In this document: piece after piece, positions 1-54,459 of the stretch
Numbering within the stretch: position 1 is the stretch's first letter
How the letters are laid out: every line of letters begins with the position of its first letter
Origin: Oscillospiraceae bacterium
Lineage (GTDB): Bacteria > Bacillota > Clostridia > Oscillospirales > Ruminococcaceae
Assembly: GCA_024697725.1 (NCBI GenBank)
Contig: JAILFE010000199.1
Span: 1-54,459, forward strand
DNA length: 54,459 nt
Direction: 5' to 3'
Notes under the pieces: model-generated
Databases searched by the model: none
Told to the model about the DNA's origin: nothing
What the model saw: the letters and a program-made list of their open reading frames with translations, nothing else
Made by a program: the position numbers and the translations under genes

Positions 1-824
1 GCGCGGATTATGACGGGATAAGCGAATGTGCGCTTTCCGTCCTTTATCCCGACTGACTTGAAATCGGGCACAGCGGTGAAATACTGCCATACCTTGCCTT
101 CAAGACCGTTCTTTGCAAATTCTTCGCGCAGTATCGCGTCGCTTTCGCGTACTGCCTCCAGACGGTCGCGTGTGATCGCTCCGAGGCAGCGCACACCGAG
201 TCCGGGACCGGGGAACGGCTGACGGTATACCATGTTGTCGGGAAGACCGAGAGCTTTTCCGACAACTCTTACCTCGTCCTTGAAAAGCAGCTTTATTGGC
301 TCTACAAGCTCAAATTTCAGGTCCTCGGGAAGACCGCCGACATTGTGATGAGCTTTTACGCCGTCGCTTTCAAGTATATCGGGATATATAGTACCCTGTG
401 CAAGGAACTTTATCCCGTCCTGCTTGCGGGCTTCTTCTTCAAACACCCTGATGAATTCTGCACCGATTATCTTTCTCTTGCGCTCCGGCTCGGCAACTCC
501 GGCGAGCTTGTCAAGGAAACGGTCGATCGCATCAACGTATACAAGGTTTGCTTTCATCTGATCGCGGAAGACAGCTACTACCTGTTCCGGCTCTCCCTTG
601 CGCAGAAGTCCATGATTTACATGGACACATACGAGCTGCTGTCCAACTGCCTTTATCAGAAGAGCTGCAACGACCGAGCTGTCAACGCCTCCCGAAAGCG
701 CGAGCAGTACTTTTTCCGAGCCTATCTGCGCTTTGAGTGCTTCGACCTGTTCACCTATAAATTTCTCGGCGAGGGCGGGGGTGGTGATTCTTTCCATGTT
801 TTCGGGTCTTGTGTTGCTGTTCAT
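1..824 (-). CDS. guaA: GMP synthase, ATP-pyrophosphatase (PP-loop) part only, with no glutamine amidotransferase domain; the C-terminus lies beyond the window start
   Basis: Absent from the supplied ORF track because there is no stop inside the window. Hand translation of the minus strand from ATG 824-822 gives [78 protein letters not shown]...[17 protein letters not shown]...[13 protein letters not shown]...[13 protein letters not shown]...[15 protein letters not shown], open to base 1. The SGGVDSS PP-loop, HHNVGGLP and PFPGPGL motifs are GuaA hallmarks. RBS AAAGGGG lies just upstream. Confidence 0.88.
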
Positions 825-1010
825 TGGTTTTTTCCCCTTTCGTGATCAGAATGTTTTTGATCCGTATATGACCGCTTATGCAAAGCACATATCAGAACCT
901 TATCATGTAATTGAATAAACTACGAAGATACTCTGCTTTAAGCCGGTATATACGACATATGTCAGCAGCGAATTTCCCGGCAAAATCCGGCTCTGAACTG
1001 TGTTTCCTTA

Positions 1011-1039
1011 ATTATACAGCAGTTCCGATAACTTGTCAA
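1011..1039 (-). promoter_or_regulatory. sigma-A type promoter for guaA (TTGACA-17-TATAAT)
   Basis: The minus strand reads TTGACA (1039-1034), a 17-nt spacer, then TATAAT (1016-1011). This implies a leader of about 180 nt before the ATG at 824. Confidence 0.55.
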
Positions 1040-1270
1040 GCAATACAAGGACAATAATCCGAATGAGAAACATAAAGTTAACATATCCGACTTTAGAACC
1101 TTTCTTTGCAGTTGTGATCGGTATGGATCTGTATCCTGAATTGAGTTTTGATATGTTTCATAAAGCGGACAGGGAGCTCGGATGTTTTGCCAACAATTAT
1201 GCATAGGCGCAAAGCGGCGAATTTACGAATTGTATCGGTCATCCATATCCCGATCTTCTGTGGTTTCCGA

Positions 1271-1743
1271 TCATATTCTGTCAAGGAACCCGGGATTATT
1301 GGTTCTGCTGTAAAGAGTGTATTTCCGAAGGCTCGCTTCGATACTGTCTATCTTGCTTTTGCCGATATTATCAGTGTGTCTGAGTTCATCCGTGAGAAGC
1401 TTTATATTTGTTCCCATGATGTCGATCATATTTGTCATGTTTTTCATTATGAGTATCGCATCACGGGGATTTTTCTTTATGAATTCCTCGATATTGTCAG
1501 ACCCGATGCTCATAAGAAGCATATCTGTAACGGCAATAACAGTGTACGGCTCGCCCAGACCCGCAACAGGACCAAATGCTCCGAAGCATTGAAGCATTTC
1601 TGTTCAGCAAGTATGCCTATGAGATGCTCGTTCTTTTCACCGTGATTGATGAACACCGCAGCCTTCCCATATACTATCTTGTACATCTCATCCGATATAT
1701 CGCCCTGTTTTACGATTATATCGTCTTCCTTGAATTGCTTCAT
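1271..1743 (-). pseudogene. cyclic-nucleotide-binding (Crp/Fnr-type cNMP) domain protein whose frame is broken by an 8-bp tandem duplication
   Basis: Track ORFs 1510..1746(-) and 1271..1597(-) overlap in different frames. The N-terminal part is MKQFKEDDIIVKQGDISDEMYKIVYGKAAVFINHGEKNEHLIGILAEQKCF. The C-terminal part is GAFGPVAGLGEPYTVIAVTDMLLMSIGSDNIEEFIKKNPRDAILIMKNM.... Deleting one GAAGCATT copy joins them into one ORF of about 154 aa reading ...EQKCFGAFGP.... ATG 1743 has a weak GGTGA RBS. Confidence 0.7.
1583..1598 (-). repeat. perfect 8-bp tandem duplication GAAGCATT-GAAGCATT (plus-strand reading) inside the cNMP-binding gene
   Basis: Read directly from the sequence: 1583-1590 and 1591-1598 are both GAAGCATT. 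Confidence 0.95.
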
Positions 1744-1789
1744 CAAAGCCTATCACCATCCGATCTTATTCCGGATTATCTTCATTATG

Positions 1790-1818
1790 ATTATACTTCA
1801 AATCCATGAAAAAGTCAA
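1790..1818 (-). promoter_or_regulatory. sigma-A type promoter (TTGACT-17-TATAAT) for the cNMP-binding gene
   Basis: The minus strand has TTGACT at 1818-1813, a 17-nt spacer, and TATAAT at 1795-1790. It sits about 45 nt upstream of ATG 1743. Confidence 0.5.
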
Positions 1819-2014
1819 CCTTATGTTAAAACCACATTCTCCCCGAACCCCGCAAGGCTCATCAGGCTGACGACAAGGCTTTCATTCATGCTTATGGCTT
1901 CTGGAGTAAGATCAATACCGAGAGCGAGTGCGTTGCGGAGCTGATAAGGATGTATCAGAAGCAGACTGAGGGGAGAGCTTTTGCAGTATGACCGAACTTC
2001 TTTGAAAAAAGGTC

Positions 2015-2043
2015 TTGAAAGCTGATGAAAAATGGTGTATAAT
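2015..2043 (+). promoter_or_regulatory. sigma-A type promoter (TTGAAA-17-TATAAT) for the FtsA-like gene
   Basis: TTGAAA at 2015-2020, a 17-nt spacer, and TATAAT at 2038-2043, giving a leader of about 110 nt to ATG 2161. Confidence 0.5.
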
Positions 2044-2160
2044 AATAACCGCAGGTCGTATGTCATTCTGTGATGGAGCGTACCTGCTTGCTAAAATCCG
2101 ATGCTTTGTACATAAATGCCTTTTTTATGAAGTATACGGACTTGAAAACGGGGGATTATT

Positions 2161-4320
2161 ATGAATGTTGCCGGAAAACGTTCGGACAGCTCAAATACAG
2201 CCGATAAGGACTTCAGAAAGCAGACTGACAACGATATTTTCGCTCTTGATATAGGTACAAGAACAGTTATCGGTGTTCTCGGACATACCGATGATGATGT
2301 TTTCTTCGTTGATGATACAGTTACTGTCCCGCATAAGAGCCGTGCCATGACCGACGGACAGATCGAGGATATCGCCGAGGTGGCTCGTGTTGTCGGAAGA
2401 GTGAGATCGGAGCTTGAGGAACGCAATAAGATAAAGCTCGAAAATGTATCCGTGGCGGCAGCGGGACGTGCTCTCAGGACAGCGCGTGTACAGCATGAAG
2501 CAGATATAGAGGATAAGGGTCATATAAGCAGCGACGTAGTGCGCTCGATCGAGATGGAGGCAGTTGCCGAGGCACAGTCTTCGCTCAATGACGGCGCAGA
2601 GGGTAGTGAACTGACTTTCTACTGTGTCGGTCATACGGTCGTGAAATATCTGCTCGACGATTATCCTATAAAAAGCCTGACAGGACATAAGGGCAAAAAG
2701 GCATCTGCAGAGATAATCGCCGCTTTTCTGCCGAGTGCAGTCGTCGAGAGCCTTTATTCGGTCACAGATATGAATGGTCTGTCGGTGCGCAGTCTTACAC
2801 TCGAGCCTATAGCTGCGATGAATGTTATAATCCCGCCGGATGTGAGGCTGATAAATATAGCACTCGTTGATATCGGTGCAGGCACCTCGGATATCGCTGT
2901 CTCCCGTGACGGCAGCATAGTTGCATATGCAATGGCGACTGTTGCCGGAGATGAGATAACAGAGGATATCATCAGAAAATATCTTGTTGATTTTTCGACA
3001 GCCGAGGAAATGAAGCTTACCCGGAACTCCGATACGATAAAATTCACAAATATACTCGGGATAGAGCAGGAAATATCCGAGACGGAATTCTATGAGAGCA
3101 TTTTTCCCGCAGTGGATATGCTTGCCGATACGATATCCGAAGCGATACTCAATGCAAACGGCGATGCGCCTGCGGCGGTATTTCTTGTCGGAGGCGGCAG
3201 CAAGCTGCCCGATCTTTCTAAATATGTGGCAAAGAAGCTCGGTATGCCGGAAAACAGAGTCGCTGTCGGCAGCAATAAATTCATGAGAAACGTCAATACG
3301 GATAATATATCCGTAGGCGGCCCCGAATATGTAACGCCGATAGGTATCGGAGTTACTACAACGCTCAGTGAGGGATATGATTTTTCCATGGTGACCCTCA
3401 ACGGCGAAAAGATACGTGTATTCGACACCAACAAGATAACAGTCATAGATATCCTTCGCATAGCAGGATACCGCCCGAACCGTATACTCGGTCACTCGGG
3501 GCGCAGCCTTACATATATGCTCAACGGCGAACGCAAGATAATGAGCGGTACGCTTGCCGAACCTGCCGAGATCACTCTCAACGGCGTGGCTGTTGCACTC
3601 GATGCGCCTGTCCGTCAGGGCGACAAGCTCACATTCAAGGAGGCTGTTGACGGTATCAATGCCGAATGCAGGATATCCGATATCGCGGGCGATGTTTCCG
3701 AGCACAAAGTCACGGTCGACGGTACGGAGTTCCGTTTCGGCACTATAGCCTATGTCAACGGCAAGCACGTTACCGGCGATTATAAGATACAGAATTACGA
3801 TGATATATCTGTTTCTACGATAGATACTCTTACCGATCTTATCATGTCTCTCCCGTTCGATACGACCGGAATGATATTCATGAAGGACGGCAAGCGGCTG
3901 CGCCCGGATTATTATCTTGTAAACGGCGATGAGATAATCTCAGCTGACAGACCGCTTCCTGAGAATACTCATAATATAGCGCGTCAGATCGCGGAAAAAG
4001 CATCAGCGTCCGAAAAGGAGCAGCCCGTCAGTGAGCCTGTGAAGACAGCCGAGACGGCAGCTCCCCCTGTGAACGGGGAAACACCTTCACAGGAGGATGC
4101 TCCGGGAGCGCAGATAACCGTAACGCTCAACGGCAGGATGATAACTCTCCCCGAGCAGAAAACTCCTCATGAATTTCTTGAACTTACTGCTCTTGCTAAT
4201 CTTGACACCAAAAATCCGCCTGCGGGAAAGAGAATGATACTCACCCTCAACGGCAAGGAGGCCGGGTTTATGGATCGTCTGAATGCGGGCGATGAAATAA
4301 TCATCAAGTGGGAAGACTGA
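2161..4320 (+). CDS. actin-fold (FtsA/PilM/EutJ-like, ASKHA) ATPase with a C-terminal array of ThiS/MoaD-like beta-grasp repeats
   Basis: 719-aa ORF with RBS GGGGA 5-6 nt upstream. Actin-fold phosphate and adenosine motifs are present: FALDIGTRTVIGV, ALVDIGAGTSDIAV and VFLVGGGSKLP. Residues ~408-719 carry recurring xTLNG...GD(E/K)(I/L) units. Confidence 0.7.
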   Translation: MNVAGKRSDSSNTADKDFRKQTDNDIFALDIGTRTVIGVLGHTDDDVFFVDDTVTVPHKSRAMTDGQIEDIAEVARVVGRVRSELEERNKIKLENVSVAAAGRALRTARVQHEADIEDKGHISSDVVRSIEMEAVAEAQSSLNDGAEGSELTFYCVGHTVVKYLLDDYPIKSLTGHKGKKASAEIIAAFLPSAVVESLYSVTDMNGLSVRSLTLEPIAAMNVIIPPDVRLINIALVDIGAGTSDIAVSRDGSIVAYAMATVAGDEITEDIIRKYLVDFSTAEEMKLTRNSDTIKFTNILGIEQEISETEFYESIFPAVDMLADTISEAILNANGDAPAAVFLVGGGSKLPDLSKYVAKKLGMPENRVAVGSNKFMRNVNTDNISVGGPEYVTPIGIGVTTTLSEGYDFSMVTLNGEKIRVFDTNKITVIDILRIAGYRPNRILGHSGRSLTYMLNGERKIMSGTLAEPAEITLNGVAVALDAPVRQGDKLTFKEAVDGINAECRISDIAGDVSEHKVTVDGTEFRFGTIAYVNGKHVTGDYKIQNYDDISVSTIDTLTDLIMSLPFDTTGMIFMKDGKRLRPDYYLVNGDEIISADRPLPENTHNIARQIAEKASASEKEQPVSEPVKTAETAAPPVNGETPSQEDAPGAQITVTLNGRMITLPEQKTPHEFLELTALANLDTKNPPAGKRMILTLNGKEAGFMDRLNAGDEIIIKWED

Positions 4321-4344
4321 TATACACTATACGGCACTGTCGCA

Positions 4345-5922
4345 TCATCTTCCGAGAAGAGTGACATTGTCGGCTATCTCCCTGAATATCGGAGCACAGC
4401 TTACATTCCCCGAAACGCCGTCCTCCGCGATTATGACAACGGCATAGCGAGGTCTTTCAAACGGAAAGAAACCCGCAAACCAGCAGTCCAGCTTCTCGCT
4501 GCCGTTTTCGTGAAAAGTGCCTGTCTGAGCAGTCGATGTCTTGCCTCCGCCTGTTGTATGCGACGGTATTCCGAGAGAACTTTCCTTCATGAGCGTGTCA
4601 TGCATAAAGCTGCGCAGCTTCTCCGATGTTTTGACGGAAAAGATGGTCTTGCTGTTCGTTTTTCTCTTCGGGATATCGTTCATGCCGGACGTTATTCCGG
4701 TCACAAGGCAGGGCTGCGGCATTTCTCCGCCGTTTGCCGCGGCGCAGATAAAGCTGCATACCTGTACCGGAGTTGCGGTGAGCATTCCCTGACCGAAGCA
4801 GAGATTGGCTTTTTCGGCGGGAATTGCAATATCCGATATATCCGGTACATTGCCGTCCGAGCTGATCAAGCCGCCGAGATCGCTGCTCTCTCCGAACCCG
4901 CAGCATTTTATAAAAGCTATCAGACGGTCGTTCGGGATATTCCTTCCGAGACTTATGAAATAAGGATTGCAGCTCTCTATCATTGCCTGACGCATATCGA
5001 GCTTCCCGTGACCGCTCCACAGGTGACAGTTGAAACGCTTTCCGCAGATATCGGTATATCCTCTGCAATTATATGTGTAATCCTCGGATATCCCGCCTTC
5101 GAGCGCCGCCGCCGCGATCACGAGCTTGAAAACAGACCCGGTGCTGTATGCCGAGAATGCTCTGTTCACGAATGGCGCTGTGCTGTCGTTCAGGGATGCT
5201 TCTATATAGTTTATATCATAGCAGGGTCTGCTCACCGAGGCGAGGATATCTCCGCTTGCAACGTCCATTATGACAGCAGCGCCGCACTGTATCCCCGACA
5301 TTGCTCTTTCGCATATCCTCTGGATATCGGTATCGAGCGTGGTCACGACACCGGCAGTGTTTTCTTCGGTCTTTACCGTCCTTGCGGCTATGCCGTCGAG
5401 CGTATCTCCGAGAGCATTGACACTGAATGTCATGCTTTCTTCAGATGTGCTTGTACGCAGAAGATCATCATATGCTCCTTCTATCCCGCATACCCCTTTT
5501 CCACCTGATGTGTAGCCTATGACGTGAAGAGCGGGCTGATCGTCGGAATAGCGCTGCTTGACTTTGATGACCGGATTTGATTCGTCCTCGGGATAGGTGT
5601 TGTCTACTCTGCACAGGAACGGTATATATCCCGACATACCTGAACGGAAACGTTCCTTGTCGAGGATATGACTGAAAGTCTTCGTGAGATCGCAGCTGCC
5701 CGGATCTATCAGTGCATAGCTGATATCGCTGCGGTTCACGAGCGGTCTCATGTTCCTGTCATAGATATATCCGTAGTTGGTTATCTTTTTTACGGTGTAG
5801 GTCCCTGATTGTGATGCTGCAGTTATGACCCGGCTGTCGTTTATTATTTTTATCAGATGCATTGACGCCGCAGCATATAAAAGCATTAACACAGCTGCAA
5901 AAATATATATTCTTCTTCGCAT
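4345..5922 (-). CDS. class B penicillin-binding protein (PBP2/FtsI/SpoVD-type transpeptidase, no PASTA domains)
   Basis: 525 aa with an N-terminal TM (IYIFAAVLMLLYAAA). Motifs are SxxK (STGSVFK), SxN (ESCN) and a KTG-like motif present as KTSTAQTG. RBS GGAGGTG lies upstream of ATG 5922. Confidence 0.85.
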   Translation of the reverse strand: MRRRIYIFAAVLMLLYAAASMHLIKIINDSRVITAASQSGTYTVKKITNYGYIYDRNMRPLVNRSDISYALIDPGSCDLTKTFSHILDKERFRSGMSGYIPFLCRVDNTYPEDESNPVIKVKQRYSDDQPALHVIGYTSGGKGVCGIEGAYDDLLRTSTSEESMTFSVNALGDTLDGIAARTVKTEENTAGVVTTLDTDIQRICERAMSGIQCGAAVIMDVASGDILASVSRPCYDINYIEASLNDSTAPFVNRAFSAYSTGSVFKLVIAAAALEGGISEDYTYNCRGYTDICGKRFNCHLWSGHGKLDMRQAMIESCNPYFISLGRNIPNDRLIAFIKCCGFGESSDLGGLISSDGNVPDISDIAIPAEKANLCFGQGMLTATPVQVCSFICAAANGGEMPQPCLVTGITSGMNDIPKRKTNSKTIFSVKTSEKLRSFMHDTLMKESSLGIPSHTTGGGKTSTAQTGTFHENGSEKLDCWFAGFFPFERPRYAVVIIAEDGVSGNVSCAPIFREIADNVTLLGR

Positions 5923-6027
5923 ATGCGGACACCTCCTATATATAGTGTCTGCCGCAAATTCGTTATTATACTAATGTCCGGAAAATATCCCAAAAGATAA
6001 AAAACAGCAAAAGAAAAGGTGAACAGA

Positions 6028-7053
6028 ATGAATATTGATCTGAAGGAATGCCCGCCGTATCTGCGGGGGTTTATAACATATCTGCGTGCTGTCAGAGGGC
6101 GCTCGGAAAGGACGGTAGAGGCGTATTATTCCGACCTTCGGACGTATCTCCGCTTTCTGAAATGGACGACACAGGATATCCCCGACGGCACAGCGCTAAG
6201 TGAGATAGATATAAAGGATCTGCCGTTTGAAACAGTAAAGAATGTTACTATGGGCGGTATATACGAATATATCAATTATCTTGCCGAGGACAGCGGCAAC
6301 AACGAACGGACGCGCTGCCGCAAGCTCTCAGCGATGCGCAGCTTCTATAAGGCGCTTCACAGAGACAAGATAGAGGGTTATCATATCGACAAAAATCCGA
6401 TGGAGAATATAGATTCCCCGTCACTGCGAAAAACCAAGCCCAAATATCTCGATCTTGAGAGCAGCCGCAGACTGCTTGAAAATATACCCAACGATTCATC
6501 GGATGATTATATACGCGATTATTGCATAATAACTCTATTCATTAACTGCGGGATGCGTCTTTCGGAACTTGTCGGGCTCAATATCAATGATATCAGCTTC
6601 AGCGACAGCACTATGCGTCTGCTCGGAAAGGGCAACAAGGAGAGGATAATCCATATCAACAAGGCGTGTACCGCAGTGCTGAAGGATTATCTTGATGTCC
6701 GTCCCGAATCCGATATTGATCCTAATGCTCTTTTTATAAGCAAAAAAAAGCGCAGGATCAGCAGACGGCGCGTCGAACAGATAGTCGAAAACTGCCTGAG
6801 ATCAAGCAGCCTCGAAAACAGGGGGATCTCAACGCACAAGCTGAGGCATACTGCTGCTACGCTCATGTATCAGTACGGCAATGTCGATACTCTTGTACTG
6901 AAAGAGATACTCGGTCATGCGAGCACCGCCACTACCGAGATATATACTCATCTTGCAAATGAAAACGTCCGCAAGGCACTTGATTCAAATCCTCTTGCGG
7001 ACGAGACCCCGAGGCATACCCCTCGTGGGAAGGACAGACCGGGAAAGGAATGA
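6028..7053 (+). CDS. tyrosine recombinase, XerC/XerD family
   Basis: Catalytic signature present: GMRLSEL (Arg), GKGNKER (Lys), HKLRHTAAT (His-x-x-Arg) and LGHASTATTEIYTH (His...Tyr). The track ORF starts at GTG 6019, but ATG 6028 is better spaced from the AGGTG RBS. Confidence 0.85.
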   Translation: MNIDLKECPPYLRGFITYLRAVRGRSERTVEAYYSDLRTYLRFLKWTTQDIPDGTALSEIDIKDLPFETVKNVTMGGIYEYINYLAEDSGNNERTRCRKLSAMRSFYKALHRDKIEGYHIDKNPMENIDSPSLRKTKPKYLDLESSRRLLENIPNDSSDDYIRDYCIITLFINCGMRLSELVGLNINDISFSDSTMRLLGKGNKERIIHINKACTAVLKDYLDVRPESDIDPNALFISKKKRRISRRRVEQIVENCLRSSSLENRGISTHKLRHTAATLMYQYGNVDTLVLKEILGHASTATTEIYTHLANENVRKALDSNPLADETPRHTPRGKDRPGKE

Positions 7054-7057
7054 TAAC

Positions 7058-8848
7058 ATGGCTCTTGACGGAGCATTTTTGCATATAATCAGAAAGGAGC
7101 TGGCAGAACTTGTAGGCAGCAGGATAGAAAAAATATATCAGCCGTCAAAGGATGAACTGATGATAGGTCTGCGCACAAGAACAGGCGCTGTCAAGCTGTA
7201 TATATCAGCATCGGCATCGTCTGCGAGAGTGAATCTCACAGACAGGACCGTTGACAATCCGATGAAGCCGCCGATGTTCTGTATGCTTATGAGAAAGCGT
7301 CTCGGCAGCGGCAGACTTGCAGCTGTACGGCAGGACGGGCTCGAAAGGATACTTTTCCTCGATTTTGAAACGGTGAACGAGCTCGGCGACAATGTGACGG
7401 TCACTCTTGCCTGCGAGATAATGGGACATTATTCAAATATCATCGCTGTGGATGAGAACGGAAGGATCATAGATGCGATAAAACGTGTCGGCGCCGATCT
7501 TTCCGGAAAAAGGGTCATACTACCGGGGATAGAATACGAAATGCCGCCAAGACCCGAAAGGCTCAATATCCTTGAATGCTCGCGTGAGGATATCATATCC
7601 GCTTTTGAAAAGAAAAAGGAAGAAGGGGATATGCTTCTTTCAAAGGCAGTCATCGGCATCTTTGAGGGGATATCTCCGCTCGTTGCCCGTGAATGGGTAT
7701 TCAGGGCAGACGGTGACGGCAGCTCTGCTCTGCTCTCGGCGGATGATGATACGATATCGAAGCTCATAGATATCATCAGCTGGACGCGGGATGATATTAA
7801 CAAGAAAAGCCATGATTTTGTCGTGCTTCAGGACGGCGAGGGTATGTTGAAAGATTTCTGCTTTACCGATATAAATCAGTACGGCAGCCTGATGAATGTA
7901 AGACATATGCCGTCTGCGGGAAAGACCCTCGATCTGTTTTACAGCGAGCGTGACAGCTTTGCACGTATGAAACAGCGTGCCGGCGATATGTACAAGCTGC
8001 TCAAAAATCTGACAGACAGGATATCGCGCCGCCTTTCGGTTCAGCGCGGTGAGCTTGACACATCCGAGAACAAGGAGATCTATAAGCTCAAGGGCGATCT
8101 GCTCTCTGCGAATATGTACCGCCTTGAAAAGGGCATGGGGAGCATCGAGCTTGAAAACTTCTATGATGAAAACGGCGGTACTATCCGCATCGAGCTTGAC
8201 AAAAGGCTCACTCCCTCACAGAATATGCAGAGATACTATTCAATGTACAGAAAAGCCGATACCGCTGTCCGTATACTCACAGAGCAGATAACAGCGGGTG
8301 AGGAAGAGCTTGCCTATGTTGAAAGCGTATCCGACGCACTTTCGAGAGCACAGGGCGAGGACGAGATAAACGAGCTGCGCACTGAGCTTATCGGACAGGG
8401 ATATATCGGCAGTTCGTCGGGAAAGGGAAAGAACAAGGCCGTCAAAGCACGTCCGCCGGTATATTTCACATCTCCGGACGGATACAGGATAGCTGTCGGC
8501 AGGAACAATATCCAGAACGATATACTCACGCTGAAGACAGCCGAAAAGACCGATATATGGCTGCATACCAAAGATATACCCGGTTCGCACGTTATAATAT
8601 TCACCGAAAAGACTGCACCGCCCGACAGCACGATAATGTTTGCCGCCCGCCTCGCGGCATATCACAGCAAGGCGGCTGCATCCTCGCAGGTCCCTGTGGA
8701 TTATGTGCCGGTAAAGCTCGTCAGAAAGCCGTCCGGAGCAAAGCCCGGAAAGGTGATATTCACCGGAAACAGGACACTCTATGTAAAACCGTTCGATGCC
8801 GAAGAGATCGGCGCGATGCTCGAAGCTGCGGACAGCGCGAAGAAATGA
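7058..8848 (+). CDS. rqcH: ribosome quality control protein RqcH (NFACT / fibronectin-binding protein A family)
   Basis: The N-terminus MALDGAFLHIIRKELAELVGSRIEKIYQPSKDELMIGLR is typical of NFACT-N. A coiled-coil middle is followed by a C-terminal DIWLHTKDIPGSHVII (NFACT-R). The track ORF 6917.. is over-extended; ATG 7058 follows RBS GGGAAAGGA. Confidence 0.85.
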   Translation: MALDGAFLHIIRKELAELVGSRIEKIYQPSKDELMIGLRTRTGAVKLYISASASSARVNLTDRTVDNPMKPPMFCMLMRKRLGSGRLAAVRQDGLERILFLDFETVNELGDNVTVTLACEIMGHYSNIIAVDENGRIIDAIKRVGADLSGKRVILPGIEYEMPPRPERLNILECSREDIISAFEKKKEEGDMLLSKAVIGIFEGISPLVAREWVFRADGDGSSALLSADDDTISKLIDIISWTRDDINKKSHDFVVLQDGEGMLKDFCFTDINQYGSLMNVRHMPSAGKTLDLFYSERDSFARMKQRAGDMYKLLKNLTDRISRRLSVQRGELDTSENKEIYKLKGDLLSANMYRLEKGMGSIELENFYDENGGTIRIELDKRLTPSQNMQRYYSMYRKADTAVRILTEQITAGEEELAYVESVSDALSRAQGEDEINELRTELIGQGYIGSSSGKGKNKAVKARPPVYFTSPDGYRIAVGRNNIQNDILTLKTAEKTDIWLHTKDIPGSHVIIFTEKTAPPDSTIMFAARLAAYHSKAAASSQVPVDYVPVKLVRKPSGAKPGKVIFTGNRTLYVKPFDAEEIGAMLEAADSAKK

Positions 8849-8861
8849 CTAATTTATTATT

Positions 8862-8904
8862 ACTGTCCTCTGCTGCAAAGTATACATCTGCGGCAGAGGA
8901 CAGT
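8862..8904. terminator. bidirectional stem-loop between convergent rqcH and cwlD
   Basis: ACTGTCCTCTGCTGC (8862-8876) pairs with GCGGCAGAGGACAGT (8890-8904), 15 bp with one G-U pair. Confidence 0.6.
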
Positions 8905-8907
8905 ATA

Positions 8908-9642
8908 TCATCTCTTTCTTTCCGTTATGAATCTGTTCAGCCCCTCAAACAGCGTGAATGCGACCTTGCACCTGTATTCGGGATCGGTGAGCTTTGCAGC
9001 TTCATCCGGATTTGACAGGAAGCCGCATTCCGCCATAACAGCGGGGTTTTTGCAGAAATGGCAGAGATAAAGCTCATTGCCGCACAGCTTTGTTTCACGA
9101 TCATTGTAGGGCTGAAGATTATCCTTGAACAATCCCTGCATTATCGAGGCGAGATGTGCGCTTTCGGGATTTGTCTTTGAATAGAACATCTGCGCCCCGT
9201 TAAATTTCGGGTCGGTATATGTGTTCTGATGTATCGACAGGCAGACTGCATCCGGGAATTTGTTGAATATCTCAAGCCGGTTCTCCATATCGGATATCTT
9301 CTGCGCTCGTATGCCTTCTGCATCGCTGTCATGGATAGACATATCCGTATCGCGCGTGGTCACGGTGCTGTAACCGAATATGACCGACATATCGCGCACC
9401 GACAGCATGATATCGAGATTTATCCCTTTTTCCGGTATACCGTCGGCAGTCGAACACCCTCCGTCTATCCCGCCGTGACCCGCATCGAGCACGATCATGG
9501 TGCTTGTGTCGAGGACAGTCGAAACATAGACCGCATTCCCTGTCCTGTCGATACGGCTTGCGGCATAGCATATCACGCCTATCCCGAAAAACATTGCCAG
9601 TACGGTGATAACAGCGGTATTTCCTGATCTTTTCATAAGCAT
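8908..9642 (-). CDS. cwlD: N-acetylmuramoyl-L-alanine amidase (Amidase_3), CwlD-like
   Basis: 244 aa with an N-terminal TM. LDAGHGGIDGG, VCLSIHQN and PAVMAECGFLSNPDEA are Amidase_3 hallmarks. The size and architecture match CwlD. Confidence 0.8.
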   Translation of the reverse strand: MLMKRSGNTAVITVLAMFFGIGVICYAASRIDRTGNAVYVSTVLDTSTMIVLDAGHGGIDGGCSTADGIPEKGINLDIMLSVRDMSVIFGYSTVTTRDTDMSIHDSDAEGIRAQKISDMENRLEIFNKFPDAVCLSIHQNTYTDPKFNGAQMFYSKTNPESAHLASIMQGLFKDNLQPYNDRETKLCGNELYLCHFCKNPAVMAECGFLSNPDEAAKLTDPEYRCKVAFTLFEGLNRFITERKR

Positions 9643-9757
9643 TGCTCCTCGTATCGTTTTTTCTATAGGCTATAGGATTATATGCCGGAGCCGTTGATCG
9701 TATGACGAAAGAAACGGACAAATCGTTTATTCTATGTAATTGGAGGTATATGCCGTC

Positions 9758-11080
9758 ATGAGTCTTGCGTTTACCATGCTGGAAACATACAAGGCTGCGA
9801 AACTGTCCCGCGAAAAGACAGCTGTTCTTCAGCAGATGCGACTGAATATGCTTGTCAGTTATGCAAGAGCGAACAGTCCGTATTACAGGCATCTTTATAA
9901 AGATATCGGAGAGCGCTTCACACTTGCCGATCTTCCTGTTACCGACAAGCCCGGTCTGATGTCGGAGTTTGACAATGTCCTGACCGACAGGAACATCACG
10001 ATGAGGCGCATAGATGAATTTACAGCGGTTCCCGACAATGTGGGCAGGATGATAGACGGGAGATATCTGATATTCAAGACCTCCGGCTCGACAGGAAATC
10101 CTGCTGTGGTGCTCTATGATAAGCACTGCATCGATGTTTCGTCTGCTGTAGCCGCATTCAGGACTTTCGCAAGGAAGCAGGACTTCAAAGCTTTCATGAA
10201 AAACGGAAAGAGAACAGCAGGTGTTTTTGCCGATCACGGCTTTTATCTTGCCTGCGGGATGTCACGCTATCTTTCGCTTAAAATGCCGCACAAAAAGAGT
10301 AAGATAACAGTCGATGTGAATCTGCCGGAAAGTGAGATTGTAAAAGCTCTCAATGATTTCCGTCCTGCTATGCTGAGCGGATATCCGTCGAATCTTGCAC
10401 TCCTTGCGGATGCAAAAGGGCTGGATATCCATCCTGATGTGATAATTACAGGCGGAGAGCTTCTCACCGATGATATAAAGCAAAAGCTTGCCGGGAAATT
10501 CGGCTGCTATGTGCAGACACACTATTCCTGCACCGAGAGCGGCGAGATAGCCTGTGAATGCTCCGAAGGGCATCTTCATATAAACTCGGACTGGGTGATA
10601 GTTGAGCCCGTTGACAGTGAGGGCAGACCCGTAGGCTTCGGAGTGCAGTCCGACAAAGTGCTGATAACGAATCTTGCAAACTATATCCAGCCCTTCATAC
10701 GCTACGAGCTTACCGACCGCATAACAGTTCACGATGAACGCTGCCGCTGCGGGAAAAGCTCGTACTGGCTGGAAATAGAGGGAAGGACAGATGATATCCT
10801 TTCCTTCGATAATGGCGTCAGGATCGCACCGATGTCGCTGTATAAGATACTGGAGGAGGTCAGGGAGATACGCCGCTTCCAGCTCGTATACAAGGATGCT
10901 CATGCTCTCGAGCTGAGAATAATATCCGATGAACGCGAAAAAGCCTTTGAAAAAGCAAGGCATGATCTGTTGAGCTTTTTCTTGGAAAAGGGGATAAATG
11001 ATACGGATATCGTTCTTTCCGAACATCGACCGCAGGCAGATAAGGTCAGCGGCAAATTCAAGCATATACTGAAGGAATGA
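9758..11080 (+). CDS. adenylate-forming enzyme, PaaK/CapK (phenylacetate-CoA ligase / coenzyme F390 synthetase-like) family
   Basis: Carries the AMP-binding motif FKTSGSTGNPAVV plus YSCTESG. The track ORF starts at TTG 9740, but ATG 9758 lies 11 nt after GGAGG. Confidence 0.75.
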   Translation: MSLAFTMLETYKAAKLSREKTAVLQQMRLNMLVSYARANSPYYRHLYKDIGERFTLADLPVTDKPGLMSEFDNVLTDRNITMRRIDEFTAVPDNVGRMIDGRYLIFKTSGSTGNPAVVLYDKHCIDVSSAVAAFRTFARKQDFKAFMKNGKRTAGVFADHGFYLACGMSRYLSLKMPHKKSKITVDVNLPESEIVKALNDFRPAMLSGYPSNLALLADAKGLDIHPDVIITGGELLTDDIKQKLAGKFGCYVQTHYSCTESGEIACECSEGHLHINSDWVIVEPVDSEGRPVGFGVQSDKVLITNLANYIQPFIRYELTDRITVHDERCRCGKSSYWLEIEGRTDDILSFDNGVRIAPMSLYKILEEVREIRRFQLVYKDAHALELRIISDEREKAFEKARHDLLSFFLEKGINDTDIVLSEHRPQADKVSGKFKHILKE

Positions 11081-11131
11081 TGCCGGATAATGGTGATAGA
11101 GAAGTCTTTTGACATAAGTATGATGCGGCAC

Positions 11132-11160
11132 TTGACAGGTTTGCAAAAATGGGGTATAAT
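11132..11160 (+). promoter_or_regulatory. perfect-consensus sigma-A promoter (TTGACA-17-TATAAT)
   Basis: TTGACA at 11132-11137, a 17-nt spacer, and TATAAT at 11155-11160. It sits about 40 nt upstream of ATG 11201. Confidence 0.6.
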
Positions 11161-11200
11161 ATGAGATGCCCTATTTAAAACAGGAAGGACTGATAAATAT

Positions 11201-11794
11201 ATGGCAGCCGCAACAGCGGAAAAGACCACTGCTCTTGACGTTATCAGGGAGCTTTACAATACTCCCGATAAATTTGTCGAGATCGCACTGAACGTGAATA
11301 CTGCGGGTATCGAGGCACACACGCATGACTGGTTCAGAACATATCCGAGCGGTATTTTTGTTACCGATATACGGTTTTCAAAGGATTATATCACATCTCA
11401 TCCCGAGGAGTGCTTTGTAAGGTCAATGCTTGCGGATGCGTCGATGTGCGAGGGCAGAGGACGGGATATATTCCGCGGTGTTCCCGAGGGAGAACGTGAA
11501 AAACTCCTGAGAGACAAGATCATAAATGAGTATATCATCCCGCAGGAGCTGCGGCTCGTCAATCCGCCGGTCGAGGATTTCATGAAGCTCTTTACCGGAT
11601 ATGCCGATAAGAACAACATAGCCTCCGACAAGCGCGAGAGGATGTTCTACAAGCGCCTTACTGCCGAGCTGCCAAAAGCAGATATAATCGAGATAGGCGG
11701 CAGCAGCGAGAGCAGCCATCTCTATTACATAACTTCAAAGGATATGGTCTATATCATAAATTTCGGCGAATGGAAGGTCGAACATCAGCACTGA
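11201..11794 (+). CDS. hypothetical protein (197 aa, soluble, no family recognised)
   Basis: Clean ORF behind a consensus promoter, with coding-like composition. I recognise no motif in it. Confidence 0.6.
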   Translation: MAAATAEKTTALDVIRELYNTPDKFVEIALNVNTAGIEAHTHDWFRTYPSGIFVTDIRFSKDYITSHPEECFVRSMLADASMCEGRGRDIFRGVPEGEREKLLRDKIINEYIIPQELRLVNPPVEDFMKLFTGYADKNNIASDKRERMFYKRLTAELPKADIIEIGGSSESSHLYYITSKDMVYIINFGEWKVEHQH

Positions 11795-11853
11795 CGTTCT
11801 TTTCCTGCATTTTTATGCGCTAATAATATTTATACCTGAAAGGATTTTTGAAA

Positions 11854-13077
11854 ATGGAACTTTACGAGGAACTCAAACGCCGCGGACTTATCGCTCAGAC
11901 GACCAACGAAGCGGAGATCAGCAAGCTCATCAACAACGGTCAGGCGACCTTCTACATAGGCTTCGATCCGACAGCCGACAGTCTTCATGTCGGACATTTC
12001 ATGGCACTCTGCCTTATGAAGCGTCTGCAGTCGGCTGGCAATAAGCCGATAGCGCTTGTCGGCGGCGGAACAGGCATGATCGGCGACCCCTCCGGCAGAA
12101 CGGATATGCGTTCAATGATGACGAACGATATGATAGACCATAACTGCGAATGTTTCAGAAAGCAAATGAGCCGTTTTATCGAATTCGGCGAGGGCAAGGC
12201 ACGTATGGTTAATAATGCGGACTGGCTCCGTGATCTGAATTTTATGGGATTCATGAGAGAAGTCGGTGTTCATTTCAATGTTGCAACGATGCTCCGCGCA
12301 AGAGCCTATGAGAACAGAATGGCACGCGAGGGCGGGCTTACTTTCTTTGAGATGAGCTATATGCTGCTCCAGTCATACGATTTCTATATGCTCTACAAGG
12401 ATTACGGCTGCAATATGCAGTTCGGCGGAGATGACCAGTGGTCAAATATGCTGGGCGGCACCGAGCTTATCCGCAAGAAGCTCGGAAAAGACGCTCATGC
12501 AATGACTATTACACTTCTGCTCAATTCCGAGGGAAAGAAGATGGGCAAGACAGCAAGCGGCGCTGTATGGCTTGATCCCGAAAAGACTACTCCCTATGAT
12601 TTCTTCCAGTATTGGAGAAATGTTGATGATGCGGATGTCATCAAGTGCATGAAGATGCTCACGTTCATCCCGATCGAGGAGATCGAGGAAATGGAGCGCA
12701 CACTTACAGGTGCCGAGCTTAACTCTGCCAAGGAAAGACTTGCCCACAGCCTTACCGAGCTCGTTCACGGCAAGGAAGAGGCAGATAAGTGCCTTGATGC
12801 GGCAAAGGCCATATTCGGCGGCTCAGGAAATTCCGCAGATATGCCCTGTACCGAGATACCCCTTTCCGAGCTTGAAGACGGCAGCATAGGCATACTCGAT
12901 CTGCTCGTGAGAACAAAGCTCGCACCCTCAAAATCGGAAGGCAGGCGCCTTGTTCAGCAGGGAGGCATCACGGTGAATGACGAAAAGCAGACCGATCCCA
13001 ATGCCAAGATATCCCTCAAAAACGAGGCTGTCATAAGAAAAGGAAAGAAAATATTCCATAAGGCTGTCGGAGTCTGA
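11854..13077 (+). CDS. tyrS: tyrosine--tRNA ligase
   Basis: HIGH motif present as HVGHFM and KMSKS as KKMGKT, with a C-terminal S4-like domain. ATG 11854 follows RBS GAAAGGA; the track start TTG 11848 is less likely. Confidence 0.93.
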   Translation: MELYEELKRRGLIAQTTNEAEISKLINNGQATFYIGFDPTADSLHVGHFMALCLMKRLQSAGNKPIALVGGGTGMIGDPSGRTDMRSMMTNDMIDHNCECFRKQMSRFIEFGEGKARMVNNADWLRDLNFMGFMREVGVHFNVATMLRARAYENRMAREGGLTFFEMSYMLLQSYDFYMLYKDYGCNMQFGGDDQWSNMLGGTELIRKKLGKDAHAMTITLLLNSEGKKMGKTASGAVWLDPEKTTPYDFFQYWRNVDDADVIKCMKMLTFIPIEEIEEMERTLTGAELNSAKERLAHSLTELVHGKEEADKCLDAAKAIFGGSGNSADMPCTEIPLSELEDGSIGILDLLVRTKLAPSKSEGRRLVQQGGITVNDEKQTDPNAKISLKNEAVIRKGKKIFHKAVGV

Positions 13078-13078
13078 T

Positions 13079-14152
13079 ATGCCTGTCGGATTCTATATCC
13101 ATATACCGTTCTGTCTGCACAAATGCAACTATTGTGATTTTTTTTCGGTAAAATATGATGAGGAACGGCTGAATAGTTATGTCGGAGCGGTGAAAAAAAA
13201 TCTTCGCCGCTATCCAGCGTGCTGCGCAGACAGTGTATATTTCGGCGGCGGCACGCCTTCTCTGCTTTCTGCGGGGATGGTGTACGATATCCTTTCTGAA
13301 ATAGATCTTGCCGAAAACTGTGAAGTGAGTACGGAATGCAATCCTTCCTCTGCGGGGAAGGATAAGTTCAAGGGATATCTTGATGCAGGCATAAACCGCC
13401 TGTCTGTCGGGATACAGTCTCTGAGCGACAGGGAGCTGAAGGCGTCGGGAAGACTTCATAATTCTGATGAAGCGGTAAATACGATAAAAAGCGCGTATTC
13501 GGCGGGATTTGAGAATATTTCAGCCGATATAATGCTCGGGATGCCGTATCAGACTATATCGTCGCTCAGAGAAACTCTTGACCGCATAGTCAGTCTTCCT
13601 CTGACCCATATCTCGGCTTATATGCTCACAGTTGCCGAGGATACGCCGCTTGCTTCGGATAAAGCACTGCTTTCAGCTTCGGCGGATGCGGATACTCTTG
13701 CTGATATGTATATGCTCACCTGTGAAAAGCTTGAAAAAGCAGGCTTTTCACATTATGAGATATCTAATTTTGCCTCAGAGGGATATGAATGCAGACATAA
13801 TCTCAGATACTGGCGCTGTGAACCGTATATCGGCATAGGCACTGCGGCGCATTCCTGCTATAACGGGAAGCGCTTTTATGTTGACAACGATATCGACAGC
13901 TTTATTAACAGCAGTGAGCAGAACGAGATAATATACGATGAAGCTCCCTGTGATGATAATGAACGTATAATGCTCGCTCTTCGCCTGAAAAGCGGCATAC
14001 GTGCGGCGCAGCTTGACGATGAGCTTATGAAAAAGGCAGAAACTATTGCAAAAGCGGGCTATCTGGAGATAAAGGACGGCATTGTCTCACTGACTGATAA
14101 AGGTTTTCTGATCTCAAATGAAATAATATGCCGGCTGACAATGAACTGCTGA
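13079..14152 (+). CDS. hemW: radical SAM heme chaperone HemW (HemN-like, oxygen-independent coproporphyrinogen oxidase family)
   Basis: N-terminal YIHIPFCLHKCNYCDF (CxxxCxxC) followed by GGGTPS. Its ATG is 1 nt after the tyrS stop. Confidence 0.85.
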   Translation: MPVGFYIHIPFCLHKCNYCDFFSVKYDEERLNSYVGAVKKNLRRYPACCADSVYFGGGTPSLLSAGMVYDILSEIDLAENCEVSTECNPSSAGKDKFKGYLDAGINRLSVGIQSLSDRELKASGRLHNSDEAVNTIKSAYSAGFENISADIMLGMPYQTISSLRETLDRIVSLPLTHISAYMLTVAEDTPLASDKALLSASADADTLADMYMLTCEKLEKAGFSHYEISNFASEGYECRHNLRYWRCEPYIGIGTAAHSCYNGKRFYVDNDIDSFINSSEQNEIIYDEAPCDDNERIMLALRLKSGIRAAQLDDELMKKAETIAKAGYLEIKDGIVSLTDKGFLISNEIICRLTMNC

Positions 14153-14156
14153 AATG

Positions 14157-14196
14157 ACACGATATTTCCCGGAAGGGGAGCATCGTGTATTTTTCT
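14157..14196 (+). terminator. rho-independent terminator after hemW
   Basis: ACACGAT (14157-14163) pairs with ATCGTGT (14182-14188), followed by ATTTTTCT. Confidence 0.5.
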
Positions 14197-14379
14197 GCCG
14201 TCTGAAAATGCATTGCCCCTGTCTTAACATATTCCCGATATTTGCGGCTTGCTGTAATATATGCATAAAAATCGCCTATATACAGAATAAAATTCTGTAT
14301 ATCTGACAAAATATACATTTTATCATTTTGTATAACACTAAAAATTTATGAAAAAACAAGATTTTTTGGCTCAAAGTAG

Positions 14380-14408
14380 TTGTTTTATCGGAAAATATTT
14401 GTTATAAT
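14380..14408 (+). promoter_or_regulatory. sigma-A type promoter (TTGTTT-17-TATAAT) for the asp23-nusB operon
   Basis: TTGTTT at 14380-14385, a 17-nt spacer, and TATAAT at 14403-14408, within a ~310-nt AT-rich intergenic region. Confidence 0.45.
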
Positions 14409-14471
14409 ATATGTGTATGTATTCAGCTACGATCGGAATGCATTTCCGACGATCCGAAAGGAATGATCTTT

Positions 14472-14798
14472 ATGGAGATTATAAAGGAAACGTCTGTAAA
14501 CAGTCTTAAAGTTTCTGAGGATGTTATCGCATCTGTTGTAAAGCTCGCGGTCAATTCCGTTGACGGTGTTGCCGGCCTTTGTCTCGGAAAAAAGGACAAG
14601 CTCAGAAAAGCTATCGCTCTGAAGCTTGATTCCGATTTCCCCGAGATCACGGTAAAGATAAATGTCCTGCCAGACTGCAATGCGATCAGTGTATGCGAAA
14701 ATGTGCAGAAAAAGGTCAGGGAAGATATGATGTCGATGACAGGGATAGCTCTGAACCGCGTGAATGTCAAGGTCGAGAGGATATCCTCTGCCGGATGA
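14472..14798 (+). CDS. Asp23/Gls24 family alkaline shock protein (YqhY-like)
   Basis: VSEDVIASVVKLAVNSVDGVAGL is typical of the Asp23 family. ATG 14472 is better spaced from the AAAGGA RBS than the track start 14463. Confidence 0.85.
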   Translation: MEIIKETSVNSLKVSEDVIASVVKLAVNSVDGVAGLCLGKKDKLRKAIALKLDSDFPEITVKINVLPDCNAISVCENVQKKVREDMMSMTGIALNRVNVKVERISSAG

Positions 14799-14845
14799 GG
14801 CAGGCGATGACATTATTCTCGATGTATATGAAAGGATAGTACGAA

Positions 14846-15268
14846 TTGAGAAGAAGTGAAATGAGAGAGGCATCTTTTCTGCTGATCTTCGAGAGGATCT
14901 TCCGTATGAACGATACATACGAGGAAATACTTGAAACAGCGCGTGATGCCGATGAATATGAATTCAACGATGACGCTGTCGGCAATCTCAGGGGTGTGTA
15001 CGAGAATCTCGATGCCATAGACGGTATAATAGCCTCTTACAGCGAAAAAAGACAGATATCCAGGATATCGAAGGTAAGTCTGGCTGTTCTCAGACTTGCG
15101 ATATACGAGATAAATTTCTGCGAAAAGGTGCCGACCAATGTTGCGATAAGCGAAGCGGTGAATCTTGCGAAGAAATTTGCACTTGACAATGAAGTGCAGT
15201 TCGTCAACGGAGTGCTCGGAGCTTATTCCCGCGATCTCGCCGAAAAGGATGCGGAGGCTGCCGAATAA
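14846..15268 (+). CDS. nusB: transcription antitermination factor NusB
   Basis: LAVLRLAIYEINF...VAISEAVNLAKKF...FVNGVLG matches NusB. TTG 14846 lies 9 nt after AAAGGA; the alternative start is ATG 14861. Confidence 0.9.
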   Translation: MRRSEMREASFLLIFERIFRMNDTYEEILETARDADEYEFNDDAVGNLRGVYENLDAIDGIIASYSEKRQISRISKVSLAVLRLAIYEINFCEKVPTNVAISEAVNLAKKFALDNEVQFVNGVLGAYSRDLAEKDAEAAE

Positions 15269-16245
15269 TGCCGCGTTTTCTCGGTATAGATACGAGCAAC
15301 TACACTACTTCCGTTGCATTGTATGATACCTCGGACAACAGCATTGTCATGGAAAAGAAGCTGCTCCCCGTGAAAAAAGGGGAGCTCGGTCTGCGCCAGA
15401 GCGACGCTGTGTTCCACCATACGATGCAGCTTCCGCAGATCATACATGAGCTTTCGGAGAAATGCGATCTGAAAGACATAGACGGGATAGGCGTTTCCGA
15501 CAGACCGCGCAATGCCAAGGGGTCATATATGCCATGCTTCATGTGTGGAAACGGTCTTGCCGAAAGCTTTTCCGCTGTTATGCATATCCCGGTATACCGC
15601 ACATCGCATCAGATAGGGCATATACTTGCTGCACTCTATTCGGCAGACAAGCTTGAGCTTCTGCTTGGAAAATTCGCGGCTTTCCATATCAGCGGCGGAA
15701 CAACGGACTGCCTGCTCTGCACACCGGACAGCGATAGTATACTTGATATCACTATGACGGCATCCTCTCTCGATCTGAAGGGAGGACAGCTCATCGACCG
15801 CACGGGAGTGATGCTCGGTCTCGGTTTTCCGTGCGGGAAGGAACTTGAAAAGCTCGCTTCCGGCTGCAAGAGCGATGTCAGACAATTCGGTCTGCGCCCC
15901 GTTCTTAAAAACGGGAACTGCTGTATGTCGGGATTTCAGAATAAGCTTGAAAATATGCATTCAAAGGGCTGTCCGCCCGAGGATATCGCCCGTGCCTGCG
16001 AATATGCGGTCGCTGTCACTGTCGGGGCGATGACGGAATATTCGGAATCGGCAAACGGCAGTCTGCCGATCATTTATGCAGGCGGTGTGATGTCAAACAG
16101 ATATATAGCCACGTTCCTGTCAAAGGGACGCGAGGCGTATTTCGCACAGCCGGACTATTCCTGCGACAATGCCGCGGGTACAGCGATCTTTGCAGCCATA
16201 AGATCGGGCTGTGCCGATCCCGGAATGATGAGGAGATCCAGATGA
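15268..16245 (+). CDS. divergent TsaD/Kae1-family (peptidase M22, ASKHA fold) protein
   Basis: The N-terminus FLGIDTSNYTTSVALYD compares with ILGIETSCDET of TsaD. The metal-binding pair SHQIGH (HxxxH) is present, followed by FHISGGTTD and a C-terminal IYAGGVMSN. The start shares 1 nt with the nusB stop (TAATG), and the stop overlaps the xseA start (ATGA). Confidence 0.7.
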   Translation: MPRFLGIDTSNYTTSVALYDTSDNSIVMEKKLLPVKKGELGLRQSDAVFHHTMQLPQIIHELSEKCDLKDIDGIGVSDRPRNAKGSYMPCFMCGNGLAESFSAVMHIPVYRTSHQIGHILAALYSADKLELLLGKFAAFHISGGTTDCLLCTPDSDSILDITMTASSLDLKGGQLIDRTGVMLGLGFPCGKELEKLASGCKSDVRQFGLRPVLKNGNCCMSGFQNKLENMHSKGCPPEDIARACEYAVAVTVGAMTEYSESANGSLPIIYAGGVMSNRYIATFLSKGREAYFAQPDYSCDNAAGTAIFAAIRSGCADPGMMRRSR

Positions 16246-17432
16246 GCATTACAGTTACCGTTTCACAGCTCAATACCTATATATCATCGCTTTTCCGCGG
16301 GAACGATACATTCAGGAACATATATGTCCGCGGAGAGATATCCGGTTTTGTAAATCATACAAGATCAGGTCATTTTTATTTTACACTGAAAGATAACACA
16401 AGCTCCGTAAAGGCTGTTATGTTCAGCAGATATGCGCAGTCGCTGAGGTTCATGCCGGAAAACGGGATGAGCGTGATAGTATCGGCAAACGTCGAAGTCT
16501 TTGAGCGTGACGGATTGTATCAGCTCTATGTTTCCGATATTATCCCGGACGGAGCGGGTGCTGTTTATGCCGCGATAGAGCAGCTCAAAAAGAAGCTCTC
16601 CGAGGAAGGTCTGTTCAGTGAAAAATACAAGAAGCCGCTGCCGTTTTTTCCGAAAAAGATCGGTATAGTGACATCGCGTGAGGCTGCGGCTCTTCAGGAT
16701 ATACTGCGTATAATCGAAAGACGCTGTCCGGCTGTTGAGGCAGTCGTTTTTCCTTGTCTCGTACAGGGGGACAACGCTCCCGGTTCGATATGCGACGCAC
16801 TCGGAAAAGCGGATAAAAGCGGCTGTGATGTTATAATATGCGGAAGAGGCGGAGGCTCCCCGGAGGATCTTATGGCATTCAATTCCGAAAAGGTCGCTTT
16901 TGCGATATTTGACTGTGTTACTCCGGTGATATCTGCTGTCGGGCATGAGACAGATACCACTATCGCCGATCTTACAGCCGATCTTCGTGCGCCGACGCCT
17001 TCTGCGGCGGCTGAACTTGCAGTACCGCTGCTTTCGGATGTCAGGAGCAATCTTTCTGCTGTCACTACAGAGCTGATGCGGACGATGGAAAGATATATCC
17101 TCGATAAGGAGCAGCAGCTCGACGGTATGGATACGAGTCTGAAACTGTGTTCTCCCGCAAACGGATTTTCTGTCCTTGCCGATATGACCGATATATATGA
17201 AAAGCGGCTGAAGGAACTGATAAACGCTCTTGTGGATGCAAATGAAAAGCGGATCGCTTCGGATGCTGCACAGCTTGACGGAGCAAGCCCGCTGAAAATA
17301 ATGGCAAGGGGCTATTCGGTCGTATTCAGGGATAACAAGGTGGTGTCATCATCGGGGGAGCTTAAAAAGGATGACCGCATAAGGATAAGATTCAGCGATG
17401 GCGAATGCTCTGCCGTTGTTACGGAGGAATAA
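16242..17432 (+). CDS. xseA: exodeoxyribonuclease VII large subunit
   Basis: N-terminal OB fold (VSQLNTYISSLF...YVRGEISGF) followed by the IGIVTSREAAALQDI...GRGGGS...VISAVGHETDTTIADL core. Confidence 0.93.
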   Translation: MSITVTVSQLNTYISSLFRGNDTFRNIYVRGEISGFVNHTRSGHFYFTLKDNTSSVKAVMFSRYAQSLRFMPENGMSVIVSANVEVFERDGLYQLYVSDIIPDGAGAVYAAIEQLKKKLSEEGLFSEKYKKPLPFFPKKIGIVTSREAAALQDILRIIERRCPAVEAVVFPCLVQGDNAPGSICDALGKADKSGCDVIICGRGGGSPEDLMAFNSEKVAFAIFDCVTPVISAVGHETDTTIADLTADLRAPTPSAAAELAVPLLSDVRSNLSAVTTELMRTMERYILDKEQQLDGMDTSLKLCSPANGFSVLADMTDIYEKRLKELINALVDANEKRIASDAAQLDGASPLKIMARGYSVVFRDNKVVSSSGELKKDDRIRIRFSDGECSAVVTEE

Positions 17433-17435
17433 TAT

Positions 17436-17624
17436 ATGACATATGAAGCTACGATAGCAAATGTGGAAAAGATCATCTCCCGCCTTGCGGAAAAGGATGT
17501 TCCGCTCGATGAAGCTGTCAGACTGTATAAGGAAGGCATGGACGGACTTTCTGAATGCCGCAGGGAGCTTGACAAGGCAAAAATGATGATATCCGAGGTA
17601 AGCGGAGATAAAGACAATGAATGA
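17436..17624 (+). CDS. xseB: exodeoxyribonuclease VII small subunit
   Basis: 62 aa. FEATIANVEKIISRLAEKDVPLDEAVRLYKEG matches XseB. It begins 3 nt after xseA. Confidence 0.9.
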   Translation: MTYEATIANVEKIISRLAEKDVPLDEAVRLYKEGMDGLSECRRELDKAKMMISEVSGDKDNE

Positions 17625-18513
17625 GATCAATGAAAAACGCTTTAACAGCTATATCGAATCGGTAAATGATGCACTTGAAAAATACAGAGAGCTTTTCAGC
17701 GGTGAAAATGCCGTATATCAGAAAAAAGTCGTTGATGCGATGTGGTATTCTCTTTCGGCAGGCGGCAAGAGGATCAGACCCGTTCTTGTACAGGAATTCT
17801 GCCGTATAAGCGGCGGCAGCCCGTCCGATTGTATCGCAGCGGCTTCGGCTGTGGAAATGATACACACTTTTTCTCTTATACATGATGATCTGCCGTGTAT
17901 GGATGATGACGATCTCAGACGAGGAAAGCCCTCATGTCACAAGCAGTTCGGCGAGGCGATTGCACTGCTTGCGGGCGATGCGCTGGAAAACACTGCGTTT
18001 GAGATAATATCCGATGACAGTAACATATCCGACGAAAAGAAAGTCAGGATCATCAGAGAGCTCTCTTCCGCCACGGGCGTATTCGGCATGATCGGCGGAC
18101 AGACGATAGATATGGAAAACATCAAGGGCGCTGTGTTCTCAGACAGCAAGCTCCTGAGTATGTATTCCATGAAAACTTCCGCGCTCATATCGGCATCGTG
18201 CAGGATCGGCTGCATCTGTGCAGGCGACTATGACGGCGCAGCAAGGGCATCGGAATACGGTGAAAATCTCGGTACAGCTTTTCAGATAATAGACGATATC
18301 CTTGATATCATCTCGACCGAGGATAATCTCGGAAAGACGGCGGGCAGTGATGAAAAATCGGGAAAATGCACCTACGCCGCCCTCCATGGTATAGATGATT
18401 CCGTAAAGCAGGCGCGGAAGCTGTCGGATGCTGCAAAAAAAGCGCTCGACGGATTTGAAGACACCGATTTTCTTCTTGAACTGACTGATATGCTGCTGCG
18501 CAGGAAAAAATGA
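17617..18513 (+). CDS. ispA: (2E,6E)-farnesyl diphosphate synthase / polyprenyl synthetase
   Basis: First Asp-rich motif LIHDDLPCMDDDDLRRGK and second motif FQIIDDILD. Overlaps xseB by 8 nt. Confidence 0.9.
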   Translation: MNEINEKRFNSYIESVNDALEKYRELFSGENAVYQKKVVDAMWYSLSAGGKRIRPVLVQEFCRISGGSPSDCIAAASAVEMIHTFSLIHDDLPCMDDDDLRRGKPSCHKQFGEAIALLAGDALENTAFEIISDDSNISDEKKVRIIRELSSATGVFGMIGGQTIDMENIKGAVFSDSKLLSMYSMKTSALISASCRIGCICAGDYDGAARASEYGENLGTAFQIIDDILDIISTEDNLGKTAGSDEKSGKCTYAALHGIDDSVKQARKLSDAAKKALDGFEDTDFLLELTDMLLRRKK

Positions 18514-18560
18514 CCGCAGCATAAACATTCTATATTATCGTGAAAGGATAATGATCTGAC

Positions 18561-19055
18561 TTGAAACAAATTATTGACTGGCCATTTTATAACTATATCC
18601 TTGTATGCGCCTTTTCATCATGGGCTGCCGCGCAGATCATCAAGGCTCTTATCGAGCTTATAAGGACAAAACAGTTCAAGCTTGAAAGACTCTTCGGACC
18701 CGGCGGGATGCCGAGCAGCCATTCCGCAACTGTATGCTCCGGTACGATCGCAGTATCGCGTCAGTGCGGTATCAATTCTCCCGCATTTGCCGTGATGTGC
18801 ATATTCGCGTTCATCGTGATGTATGATGCCATGGGAGTCAGACGACAGGCAGGGGAACACGCTCATGAGATAAACATAATGAAAGGGATCATCAAGAATA
18901 TAGAACAGAGCAATAATAAGACACGCAATAACAGCGAGGAGCAGGAGGAACTGCTTGAACTCAAGGAAATACTCGGTCATACCCCGCTTCAGGTCCTCAG
19001 CGGTGCCATCCTCGGTGTGATACTCGCGTTTATTATCCCGATGGGCAGTGTTTAA
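18561..19055 (+). CDS. divergent PAP2 / acid phosphatase-vanadium haloperoxidase-related membrane protein (DUF212, YuiD-like)
   Basis: GGMPSSHSATV and MYDAMGVRRQAGEHA motifs with several TM segments. The start is TTG. Confidence 0.75.
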   Translation: MKQIIDWPFYNYILVCAFSSWAAAQIIKALIELIRTKQFKLERLFGPGGMPSSHSATVCSGTIAVSRQCGINSPAFAVMCIFAFIVMYDAMGVRRQAGEHAHEINIMKGIIKNIEQSNNKTRNNSEEQEELLELKEILGHTPLQVLSGAILGVILAFIIPMGSV

Positions 19056-19067
19056 GGATTATTTGAT

Positions 19068-20909
19068 ATGATAGATGAAGATATAAAGCTGTCCCGGCTG
19101 AAGCTGCCTTCAGACCTTAAAAAGCTGACAGTTAAGCAGTGCGGTATCCTCTGCCGCGAGATACGCACTTTGCTCATAAAGACGGTATCCGAAAACGGCG
19201 GACATCTTTCCTCAAATCTCGGAACTGTCGAGCTGACGGTCTCGCTGCACAGGGTATTTGACTCACCGAAGGACAAGATAGTCTGGGATGTCGGTCATCA
19301 GTCCTATACTCATAAGATACTTACCGGGCGGTTGAATGATTTCAGCACGATAAGGCTCGAAAACGGTATCTCGGGCTTTGCACGTCCTTGCGAATCGGAG
19401 CATGATCCATTTATAAGCGGACACAGCAGTATTTCTGTTTCTGCCGCCTGCGGGATAGCTGCTGCAATGCAGCTTGAAGGCGATACGGAGCATCATGTTA
19501 TCGCAGTCATGGGCGACGGTGCCTTTACGGGCGGAGAAGCCTACGAGGGACTCAATAATGCCGGAAAGGGCTTTTCCAATATAATCGTCATACTCAATGA
19601 CAATGGTATGTCGATATCGCATAATGTAGGTGCGATCGCAAAATATCTGACAAAGATACGCGGAAATGAAAAATACGTCAACACAAAGCACCGCACCGAA
19701 AATGTTCTTGACAATATGCCGGTAGGCGGAAAGGCTATCAAGAGCATAATGCAGGGCTCAAAATCGACGCTGAAATGGCTTTTGTACCATTCGACGATGT
19801 TTGAGGATATGGGATTTGTATATCTCGGACCCGTTGACGGGCATGATATATCAGCGCTTGATAAAACACTGAGCGCTGCCAAGGCAGTCAATAAGCCGGT
19901 TATAGTACACGTAAAGACGATCAAGGGAAAAGGCTTCCTGCCTGCCGAAAGAAATCCCGGAGCATTCCACGGAGTGAGTTCCTATGACCTGAAATACGGC
20001 AATCCCGAGGTAATAAAAGAAAACAGCTTCTCCGGTGTATTCGGTCATGCATTGCTCGAAGAGGGAAAGAAGGATGAACGGATATGCGCAGTTACCGCAG
20101 CAATGAAATATGCTACGGGACTCCAGTATTTTGCTTCGGAATTTCCCGAAAGATTCTTTGATGTCGGTATTGCAGAGGAACACGCCGTTACTTTCTGCTG
20201 CGGGCTCGCAGCGATGGGCAGACTGCCTGTCTTTTCTGTTTATTCAAGCTTTCTGCAGCGTTCGTTTGACCAGCTGATACACGATGCAGCCATACAGAAT
20301 GTGCATATCGTGCTCTGCATAGACCGTGCGGGGATAGTCGGAGATGACGGAGAGACACATCAGGGGCTGTTTGATGTTCCTATGCTTTCTGTCATACCCG
20401 GAACGGTGATATATTCTCCCTCCAGCTACAATGAACTGACCAATTGTCTGAAAAAAGCACTCTATGATGACAAGGGGATCGCAGTTGTGCGCTATCCCAA
20501 GGGCGAGGGCGAAAGCGGTGAAGATGGGCCGTATTCCGATTATATATATGATAACTCCAAAAAGACAGATACGATCGCGGTATCATATGGCAGGATCGGA
20601 CGCTGCCTGACCGATGCCATGTCGGATACGCTCAGACTTGTAAAGATTCATCCGATCTCCGATGAGGTGATCGGAATATTGATGAAATATGACAATATCC
20701 TGTTTTTTGAAGAATCCATGCGCACAGGAGGCATCGGTATGCAGACCGAAGCGGCTCTGCTTTCGGCAGGATTCAGGGGAAACATCAATATAAAGGCTCT
20801 TGACGGCTTTGTCGCTCAGGCTAAGCCGGAAGATTCGCTTGCCGCTGTCGGACTTGACAGCAGATCGGTACTTTCGGATATAGAAAATGCCGTAAAAACA
20901 CGATCGTGA
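19068..20909 (+). CDS. dxs: 1-deoxy-D-xylulose-5-phosphate synthase
   Basis: GGHLSSNLGTVELTVSLH, DVGHQSYTHKILTGR, and the ThDP motif MGDGAFTGGEAYEGLNNAG...ILNDN. Confidence 0.95.
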   Translation: MIDEDIKLSRLKLPSDLKKLTVKQCGILCREIRTLLIKTVSENGGHLSSNLGTVELTVSLHRVFDSPKDKIVWDVGHQSYTHKILTGRLNDFSTIRLENGISGFARPCESEHDPFISGHSSISVSAACGIAAAMQLEGDTEHHVIAVMGDGAFTGGEAYEGLNNAGKGFSNIIVILNDNGMSISHNVGAIAKYLTKIRGNEKYVNTKHRTENVLDNMPVGGKAIKSIMQGSKSTLKWLLYHSTMFEDMGFVYLGPVDGHDISALDKTLSAAKAVNKPVIVHVKTIKGKGFLPAERNPGAFHGVSSYDLKYGNPEVIKENSFSGVFGHALLEEGKKDERICAVTAAMKYATGLQYFASEFPERFFDVGIAEEHAVTFCCGLAAMGRLPVFSVYSSFLQRSFDQLIHDAAIQNVHIVLCIDRAGIVGDDGETHQGLFDVPMLSVIPGTVIYSPSSYNELTNCLKKALYDDKGIAVVRYPKGEGESGEDGPYSDYIYDNSKKTDTIAVSYGRIGRCLTDAMSDTLRLVKIHPISDEVIGILMKYDNILFFEESMRTGGIGMQTEAALLSAGFRGNINIKALDGFVAQAKPEDSLAAVGLDSRSVLSDIENAVKTRS

Positions 20910-20926
20910 ACGGAGAACAATTATAA

Positions 20927-21733
20927 ATGCGACTTGATGTCTATCTCGCTGAAAAAAAAATTGTCAGAAGCCGTGAAAAGGCACATGAACTGATAATCGG
21001 CGGCGGTGTTGAGAAAAACGGAAGTATATGCCTGAAGCCGTCGGCGCAGGTCACGGATGAAGATATTGTGAATATAGTCGGAGAACTGCCGAGATATGTC
21101 GGCAGAGGCGGTGAAAAGCTCGCAAAGGCTCTGAAGGTATTCAGTATCTCAGTCGAGGGCAAGAAATGCGTGGATATCGGCGCTTCTACAGGGGGCTTTA
21201 CTGACTGTCTCCTGCAGAACGGAGCCGCATCTGTCTATGCGGTTGATGTCGGTCACGGGCAGCTCGATGATGCCCTGAAAAACGATCCTCGTGTTATAGA
21301 TATGGAAGGCACGGATATACGTACACTCACTGCGGACAGCTTCGCCGGATGTGCTGATTTTGTATGCTGCGATGTATCGTTTATATCTCTTTCCCATATT
21401 TTTCCTGTAATAAAGGACATAATGTCTGAAAACGGCTGTGCTGCCGTGCTTGTAAAGCCGCAGTTTGAATGCGGAAGAGCCGGTATCGGGAAGAACGGTA
21501 TTGTAAGATCTCATAAGGTGCATGAAAGAGTGCTAATGGAGATCATATGCAGCGCAGGGACGAACGGTCTCGGCGTATATGCTCTGGATCATTCGCCGAT
21601 CTGCGGCGGTGACGGCAATATCGAATATCTGGCTTATATAAGGCACGGTGCGGCGCAGTGTGCTTTTGAAGTCGGAAATATCGTAGACAGTGCTTTTTCG
21701 GCACTTGGCAGGAAAGGAAAATCCGTAAAATGA
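20927..21733 (+). CDS. tlyA: TlyA family rRNA (cytidine-2'-O)-methyltransferase
   Basis: N-terminal S4 domain (MRLDVYL), YVGRGGEKL, and the SAM motif DIGASTGGFTDCLLQNGA. Confidence 0.9.
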   Translation: MRLDVYLAEKKIVRSREKAHELIIGGGVEKNGSICLKPSAQVTDEDIVNIVGELPRYVGRGGEKLAKALKVFSISVEGKKCVDIGASTGGFTDCLLQNGAASVYAVDVGHGQLDDALKNDPRVIDMEGTDIRTLTADSFAGCADFVCCDVSFISLSHIFPVIKDIMSENGCAAVLVKPQFECGRAGIGKNGIVRSHKVHERVLMEIICSAGTNGLGVYALDHSPICGGDGNIEYLAYIRHGAAQCAFEVGNIVDSAFSALGRKGKSVK

Positions 21734-22584
21734 CAATAGCCGTGTTTGCGAATTTTGAGAAAAACAATGCACATTCTGCAACGACAGAAGTCTGCAGGAT
21801 ACTGCGTGATATGAATATAACTATCATTGCCGACAGGCAGTATGCAGAGCAGTTTTCCGAGATATCCTCAGTCAGGCTCTGTGAAAAGCGTGAGGCCGCC
21901 GGAATGTGCGATATTATGATTGCGATCGGCGGCGATGGTACAATAATCAGATATGCTCCTTATGCGGCGGAGTTTGATAAACCGCTCCTCGGGATTAATA
22001 CGGGCAGGCTCGGTTTTATGGCTTCGTTGGAAAGCAACGAGCTTTACGCACTTTCAAGACTGAAAAGCGGGGAATACGAGATCATACCGCGGATGATGCT
22101 CGATGCCGAGATCGTCAGCGAGAACGGGGATACAAAAAAATTCGCCGCACTGAATGATTTTGTAATATCCAACCCTTATTCAAGGATATCCGATTTTGAG
22201 ATCTCGATAAACGGAAGGACGGTCAATTCTGTCCGCGCAGATGGTATCGTGTTCTCGACACCGACAGGCTCTACGGCATATGCACTTTCTGCGGGCGGCC
22301 CTATAATTGATCCGCTGGTGGAATGCATCGAATTCACGCCGATATGTCCGCACGTTCTTTCATCAAGGACGATACTGTTTTCGGCATCTCATGTGCTTGT
22401 GGCAAGCCACAAATCAGATGACGGGAATGTATATTTCATTGCTGACGGCAAGCCGCACATACACATCGGAAGAAACGACAAGGTCGTGATCTCAAGATCG
22501 GAAAAGAATCTGAAGCTTATTGATATCCACGGATTTTCATTTTATGACGCTGTCAATAATAAGCTTATGCGTCCGATCAAATGA
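21730..22584 (+). CDS. nadK: NAD(+) kinase
   Basis: GGDGT, NTGRLGFM and TPTGSTAYALSAGGPI motifs. Overlaps tlyA by 4 nt. Confidence 0.92.
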   Translation: MTIAVFANFEKNNAHSATTEVCRILRDMNITIIADRQYAEQFSEISSVRLCEKREAAGMCDIMIAIGGDGTIIRYAPYAAEFDKPLLGINTGRLGFMASLESNELYALSRLKSGEYEIIPRMMLDAEIVSENGDTKKFAALNDFVISNPYSRISDFEISINGRTVNSVRADGIVFSTPTGSTAYALSAGGPIIDPLVECIEFTPICPHVLSSRTILFSASHVLVASHKSDDGNVYFIADGKPHIHIGRNDKVVISRSEKNLKLIDIHGFSFYDAVNNKLMRPIK

Positions 22585-22612
22585 TCCCGTGCACGGCTAA
22601 GGAGAGATAGTT

Positions 22613-23065
22613 GTGAAATCGTTAAGACACGAAAAGATCCTTGAGATAATAGCGAGAGAGAATATAGATACACAGGGAAAGCTGCGCAAGATGCTCGCAA
22701 AGGAAGATATCATCGTTACGCAGGCAACGCTCTCTCGGGATATCAAGGCGCTCCGTCTGAAAAAAGCGGACGACGGGAACGGCGGACAGAAATATGTGGT
22801 CGGAGATGCCGTTATAGTTAATATGCTGCCGCCGATCTTCATGGATGCTGTGATAAGTGCCGATTATGCGATGAATACCGTTGTTTTCAGATGTCATAAC
22901 GGTATGGCACAGGCGGCCTGTGCTGTTTTTGACAGGCTGGACTGCCGGGGAGTCGTGGGTACGCTGGCAGGCGATGATACGATATTTGTTCTTATGCGCA
23001 CAGAGAACATGGCGGAAGAACTTGTGGATGAGATAAATCAGTTATGTTTTGAAAATAATAAATGA
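22613..23065 (+). CDS. argR: arginine repressor
   Basis: RHEKILEIIARENIDTQ...VTQATLSRDIKAL (winged helix) plus C-terminal GTLAGDDTIFVL. The GTG start lies 7 nt after AAGGAGA. Confidence 0.92.
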   Translation: MKSLRHEKILEIIARENIDTQGKLRKMLAKEDIIVTQATLSRDIKALRLKKADDGNGGQKYVVGDAVIVNMLPPIFMDAVISADYAMNTVVFRCHNGMAQAACAVFDRLDCRGVVGTLAGDDTIFVLMRTENMAEELVDEINQLCFENNK

Positions 23066-23109
23066 TCTTTGCCAAAGCGATATGCATTTTCTGAAAGGAA
23101 ATCGTTATA

Positions 23110-24774
23110 ATGCTTAAAGAGCTTTATATAAAAAATCTTGCGGTGATAAGTGAGGCTGTGATCCCGTTTTCAGATTCCTTCAATGTGTTTACCGGAGAAA
23201 CGGGTGCAGGTAAATCCATACTTATAAACGGGATCAATGCTGTGCTCGGCCAGCGCGTCACAAAGGATATCGTGCGTGCGGGCTGCGACAAGGCAGTCAT
23301 AACCGCGCTTTTTACCGATATTTCGGATAATACTGCCGCAAAGCTCGATGAACTCGGCATCTCACATGATGAGGGACAGATCTCGATAACCCGTGAGATC
23401 ATGGCCGACGGCGGCAGTGTTGCAAGAGTCAATTCAAGGACCGCAACTATCGCGGTGATACGTGAAATAGGGGAGCTGCTGGTAAATATCCACGGTCAGC
23501 ATGATAATCAGATACTGCTCTCACCGGAAAAGCATCTCGGTATACTCGACAGCTTCGGTGATCTTGAAGGCGATGTTGAGGATTACCGCACGGCATTTCA
23601 TGAACTGCAGAGCGTTTCGCGCACCCTGAAAAAGCTCGTTGATGAAGAACGCGAAAGAGCAGGCAGAGCCGAGATCGTTATGCAGCGCATCAAGGAGATA
23701 GGCGAAGCGGAGATCGAAGAAAACGAAGACGAGCTCCTTGAGAATGAACTTAAAACAGCCGAAAACAGCATCGAGATATCTCAGGCGCTCTCGGCTGCAT
23801 ATCATATGCTTGACGGCGACGAGGATAACGAAGGTATAGCCGGTATAGCTGCCGATATCATAAGCGAAGTATCGCCTTACGGCAGTATCGTTTCGGGGCT
23901 TGCACCGCTGATAAAGCGGCTTGACAGCGTCAGGGTTGAGCTTGAAGATATTTCCTCGGAAATACTGCGCTTGTCCGAGAGGATAGAGATCGACCCGGGA
24001 AAGGCTGCTGAAATATCCGCAAGACTTGATCTGCTCAATTCTCTGAAAAAGAAATACGGACCTTCGCTTGCAGATGTGATTGCAAGCTATGATTCTGCTC
24101 TTGAAGAGGAAAAGCAGATAGGCTGCAGCAGCGAGCACATAAGTGAATATGCCGCAAAGCGTGAAAAACTGCTCACAGAGGTCACGGAAAAGGCAAAGAG
24201 GCTCTCACAGAGGCGTAAAAACGCGGGCGAGGTCTTTGTTGACAGGATAGAATCCGAGCTTGCGTTCCTGAATATGCCGAATGTAAAGCTGAGTGTCCTT
24301 CAGCAGCAGGGAAAGCTCACGGGCTGCGGTATGGACAGCATCGAATTCCTTATCTCCACGAATGCCGGCGAGGGGATGAAGCCACTTTCAAAGATCGCAT
24401 CAGGAGGAGAGCTGTCAAGGATAATGCTTGCCATTAAAAACGTGGTGGCTGACAAGGACGATATCCATACTCTGATATTCGATGAGATAGATACGGGAGT
24501 AAGCGGGCGTGCCGCTCAGAAGATCGGTATCAAGCTGAAAAGCGTCTCGGGGAGCAAACAAGTCATCTGTGTGACGCATCTTTCACAGCTTGCGGCGCTT
24601 GCTGACAATCATCTGCTCATAGAGAAGCAGACAAGGGACGAAAGGACCTATACTTCGGTGCGTCAGCTCGATTTTGAAGGCAGAAAATACGAGATCGCAC
24701 GTATAATGAACGGCGATGACATTACCGAGACTGCGCTGAGAAATGCCGAGGAGGTACTGCGCCGCGCCGAATGA
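23110..24774 (+). CDS. recN: DNA repair protein RecN
   Basis: N-terminal Walker A FTGETGAGKSIL, a long coiled coil, a C-terminal ASGGELSR signature, and Walker B LIFDEIDTGVSG. Confidence 0.95.
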   Translation: MLKELYIKNLAVISEAVIPFSDSFNVFTGETGAGKSILINGINAVLGQRVTKDIVRAGCDKAVITALFTDISDNTAAKLDELGISHDEGQISITREIMADGGSVARVNSRTATIAVIREIGELLVNIHGQHDNQILLSPEKHLGILDSFGDLEGDVEDYRTAFHELQSVSRTLKKLVDEERERAGRAEIVMQRIKEIGEAEIEENEDELLENELKTAENSIEISQALSAAYHMLDGDEDNEGIAGIAADIISEVSPYGSIVSGLAPLIKRLDSVRVELEDISSEILRLSERIEIDPGKAAEISARLDLLNSLKKKYGPSLADVIASYDSALEEEKQIGCSSEHISEYAAKREKLLTEVTEKAKRLSQRRKNAGEVFVDRIESELAFLNMPNVKLSVLQQQGKLTGCGMDSIEFLISTNAGEGMKPLSKIASGGELSRIMLAIKNVVADKDDIHTLIFDEIDTGVSGRAAQKIGIKLKSVSGSKQVICVTHLSQLAALADNHLLIEKQTRDERTYTSVRQLDFEGRKYEIARIMNGDDITETALRNAEEVLRRAE

Positions 24775-24893
24775 TCTGTGTAAATTGTGTGAGAATATAA
24801 TAAAAACAGTGGAAAAATCATTTTTATTATGCTATAATATAATATGTGTTTTGCTGTATGCTTTGCGTACAGAGCAGTAAAGGAGTTGTTTTT

Positions 24894-26162
24894 GTGCCGA
24901 TCACTTATAAGCGTGAGGAAGTTTGCAGCGGCATCTCCTACACGGAGATAATCGACAGCCGTCTGAAGACCAATACTATATGCGTCAGCTTCTTTGAACC
25001 GATAAAAGCTGAGAATGCATCCGCAAATGCGATCCTTCCGTCCATACTGACCGATTCAAGTGCGGTATATCCGAGTGTTACCGAACTGAGCAGAAAGCTC
25101 GAATCGCTCTATGGAGCAAATATCAGGGGAGGCGTATCCAAGGCAGGAGATTATCAGGTGATAATGCTTTCTGCAAGCTGTATTAATGATGAATATACGA
25201 TCAATAAGGAAAAAATATTCGATGAGCTTATAGAAACGTTCGTGGGATGCATATTTGATCCGCACCTTCAGAACGGTGTTTTTGCCGCAGATGATTTTGC
25301 TCTGAAAAAGCAGGAATTGCTTGATGATATCGATGCAGAGATCAATAACAAGCGGGCATATGCTTTTCTGCGGGCAGCCGAGCTGATATACTGCGTTGAG
25401 CCTGCGTCTGTTCCCGAAACTGGGAGCCGTGAGGATGCCGCAAAGCTCACACCGCAGTCTGCATACAGCAGATACAGAAAGATCCTGAGTTCAGCAGGAG
25501 CAGAGATCATATATATTGGCAAGGATATGCCTTTACAGAATAAGGATAAGCTCCTTGCACCGTTCAGATCGCTTGAAAGGGAATATGATACATTTGATGC
25601 GATAAAGCGTTCTCCTCTGAAAACAGAGATAGCATCCAGGACAGAACGGCTCAGCATCATGCAGAGCAAGATGATCCTTGCATTCAAGACGAGCTTTGAA
25701 GATCAGGCTGCTATGAGGATGTTCAGCGCCTTATACGGAGAAACGCCTGTTTCCAAGCTGTTTTCCAATGTAAGAGAAAAGCTCAGTCTCTGTTACTATT
25801 GCCCCTGCGGCTTCAAGGATGACAGAAAAGGAGTTCTCTTCGTTGACTGCGGTGTCGAGCATGACAATCTCGAACCCGCAAAAAAAGAGATTCTTGCGCA
25901 GCTTGAAGAGATCAGGAAAGGAAACTTTACCGATGATGAGATAAACAGTGCAAGACTTGCGATAATCAATTCCCTGAAGGGAATAAACGATATACCGTCA
26001 AGGATCGCAAACAGATATATGAACCGGTTCATCACAGGACAGGAGGTCATTTCTCCGGAGAAGGAGATCGAACGCATCAAAGCTGTGACAAAGGATGATA
26101 TTATCGCGGCGGCTGAAAGCGTCAGACTTGATACCGTGTATATCCTTACAGGAAAGGAGTAA
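24894..26162 (+). CDS. M16 (pitrilysin/insulinase) family peptidase-like subunit, lacking the HxxEH zinc motif (YmfF-like)
   Basis: M16 fold features are present, but the position of HxxEH reads AILPSILTDS. The GTG 24894 start lies 8 nt after AGGAG; the track ORF from 24846 is over-extended. Confidence 0.7.
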   Translation: MPITYKREEVCSGISYTEIIDSRLKTNTICVSFFEPIKAENASANAILPSILTDSSAVYPSVTELSRKLESLYGANIRGGVSKAGDYQVIMLSASCINDEYTINKEKIFDELIETFVGCIFDPHLQNGVFAADDFALKKQELLDDIDAEINNKRAYAFLRAAELIYCVEPASVPETGSREDAAKLTPQSAYSRYRKILSSAGAEIIYIGKDMPLQNKDKLLAPFRSLEREYDTFDAIKRSPLKTEIASRTERLSIMQSKMILAFKTSFEDQAAMRMFSALYGETPVSKLFSNVREKLSLCYYCPCGFKDDRKGVLFVDCGVEHDNLEPAKKEILAQLEEIRKGNFTDDEINSARLAIINSLKGINDIPSRIANRYMNRFITGQEVISPEKEIERIKAVTKDDIIAAAESVRLDTVYILTGKE

Positions 26163-26169
26163 TGCCGAT

Positions 26170-27480
26170 ATGGAAAGAAAGGTTATTTCCGACAGCCGCA
26201 CCGGCGAGAGCTATGTTCTGATAAAGCACGATTCAGGGCTTCGCATATGCATATGGAAAATGAAGGACTACAGCACCTCTCATGCGCTTTTCGGGACAAG
26301 ATACGGTTCGGTCAATACAACGTTCCGCACAAAGGGCGAGAAGGATTTTGTCACTGTCCCGAACGGTATCGCACATTATCTCGAACACAAGCTTTTTGAG
26401 AATGAGGACTGCGATGTTTTCAGTCTATATGCGAAAACGGGCGCATCGGGAAATGCATATACCAGCTTTGACAGAACGTGTTATCTTTTCAGCTGCACGG
26501 ACAATTTTTACGATTCTCTTTCAATACTTCTCGATTTTGTGAGAAAGCCGTATTTCACCGAGGAAACAGTCGCCAAGGAGCAGGGTATCATCGGGCAGGA
26601 GATCCGTATGTATGACGACAAGCCCGAATGGAGGATAATGTTCAATATGCTAGGCGGGCTGTACAAGAACAATCCCGTAAAGATAGATATCGCGGGTACG
26701 GTCGAAAGTATAGCCGAGATAACACCCGAACTGCTCTACAAGTGCTATTATTCGTTCTATAACCTCAACAATATGGTGTTGAGCATCGCAGGAGATGTTG
26801 ACGAGGACAGAATAATAGAACTTTGCGACAGGATACTCAAGCCTGATGAGGATATGGATCTTGAAGTGAGCTTCCCGGACGAACCAGACGAGCCTGTTAA
26901 AAGGATCGTCCGTCAGAGCTTCGAGGTCGCAAATCCGCTGTTCAATATCGGTTACAAGAGCTGTGCCTATGAGGGTGACGAGCTTATCCGCGCAGATGTC
27001 GAAACAAATATAATCCTATCACTGCTCGCCGATGAAAGCACTGATTTTTACAAGAAGCTGTATGACAGCGGTCTTATCAATTCCACCTTCGGTTCGGAGG
27101 TGTTCAGCGGAAGCGGATTCTTCGTTCCGATATTCGAGGGAGAATCAAAGGATCCGGAAAAGGTATATGAACTTATAAACCAAGAGATCACGCGCCGCAT
27201 GGAGTGCGGATTCGAGGAAGAACGTTTCGAGAACGTGCGCAAGTCATATTACGGCAGACTTATCCGCGATCTTAATATCCCGGAGGCTCTTGCTACAAAT
27301 ATGATAAATTGTACGCTTGAAGGGACAAATGCATTTACCGAAATGGATATCGTTGCCTCGGTAACGCTTGAAGATATCGAAAAAAGGCTCAGAAAGCAGT
27401 TTGATATAAACAGATCGGTGCTTTCGATAATTGATCCTGTCAGAACGGAGGGAGTTTCGGATGGAAACGGTAACACTTGA
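26170..27480 (+). CDS. M16 family zinc peptidase with an intact HxxEH motif (YmfH-like)
   Basis: GIAHYLEHKLFE provides HxxEH. ATG 26170 lies 10 nt after GGAAAGGAG; the track ORF from 26095 is over-extended. Confidence 0.8.
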   Translation: MERKVISDSRTGESYVLIKHDSGLRICIWKMKDYSTSHALFGTRYGSVNTTFRTKGEKDFVTVPNGIAHYLEHKLFENEDCDVFSLYAKTGASGNAYTSFDRTCYLFSCTDNFYDSLSILLDFVRKPYFTEETVAKEQGIIGQEIRMYDDKPEWRIMFNMLGGLYKNNPVKIDIAGTVESIAEITPELLYKCYYSFYNLNNMVLSIAGDVDEDRIIELCDRILKPDEDMDLEVSFPDEPDEPVKRIVRQSFEVANPLFNIGYKSCAYEGDELIRADVETNIILSLLADESTDFYKKLYDSGLINSTFGSEVFSGSGFFVPIFEGESKDPEKVYELINQEITRRMECGFEEERFENVRKSYYGRLIRDLNIPEALATNMINCTLEGTNAFTEMDIVASVTLEDIEKRLRKQFDINRSVLSIIDPVRTEGVSDGNGNT

Positions 27481-28546
27481 CGCTCTGCCATGGTATCAGA
27501 TCACCTTTCCGGGGCTTGGCATCAGCCTTGAGGTCAACGGAGAGGCGTTCAGGCTTGGCACACTGTCGATAAAATGGTACGGCATCATTATTGCTGTCGG
27601 ACTTATGCTCGCGCTGATATACTGCTTCAAACATATGAAGGAATTCGGACTTGACGGAGATAAAGTAAGCGATGCAGTATTTGCCGGTTTTATAGGCGGT
27701 ATAGTCGGAGCAAGGCTCTATTATGTACTGTTCAATATTGAGCAGTACAAAAGCATAAAAGATGTATTCAATACGAGAAACGGCGGTCTTGCGGTATTCG
27801 GCGGGATAATCGGGGCGCTGCTCGTCGGCGGGATCACTGCAAAGATAAGGAAAATACGGCTGCTCCCGCTGCTCGATATCGCATCAATGGGATTTCTTAT
27901 CGGTCAGGGCATAGGCAGATGGGGCAATTTTTTCAATCATGAGTGCTTCGGCACGAACACAACTCTGCCGTGGGGTATGTCGAGCGGATGCATACAGAAT
28001 TTTCTTGCAGTAAACGGACAGCATATCTATGAAACGACCGGTGTTACAGTCGATCCGTTCCTTCCTGTCCATCCATGCTTTTTCTATGAATCGGCATGGT
28101 GTCTGCTCGGATTCCTGCTTCTTCATATTTTCCACAAAAAGCGCAAATATGACGGTGAGCTATTCATGATGTATCTCTGCTGGTACGGACTTGAAAGAGC
28201 TCTTGTCGAAGGACTTCGCACAGACAGCCTTATGATAGGTCCTGTACGTGTCTCACAGCTGCTTGCTTTTGTGATATTCGCAGTATCGCTCGTATTCCTC
28301 ATCACCATGCGCATAAAGATATCAAAAGGAAAAGCACCTGTTCTTTATGTTGATACGGAAGAATCCGCAAAGCTGCTGAAGGATGCCGAAGCCAGGATAA
28401 AGGAAGATGAACAGAAGCGCCGGCAGAAAAAAGAAGACAGATACAAAAAGAAAAATCCGGAACTCAGCGCGGATCAGAAGATCATAGCTGATGATGAATC
28501 AAACAATAATGATACGGAGGGAAATGAAAATGGCAGTACGGATTGA
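27461..28546 (+). CDS. lgt: prolipoprotein diacylglyceryl transferase with a ~70-aa charged C-terminal tail
   Basis: WYGIIIAVGL, GARLYYV, GGLAVFGGIIGA and GQGIGRWGNFFNHECFG motifs. ATG 27461 follows GGAGGGA and overlaps the end of the preceding gene. Confidence 0.9.
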   Translation: METVTLDALPWYQITFPGLGISLEVNGEAFRLGTLSIKWYGIIIAVGLMLALIYCFKHMKEFGLDGDKVSDAVFAGFIGGIVGARLYYVLFNIEQYKSIKDVFNTRNGGLAVFGGIIGALLVGGITAKIRKIRLLPLLDIASMGFLIGQGIGRWGNFFNHECFGTNTTLPWGMSSGCIQNFLAVNGQHIYETTGVTVDPFLPVHPCFFYESAWCLLGFLLLHIFHKKRKYDGELFMMYLCWYGLERALVEGLRTDSLMIGPVRVSQLLAFVIFAVSLVFLITMRIKISKGKAPVLYVDTEESAKLLKDAEARIKEDEQKRRQKKEDRYKKKNPELSADQKIIADDESNNNDTEGNENGSTD

Positions 28547-29387
28547 CGGAAAGGCTGTTTCGGCAAGAGTCAAGGCAGATGTGAAAAAGGAGATCGAGCA
28601 GCTGAAAAGCCGCGGTATCGAGGCGGGACTTGCTGTTGTTATAGTAGGGGATAATCCCGCATCAAGAGTCTATGTTAACAACAAGAAAAAAGCGTGCTCA
28701 GAGGTGGGTATAACATCGTATGAATACGCGCTTCCTCAGGATACGACCGAAGAGGAGCTGCTTTCACTTGTTGAAAAGCTCAATAACGACAGCAGAGTGA
28801 ACGGTATACTTGTTCAGCTACCTCTGCCGGAGCAGATCGATGAGCACGCCGTGATAAATACTATCGTCCCCGAGAAGGATGTAGATGCTTTTCATCCCGA
28901 AAATGTCGGGCATATAATGATCGGTGACTATAAGTTCCTGCCATGTACTCCTGCAGGAGTCATGGAACTTATTGCCGAGACAGGTATCGACCCGTGCGGT
29001 AAGAGCTGTGTTGTTATCGGCAGGAGCAATATCGTAGGCAAGCCTATGGCTATGCTTCTCCTGCACAAGAACGGTACGGTCACAGTCTGTCATTCGCGGA
29101 CGAAAGATCTGAAGGAGATATGTGCAAATGCGGATATACTCGTTTCGGCTGTCGGAAAGGCCAATTTCGTAACTGCCGATATGGTAAAGCAGGGCGCAGT
29201 CGTTATAGATGTCGGCATGAACAGAAACGAAGAAGGCAAGCTATGCGGCGATGTGTGTTATGATGAATGCGAGAAAAAGGCAGGATATATAACACCTGTT
29301 CCCGGCGGAGTCGGACCTATGACTATCGCAATGCTCATGAAAAATACTCTCACTGCTGTCAAGGCAGCAAACGGTATTACAGACTGA
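28530..29387 (+). CDS. folD: bifunctional methylenetetrahydrofolate dehydrogenase/cyclohydrolase
   Basis: VVIVGDNPASRVYVNNKKKAC, VQLPLP, VIGRSNIVGKPMAMLL and PVPGGVGPMTIAML motifs. ATG 28530 lies 8 nt after GGAGGG and overlaps the lgt 3' end. Confidence 0.93.
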   Translation: MAVRIDGKAVSARVKADVKKEIEQLKSRGIEAGLAVVIVGDNPASRVYVNNKKKACSEVGITSYEYALPQDTTEEELLSLVEKLNNDSRVNGILVQLPLPEQIDEHAVINTIVPEKDVDAFHPENVGHIMIGDYKFLPCTPAGVMELIAETGIDPCGKSCVVIGRSNIVGKPMAMLLLHKNGTVTVCHSRTKDLKEICANADILVSAVGKANFVTADMVKQGAVVIDVGMNRNEEGKLCGDVCYDECEKKAGYITPVPGGVGPMTIAMLMKNTLTAVKAANGITD

Positions 29388-29408
29388 TTGAAAGGATGAT
29401 CGTAAAAA

Positions 29409-30674
29409 ATGAGAATGACTATGACTCAGAAGATCCTCGCAGCACATACCTGGCAGGACAATGTCCGTGCAGGTCAGCTTGTGAAATGCAAGCTGGATAT
29501 GGTCCTCGGAAATGACGTTACCACTCCCGTAGCGATCAATGAATTTGAAAAGCACGGATTTACAGGCGTGTTTGACAACGACAAGATCGCTATGGTAATG
29601 GATCATTTCACACCCAACAAGGATATAAAATCTGCCGAGAATACCAGGCAGTGCCGTGTTTTTGCGGGCAAATATGATATATCCAATTATTTTGATGTCG
29701 GAGCAATGGGCATAGAGCACGCGCTCCTTCCCGAAAAAGGCATAGTTGCTCCCGGCGACTGCGTTATCGGCGCTGACAGCCACACCTGTACATACGGTGC
29801 TCTCGGAGCATTCTCCACAGGCGTCGGTTCGACGGATATGGCAGCTGGTATGGCAACGGGTGAGGCATGGTTCAAGGTGCCTTCTGCAATAAAGTTCAAT
29901 ATCACCGGCGAGCTCGGTAAATATGTCATGGGCAAGGATGTTATACTGCATATTATCGGTATGATCGGTGTTGACGGTGCATTGTACAAGTCTATGGAAT
30001 TTTCCGGCAGCGGACTGAAGAACCTCTCTATGGATGCACGTCTTTCAATGGCGAACATGGCTATCGAAGCGGGCGCCAAGAACGGTATATTCGATGTTGA
30101 CGAGATCACCGAGAATTATGAGCTCAACCGCGTGAACCGTGAATATCAGATATACAAGGCGGATGATGATGCCGAATATGAAAAGGTGTATGATATAGAT
30201 CTTTCCAAGATAAGACCCACAGTTGCATTCCCGCATCTTCCCGAAAATACTAAGACAATAGATGAAGTAGGAGATATACCCATAGATCAGGTCGTTATCG
30301 GCTCATGCACGAACGGCAGGATCGAGGATATGGAAATGGCTGCAAATATACTGTCGGGAAATCACATTGCAAAGGGCGTAAGATGCATAGTTATCCCCGC
30401 AACACAGGAGGTATATCTCACAGCACTCAGAAACGGCTGGATTGAGACATTCATAATGGCAGGCTGCGTAGTATCGACACCTACCTGCGGTCCCTGCCTC
30501 GGCGGACATATGGGTATACTTGCAAAGGGCGAACGCGCTGTTGCCACGACAAACAGGAATTTCGTCGGACGCATGGGACATCCCGAATCCGAGATATATC
30601 TTGCTTCTCCCGCTGTTGCGGCTGCATCTGCAATAAAGGGCTCTATAGCATCACCCGAGAATATTGCAGTCTGA
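29409..30674 (+). CDS. leuC: 3-isopropylmalate dehydratase large subunit (short, archaeal/clostridial type)
   Basis: [45 protein letters not shown] and [10 protein letters not shown] (Fe-S Cys ligands). Confidence 0.9.
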
Positions 30675-30685
30675 TGTCATATATT

Positions 30686-30709
30686 TCTCCTCTGCTATTA
30701 AAGAGGAGA
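30686..30709 (+). other. 8-bp stem-loop in the unusually long leuC-leuD spacer
   Basis: TCTCCTCT (30686-30693) pairs with AGAGGAGA (30702-30709) across an 8-nt loop. No U-tract follows. Confidence 0.4.
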
Positions 30710-30776
30710 GTATGAACGTCAGCGCGTTTCGTCAAGGACGGCGCCCGGTATAATACAGAAAGGATGGTCATCTATA

Positions 30777-31256
30777 ATGAAGGTCTGCGGCAATGTACAT
30801 AAATACGGCGATAATGTTGATACCGACGTTATCATCCCCGCACGTTATCTCAACACCTCCGATCACAAGGAGCTCGCGGCTCACTGCATGGAGGATATAG
30901 ACAAGGATTTTGTAAATAAGGTAAAGGAAGGCGACATTATCGTTGCCGACCAGAATTTCGGCTGCGGTTCATCGAGAGAGCACGCTCCGATCGCAATAAA
31001 GGAAAGCGGTATATCCTGTGTCATCGCTTCCACATTTGCAAGGATATTCTACAGGAATGCTATAAATATCGGTCTGCCTATCCTCGAATGTGATGAAGCT
31101 GCAAAGGCTATATCCAACGGCGATGTCGTCGAGATAGATTTTGACAGTGGCGTTATCAACGATCTTACTTCCGGAAAAACATTCCAGGCAGAGCCGTTCC
31201 CCGATTTTATCCTTGAGATCATAGGAGCCGGCGGACTGCTCAATTCATTGCAGTAA
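30777..31256 (+). CDS. leuD: 3-isopropylmalate dehydratase small subunit
   Basis: [15 protein letters not shown] and [10 protein letters not shown] motifs. Confidence 0.9.
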
Positions 31257-31287
31257 TGCAGCAGATAAAGGAGGAGCTTTGATAAAA

Positions 31288-32370
31288 ATGGACAAGAAAA
31301 TTGCTGTCATCAAGGGCGACGGTATAGGTCCCGAGATCGTTTCCGAAGCGATAAAGGTACTTGACAGGATCGCAGAAAAGTACGGTCATACATTCGAGTA
31401 CGATCAGCTTCTTATGGGCGGGTGCTCGATAGACGCATACGGGGTTCCGCTCACAGATGAGACTATCGAACGCTGCAAGGCTGCCGATGCTGTTCTTATG
31501 GGTTCTATCGGCGGAAATACGACCACATCCCCGTGGTATAAGCTCCCGCCGGATCGCCGTCCCGAGGCAGGACTGCTGAAAATAAGAAAATCACTCGGTC
31601 TTTTTGCGAATCTTCGTCCCGCTGTGCTTTATCCCCAGCTTGCCGGAGCGTGTCCGCTGAAGGAGGAGATAAGCTCCCGCGGCTTTGATCTGCTCATCAT
31701 GCGCGAACTCACCGGCGGTCTTTATTTCGGCGAAAGGAAAACCGAAGAGATAAACGGTGTGATGACTGCTGTTGACACGCTTTCCTATAACGAGAACGAG
31801 ATACGCAGGATAGCGATAAAGGCATTTGATGTAGCTATGAAGCGCAGGAAAAAGGTGACTTCCGTTGACAAGGCAAATGTGCTTGATTCTTCACGCCTGT
31901 GGAGAAAAGTCATAAACGAGGTCGCTGCGGATTATCCCGAGGTGACTGTCGAGCATATGCTCGTAGACAACAGCGCGATGCAGCTTGTAAAGGATCCCGC
32001 ACAGTTCGATGTGCTTGTTACAGAGAATATGTTCGGCGATATCCTTTCGGATGAAGCCTCGATGATAACAGGCTCGATAGGTATGCTTGCTTCGGCGAGC
32101 ATGAACGAGACAAAGTTCGGTCTCTATGAACCGAGCGGCGGATCTGCTCCGGATATTGCCGGTCAGAACAAGGCAAATCCCATTGCGACCATACTTTCGG
32201 CAGCAATGCTCCTGCGTTATTCGTTCGATATGCAGGCTGAGGCTGATGATGTTGAGAATGCAGTAAATGCTGTTCTTAATGATAATATCAGAACAGGCGA
32301 TATCATGTCCGAGGGCATGAAGCTCGTATCCTGCTCCGAAATGGGAAGCTGCATAGCGGAAAAGATCTGA
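31288..32370 (+). CDS. leuB: 3-isopropylmalate dehydrogenase
   Basis: [23 protein letters not shown] and [21 protein letters not shown] motifs. ATG 31288 follows AAAGGAGGA; the track start TTG 31279 is too close to the RBS. Confidence 0.93.
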
Positions 32371-32407
32371 ACGGAATATCTGCTGCAAAGAACAGTATAA
32401 AAAAATC

Positions 32408-32447
32408 ACGGACACTGCTCAATAAATAGCCGTGTCCGTTTTCTTGT
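32408..32447 (+). terminator. rho-independent terminator after leuB
   Basis: ACGGACAC (32408-32415) pairs with GTGTCCGT (32432-32439), followed by TTTCTTGTGTT. Confidence 0.65.
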
Positions 32448-32509
32448 GTTCGCCCGAAATGGTCAGTAATTTGGCGGTGAAAGTCCAATTGTGGACTTAA
32501 AACAGTTTT

Positions 32510-32845
32510 TTATTGTTTTCTTTTTTCTGCATATTTCCTTCTGATAAAGTTAATGACTTTTGTCATTATACATATAATTTTTGTCATTATAAATATTAGC
32601 AAGACGAATATCGCGATCAATAATAAGATTATCAAATCAAAAGCAAATTTGTGGTGTGAAAAATCATTGTAATACTTATTCCAGTCAAGTTCAATTTGAT
32701 TATTCAGTACATCATAATGAATATCGTATTCAAGGTAACCGGAATCATTAATAATATCGAACGAGTCTGAAGTTTGTATTATGCTGCCATTCTTGTCCAG
32801 AACTGCAACTTTTAACCTATATTTTTCATTATACAGCGGGATCAT
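32510..32845 (-). CDS. hypothetical protein with a C-terminal TM anchor; probably the distal part of a split gene
   Basis: 111-aa ORF in very AT-rich DNA, with a C-terminal hydrophobic stretch LIILLLIAIFVLLIFI followed by a basic tail. The same frame stays open upstream to 32992 and overlaps the 3' end of ORF 32929..33234. Confidence 0.5.
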   Translation of the reverse strand: MIPLYNEKYRLKVAVLDKNGSIIQTSDSFDIINDSGYLEYDIHYDVLNNQIELDWNKYYNDFSHHKFAFDLIILLLIAIFVLLIFIMTKIICIMTKVINFIRRKYAEKRKQ

Positions 32846-32928
32846 TAGATCTCCGTCAAGAAGAAGATTTCCTTCATCACCTTTTTTCAGAATAAAATTA
32901 TTCTGTGTTTCTTCCCTGTCACCTTTAT

Positions 32929-33234
32929 CTATTCGTCTATCTTCATTTTTGTATAGTTGTCTTTGTAATGACAGGACAGGCTCAAATAGCCTTCACTGTC
33001 GATGTATCCGACTAATTTACTGTAATCGAAATCGTACATTTCCAAATTTGCCTTATTGATATCAATATAATGTTCATCAGACGTTTTCATTTGTATGAGA
33101 ATATCAATGTACTCGGCATTATCCGGAATATTGTACGAATAAACTGTCAGACTGTCTTTGGGCGTCGCATAAACATCAATATGTAAAATAAGAGTTCCAA
33201 AAACAACAGTTAAAAGAAAAAATATAACTTTCAT
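32929..33234 (-). CDS. hypothetical secreted protein fragment (signal peptide); probably the proximal part of a split gene
   Basis: 101-aa ORF beginning MKVIFFLLTVVFGTLILHIDVYA (signal-peptide-like), with RBS GAGGA upstream. It ends just after an A5 run (plus-strand T5, 32946-32950). Confidence 0.5.
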   Translation of the reverse strand: MKVIFFLLTVVFGTLILHIDVYATPKDSLTVYSYNIPDNAEYIDILIQMKTSDEHYIDINKANLEMYDFDYSKLVGYIDSEGYLSLSCHYKDNYTKMKIDE

Positions 33235-33271
33235 TTATTCCTCAATATATAAAACATTAGTGGGATTCTTA

Positions 33272-34639
33272 TCAATCTGTCACCGTAATGCCGTAGCTCT
33301 CGCAGAGATTCGCGATCCCGCCCTGATACCCGCTTACAACTGAGGATAATCTCCACAGTCTGTTATTTCTGTACAATTCAACTGCAACGATAGTTTTTTC
33401 ATTATCGAGATCAATAAGCGGCAGCTCGGCACATCTTTTTCCGCACTTTATCATGACAATTCCGTCGTGCAGCATACGGAATGTCTTGCTGCTGTCGTCG
33501 CCATATATATCATATGCTATAGTGATGCGTTCTATGCTGTATGGAATACGCACAAGATCTATTATCACCTGTCTGTGCTGTCCTGTGTCGGAATAGCATA
33601 CGGCATTGTTCGCATAGGAAGTGTTCCCGAAAAAGATCACATTTTCATCGGTCACAGCCCTGCCGTAATGGTCGAGCAGGAATGTGTATGCGTCTATATC
33701 GAGATTTTTGTCCATTGACGAGTAAAACAGCTCTATGCTGATGATACCATCGCCAAGCATCTGTTCGATATTTATACGCTGTCCGCGGCAAAGCCTTATA
33801 AATCCCGGCGATCGGCTGCGTATCACAGCGCTGACACCCATATAACTCATATCATACGGTCTTGAAGGCAGAGCATTATCATGGTCATGCATGATCTCAT
33901 CCCGAACAGGTGTCTGCTCCGCAGTCTTGACAGCAGTATCGGGTCTTTCCGAAGATGTCTGCTTGCTATTTTTCTGAGGTGGTATGTATTCTATCTGATC
34001 GGATACCTGATTTACGAGCCTTCCGCTGTTTATATCAGGTGCAAATCCGCGTGACGGATCGGATGCGGAAAAAGTGATAACGGTTTTTCTTCTGAGTACA
34101 GAGCAGAACTCTATATCGCCGCAGACAGAAACTCCTTCGGCAAGCGGGTCAACTGTAAAACAAAGACAGCTTTTTCCGGGGGGCAGCTCAGTAGGGGATA
34201 CCGAGACACCGCTGATATTATTAATCAGATGAGCAGCTGCCGGGATACGTATCTCTGCATAGAATATAAATTCCTCGTTTGCGGGTATCCGTCCGAGCCT
34301 TATCACATCAGGTATCTCCCATGTCCCGCTGTCTCCGTCGATTCCGAGTGTATTGCCGTATACCGTGATATTTTCAAAGGCGGTATTGTGACCGTGGGAA
34401 TCTATCGCCGCACTGTCCGCACCACCGCCTGTTGTTTCAATAGTTATGTCCCGCAGGGTGACATTATCCGATCTTATATCCGCCGAAGTGCCGTTCAGGC
34501 ACCAGATAGTGGTATTATTCCCGCATATCGTACACGGATGTGAGATCACTATCGGCCCTTCAAATTCACCGCACGGAAGCAATGCTGTTCCGTTTGGCGG
34601 AGTTGCTTTGATAATAGCGTCTATTTCTCCGCTGTTCAA
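33272..34639 (-). CDS. cytoplasmic multidomain protein: N-terminal beta-helix-like region plus a C-terminal divergent TerD domain
   Basis: 455 aa with no signal peptide or TM. Residues ~280-452 follow the TerD family pattern: NLDIDAYTFLLD, DENVIFFGN, VIIDLVRIP, ERITIAYDIYG, and ELYRNNRLWRLSSVVSGYQGGIANLCESYGI (compare [24 protein letters not shown]..FGV in TerD). The N-terminus has NVTLRDITIETTGGG...AFENITVYGN. Confidence 0.6.
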   Translation of the reverse strand: MNSGEIDAIIKATPPNGTALLPCGEFEGPIVISHPCTICGNNTTIWCLNGTSADIRSDNVTLRDITIETTGGGADSAAIDSHGHNTAFENITVYGNTLGIDGDSGTWEIPDVIRLGRIPANEEFIFYAEIRIPAAAHLINNISGVSVSPTELPPGKSCLCFTVDPLAEGVSVCGDIEFCSVLRRKTVITFSASDPSRGFAPDINSGRLVNQVSDQIEYIPPQKNSKQTSSERPDTAVKTAEQTPVRDEIMHDHDNALPSRPYDMSYMGVSAVIRSRSPGFIRLCRGQRINIEQMLGDGIISIELFYSSMDKNLDIDAYTFLLDHYGRAVTDENVIFFGNTSYANNAVCYSDTGQHRQVIIDLVRIPYSIERITIAYDIYGDDSSKTFRMLHDGIVMIKCGKRCAELPLIDLDNEKTIVAVELYRNNRLWRLSSVVSGYQGGIANLCESYGITVTD

Positions 34640-34665
34640 CTATTTTCACCTGCCGATCATAATGC

Positions 34666-35322
34666 TCAGAATTTTCTCTTGCTTTCGATCACCTTGCCGA
34701 AAATTCGTATCCTCTCCATTTCGTTTCCTTCAAATCTCCTCGGAGGATAATACGGGTTGATGCTTATCAGTTCGATATAATTCCTGCCAAAATTGACCTT
34801 TTTTACCACTCCGTCCTCGTTGTCTATGAGGACGACGGCATATTCACCGCTTTCAACGATCTCCTGGCAGCGAACGAGCACAAGATCGCCCTCCATTATG
34901 AGCGGGCTCATCGAATCGCCGATCACCTTCAGATAAACATAGTCTGATCCGCTTCTTATGAGATCTTTTGAAGCATATTCATAATACTCGATATTTTCCT
35001 CGGCGTGGCAGGCAAGACCGGCAGCAACACGTCCGATCACGGGAACTCGCGCGTAATCACCGAGGTCTGCCGGATATACATTTCTGGGCATAGCGTATGA
35101 CCTGTCAGCCTGGCTTTTTCCGCAAAGCCATTCCGGTGTCACACCCAGAGCCGCAGCTATGGCATTGAGTACAGGTGCCTTGAAGTTCTTGATAGACCCG
35201 TTTTCATACCTCTGTATCGTAGAGGCGGCAACTCCGACTTTCTTGGCAACTTCATAAAGCGTAAGACCTTTTTCTCTGCGCTTCTGTATGATCCTTGCTG
35301 ATATTTCACTGTTTTCAGACAT
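34666..35322 (-). CDS. XRE-family HTH repressor fused to an S24 (LexA/CI-type) autocleavage domain
   Basis: The HTH_XRE region is KRREKGLTLYEVAKKVGVAASTIQRYENG. The LexA-like cleavage site is VPVIGRVAAG. The catalytic Ser lies in VIGDSMSP and the Lys in GVVKKV. RBS GGAGG lies 8 nt upstream. Confidence 0.85.
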   Translation of the reverse strand: MSENSEISARIIQKRREKGLTLYEVAKKVGVAASTIQRYENGSIKNFKAPVLNAIAAALGVTPEWLCGKSQADRSYAMPRNVYPADLGDYARVPVIGRVAAGLACHAEENIEYYEYASKDLIRSGSDYVYLKVIGDSMSPLIMEGDLVLVRCQEIVESGEYAVVLIDNEDGVVKKVNFGRNYIELISINPYYPPRRFEGNEMERIRIFGKVIESKRKF

Positions 35323-35353
35323 ACGGCCGGCCTCCGTTCGGTTTTATAGGTGT

Positions 35354-35380
35354 GTGCTGCTGTATATCCCGCAGCAGCAC
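35354..35380 (-). repeat. 9-bp perfect inverted repeat GTGCTGCTG-N9-CAGCAGCAC between the membrane-protein gene and the S24 repressor gene
   Basis: Arms at 35354-35362 and 35372-35380. It sits 10 nt after the upstream stop and about 30 nt before the repressor ATG. No U-tract follows. Confidence 0.6.
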
Positions 35381-35390
35381 GGGTGTATTG

Positions 35391-37004
35391 TTAATTGCTG
35401 CTTGTATCGTTTGTATAGTATGCATCCATAGTCTTGCTGGAAACAAGCATTATGAATGAAGCAAGACTGAATATCAGTGCGATCGCGAACCAGATCACCA
35501 TCTTATTGAAATCAGGATTGTTCTTTGCGATATCGGGGTCGATCTTGCGCTGGTTCACGATATACATTACAAGTCCGGGGATCGCAAGAACAGCGGAATT
35601 CGCAAGGAAATAAAGCGTCGAAAGAGTTTTGACAGGCTTTGCCTTTATCATCAGAAGGAGAGAGAACAGTGCTGTGCCGATCGAAAGAAGTATATACAGA
35701 GTATAGTTATCTATCTCACTTCTTCCGATGCCGACGAATGTCGCACCGGCAGATGCAAGTCCGAGGAACATCGTAACAAGTGTGAGCGCAAATCCCTGCT
35801 TAGCTTTTTTGATGCGCTTTTCATCCATGAGGCGGTTGTACATCGCCTGACTTGCCTTCATATTGAAGTTTTCGGGACGGCGGTTGATCTCGTCCTGCAT
35901 CCTCTGCTTGATCGCCTGCTTTTCATTGTCGGCGAGCTTATCCTTTGTGGAAAGGTCCTCGGTCCTTATGCGCTCCTTTACTGTCGTATACTCGTTGCTC
36001 AGATCCTCAAGGATAGGCTTTTCATCCAAAGCCATATCCATATCGTCCATCATGACCATATTCTTTATGGCTGCGGCCGCATCGCGGTCTGTGGAAGTGC
36101 TGCCGGAATGCTTGCTCTTCTTGTCCATATCATCGAGAATGATATTGCTCGGGTCGATGTCGCTCAGAGCACTGTCATCAGGGAGAGCTTCCTCTCTGTT
36201 GTATACATTCTTGTCAGTGGCAGACAAACGGCTCTTTCCGTTATCAAAACTCATATCCGATGCCGGATCCGGAGTGAGCATATCATCCGAACGGGCGGGA
36301 GCTGTGACGCGCGCGCCTCCGGCATTTTTGGGAGGTGACGGCTTTTTGAGCGGCGGAAGATCAAATTTATCTACATCTATATCATTGGGATCTATGGTAA
36401 GCTTTTCGGCACGGCTTATTTCAGCCTCGGAATATGTAACATCGCTTACATTGATATCAGAAGGTGATATATCGTTGATGCCCGTATTTTTTTTCAGCGG
36501 CGGAAGAGATGTGAAGTCATCTGTCACAACATCCGCGCTGCTGACGTCTGAAAGTCCCTCGGGGCGCGAAACCGGCTTCCTGTTACGTCCGATATCACTG
36601 ATGAAAGGAGTGGAGGGAACATCACCATAGATGTTTTCTTCTGTAAACTGCGAATAATCGGTCTGTGAATAATCCTCCTCTGTGCTTTCGTCTGTCTGCT
36701 CTGTATATACGGGAGCTTTTTCCTCACTGTAGGACTGCCCGGAATAACTGCCGTCATAGCTTTCTTCACTGTATTCTCCGGAATTGTCGTCATAGCTCTC
36801 GCCGCTGTAATTGCCGCCGGAGTAGGTATCGCTGTTCGTATCCGCATAATCGGTATCGGATACTGCCGGTTCATCTGATGATTCTGTATATGAAGCTTCC
36901 GCCGTGCTGCTGAAAGAAAAATCAGCGGGCTTTTTTATCTGGGGCAGAGGCGGAAGCTCAAAATCAAGGTCTCCGAGAATATCGTTATTTTTAGTATTAG
37001 GCAT
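35391..37004 (-). CDS. membrane protein with a ~400-aa acidic, disordered N-terminal region and a C-terminal 4-TM domain
   Basis: 537 aa. There is an S/D/E/Y low-complexity block (YSGGNYSGESYDDNSGEYSEESYDGSYSGQSYSEE). An (F)xLPPLxKK motif occurs three times. Four hydrophobic segments lie in residues ~404-522. Confidence 0.7.
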   Translation of the reverse strand: MPNTKNNDILGDLDFELPPLPQIKKPADFSFSSTAEASYTESSDEPAVSDTDYADTNSDTYSGGNYSGESYDDNSGEYSEESYDGSYSGQSYSEEKAPVYTEQTDESTEEDYSQTDYSQFTEENIYGDVPSTPFISDIGRNRKPVSRPEGLSDVSSADVVTDDFTSLPPLKKNTGINDISPSDINVSDVTYSEAEISRAEKLTIDPNDIDVDKFDLPPLKKPSPPKNAGGARVTAPARSDDMLTPDPASDMSFDNGKSRLSATDKNVYNREEALPDDSALSDIDPSNIILDDMDKKSKHSGSTSTDRDAAAAIKNMVMMDDMDMALDEKPILEDLSNEYTTVKERIRTEDLSTKDKLADNEKQAIKQRMQDEINRRPENFNMKASQAMYNRLMDEKRIKKAKQGFALTLVTMFLGLASAGATFVGIGRSEIDNYTLYILLSIGTALFSLLLMIKAKPVKTLSTLYFLANSAVLAIPGLVMYIVNQRKIDPDIAKNNPDFNKMVIWFAIALIFSLASFIMLVSSKTMDAYYTNDTSSN

Positions 37005-37034
37005 AAAATATACCGTCCTTCCATCTGGTTTATA

Positions 37035-37874
37035 TTATTGATCGCTGACAGATATCGTATCGGGGAAAACGTTTGCAGAGCTGTCCTGCAAAAACGTTGT
37101 ATTGACAAAGCCCTTGATGATGGCTCCGTCAAGCACAGTTATCGCCGCTGCATTTATGTCTCCGATAACTATAGCGTCATTTTTGAACTCTGCTTTGCCG
37201 CTGACTTCAATATTGCCTTTTACTCTTCCGTTGATATCGAGATACTGAGTAGTGATATCGCCGAGAAGCACGCTGTCCTTGTCCATGCGGACCTGACCCT
37301 TGGAATGTACATTGCCCTGCATCGACGAGCCTGCCATCATCGCATTGTTGCATTCAATATTGCCGACGAGCTTGCCTGTAAGGCTCACATCCTTGGATAT
37401 CCTTATATCACCGTTGACGCTGCCGTCCACCCTGACATTGGAAAAACCAGTGATCGTGCCTCCCGATATCATGATATTCTTCGAGATGACCGTCAGTTCC
37501 TCGGAACTGCGCTGTTCCTCGGCAGGCTCCGGCCTGTAGGTATGGAGCGGCGGCGGCTCTCTGTAGTGGTCGCCGCGCTGCGATGAATAGTCATTATGAT
37601 CATTGTAGTGATCGTACTGTGTATGCACAGAGTTCTCGGGTGCTGCTTCCTGCTGCACCGGCTCTTCGGGGGAGACGTTTTCACGCAGTGATGCATCTTC
37701 GGCAGAGGAGGCGGCTCCTGTGACAGCCTCCTTCAGCGATTCATCATCCGGTCTTCCGAGAAAGCCGTCAAGACTGCTGTCTTTTTTTGATTCCTCGGAT
37801 AGATTTTTACCTATGATACCTTCATTTTTCAGGATCTCTTTCAGAGCCTGATTGAAATTATCCTTTAAACTCAT
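37035..37874 (-). CDS. bactofilin family cytoskeletal protein with a long N-terminal extension
   Basis: The C-terminal ~130 aa show the bactofilin beta-helix pattern: TVISKNIMISGGTITGFSNVRVDGSVNGDIRISKDVSLTGKLVGNIECNNAMMAGSSMQGNV...GRVKGNIEVSGKAEFKNDAIVIGDINAAAITVLDGAIIKG. Confidence 0.8.
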   Translation of the reverse strand: MSLKDNFNQALKEILKNEGIIGKNLSEESKKDSSLDGFLGRPDDESLKEAVTGAASSAEDASLRENVSPEEPVQQEAAPENSVHTQYDHYNDHNDYSSQRGDHYREPPPLHTYRPEPAEEQRSSEELTVISKNIMISGGTITGFSNVRVDGSVNGDIRISKDVSLTGKLVGNIECNNAMMAGSSMQGNVHSKGQVRMDKDSVLLGDITTQYLDINGRVKGNIEVSGKAEFKNDAIVIGDINAAAITVLDGAIIKGFVNTTFLQDSSANVFPDTISVSDQ

Positions 37875-37946
37875 TTTTAGGACGATCCCTTTCTGTATCT
37901 TACGGATTTATGCCGTTTGATGCCGCATGATGCGGCAGAGAATATG

Positions 37947-38843
37947 TCACTGTCCGGACGAGGAATTGCCTGTAAAAGAAAAACCTTCCTTTTCAAGGCG
38001 AACGATCACATCTTCAAGCGCAGAGATACCGACCTCTCCGCCCTCGCTGCCGCAGAAACCGAGCACTGCAAAGCCGTCGGAGCTTTCCGCTGCGGATATG
38101 GCAGCCGTATACGCTGAGCTCCAAGAGGGGACATCGCTGCCAATGTATGTGCTGTAGATAAGTCTTGTGCTGTCAAAGCGCCGCGGTCTTTCGGCTGTTA
38201 TGCTATAAACGTATCTTTCGGTGTCATAAAGTGAGGCATCCTCTTTGCCGTCATAAAGTATGCCTATCGCGTGCCCTTCGCTGTGGATGCGTTTCAGAAG
38301 AGAATCCTCATACGATCCGCTTTCGGGGATACACCCGGAATCAACGAGAAACAGCGAGGAAATGTCGTATTTCTCCAGTATCGAAAGTATATCCCCTGTA
38401 TTTGCCGACGGAGAGCCGTCAAATATAAGGCACACCGAATCCACAGCCGAAGCTGTATTGCTCCCGGCAGTCACTGGGGCATCGGATTCTATCTTTTCCG
38501 AATCGGTATATTCTGTCACTGCTCTGTTGATATAATTTTCCAGAGCCGAGCTGTTTTCTGAGCTCAGAAACTCTATGATATCATAATCGTCATATCCCTT
38601 TGCGGCAAGTGCGAGATATACCTGATCGATCGTAGTGCCATCCGGGACATTGAGTGCGGATGCGCTGATGGTGTCTCCGGGAACTCCCGTCTCGACAGAC
38701 GGAAGACTGACAGGTATCGCATTGCTGCTGTCAGCAGAGCATATTATACCAAAAAAAAGTGCAAAAGCTGCCATCAGTGCCGCAGCGCAGATAACAAAAG
38801 AATATATGACCTGCTTGAAAAATTTTACGCTTCCAAAATACAT
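37947..38843 (-). CDS. membrane-anchored polysaccharide deacetylase (NodB/CE4)-like protein with a degenerate motif 1
   Basis: VCLIFDGSPSANTGDILSILEKYDISSLFLV compares with the canonical TFDDGP...ATFF. Motif 2 HSEGH (H-S/T-x-x-H) is retained. There is an N-terminal TM. The track ORF runs to TTG 38924, but ATG 38843 (MYFGSVKFF...) lies 8 nt after GGAGA. Confidence 0.55.
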   Translation of the reverse strand: MYFGSVKFFKQVIYSFVICAAALMAAFALFFGIICSADSSNAIPVSLPSVETGVPGDTISASALNVPDGTTIDQVYLALAAKGYDDYDIIEFLSSENSSALENYINRAVTEYTDSEKIESDAPVTAGSNTASAVDSVCLIFDGSPSANTGDILSILEKYDISSLFLVDSGCIPESGSYEDSLLKRIHSEGHAIGILYDGKEDASLYDTERYVYSITAERPRRFDSTRLIYSTYIGSDVPSWSSAYTAAISAAESSDGFAVLGFCGSEGGEVGISALEDVIVRLEKEGFSFTGNSSSGQ

Positions 38844-39261
38844 AGCGTCATTCTCCATGAAAATGCAGCGGCAGTCAGATGCGGTGCTGCCGTCTGCAGT
38901 ATATTTCCGGGTATACTGATACAATTGCTGTCTGTATATCCATATACATATCTATAATACACCTTTTTTTCTTTCATGTCAACACTGTACTAACAAAATA
39001 ATTAGACATTTTTTAAATCATTTGTAACCTTTCGGAAGATGAAACAGTACGAAGCACATGATACAGGCGTAAAGTAAACTACTTTATATGTCCGTCTGAT
39101 GCTCTCACTGCACATTATTTTGTGCAAAATAACGAAAAATATCAACAGGCAGTTATATGTAAAATACAGCTCAATATGTCGGGAAAGTGCGCTCCTGCGC
39201 GGTTATATCGTCATTGCGCCGTGACTCCGGAGATATTTTGATAAAAAAATCTGTAAGGCTA

Positions 39262-39288
39262 TTGCAAATTCTTACAAAATGGTATAAA
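39262..39288 (+). promoter_or_regulatory. possible pgk promoter (TTGCAA-15-TGgTATAAA, extended -10)
   Basis: TTGCAA at 39262-39267 and TATAAA at 39283-39288, the latter preceded by TGG. The spacer is only 15 nt, so this call is weak. Confidence 0.3.
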
Positions 39289-39394
39289 ATAGTTATATGT
39301 ATAGTCAACGGCATAAGAAATTGCGCTTTCAGTGTCGTTTACTATGGATCACCGCTGAGCAAGCGGAAGTATTAAATGAAAGGATGTCATTGCT

Positions 39395-40618
39395 ATGGCA
39401 GGTTTAAACAAGGTCAGTGTTGACGACATTAATGTAAAGGGTAAGAAGGTACTCGTAAGAGTAGACTTCAACGTTCCCCTCAAGGACGGCAAGATCACCA
39501 ATGATAACCGTATCACAGCCGCTCTCCCCACGATCAACAAGCTCGTTGAGAACGGTGCAAAGGTAGTTCTCTGCTCGCACCTCGGCAAGCCGAAGAACGG
39601 TCCGGAGGCTAAGTTCTCTCTTGCTCCCGCAGCTGCAAGACTCGGTGAGCTCGTTAATACAAAGGTAACTTTCGCTGCTGACGATACTGTTGTCGGCGAC
39701 AACGCAAAGAAGGCAGTTGCCGAGATGAATGAAGGCGAGATCGTAGTTCTCGAGAACACCAGATTCCGCGGCGCTGACGAGACCAAGAACGGCGAAGGCT
39801 TCTCCAAGGAACTCGCTGAACTCGTTGACGGTCAGGTATTCGTAATGGACGCATTCGGTTCCTCGCACCGCGCTCACGCTTCTACAGTAGGCGTTACAGC
39901 ATTTGTAAAGGAGACTGCAGTCGGCTATCTTATGCAGAAGGAGATCAAGTTCCTCGGCAATGCCGTTGAGAACCCCGTTCGTCCCTTCGTTGCTATCCTC
40001 GGCGGTGCCAAGGTCGCAGACAAGCTGAACGTTATCTCCAATCTTCTTGAGAAGTGCGATACACTCATCATCGGCGGCGGTATGGCTTATACATTCCTCA
40101 AGGCAAAGGGCTATGAGGTAGGCAAGTCGCTCGTTGATGACGAAAAGATCTCGTACTGCAAGGAAATGATGGAAAAGGCTGAAAAGAACGGCAAGAAGCT
40201 CCTTCTCCCCATAGATACGGTTATCGCTACAGGCTTCCCCGATCCTATCGACGCTCCCGTTGATGTAAAGACCGTTGATTCCGACAAGATCCCCGCTGAT
40301 ATGGAAGGTCTTGATATCGGTGAAAAGACAGCCGCTCTCTTCGCAGAGGCTGCAAAGTCCGCAAAGACAGTTGTCTGGAACGGTCCTATGGGCGTATTCG
40401 AGAACCCCACTCTTGCAAAGGGTACTATCGCAGTAGCAAAGGCTCTCTCCGAGACAGATGCTACAACGATCATCGGCGGAGGCGACAGCGCAGCAGCAGT
40501 CGTTCAGCTCGGCTTTGCAGATAAGATGTCTCACATCTCAACAGGCGGCGGCGCATCCCTTGAATACCTCGAGGGCAAGGTTCTTCCCGGCGTTGCAGCT
40601 ATAGCTGATAAGAACTGA
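39395..40618 (+). CDS. pgk: phosphoglycerate kinase
   Basis: [14 protein letters not shown]-terminus, SHLGKPK, and GGGDSAAAV...[13 protein letters not shown] at the C-terminus. Confidence 0.95.
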
Positions 40619-40647
40619 TCTATATAATCCATAAAATGATATAAAAA

Positions 40648-40692
40648 CAGCGGGACATTTCCGTTTTTCGGAAATGTCCCGCTGTTTTTGTG
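40648..40692. terminator. bidirectional rho-independent terminator shared by convergent pgk and ftsK
   Basis: CAGCGGGACATTTCCG (40648-40663) pairs perfectly with CGGAAATGTCCCGCTG (40669-40684). It is flanked by AAAAA on the left and TTTTTGTG on the right. Confidence 0.85.
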
Positions 40693-40720
40693 TCGCTGTT
40701 TTTTTCAATGATAAGATATA

Positions 40721-43648
40721 TCAGACCTCGCCGGGCTGATCGGTCTGTCCCATCGCCTGTCTGAACATCTCACTGTCAGTCCCGTATTTTTTCTGCATAT
40801 ATACTTCCTTGCTCATGAGTATCTGTCTCGGCTTTGCCCCGTCCGCGGGACCCACGATACCCATATCCTCAAGCTCATCGACGATCCTTGCGGCTCTTGC
40901 ATATCCGAGCTTCAGCTTTCTCTGAAGATATGATGTCGAACATTGTCCGTTGTCAACAACGCATTCTATAGCGCGTTCGATGACATCTTCATCGGTACCG
41001 TTGTCGTAGCTCTTGCCGTTGTCCTGCGGCTTTTCGTTCTTTTCTCCCTTGGCGGTCGGGATGTTGTTTTCGATCTCGTTCATGATATCGGCATCGTATT
41101 CCACATCGCCCGAGCCGTTCTTTATGTAGTCAACAACAGCGGCGACCTCTTTGTCGGAGGTGAAGCAGTTCTGCACACGCAGAGGCTTTGCGAATGTAGT
41201 GGGGAAGTAGAGCATATCACCTTGTCCGAGAAGCTTTTCGGCGCCGTTTTCATTCAGTATAAGTCTCGAATCAAGGTCGGAGGCAACTCTCAGTGCGATC
41301 CTCGACGGGATATTCGCCTTGATAAGTCCTGTAACGACTTCCTTTGTGGGACGCTGTGTAGCGATTATAAGATGCATTCCGGCAGCTCGTGCCATCTGCG
41401 CGAGTCTGATTATGGAATCCTCGACTTCCTTTGCTGCCGCCATCATGAGATCTGCAAGCTCGTCGATCACGATGACTATCCTCGGAAGAGGCTCAACTCC
41501 GTCTGTGTTCTGAGCCATAGTATTATATCCGTCGATATCACGCACTCCGTTGTCTGCGAACAGCTTGTATCTTTTGAGCATTTCCTGCACTGCCCATGCG
41601 AGCGCACCCGCCGCTTTTCTCGGATCGGTGACCACGGGTATGAGAAGATGCGGGATGCCGTCATATATCTTGAATTCAACGACCTTCGGGTCGATGAGCA
41701 CAAGACGGACTTCATCGGGAGTTGCATTGTAGAGAAGGCTCATTATTATGCCGTTGGTGCATACCGATTTTCCGGAGCCTGTCGTTCCTGCGATGATTAT
41801 GTGCGGAAGTTTTGCGATATCGCCTAGAACTATCTGTCCGTCGATATTCTTTCCTACGGCGAATGTGAGCTTGCTCTTTGCGTGCTTGAATTCCTCACTG
41901 TCGATTATATCACGCATACCGACAGTATCCTTTATCCTGTTGGGGACTTCTATGCCGACTGCCGCTTTACCAGGGATCGGCGCTTCGATGCGGACGCCTG
42001 ATGCCGCAAGATTCATTGCTATATCATTTGAAAGCTCGGTTATCTTCTTGATCTTGACACCGGCGCTCGGCTGTATTTCGTATCTTGTGACTGTAGGTCC
42101 GCGGTGGATATCGACTATCCTTGTCATGACGCCGAAGGTCTTGAGAGTTTCCACGAGCGTATCGGCGTTAGACTTCATTTCTCTCTCAGCATCGGCAGCG
42201 TTCTGCTCGTTGTGGCTGGGTTTCAGCAGATCTATCGGCGGGAAATGGTACTCGACTGTCTTTTTTGCTTCGGCATTTATCTCCTTCTGGATATCGTGTG
42301 CTGTCATAGTCTCAGGCATATCGAGATCTTCCTCGTCGGTTATCTTGTTGGAAGCGAGCGTTGACGATTTCTGCGTGCGGTGTAGCTGACCTGTCGCCGA
42401 GGGTATCTCTGTGCGTATCGTATCAGCCACACGATGTACGGGAATGGAATTTGCTGCAGCTCTTGCTGCGATCGCTTCAAGAGAGATCTCCGCGGTTGTT
42501 TCTGCGGGGGCGTTCTCTGCTGCTGCGGCAGGCTTTTCAACAGCAACAGCCTTCGATGTATCCTCGGAAGGTGTCTCATCTTCGGTGACAGGCTCGTTCT
42601 TTGCAGTACGGTCAAAGCGTTTCATCTGCTCTGCTTCCTGGGTCTGTCTTGCACTCCTTCCGGAAAGTGCAGCCTTTTTGATTATGCTGTCGAGCTCGTT
42701 TGAGGCGCTGAGGATATTTTTCTTGGCATCAGAGCTTTTTTGTTTGGATTCCTCACGCCTTGCCTTTGATGCTGCTTTGGCATTCTCATTTTCTTCAATG
42801 ATCCTGGAGATCTCTTCGACCTCCTCGCTGACAGCAGTTTCTGAACTGTCCTTTTTGCTTTTTGAGGGTATTGCGATATCTATATTGAAATCATTGCGGG
42901 ACTTGCCTTTTGCTCCGGGAGGTTCGATAAAGTCGGATGCGTCCCCGGCTGGTGCCTTTGTGTGCCTTCCTGCCGATGTTCTTTCGGGAGCAGCTACAGG
43001 CTTGTATTCGCCCCTTGCGCTGTCAGCGGCTGCTGCCAGTCCTCTGAACAGATTGAAGATATCTATGATAGTCTTGTTCGCAAGCAGCATTATCCATACA
43101 AATGTCAGCAGGACTATGACTATACCCGCACCTGTTTTTCCGAAAAGAGCGAGCAGCGGTATGCCGAGTATGATGCTCGTAAGTCCGCCGCCTTCGAGAG
43201 CTTTTCCGCTGTCAAAGAGCTTTGCAATAAGCTCACTGAATTTAAGGGGAGAACTCATCTTTCCGACCATGAATATCTGCAGAGCGGCGCAGAGCATTAT
43301 GATGAGCACGATGCCCTGTATGACCTTGCCCTTGATGTTCTGCGCATCCTTTTCCCGTGCGATCATGAATGAAGCATATATCATGACCGGTGATACCAGA
43401 AATACAGTCATCCCGAACATCCCGAGCAGGAAGTTATGTATAGCGAGCCACGCGGATTCGCCTTTTATCACTGTAAATGCAAGTGTGAGCACCGCAGCGG
43501 CAAAAAGCAGTGTTGACCATAAGACCTTGTCGTTTCCTGCCTTGCTTGCTGCCGTACTTTTACTGCTGCCGCGAGAGGATGTGTTTTTCCTCTTTGCTGA
43601 TGCTGCCGTTTTCTTAGCTGCCAATTTGATTGCCTCCGTTTTACACAT
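40721..43648 (-). CDS. ftsK: DNA translocase FtsK/SpoIIIE
   Basis: N-terminal TM block, a long low-complexity linker, Walker A IIAGTTGSGKSV, Walker B VIVIDELADLMM, and a gamma domain STSYLQRKLKLGYARAARIVDELEDMGIV. The true start may be TTG 43624, which lies 8 nt after GGAGG; ATG 43648 has no RBS. Confidence 0.93.
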   Translation of the reverse strand: MCKTEAIKLAAKKTAASAKRKNTSSRGSSKSTAASKAGNDKVLWSTLLFAAAVLTLAFTVIKGESAWLAIHNFLLGMFGMTVFLVSPVMIYASFMIAREKDAQNIKGKVIQGIVLIIMLCAALQIFMVGKMSSPLKFSELIAKLFDSGKALEGGGLTSIILGIPLLALFGKTGAGIVIVLLTFVWIMLLANKTIIDIFNLFRGLAAAADSARGEYKPVAAPERTSAGRHTKAPAGDASDFIEPPGAKGKSRNDFNIDIAIPSKSKKDSSETAVSEEVEEISRIIEENENAKAASKARREESKQKSSDAKKNILSASNELDSIIKKAALSGRSARQTQEAEQMKRFDRTAKNEPVTEDETPSEDTSKAVAVEKPAAAAENAPAETTAEISLEAIAARAAANSIPVHRVADTIRTEIPSATGQLHRTQKSSTLASNKITDEEDLDMPETMTAHDIQKEINAEAKKTVEYHFPPIDLLKPSHNEQNAADAEREMKSNADTLVETLKTFGVMTRIVDIHRGPTVTRYEIQPSAGVKIKKITELSNDIAMNLAASGVRIEAPIPGKAAVGIEVPNRIKDTVGMRDIIDSEEFKHAKSKLTFAVGKNIDGQIVLGDIAKLPHIIIAGTTGSGKSVCTNGIIMSLLYNATPDEVRLVLIDPKVVEFKIYDGIPHLLIPVVTDPRKAAGALAWAVQEMLKRYKLFADNGVRDIDGYNTMAQNTDGVEPLPRIVIVIDELADLMMAAAKEVEDSIIRLAQMARAAGMHLIIATQRPTKEVVTGLIKANIPSRIALRVASDLDSRLILNENGAEKLLGQGDMLYFPTTFAKPLRVQNCFTSDKEVAAVVDYIKNGSGDVEYDADIMNEIENNIPTAKGEKNEKPQDNGKSYDNGTDEDVIERAIECVVDNGQCSTSYLQRKLKLGYARAARIVDELEDMGIVGPADGAKPRQILMSKEVYMQKKYGTDSEMFRQAMGQTDQPGEV

Positions 43649-43664
43649 ACGCAGATATCTGCGT
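43649..43664. repeat. perfect 16-bp palindrome ACGCAGATATCTGCGT immediately upstream of ftsK
   Basis: Read directly from the sequence; it is self-complementary over all 16 nt. Confidence 0.9.
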
Positions 43665-43718
43665 TTCGGTTATTTTGTCTGCTGCCGGGAATGCATATAC
43701 GCAAAGCCCGGAGCAGAC

Positions 43719-44426
43719 CTATCTGTATCTTTTTTCGCTGTATTCTATAAGCTCATACAGCTTTTCCACTGCATCCGAAAGTCCTCCGAGACTGTCGATA
43801 AGCCCGGATCCGACTGCCGCCGTGCCGTCGAGCACCGTTCCCATATCCATTGCGAGTTCTCCTGTGTTCAACATGAGCTCGGTGTATTTTTCGCGGGATA
43901 TCCTGCTGTTGCGGCATACAAATCCCGTCACGCGCTCCTGCATAGCTTCAAAATAGCGCATGGTCTGCTCTACGCCGAGAACAAGTCCGTTCATCCTTAC
44001 GGGGTGGATAGTCATCGTCGCAGAAGGGACTATGAAGGAGTGCTTCGCCGATACCGCAAGAGGGACTCCGATAGAATGCCCTCCGCCGAGAACGACAGAT
44101 ACCGACGGCGTTTTCATGCCTGCTATAAGCTCTGCGATAGCAAGCCCCGCTTCGACATCGCCGCCGACGGTGTTCAGTATTATGAGAAGCCCCTCGATAG
44201 CCCGATCCTGTTCCGTTTCCGCAAGTGCAGGCAGGATATGCTCGTATTTTGTGGTCTTGTCGGACGGAGGGAGAAGGTAATGCCCCTCGATCTGACCGAT
44301 TATCGTAAGACATCGTATTATATGCTTCGGGTCGGATATCCCGCCGCTACCTGAAAGATATTCCTCGGAGAACGGAACGCGGCCCGCTGCATCCGGATGC
44401 TCTGTATCTGGTTTAATGACGATCAT
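43719..44426 (-). CDS. tepA: ClpP-family protein, TepA-like (translocation-enhancing protein)
   Basis: ClpP/crotonase-like core [43 protein letters not shown]...TMTIHPV. As I recall, its position directly upstream of ftsK/spoIIIE mirrors B. subtilis tepA-spoIIIE. The start codon is uncertain because the GGAG abuts the ATG. Confidence 0.65.
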
Positions 44427-44597
44427 CTCCGCTTTTTAGTGTCATGATCCGTATTATGACCGTGCGGAGAAAAAATATACATTGATTATATCATTTTTAA
44501 TTTTAGTTGTCAAGGCTTTGGAAATGCACTGATTTTCCCGTATCTTCGCGGATAGAACCATTTTTTGATATCTTCGGGCGGTCATTTGTTCCTGTTT

Positions 44598-44606
44598 TGT
44601 TATAAT
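44598..44606 (+). promoter_or_regulatory. extended -10 element TGTTATAAT upstream of the flippase gene
   Basis: TG-T-TATAAT at 44598-44606, with no good -35 element. It would give a ~130-nt leader. Confidence 0.35.
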
Positions 44607-44740
44607 TCGCATGAAAGACCGAATATATATGTGATATACGCACAATCGCAATGCTCAAAAAAGTGCATTGCAACAGCGCTCCGTGCGGCTTTCTGCGGCG
44701 AATATCCTTTGCCGTATCAATGGATAAAAGGACTATGCAT

Positions 44741-46417
44741 ATGAAAAAACAGACTTTTCTCGGCGGGACAGCTGTGCTTGCCGCTTCTGCAATGATCGTA
44801 AAGATCATCGGTGCACTTTTCAGGATACCGCTGACCTCGCTTCTCGGCGGAACTGGAATGGGCTATTATTCATGCGCAGCGGGCATATTCCTGCCCGTAT
44901 ATGCTGTGACTGCGACAGGGCTCCCATCCGCTGCGGCAAGACTTGTATCGGAGGATATCGCACTGAACAACGGCGTTTCCTTCAGAAAGATAAAGCGCAC
45001 CGCACTTCTTTTATTCGGCAGTGCAGGCATAGCGGGCACAATGCTGATACTTGCGGCAGCATATCCTTTTTGCAGATTTGCTGTCAGGAATATCCCGGCA
45101 CTGCCGTCCGTAGTCCTGATAGCGCCGTCTGTTGCGGCAGGGTGCTTTTCCGCAGTGCTGCGCGGATGTTTTGAGGGAAAAGGAGATATGCGCCCGACAG
45201 CGCTCTCACAGGTCGCAGAGGCGATAAGCAAGCTTGCTTTCGGACTGTCAGGAGCATATTTTGTGATGTATACGGCAGACAGATCGCCGGATAGATTCCT
45301 GAAACTCATCCGCTATAGAGGAGATATGCCCGACAGGGAAACGATCGCCGGGCTTGCTGCCTGTACCGCATCGGCTGCCGCCTGTACGGCAGTGACCGTC
45401 TCATGTTTTGCCGGGCTTGGTGTTATGGCTGTATGTGATATCCTGAGCGGAAAAAGGCAGGTGTCCATGAGCTTGGAAAAGCACGGGGATATCATGGATA
45501 CCAGAAGCATAATATCCGGACTTGCCTCTGTCGCGCTCCCCGCCGCGCTGTGTGCTCTCTTGACAGATCTTACCTCGGTGATAGATATGCTCACTATAAT
45601 GAATTCGCTTGAAAGAGCAGTACGTAAAGCACCGGATCTCTATGCAGGCTGCGGCTGCAGAGCGGAGGAGATACCGAATTTCATGTACGGATGTTTTTCT
45701 GGAATGGCAGTTACGGTATTCAATCTTGTACCGTCGGTGACTAATATGCTCGGACGGAGCATAATGCCGTCTGCTGCCGCTGCCTGCGGCGACCGCAGAA
45801 GACTTGCAGGTTGTGTGAAGGATGTCGTATTTATCTCCGTATTGGCTGCGATGCCGTGCGGATTCGGGATAATGGCACTTTCGGAGCCTATACTCACGCT
45901 TCTGTTCCCCGACAGTCCGTCGGCTGTATCCGCAGCCGCTGCGCCGCTCGCCGTGATGAGCGTCGGGATGATACTGCTTTGCGTATCGGCTCCGCTGTTT
46001 TCCGTTTTTCAGGCGGCGGGAAGGTCGGATATACCTGTAAAACTCATGGCTGCGGGCGCTGCTGCAAAGGCGGCAGGGAACATACTGCTCGTTCCTGTGC
46101 CGCAGCTCGGGCTGACGGGAGCCGCGATATCAACGGATATAAGTTATGCATTGATATGTGTGCTTGCTTTTTCAAAGCTCGGGACAGTATCTGATACGAA
46201 TATCCGTCAGGTGCTCCGAATGACCTGTCCTATCCTGCTATGCGGGATGATATGCGGCGTGGCTGCGCGCACTGCGTATATTTTTTCGGGTAGTATGAAC
46301 GGATTTGTATCAACAGTATTTTCTATTCTTTTCGGGGCTATTTTTTACATAATAAGCACATATTTTTTTGTACCGGCGGGCAAATCTACGTTTAAAATGA
46401 CGATTTCACAAAAATAA
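44741..46417 (+). CDS. MOP-superfamily flippase (SpoVB / MurJ / polysaccharide biosynthesis protein family, YabM-like)
   Basis: About 14 TM segments. The N-terminus KQTFLGGTAVLAASAMIVKIIGALFRIPLTSLLGGTGMGYY is typical of the family. ATG 44741 lies 8 nt after AAAAGGA; the track ORF from 44651 is over-extended. Confidence 0.8.
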   Translation: MKKQTFLGGTAVLAASAMIVKIIGALFRIPLTSLLGGTGMGYYSCAAGIFLPVYAVTATGLPSAAARLVSEDIALNNGVSFRKIKRTALLLFGSAGIAGTMLILAAAYPFCRFAVRNIPALPSVVLIAPSVAAGCFSAVLRGCFEGKGDMRPTALSQVAEAISKLAFGLSGAYFVMYTADRSPDRFLKLIRYRGDMPDRETIAGLAACTASAAACTAVTVSCFAGLGVMAVCDILSGKRQVSMSLEKHGDIMDTRSIISGLASVALPAALCALLTDLTSVIDMLTIMNSLERAVRKAPDLYAGCGCRAEEIPNFMYGCFSGMAVTVFNLVPSVTNMLGRSIMPSAAAACGDRRRLAGCVKDVVFISVLAAMPCGFGIMALSEPILTLLFPDSPSAVSAAAAPLAVMSVGMILLCVSAPLFSVFQAAGRSDIPVKLMAAGAAAKAAGNILLVPVPQLGLTGAAISTDISYALICVLAFSKLGTVSDTNIRQVLRMTCPILLCGMICGVAARTAYIFSGSMNGFVSTVFSILFGAIFYIISTYFFVPAGKSTFKMTISQK

Positions 46418-46428
46418 TTCAAAAACAC

Positions 46429-46457
46429 TTGAAATTTGGATTAATATAGGTTAATAT
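46429..46457 (+). promoter_or_regulatory. sigma-A type promoter (TTGAAA-17-TAATAT) for mazG
   Basis: TTGAAA at 46429-46434, a 17-nt spacer, and TAATAT at 46452-46457. It overlaps a tandem 10-mer, TTAATATAGG/TTAATATAGT (46441-46460). Confidence 0.4.
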
Positions 46458-46501
46458 AGTAAATGTAGCGTACATAAAGGGGTTCCGCGGATCGCATTAT
46501 T

Positions 46502-47269
46502 GTGTGGAAAGAGGCGCTTGGTTTGGATTTTGAATTCAAAGATCGCTATGATATTGACGACCTGTGTGAGATAATGAAAATACTCCGTTCCGATAACGGC
46601 TGCCCGTGGGATAGGGTGCAGACACACAGCTCTATCAGGAAGGACTTTATCGAGGAATGCTATGAGGCTGTCGAAGCGATAGATGCCGATGATCCTGCTA
46701 TGATGAGGGAGGAGCTCGGCGATGTGCTGCTGCAGGTGGTCTTTCATTGCCGTATCGAGGAGGAAATGAACAATTTCACCTTCGGCGATGCTGTGAATGA
46801 CGTCTGTGAAAAGCTTATAGTCCGTCATCCTCATGTGTTCGGGACGACAAAGGTCGGTTCGACCGATGAAGTGCTCAAAAACTGGGAGTCTGTAAAGCAG
46901 CAGACCAAGGGACAGACAAAGAAATCGGAGAGTCTCGAAAGCGTGTGCGGTGCTCTGCCGGCTCTGATGAGAGCCCAGAAGCTGTGTTCACGGGCAAAGC
47001 GTGCCGGAGCAGTGCCTGCCGGTAATGATGAGCTTATCAGAAAAATATCAGTACAGGCAGAAGCACTGAAAGAATCGGTCTCGGGCGAAAGTATCGGAAG
47101 ACTGATATTTCTAATTTCGGAGCTCGCATGGAACATGGATATAGATGCGGAAGAGTGTCTTACACGTTCCTCGGACAGATTCGTGGACAGCTTTAAAGGC
47201 GCAGAGGAAAAACTGGAAGGTGAGGGGAAGAATATTGATTCCCTTGCTATATATGATCTTGATGCATAA
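46502..47269 (+). CDS. mazG: nucleoside triphosphate pyrophosphohydrolase MazG
   Basis: LCEIMKILRSDNGCPWDRVQTHSSIRKDFIEECYEAVEAID...ELGDVLLQVVFH is the MazG signature. The start is GTG. Confidence 0.88.
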   Translation: MWKEALGLDFEFKDRYDIDDLCEIMKILRSDNGCPWDRVQTHSSIRKDFIEECYEAVEAIDADDPAMMREELGDVLLQVVFHCRIEEEMNNFTFGDAVNDVCEKLIVRHPHVFGTTKVGSTDEVLKNWESVKQQTKGQTKKSESLESVCGALPALMRAQKLCSRAKRAGAVPAGNDELIRKISVQAEALKESVSGESIGRLIFLISELAWNMDIDAEECLTRSSDRFVDSFKGAEEKLEGEGKNIDSLAIYDLDA

Positions 47270-47317
47270 ACGTCGGGATCGGCGGTATACCGCAAAAAAT
47301 TTCTGGAGGTAAAAAAT

Positions 47318-47596
47318 ATGACAAAGGCAGAACTTATTGAATCTATCGCAAAAAAGGGCGATTTTAAGAAGAAGGATGCAGAAAAGGCTCTTTCCGCTTT
47401 TACAGACAGCGTAACAGAAGCACTCAAGAACGGCGATAAGGTACAGATCGTTGGCTTCGGTACATTTGAGGTCCGCGAAAGAAAGGCAAGAGATCTTATC
47501 AATCCCAGAACAAAGGAAAAGATCCATCAGGATGCAAAGAAAGCACCCGCTTTCAAGGCAGGCAAGAATCTCAAGAGCGCTGTTGAAGAGAACTGA
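47318..47596 (+). CDS. hup: DNA-binding protein HU
   Basis: MTKAELIESIAKK...VQIVGFGTFEVRERKAR...NPRTKEKI...PAFKAGK matches HU. Confidence 0.95.
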   Translation: MTKAELIESIAKKGDFKKKDAEKALSAFTDSVTEALKNGDKVQIVGFGTFEVRERKARDLINPRTKEKIHQDAKKAPAFKAGKNLKSAVEEN

Positions 47597-47648
47597 CGGC
47601 ACTTTTTCCGACAAGCCGGATCGCAGTAATTTAATTGCGAAGATCTCG

Positions 47649-47680
47649 GGGGCTCGCCGCTGCAAGCCCCTGTTTGTATT
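47649..47680 (+). terminator. putative terminator after hup
   Basis: GGGGCT (47649-47654) pairs with AGCCCC (47665-47670), followed by TGTTTGTATT. Confidence 0.45.
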
Positions 47681-47723
47681 GAAATAACAGTTCCGCTGCA
47701 AGATCGCTGCCGCGGAGCAATGC

Positions 47724-47763
47724 GGAGCAGACAGCGTCCCGGACGTGTCTGCTCTTTGATTTT
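47724..47763 (+). terminator. second terminator-like hairpin immediately before the rqcP RBS
   Basis: GAGCAGACA (47725-47733) pairs with TGTCTGCTC (47746-47754), followed by TTTGATTTT. The AAGGAGG RBS then follows directly. Confidence 0.45.
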
Positions 47764-47777
47764 AAGGAGGTTATCTT

Positions 47778-48020
47778 ATGCGACTTGACAAATATCTTAA
47801 AGTCTCAAGACTTATAAAGAGACGCACAGTTGCCAATGAAGCGTGCGACGCCGATAAGGTGTCGGTGAACGGAAAGCCCGCAAGAGCATCATATGATGTT
47901 AAGGTAGGGGATATCATCGAGATAAATATGGGAGCAAAGCCTGTAAAGGTAAAAGTGCTCGCAGTGAATGAATATGCTGCCAAGGATAACGCAGCAGATA
48001 ATTATGAAGTCATAGTATAA
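47778..48020 (+). CDS. rqcP: S4-domain RNA-binding protein RqcP (YabO / Hsp15 family)
   Basis: 80 aa. MRLDKYLKVSRLIKRRTVANEACDADKVSVNGKPARASYDVKVGDIIEI matches the S4/Hsp15-like family. RBS AAGGAGG is present. Confidence 0.85.
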   Translation: MRLDKYLKVSRLIKRRTVANEACDADKVSVNGKPARASYDVKVGDIIEINMGAKPVKVKVLAVNEYAAKDNAADNYEVIV

Positions 48021-48174
48021 TAACAATTCGGCAATGTTCATAAATTTATAACTTTTTACATTATTTAGCACTTGTTTTTGGTGTGTTTGAAGGCGTTTAT
48101 CGTCATGATGCACAAGCCGACAAATGCTATTATGTATAAACTGACTATTTTTATATAATTTTCGATAAAACCCA

Positions 48175-48203
48175 TTGACATCTGCGAAAAAGCGTTGTAT
48201 ATT
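48175..48203 (+). promoter_or_regulatory. sigma-A type promoter (TTGACA-17-TATATT) for the LacI regulator/ABC operon
   Basis: TTGACA at 48175-48180, a 17-nt spacer, and TATATT at 48198-48203. Confidence 0.5.
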
Positions 48204-48218
48204 ATAATCACAGAACAT

Positions 48219-48232
48219 CGAAAACGTTTAAT
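48219..48232 (+). promoter_or_regulatory. candidate LacI-family operator (CG-centred, cre-like half match)
   Basis: CGAAAACGTTTAAT has the core palindrome AAACGTTT (48222-48229) and lies about 15 nt downstream of the -10. It matches 7 of the 10 fixed positions of TGNAANCGNTTNCA. Confidence 0.35.
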
Positions 48233-48332
48233 AAGCCTTCGAGAGTGTAGCGGTTGGTCTTAGGCATGATGTATATCAATGCAGTCAGGCACGGCACTTA
48301 TGGGCGGGAAATATGACGCGGAGGCAATAAAA

Positions 48333-49355
48333 ATGGTCTCAATCAAAGATATCGCTGCCGCCTGCGGTGTGTCGATCGCTACTGTCAGCAAAGCGCTGAA
48401 TAATCATCGTGATGTCAGTGAGACGACAGGAGAGCTCGTCAGAAAAAAAGCAAAGGAAATGGGATATCTTCCCAATTCGCAGGCACGGGCTCTGAAAACA
48501 AATCGTACTTATAATCTCGGTGTGCTGTTTGCCGAAAGATCAGACAGCGGACTGAATCAGAGCTACTTCGCCTCGATGCTCGATGCATTCAAGAAAGAAG
48601 CGGAGCACAACGGATATGATATCACGTTTATAAGCGGCAATATCGGTGCTGCAAAGATGACCTACTATGAACATTGTATGTACAGGAATGTTGACGGTGT
48701 TATGGTAGCGTGCGTCGATGACTATTACGACGAAGGGATCACTGAGCTTATAGAAAGCAATGTGCCCGTAGTTGCGATAGATTATGTCCCGAAGAAAAAG
48801 CTGTCGGTCGTTTCCGATAATGTATCGGGGATGGCAGAGCTTACCAATTACATAATCGATATGGGACATACAAGAATAGCATATATTTACGGCGATGATT
48901 CCGAGGTAACGTCTATCAGAGTGAAAAGCTTTACCGATACGATGAAACGCCGGAATATAGAGGTCAGAGAAGGTTTTTTGGTTCAGGGACGGTATCATGA
49001 TCCTGTAAGAACGGAGCTTCTTGTAAAAGATCTTCTGTCAGGCGCGAAAGATGACAGACCGACCTGCATTATCCTCCCGGATGATTATACTGCATTGGGA
49101 GCGTATAACGCGATCGAGGAGCTTGGAATGTCGGTTCCGGATGATATTTCAATTGCCGGTTATGACGGGATCACGCTCTCACAGATCCTGAAGCCGATGC
49201 TCACGACTTTGCGGCAGGATGCGCAAAGGATCGGGGTTGAAGCTGCCAGAAGACTGATATCTCTGATAAAAAAAGAGATCTCCTGCGATGACGCACCAGT
49301 CGTTGTCAAGGGTGAACTCATCAAGGGCGCATCGGTGACGTTGATTAACCGATGA
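48333..49355 (+). CDS. LacI family transcriptional regulator
   Basis: MVSIKDIAAACGVSIATVSKALNNHRDVSETTGELVRKKAKEMGYLPNSQARAL (HTH_LacI) plus a periplasmic-binding-like core. ATG 48333 lies 9 nt after GGAGG; the track ORF is over-extended. Confidence 0.9.
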   Translation: MVSIKDIAAACGVSIATVSKALNNHRDVSETTGELVRKKAKEMGYLPNSQARALKTNRTYNLGVLFAERSDSGLNQSYFASMLDAFKKEAEHNGYDITFISGNIGAAKMTYYEHCMYRNVDGVMVACVDDYYDEGITELIESNVPVVAIDYVPKKKLSVVSDNVSGMAELTNYIIDMGHTRIAYIYGDDSEVTSIRVKSFTDTMKRRNIEVREGFLVQGRYHDPVRTELLVKDLLSGAKDDRPTCIILPDDYTALGAYNAIEELGMSVPDDISIAGYDGITLSQILKPMLTTLRQDAQRIGVEAARRLISLIKKEISCDDAPVVVKGELIKGASVTLINR

Positions 49356-49412
49356 GAACGCAGGCTATTATATTCATAAGGGAATATAATATAATTTAAG
49401 GAGGAAAAACCA

Positions 49413-50888
49413 ATGAGAAATTTAAAGAAGAGACTTGCACTCGTATCTGCACTTGCACTTTCCGGTGCTATGCTTGCTGGCTGCGGTGAAGCTGCGGCTC
49501 CCGCAACTACAACAGCTGCAAAGGCTGAAGAGACAACAGCAGCAGCTAAGGCTGACGAAACAACTGCAGCAGCTGCCGATAATGGCGCGGCTGAAACTGA
49601 AGCAGCAGCACCTGCGGCTTCCGCTGATGAGGGCAAGGTTCTTAATATCCAGGTTTGGAACGATGAATTTATAAACAGAGTAACTTCTCATTATCCCGGA
49701 TATGAGAAGGTTGACGATACTCACGGTAAGATCGGCGACGTTGAAGTAGTATGGACGATCACTCCTTCCAATGACAACGCTTATCAGAACAACCTCGACT
49801 CTGTTCTTCCTTCAAATGCTGATGCAGCAGCTGACAGCAAGGTAGATATCTTCCTCGTAGAGGCTGACTACGCTCTCAAGTATGTTGACGCTGATGCAAA
49901 CGTAGCAATGAAGCTTTCCGATCTCGGTATCACAGATGCTGACCTCGGCGATCAGTATCAGTACACAAAGGACGTTGTTACAGATGCTAACGGCGATCTC
50001 CGTGGTGCTTCATGGCAGGCTTGCTCCGCAGGTCTTATCTACAACAGAGATATCGCTAAGGAAGTTATCGGTTCCGATGATCCCGCTGAGGTTCAGAAGG
50101 CAGTTGCTGACTGGGCAACATATAACGATACAGCTAAGAAGGTCGCTGACGCAGGCTATCTCATGACAGCAGGCTATGCTGATACATTCCGTGTATATTC
50201 CAACAATGTATCCGCTCCTTGGGTACAGAACGGCAAGGTAGTAGTTGACGCAAACATCAAGCAGTGGGCTGAAGATACAAAGGCACAGGTCGATGCTGGT
50301 CAGACAACAGCTTCCGCTGACCTCTGGGGCGATGAGTGGGCAAAGGGCTTCTATCCCGCAGGTGACACAAAGGGTGTATTCTGCTACTTTGGACCCGCTT
50401 GGTTCTTCAACTTCTCGATGCACGGTGATGATGCAGCATCCATCGGCGCTAAGGGCGGCTGGGGCTTCACAGTAGGACCTCAGGGTCACTTCTGGGGCGG
50501 CACATGGATCTGCGCAGCAAACGGCACAGATAACCCGACACTCGTTAAGGATATCATCCTCAAGATGACAACCGACAAGGGCATCCTCAAGGATATCGCT
50601 ACACAGGATTCCGACTGCGTAAACTCCAAGTCTGTACTTGCTGATCTTTCTTCTTCCGCTGATGGTAATCTTGCTATCCTTGGCGGACAGAATCCTTATG
50701 CAGTACTCGCAGAGGGCGCTGAAAAGGTTGATATGTCTAAGCTCTCCATTTATGACCAGGGCTGCAATGAAGAATACCAGAAGGCAATGAAGAACTACTT
50801 CTCCGGTGCTGCTGCTTCCTATGATGAGGCACTTGCACAGTTCAACACAGCTATCAAGGAGAAGTATCCCGAGCTTACAACTGACTGA
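49413..50888 (+). CDS. ABC transporter substrate-binding lipoprotein (CUT1 carbohydrate type) with an Ala/Thr/Glu-rich tether
   Basis: Lipobox LAGC follows the signal peptide MRNLKKRLALVSALALSGAM. An A/T/E linker of about 45 aa precedes a large SBP body. Confidence 0.8.
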   Translation: MRNLKKRLALVSALALSGAMLAGCGEAAAPATTTAAKAEETTAAAKADETTAAAADNGAAETEAAAPAASADEGKVLNIQVWNDEFINRVTSHYPGYEKVDDTHGKIGDVEVVWTITPSNDNAYQNNLDSVLPSNADAAADSKVDIFLVEADYALKYVDADANVAMKLSDLGITDADLGDQYQYTKDVVTDANGDLRGASWQACSAGLIYNRDIAKEVIGSDDPAEVQKAVADWATYNDTAKKVADAGYLMTAGYADTFRVYSNNVSAPWVQNGKVVVDANIKQWAEDTKAQVDAGQTTASADLWGDEWAKGFYPAGDTKGVFCYFGPAWFFNFSMHGDDAASIGAKGGWGFTVGPQGHFWGGTWICAANGTDNPTLVKDIILKMTTDKGILKDIATQDSDCVNSKSVLADLSSSADGNLAILGGQNPYAVLAEGAEKVDMSKLSIYDQGCNEEYQKAMKNYFSGAAASYDEALAQFNTAIKEKYPELTTD

Positions 50889-50927
50889 TCAAAAATCATC
50901 AGTAATCTGATCAAGATTTAGGGAAAG

Positions 50928-50962
50928 GAGCCTGTCCGGTAAGGCCGGGCGGGCTCTTTTTT
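50928..50962 (+). terminator. intra-operon terminator/attenuator after the SBP gene
   Basis: GAGCCTGTCCGG (50928-50939) pairs with CCGGGCGGGCTC (50945-50956), including two G-U pairs, followed by TTTTTT. Confidence 0.65.
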
Positions 50963-51050
50963 ACTGAATTTTACGAGAAAAAGACATATCATCAACAGAT
51001 CTGAAGTGCTAAAAAGCTGTGTCTTATGCACGGGCTTATGGAGGGAAATC

Positions 51051-52007
51051 ATGTCAAAGTCAAATCTGGTTTTAGTTCCGACCAATAAGGCAAAATCGGG
51101 ACAGATAGACAAGCTCAACCGTTGGGGGTATATTTTCCTGATCCCGTTTATGCTTGTTTTTATTGTTTTCCAGCTCATTCCGCTTGTAAATACTCTTTGG
51201 AACAGTTTATTTGAAAATTATATGTCGGGTCTAAAAAAAGTCGGACCGAATTTTATAGGACTCGGAAATTATATAAAGCTCTTCCAGGAAGGCGACCTCG
51301 CTAAGTATTTTGGAAATACTATTATAATGTGGATCCTCGGATTCATTCCGCAGATCACGATCTCGCTCCTTCTTTCGGCATGGTTCACTAATCCTATGCT
51401 CAGACTCAAATGTCAGAGATTCTTTAAAACCGTTATTTATCTCCCGAACCTCATCATGGCGTCGGCGTTCGCTATGCTGTTCTTTACGATGTTTGATACG
51501 ACAGGCCCCGTAAACGGTCTGTTTATAAAAATGGGCATATTCAAGGAACCCTATGCGTTCCTTCTCCATGTCGGTTCGACAAGAGGACTTGTTGCTTTCA
51601 TGAACTGCCTCATGTGGTTCGGAAATACGACTATCCTTCTCATGGCGGGCATGATGGGTATCCCTGTTGATCTTTTCGAGGCTGCTGATGTCGATGGTGC
51701 GACACCCGGTCAGGTATTCTGGAAGATCACGCTCCCGCTCCTTCGCCCCATTTTCATCTATGTTCTTATCACATCGCTTATCGGCGGTCTGCAGATGTTC
51801 GATGTTCCCCAGATCCTCACAAACGGCTCCGGTGACCCGATGCGTACATCAATGACACTGATAATGTTCCTCAATAAACATCTTTTCAGTAAAAACTACG
51901 GCATGGCCGGTGCGCTTTCTGTTCTTCTTCTGATCGTGACGGGTGTCCTGTCATTTATCGTATTCAGAATGACTGCACAGGATGAAGTCAAGAAAAACAG
52001 GAGGTAA
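51051..52007 (+). CDS. ABC sugar transporter permease (MalF/UgpA-like)
   Basis: Six TM segments and the EAA loop FEAADVDGATPGQVFWKITLPLLRP. ATG 51051 follows GGAGGGA; the track ORF is over-extended. Confidence 0.88.
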   Translation: MSKSNLVLVPTNKAKSGQIDKLNRWGYIFLIPFMLVFIVFQLIPLVNTLWNSLFENYMSGLKKVGPNFIGLGNYIKLFQEGDLAKYFGNTIIMWILGFIPQITISLLLSAWFTNPMLRLKCQRFFKTVIYLPNLIMASAFAMLFFTMFDTTGPVNGLFIKMGIFKEPYAFLLHVGSTRGLVAFMNCLMWFGNTTILLMAGMMGIPVDLFEAADVDGATPGQVFWKITLPLLRPIFIYVLITSLIGGLQMFDVPQILTNGSGDPMRTSMTLIMFLNKHLFSKNYGMAGALSVLLLIVTGVLSFIVFRMTAQDEVKKNRR

Positions 52008-52013
52008 TCGAAA

Positions 52014-52886
52014 ATGGCAGTAAACAACACAATGGCATCGGAAAAAAGCGCGTCAAATACTCTTCGCGTCAGAAGAACGGTAGCCTATGTAGTACTCGGT
52101 ATCATTTCGTTCTTCTGTCTCATATGGTTCTATATGCTGTTTATCAACGCGACACGTTCCAACGCAGAGCTTGGTCAGGGCTTTACTGTGATTCCCTCGA
52201 CTCATCTCGGTGAGAACCTGAAAAACCTCTTCCACGGCACTATTCCCGTTGGCAACGGTATGATAAACTCCCTTCTTATAGCAAGTCTTACAGCACTTCT
52301 CAGCACATATTTCTCAACAATGACTGCATATTCCATACAGGTATACAATTATAAAGGAAAGAATGCGATATTCACATTCATCCTTGCAATAATGATGATA
52401 CCCACACAGGTCACAGCGCTTGGTTTTATAAACCTCGTAAGAAAAATGAACCTTGAGGACAATTTCATCCCTCTTATCGTGCCCTCTATCGCTGCTCCCA
52501 TAACTTTCTTCTATCTGAAGCAGTACATGGCATCCAACCTGCCGCTGTCGCTTATCGAAGCAGCACGTATCGACGGAGAAGGTGAGCTTGGTATATTCAA
52601 CAAGATCGCGCTTCCTCTTATGAAGCCCGCTATAGCAGTTCAGGCAATATTCACATTCGTTTCAAGCTGGAACAATTACTTCACACCTTCACTTATTCTC
52701 CATGAAGACAAAAAGAAGACCCTGCCAATACTTATCGCTCAGCTCAGATCTGCAGACTGGCTGAAATTCGATATGGGTCAGGTTTACGCGATGATCGCAT
52801 TCTCGATTTTCCCCGTTATTCTTGTTTATCTCTTCCTTTCAAAGTATATCGTCGGCGGTGTTACCGCGGGCGGTGTAAAGGAATAA
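52014..52886 (+). CDS. ABC sugar transporter permease (MalG/UgpE-like)
   Basis: EAA loop IEAARIDGEGELGIFNKIALPLMKP. It starts 6 nt after the previous permease. Confidence 0.88.
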   Translation: MAVNNTMASEKSASNTLRVRRTVAYVVLGIISFFCLIWFYMLFINATRSNAELGQGFTVIPSTHLGENLKNLFHGTIPVGNGMINSLLIASLTALLSTYFSTMTAYSIQVYNYKGKNAIFTFILAIMMIPTQVTALGFINLVRKMNLEDNFIPLIVPSIAAPITFFYLKQYMASNLPLSLIEAARIDGEGELGIFNKIALPLMKPAIAVQAIFTFVSSWNNYFTPSLILHEDKKKTLPILIAQLRSADWLKFDMGQVYAMIAFSIFPVILVYLFLSKYIVGGVTAGGVKE

Positions 52887-52903
52887 TCATCACAGTTATC
52901 ACT

Positions 52904-52943
52904 ATGAACCGCTGCATAATATGCAGCGGTTCATTTTGTATTT
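52904..52943 (+). terminator. rho-independent terminator after the ABC operon
   Basis: A perfect 14-bp stem: ATGAACCGCTGCAT (52904-52917) pairs with ATGCAGCGGTTCAT (52921-52934), followed by TTTGTATTT. Confidence 0.85.
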
Positions 52944-52986
52944 ATGAGCTGTAATAATATTTTAATAATTCCCGCTTTAAATACTA

Positions 52987-53015
52987 TTGACTTTTTTCTT
53001 AAAAAATGATATCAT
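52987..53015 (+). promoter_or_regulatory. sigma-A type promoter (TTGACT-17-TATCAT) for the L,D-transpeptidase gene
   Basis: TTGACT at 52987-52992, a 17-nt spacer, and TATCAT at 53010-53015. Confidence 0.4.
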
Positions 53016-53097
53016 AACTGTATATGGGATAGAATGACCTTCCATATTTATTATCAGGATGTTCATTGATGATTTTAGATCAGGAGTGTTTGAATAA

Positions 53098-54459
53098 ATG
53101 GCAAATAAAACTGCATATCGTGAAGCCGATTATGATTTTGCGCCCGACAGTGATGTATCGAGCATGATCTCTTCGGCTATCGCCAACAAAAAGAAAATGC
53201 AGAAATCCAAAAAGCGTGGAAAAGGGATCGCTGTGATCGCTGTAGTATGTACAGTCCTTGTTATATCGATCGCGGGCGTTTATTTTGGCGGCTGGATATC
53301 CTCTATGGGGAAATTTTTGAAAAATACTTATATCAATAATATAGATGTCAGCGGCATGACACTTTCTCAGGCAGTTGATGCCGTGAAATCCGGACCAACT
53401 TCCGAATATCTTGTAGTGACCGGAAGAAGCGGCTCTGTCGAGCATATCCCGCTTGACTTTTTTGATTATAAGTATGACCTCACAAAGGACATCAAGGAGG
53501 TTTTTGATCAGGTCGATCACGCCAATTGGTACAAGTCGTATTTCAAGCAGACCGATTATACGACCAATCCGGAGGTAAAATACGATTATCAGAAGCTTGA
53601 ATATATCCTGCGCAACACAGTATGGGGCAAAATAGATACCAGCGATGCAAAAATGGTCTACGATGATGACGGTTATTACGTTCAGCCTGAGATATACGGT
53701 GATACTGTCGATATCGAGGAGCTCGTCGATTATGTAATGGGCGAGGTCGAAAAGGGTAATCTCAATGTCGATCTTTCCAAGAGCAGATGCTATACCGATC
53801 CTACTGTATTTGCAGAAGATCTCGAGCAGCTGGTTGATGATATGAATGCACATTTCAATTTCGTGATAACGATCGATTTTGATTATACGCAGGAAACACT
53901 CAGCGGCTCCGATGTCTATGACTGGGCAGAGATCGATAACGGTTCGTTCACTCTGGATCACTCAAAGGTTGAATCATACGTGGCGGCTCTCGCTCAGAAA
54001 TACGATACCTTCATGACAACACGTACCTTCAGGACTACAAACAGAGGAGTTATACAGCTTTCGCAGGGTCGTTATTCGACAGGTCAGTACGGCTGGTGGA
54101 TAGATCAGGAAAAAACAGTGGAAAAGCTCATAGACTGCATTGAAGCGGGAGAAAATGTCACAATAGATCCTGAATATGTCCAGCTTGATACCGGCTACTG
54201 TTATGTCGGATTCCCGTCTGACCGATCTGCCGGCGACGATATAGGAAATACCTATATCGAGATAGATCTTTCTGCACAGCATCTGTGGTATTACAGAGAG
54301 GGCGAACTGCTCTTCGAGACTGACCAGATCGTGTCCGGCAAGGCTACCGATTCAAAGAGAAAAACACCCGAGGGAATATACAGCGTTTATATCAAACAGA
54401 CCAATTATACGATGAAGACACCCGAATATACTGCAAAGTGCAGCTATTTCATGCGACTG
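53098..54459 (+). CDS. L,D-transpeptidase (YkuD domain) with an N-terminal TM anchor; the 3' end lies beyond the window
   Basis: Absent from the ORF track because there is no stop in the window. Hand translation from ATG 53098 gives MANKTAYREADYDFAPDSDVSSMISSAIANKKKMQKSKKRGKGIAVIAVVCTVLVISIAGVYFGG...YIEIDLSAQHLWYYREGELLFETDQIVSGKATDSKRKTPEGIYSVYIKQTNYTMKT..., open for 454 codons to the last base. The IDLSxQ...SG...TPxG pattern marks the start of a YkuD domain. Confidence 0.8.
   Translation, partial: MANKTAYREADYDFAPDSDVSSMISSAIANKKKMQKSKKRGKGIAVIAVVCTVLVISIAGVYFGGWISSMGKFLKNTYINNIDVSGMTLSQAVDAVKSGPTSEYLVVTGRSGSVEHIPLDFFDYKYDLTKDIKEVFDQVDHANWYKSYFKQTDYTTNPEVKYDYQKLEYILRNTVWGKIDTSDAKMVYDDDGYYVQPEIYGDTVDIEELVDYVMGEVEKGNLNVDLSKSRCYTDPTVFAEDLEQLVDDMNAHFNFVITIDFDYTQETLSGSDVYDWAEIDNGSFTLDHSKVESYVAALAQKYDTFMTTRTFRTTNRGVIQLSQGRYSTGQYGWWIDQEKTVEKLIDCIEAGENVTIDPEYVQLDTGYCYVGFPSDRSAGDDIGNTYIEIDLSAQHLWYYREGELLFETDQIVSGKATDSKRKTPEGIYSVYIKQTNYTMKTPEYTAKCSYFMRL

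Follow-up and report, generated by a model that had tools for sequence, protein, structure and literature searches.

The 54,459-nt stretch of Oscillospiraceae DNA analysed here (the window) carries a gene for a 218-aa LexA-like repressor and, exactly 26 nt after it, a gene for a 455-aa protein that ends in a TerD domain and is referred to here as long-TerD; both reading frames were found where the original prediction had placed them. The two genes belong to a set of seven co-directional genes, encoding a deacetylase, a bactofilin, a membrane protein, the repressor, long-TerD and two small envelope proteins. The features of this array are the following:

38954..38982 (-): promoter-like site TTGACA-17-TATTAT upstream of the array, the best match in the region (11/12 positions)
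38933..38948 (no strand): perfect palindrome TGTATAT-GG-ATATACA, a candidate operator, beginning 6 nt past the -10
37947..38924 (-): membrane-anchored protein of 325 aa resembling polysaccharide deacetylases, encoded by the first gene of the array (Pfam Polysacc_deac_1, E=2.2e-5)
37035..37874 (-): bactofilin, 279 aa (Pfam Bactofilin, E=4e-24)
35391..37004 (-): membrane protein, 537 aa; N-terminal half acidic and of low complexity, membrane helices at the C-terminus (hydrophobic window maximum 2.68)
35353..35381 (-): hairpin with a 9-bp stem, GUGCUGCUG-N9-CAGCAGCAC, in the spacer before the repressor gene
34666..35322 (-): XRE-HTH plus Peptidase_S24 LexA-like repressor, 218 aa (Pfam, LexA alignment)
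35125-35289 (-): HTH of the repressor (Pfam HTH_3)
34687-35043 (-): S24 domain of the repressor (Pfam Peptidase_S24)
35017-35022 (-): A101-G102 codons of the repressor
34912-34914 (-): Ser137 codon of the repressor
34801-34803 (-): Lys174 codon of the repressor
33272-34639 (-): long-TerD gene, 455 aa
34064..34639 (-): N-terminal module of long-TerD, aa 1-192, short beta-helix plus ASH/PapD-like Ig sandwich (AlphaFold2, Foldseek, weak NosD match)
33806..34048 (-): linker of long-TerD, aa 198-278, disordered and poorly conserved (pLDDT <50)
33272..33805 (-): TerD domain of long-TerD, aa 279-455 plus stop, without the acidic Ca-binding loop (Pfam, PDB sequence and fold matches)
32929..33234 (-): 101-aa small ORF located 37 nt past long-TerD, with a hydrophobic, signal-like segment at the N-terminus
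32510..32845 (-): 111-aa small ORF, membrane helix at the C-terminus
32399..32439 (-): intrinsic terminator closing the array, ~11-bp stem followed by U7 (sequence and folding)

The repressor gene had been described as directly coupled to its partner. The 26-nt gap was confirmed, but the pair is not free-standing: it lies inside the array, whose only strong promoter-like site is located 3.6 kb upstream. The bactofilin shares 69% identity with its counterpart at the equivalent place of a related locus (L082), and the 537-aa membrane protein, for which no family match was obtained, has a homologue between bactofilin and repressor in both L082 and L010. The status of the two small ORFs as genes is uncertain, since neither matched any family and, for the 101-aa ORF, no homologue was present in related loci; in L082 the pair is followed by a lipoprotein, to which neither ORF is related. 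The 66-nt stretch that includes the terminator folds at -18 kcal/mol (z-score -3.1).

The repressor and its TerD-family partner

The elements of a LexA/CI-type autocleaving protein, placed on an XRE-type DNA-binding domain, had been recognised by eye in the repressor. Profile searches matched both expected domains, HTH_3 at aa 12-66 (Pfam, E=1.3e-14) and Peptidase_S24 at aa 94-212 (Pfam, E=7e-25), and the individual elements were confirmed by alignment to E. coli LexA, where VAAG (99-102) aligns to the Ala84-Gly85 cleavage site, Ser137 of GDSM corresponds to Ser119 and Lys174 of VVKKV to Lys156. Gly102, Ser137 and Lys174 are invariant in 77/77 members of the repressor family, and the Ala of the Ala-Gly site is kept in 69/77, with Gly in the remaining 8. 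There is also similarity to phage repressors, with matches of the HTH to the 434 repressor (E=4.5e-7) and of the full-length protein to lambda CI (E=3.5e-6) and to the phage repressor family phrog_4 (E=8.5e-46). Against the canonical LexA model TIGR00498, the repressor scored 68 bits with a cut-off of 110.95, so that the equivalog score was not reached; this match is confined to the C-terminal domain (aa 92-217), and there is no winged-helix LexA DNA-binding domain. In sequence the repressor lacks nothing that is expected of a self-cleaving S24 regulator with a CI/XRE-type HTH; its cleavage, operator and inducing signal are predictions.

The long-TerD gene starts with a TTG preceded by an AGGTGA ribosome-binding site, and the alignment of homologues agrees with this start. 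The assignment of the C-terminal part to the TerD family held: aa 281-449 match TerD PF02342 with E=1e-25 (Pfam; 90.7 bits versus a cut-off of 25.3), and the domain superimposes on the solved TerD structures 3ibz, 2kxt and 2qz7 with TM values of 0.72-0.77 (Foldseek). The divergent loop was also as described, with the canonical acidic stretch GDNLTGEGEGDDE replaced by SDT-GQHRQ through a 7-residue deletion that is found in all long-TerD proteins, including the members of ter clusters. The acidic Ca-binding loop GDNxTGxGxGDDE is a feature of the characterised TerD proteins and not of the Pfam definition. Given the deletion, Ca2+ binding by long-TerD is predicted to be weak or absent. The protein had been thought to be devoid of an export signal, and the highest 19-residue Kyte-Doolittle mean is only 1.18, so we assign to it neither a signal peptide nor a membrane segment.

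For the N-terminal region, a short beta-helix plus a beta-sandwich had been proposed. The AlphaFold2 model of aa 1-192 is all-beta (pLDDT 93.5), and residues ~100-192 match ASH/PapD-like Ig sandwiches in Foldseek; the beta-helix in residues 7-101 gave a weak match to NosD (E=1.3e-6, below the cut-off). The linker between this module and the TerD domain varies in length and sequence among homologues. Altogether, the data support the view of long-TerD as a cytoplasmic beta-helix/Ig plus TerD protein. A profile of the N-terminal module retrieved 1003 representatives by exhaustive HMMER search (a word-indexed search gave fragments only), and elsewhere the module is combined with TIR, VWA, WD40 and beta-helix domains. 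We consider that this ~190-aa module constitutes a large unnamed domain family that merits its own definition.

Conservation of the pair and relatives of its members

The adjacency of the two genes extends to related genomes, with long-TerD directly after the repressor in 10/10 informative loci of one monophyletic clade, that is, in all clade members with readable context. The pair loci form a single clade in the long-TerD tree as well as in the repressor tree. The pair was found in at least five different neighbourhoods, the flanks within the clade including a bactofilin operon, ftsQ-ftsZ, a glycosyltransferase, PP2C/purB and ymdB-spoVS. In our reading the long-TerD gene moved once to behind the repressor in one Oscillospiraceae clade and then stayed there. 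Between repressor and long-TerD lie 11-26 nt in the window, L010, L015/L076, L016, L082 and L085. A spacer of 368-586 nt with a terminator-like hairpin separates the genes in one sublineage (L011, L013 and L014), so co-transcription of the pair is not universal; an Rfam search of these long spacers matched no family. The pair is carried by uncultured Oscillospiraceae of gut and rumen.

The family to which the repressor belongs is much larger than the pair, and orthologues outside the clade precede other genes. One of them, 62% identical, precedes a Y-family polymerase gene; a repressor beside such a gene is the arrangement described as HdiR-umuC (PMC8565304), and it ties the repressor family to damage responses. 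Twin Cheo boxes adjoin one repressor orthologue, which suggests that the carriers also have a canonical LexA, and the repressor therefore need not respond to DNA damage. The Cheo box GAACNNNNGTTC was absent from the whole window and from the surroundings of the pair in related loci, on which grounds canonical SOS control of the pair was ruled out. A search of ~1 Mb of Clostridia DNA revealed no S24 genes other than the orthologues.

Long-TerD proteins are also regular members of ter biosynthetic clusters and of yce-type (ATPase-TerD-YceG-TelA) operons in ~55 Clostridia genomes, where they have the same 400-450-aa architecture as in the window and the same loop deletion. The ter clusters that contain them also carry three TerD genes, AIM24, a C-C lyase, ATP-grasp, PRTase/TRSP, StiP/PELOTA and HAD. 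The fusion is therefore not peculiar to this locus, the architecture being standard in these operons of other Clostridia. TerD paralogues, TelA, YceG, TerC and ter biosynthetic genes are all missing from the window, with no other ter/yce gene near the pair. It is the pairing of a repressor with TerD, rather than the fusion itself, that is special.

The neighbours of the pair in the window are housekeeping genes (leuCDB, folD, lgt, pgk, ftsK and a bactofilin gene). Neither the window nor any of the related loci contained phage genes, and none of the loci that carry the pair is a prophage. Searches of IMG/VR and INPHARED gave no relatives of long-TerD or of its N-terminal module, and with PADLOC long-TerD was unmatched, while the repressor matched capH and RmrA through generic HTH similarity only; a single remote plasmid match showed 22% identity. 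A prophage, plasmid or defence origin was rejected in view of the housekeeping neighbours and the lack of IMG/VR, INPHARED and PADLOC matches of long-TerD. The three observations named beforehand as speaking against the original prediction, lack of a significant TerD match, confinement of the pair to prophages and lack of co-conservation, were not made.

Promoters and candidate operators

The palindrome TGTATAT-GG-ATATACA at the head of the array is the sole perfect match to this sequence in the window. The spacer before the repressor gene, of ~68-70 nt, folds at -20.2 kcal/mol (z -2.0), and its hairpin contains at 35360-35369 the 10-mer GGATATACAG, identical to the right-hand half-site of the palindrome upstream, of which there are two exact copies in the window, both within the array. 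No U-tract follows the stem of this hairpin. The repressor gene of the window lacks the TTGATT-N17-TATAAT promoter that its relatives conserve, and we take it to depend on upstream transcription.

In L085, L011, L013 and L014, ATAT-GR(G)-ATAT palindromes lie right after the -10 of the repressor promoter, and comparable palindromes occupy the same promoter position in three lineages besides the window. A palindrome past the -10 was present in 5/8 promoters versus 0.45 expected, and of all candidates these position-specific AT-rich palindromes alone withstood a shuffle control; three of the five positives are closely related and hence not fully independent. AT-rich palindromes arise easily. Neither the inverted repeats of 13 repressor promoters nor the ATTGCGCAAT-like and TTGC-N-GCAA-like motifs yielded one common to all lineages, and the comparison of repressor promoters with repressor-TerD spacers within each genome likewise gave no motif shared by all lineages. 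That long-TerD is placed under the repressor and that the repressor is damage-cleavable, as the original prediction put it, are to be read as predictions.

A predicted stress switch and its alternatives

Among the closest known systems is HdiR of Lactococcus and Streptococcus (PMC8565304), which shares with the repressor the XRE/CI-type HTH plus S24 domains, the Ala-Gly site and the Ser/Lys dyad. Like the repressor, HdiR is chromosomal, non-phage and encoded next to, or transcribed with, a small set of effectors, and it is autoregulated (PMC8565304); one orthologue of the repressor also precedes a Y-family polymerase. The partner of HdiR, however, is umuC, whereas here it is a TerD-family protein, and the carriers of the pair probably have a canonical LexA as well, as the Cheo boxes indicate; the relation to HdiR is one of shared domain families only. 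The non-canonical LexA of Bacteroidetes (PMC8565304) and IrvR of S. mutans (PMC7101444) are also phage-repressor-like S24 regulators acting in host stress responses. IrvR self-cleaves without RecA and controls non-SOS outputs (PMC7101444), while Bacteroidetes LexA governs a full SOS regulon through CTAA-N5-TTAG-type motifs (PMC8565304), in contrast to the situation here, where neither a regulon extending past the adjacent genes nor an established motif is apparent. The phage CI, 434 and lambda-type repressors resemble the repressor in the HTH or the whole protein, but here there is no prophage context and conservation is vertical in a bacterial clade. With the ter/yce systems (terZABCDE; yceCDEFGH of B. 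subtilis) the pair shares the long-TerD family, and the TerD fold was confirmed, but the window has no ter/yce gene nearby, the acidic Ca loop is deleted and the gene is coupled to an S24 repressor. Ter clusters were reportedly treated by Anantharaman, Iyer and Aravind in 2012.

The most likely explanation of the pair is that of a stress-cleavable repressor with a Ter-family effector. In its full form, as a chromosomal stress-switch module in which a CI/HdiR-type LexA-like repressor is paired with the adjacent long-TerD and operates by the mechanism outlined below, we give it about an even chance. A dimer of the repressor would bind a palindrome overlapping the start site of the module promoter, in the window presumably TGTATAT-GG-ATATACA at the head of the array. 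A stress signal would then make the repressor cleave itself at A101-G102 through the Ser137/Lys174 dyad; the RecA filament on damaged DNA might be this signal, if LexA, CI and HdiR are taken as models, and a RecA-independent trigger such as that of IrvR could also operate. Derepression would result in more long-TerD and, in the window, also more of the bactofilin, the membrane protein and the small envelope proteins. Long-TerD itself might act, speculatively, as a cytoplasmic binding or protective factor through a conserved pocket in the N-terminal module (E25, E68, W46, W107, R184) and the TerD sandwich, with a target that could well be in the envelope or the division machinery. It has been reported that a ter operon increased UVC survival in E. 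coli (PMC8123226).

Long-TerD could instead be an input of the system, sensing a metal, a metabolite or the state of the envelope and modulating cleavage or DNA binding by the repressor, the real regulon of which would be elsewhere. RecA, or the anti-repressors and co-proteases that partner other phage-type repressors, would be comparable. It would fit with the co-inheritance of the pair even where a terminator-like hairpin separates the genes, which are then probably transcribed separately, with the fusion of the N-terminal module to the signalling domains TIR, VWA and WD40 in other proteins, and with the far greater conservation of the repressor (64-70% identity) compared with long-TerD (37-42%). 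We nevertheless deem it unlikely: S24 repressors self-cleave, a TerD-type partner is known for none of them, and orthologous repressors work without a long-TerD neighbour.

The surroundings of several pair loci bring to mind a modulator of cell division or morphogenesis induced by damage or stress, a cytoplasmic functional analogue of SulA or YneA. In Gram-positive bacteria, division inhibitors (yneA, chiZ, divS) adjoin lexA. As with YneA, ChiZ, DivS and SulA, the effector gene here adjoins a LexA-type repressor, and some pair loci border ftsQ-ftsZ or bactofilin: in four loci ftsQ lies 36-57 nt after long-TerD and is followed by ftsZ, long-TerD being apparently co-transcribed with ftsQ, rather than with the repressor, in L007, L012, L013 and L014, and a bactofilin plus membrane-protein pair precedes the repressor-TerD pair in the window, L010 and L082. 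YneA, ChiZ and DivS are, however, small membrane or LysM proteins, whereas long-TerD is a 455-aa soluble multi-domain protein; other members of the clade have unrelated neighbours (glycosyltransferase, purB, spoVS), and the long-TerD family occurs in ter/yce operons without a link to division. Expression of terZAB leads to filamentation in Y. pestis and E. coli, although this effect maps to terZAB, which are unlike long-TerD (PMC4633105). A role of this kind seems improbable to us, and the same holds for its most specific version, a hitherto undescribed stress checkpoint in which the LexA-like repressor would release a cytoplasmic Ter-family protein acting directly on FtsQ/FtsZ or bactofilin in the manner of SulA/YneA. 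If true, this would for the first time assign a concrete molecular function to a TerD-domain protein, and the N-terminal beta-helix/Ig module would represent a new widespread binding domain common to TIR, vWA and WD40 proteins.

There is also little probability that the two genes are neighbours without any functional link, long-TerD having landed once beside a conserved regulator and persisting there by inertia or hitch-hiking. A single event in one clade and an operator search that gave no shared motif would be in line with this, but the surroundings were reshuffled at least 5 times with the pair still adjacent and co-oriented, adjacency was kept despite divergence of long-TerD to 37% identity, and the gaps are just 11-26 nt in most lineages. 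Finally, the pair might be what is left of a prophage, a CI gene with its cargo (moron), or else a toxin-antitoxin or anti-phage defence system. The phrog_4 match, the likeness of the HTH to the 434 and lambda repressors and an XRE gene placed first with a short gap, as in type II toxin-antitoxin loci, could be invoked for this. It is very improbable in view of the lack of phage genes nearby and of IMG/VR, INPHARED or PADLOC matches of long-TerD, and of the six different core-genome neighbourhoods of the pair.

What TerD-domain proteins, a widespread group of stress proteins, do biochemically has been obscure for decades. That Ter proteins are stress-inducible is as such already known and not new; no description of TerD proteins under a LexA-like switch was found in the searchable literature, and the regulatory link from the repressor to long-TerD is one that we infer from gene order only. 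The clade offers a minimal system, a single self-cleaving repressor with a single Ter protein in the absence of the ~ten other ter genes, in which the induction signal, the operator and the phenotype could be cleanly tested, and the pair represents a modest new lead on how Ter proteins may be switched on.

The repressor and its TerD-family partner

The repressor and the long TerD gene lie within a co-directional array of seven genes, separated by intergenic gaps of 26-83 nt.

Features of the array
38982-38954, minus: best promoter-like site of the region, TTGACA-17-TATTAT
37947-38924, minus: gene 1, deacetylase-like protein
37035-37874, minus: gene 2, bactofilin
35391-37004, minus: gene 3, 537-aa membrane protein
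34666-35322, minus: gene 4, repressor, 218 aa
33272-34639, minus: gene 5, long TerD, 455 aa
32929-33234, minus: gene 6, small envelope ORF
32510-32845, minus: gene 7, small envelope ORF
32399-32439: strong intrinsic terminator, end of the array

Both ORFs of the pair were found where the original prediction had placed them, and its description was accurate in every detail checked. The first had been described as a repressor with autocleavage elements on an XRE-type DNA-binding domain, and Pfam indeed identified HTH_3 (aa 12-66, E=1.3e-14) and Peptidase_S24 (aa 94-212, E=7e-25). In the alignment with E. coli LexA, VAAG (99-102) corresponds to the Ala84-Gly85 cleavage site, Ser137 (GDSM) to Ser119 and Lys174 (VVKKV) to Lys156; the Gly, Ser and Lys of the cleavage site and dyad are invariant across 77 members of the repressor family. 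By sequence-level criteria, the protein belongs to the LexA-like S24 superfamily and is of the CI/HdiR type, whose mode of working it would share. A canonical LexA was ruled out, since the LexA equivalog model gave 68 bits, below its cut-off of 110.95, and matched the C-terminal domain alone.

The long-TerD gene starts 26 nt beyond the repressor stop codon, as predicted, with an AGGTGA ribosome-binding site ahead and a TTG start backed by end-to-end alignment of homologues; in line with the proposed lack of an export signal, no hydrophobic segment was found in its 455 aa. The expected C-terminal TerD domain was located at aa 281-449 (Pfam, E=1e-25) and confirmed by sequence matches to solved TerD structures, with fold matches at TM 0.72-0.77. 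The acidic loop of ordinary TerD proteins, GDNLTGEGEGDDE, is replaced in it by SDT-GQHRQ, with seven residues deleted. The window partner belongs to the TerD family, lacks the calcium loop and lies outside any ter/yce operon. The beta-helix and beta-sandwich proposed for the N-terminal region agree with a confident all-beta predicted fold of aa 1-192 (pLDDT 93.5), the second half of which matches an ASH/PapD-like Ig sandwich and the first 100 aa, weakly, the NosD beta-helix. Residues 198-278 are disordered.

An exhaustive profile search (E<=1e-3) with this N-terminal module (34064-34639 in the window; proteins P0164-P0311) gathered 1003 representatives, in which E25, E68, W46, W107 and R184 are conserved throughout and whose partners in other proteins include TIR, vWA, WD40, Sel1, Ig (Big_2) and long Beta_helix/NosD regions. 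No model in Pfam or NCBIfam covers the module, which constitutes a large domain family without a name.

Elsewhere in the array, 30-42 nt separate the bactofilin gene from the large membrane-protein gene downstream of it, both in the window (35391-37874) and in the related locus L082 (56-2214), and this arrangement upstream of the repressor is kept in two species. The bactofilin neighbour, of about 510-540 aa, has an acidic low-complexity N-terminal half and C-terminal membrane helices; it gave no family match and is possibly the membrane anchor of the bactofilin. At the opposite end, G+C is 0.40 at 32000-34000 versus about 0.47-0.48 around, a dip that spans the small envelope ORFs (32510-33234). 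Homologues of these two ORFs were absent from the related loci, and this end of the array may be a recent insertion.

Genomic contexts and inheritance of the pair

Scanning one genome per species yielded 65 related loci. Almost all belong to Clostridia, with Oscillospiraceae/Ruminococcaceae in the majority, and 61 hold the full long-TerD architecture. Neighbour genes, mapped by tblastn and precomputed Pfam matches, defined three contexts.

Gene-neighbourhood contexts of long TerD
Context A, about 30 loci: full ter cluster with TerD x3, AIM24, long TerD, C-C lyase, ATP-grasp, PRTase/TRSP, StiP/PELOTA and HAD
Context B, about 25 loci: P-type cation ATPase, TerD, long TerD, YceG (YceG_bac) and TelA
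Context C, 11 loci: XRE-S24 repressor directly upstream of long TerD

Context B (e.g. loci L056, L043 and L059) is a conserved operon that in Clostridia corresponds to the yce operon of B. subtilis. The TerD fusion, originally regarded as unusual, is a regular Ter component in contexts A and B. Similarly, the divergent loop had been read correctly but is not peculiar to this locus: because all long TerD proteins share the deletion, those of ter clusters included, both fusion and divergence are family traits. Clostridia-type TerD and long-TerD genes were also observed in contigs titled Escherichia coli (L050, CAVIFG010000072.1) and Alistipes (L064, CAYNYB010000021.1), both probably mis-binned.

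In the neighbour-joining tree of long TerD, the context C loci (the window, L010, L082, L016, L015, L085, L007, L011, L013, L014 and L012) group as a single clade embedded in those of A and B, and the repressor tree likewise unites them in one clade. L010 is a 92% identical relative of the window, L015, L076 and L077 are a single locus, and L012, truncated upstream, was left out of the adjacency count. As had been anticipated, the pair is co-conserved: long TerD lies directly downstream of the repressor, on the same strand, in 10/10 clade members with readable context. Repressor identity among the pairs is 64-70%, and that of long TerD falls to 37-42%. Repressor orthologues outside the clade (60-65% identical) precede GalT in L078 and a Y-family polymerase in L080, and stand alone in L083 and L084. 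The pair is flanked by bactofilin and the membrane protein in the window, L010 and L082, by ftsQ-ftsZ in L007, L012, L013 and L014, by a glycosyltransferase in L015, by PP2C and purB in L016 and by ymdB-spoVS in L085. The pairing is real and inherited.

A prophage setting was rejected for every pair neighbourhood, given housekeeping surroundings (in the window leuCDB, folD, lgt, pgk and ftsK, among others) and the lack of long-TerD relatives in IMG/VR or GenBank phages. A PADLOC search with long TerD gave no match either. Of the three findings that would have refuted the original prediction (no TerD hit, confinement to prophages, no co-conservation), none was made.

Promoters and candidate operators

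Six bases past the -10 of the array promoter-like site begins a perfect palindrome, TGTATAT-GG-ATATACA, which occurs once in the window. Its right half, the 10-mer GGATATACAG, has a single further exact copy, inside a hairpin with a 9-bp stem in the 68-nt spacer ahead of the repressor gene. One-mismatch variants number 16 in the whole window versus 2.9 expected, an excess that makes the pair of exact copies in the array statistically less telling. Relatives with their own repressor promoter have TTGATT-N17-TATAAT/TATCAT in common, and ATAT-GR(G)-ATAT-type palindromes come right after the -10 in L085, L011, L013 and L014. Counting the window array promoter, palindromes are present in 5/8 promoters versus 0.45 expected from shuffles, three of the five being closely related. 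These palindromes are candidate operators only; other operator motif searches in the repressor promoters were unsuccessful.

A non-coding insert of 368-586 nt separates repressor and long TerD in L011 (4794-5379), L013 (5633-6000) and L014 (5514-6000). It holds a terminator-like GGCGGCGGCAGCCGTCGGCCGCC hairpin between the two genes and, in L011, repeated CTAAT(C/T)GCTAA units; an Rfam search of the three inserts gave no match. Downstream, ftsQ starts 36-57 nt past long TerD in L007 (5414-5470), L012, L013 (7291-7326) and L014, and ftsZ follows ftsQ across a gap of roughly 215 nt bearing a promoter. Since the gap ahead of ftsQ is short and contains a ribosome-binding site only, without a terminator, long TerD and ftsQ probably share a transcript in this sublineage.

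Proposed mechanism and significance

The analysis demonstrates how the repressor is built and which catalytic residues it has, that the two genes are spaced as in an operon and inherited together, and that their setting is not that of a phage. The pair is best read as a putative repressor cleaved under stress, next to its Ter-family effector. The repressor would autoregulate at the palindromes and would cleave itself; the trigger to be expected by default, judging from LexA, CI and HdiR (PMC8565304), is the RecA filament. A Y-family polymerase adjoining the L080 orthologue fits this trigger. Caution comes from IrvR, since RecA-independent triggers exist (PMC7101444), and from L080 itself: two Cheo-type LexA boxes (AGAACATATGTTC; L080 and L081, 7814-7858) flank the -10 of the polymerase gene, directly after the repressor orthologue, which suggests that these bacteria have a canonical LexA besides the XRE-S24 regulator.

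As for long TerD, there are only hints that it may have a binding partner among the components of the envelope or of cell division, namely the conserved N-terminal E25, E68, W46, W107 and R184, its recurrence beside ftsQ-ftsZ or bactofilin, and the filamentation (PMC4633105) and higher UVC survival (PMC8123226) reported for ter genes.

The searchable literature, outside which the 2012 Ter paper falls, yielded no account of any S24 repressor coupled to a TerD protein. The repressor/long-TerD pair is real, conserved and testable, and the carriers identified are all uncultured Oscillospiraceae.
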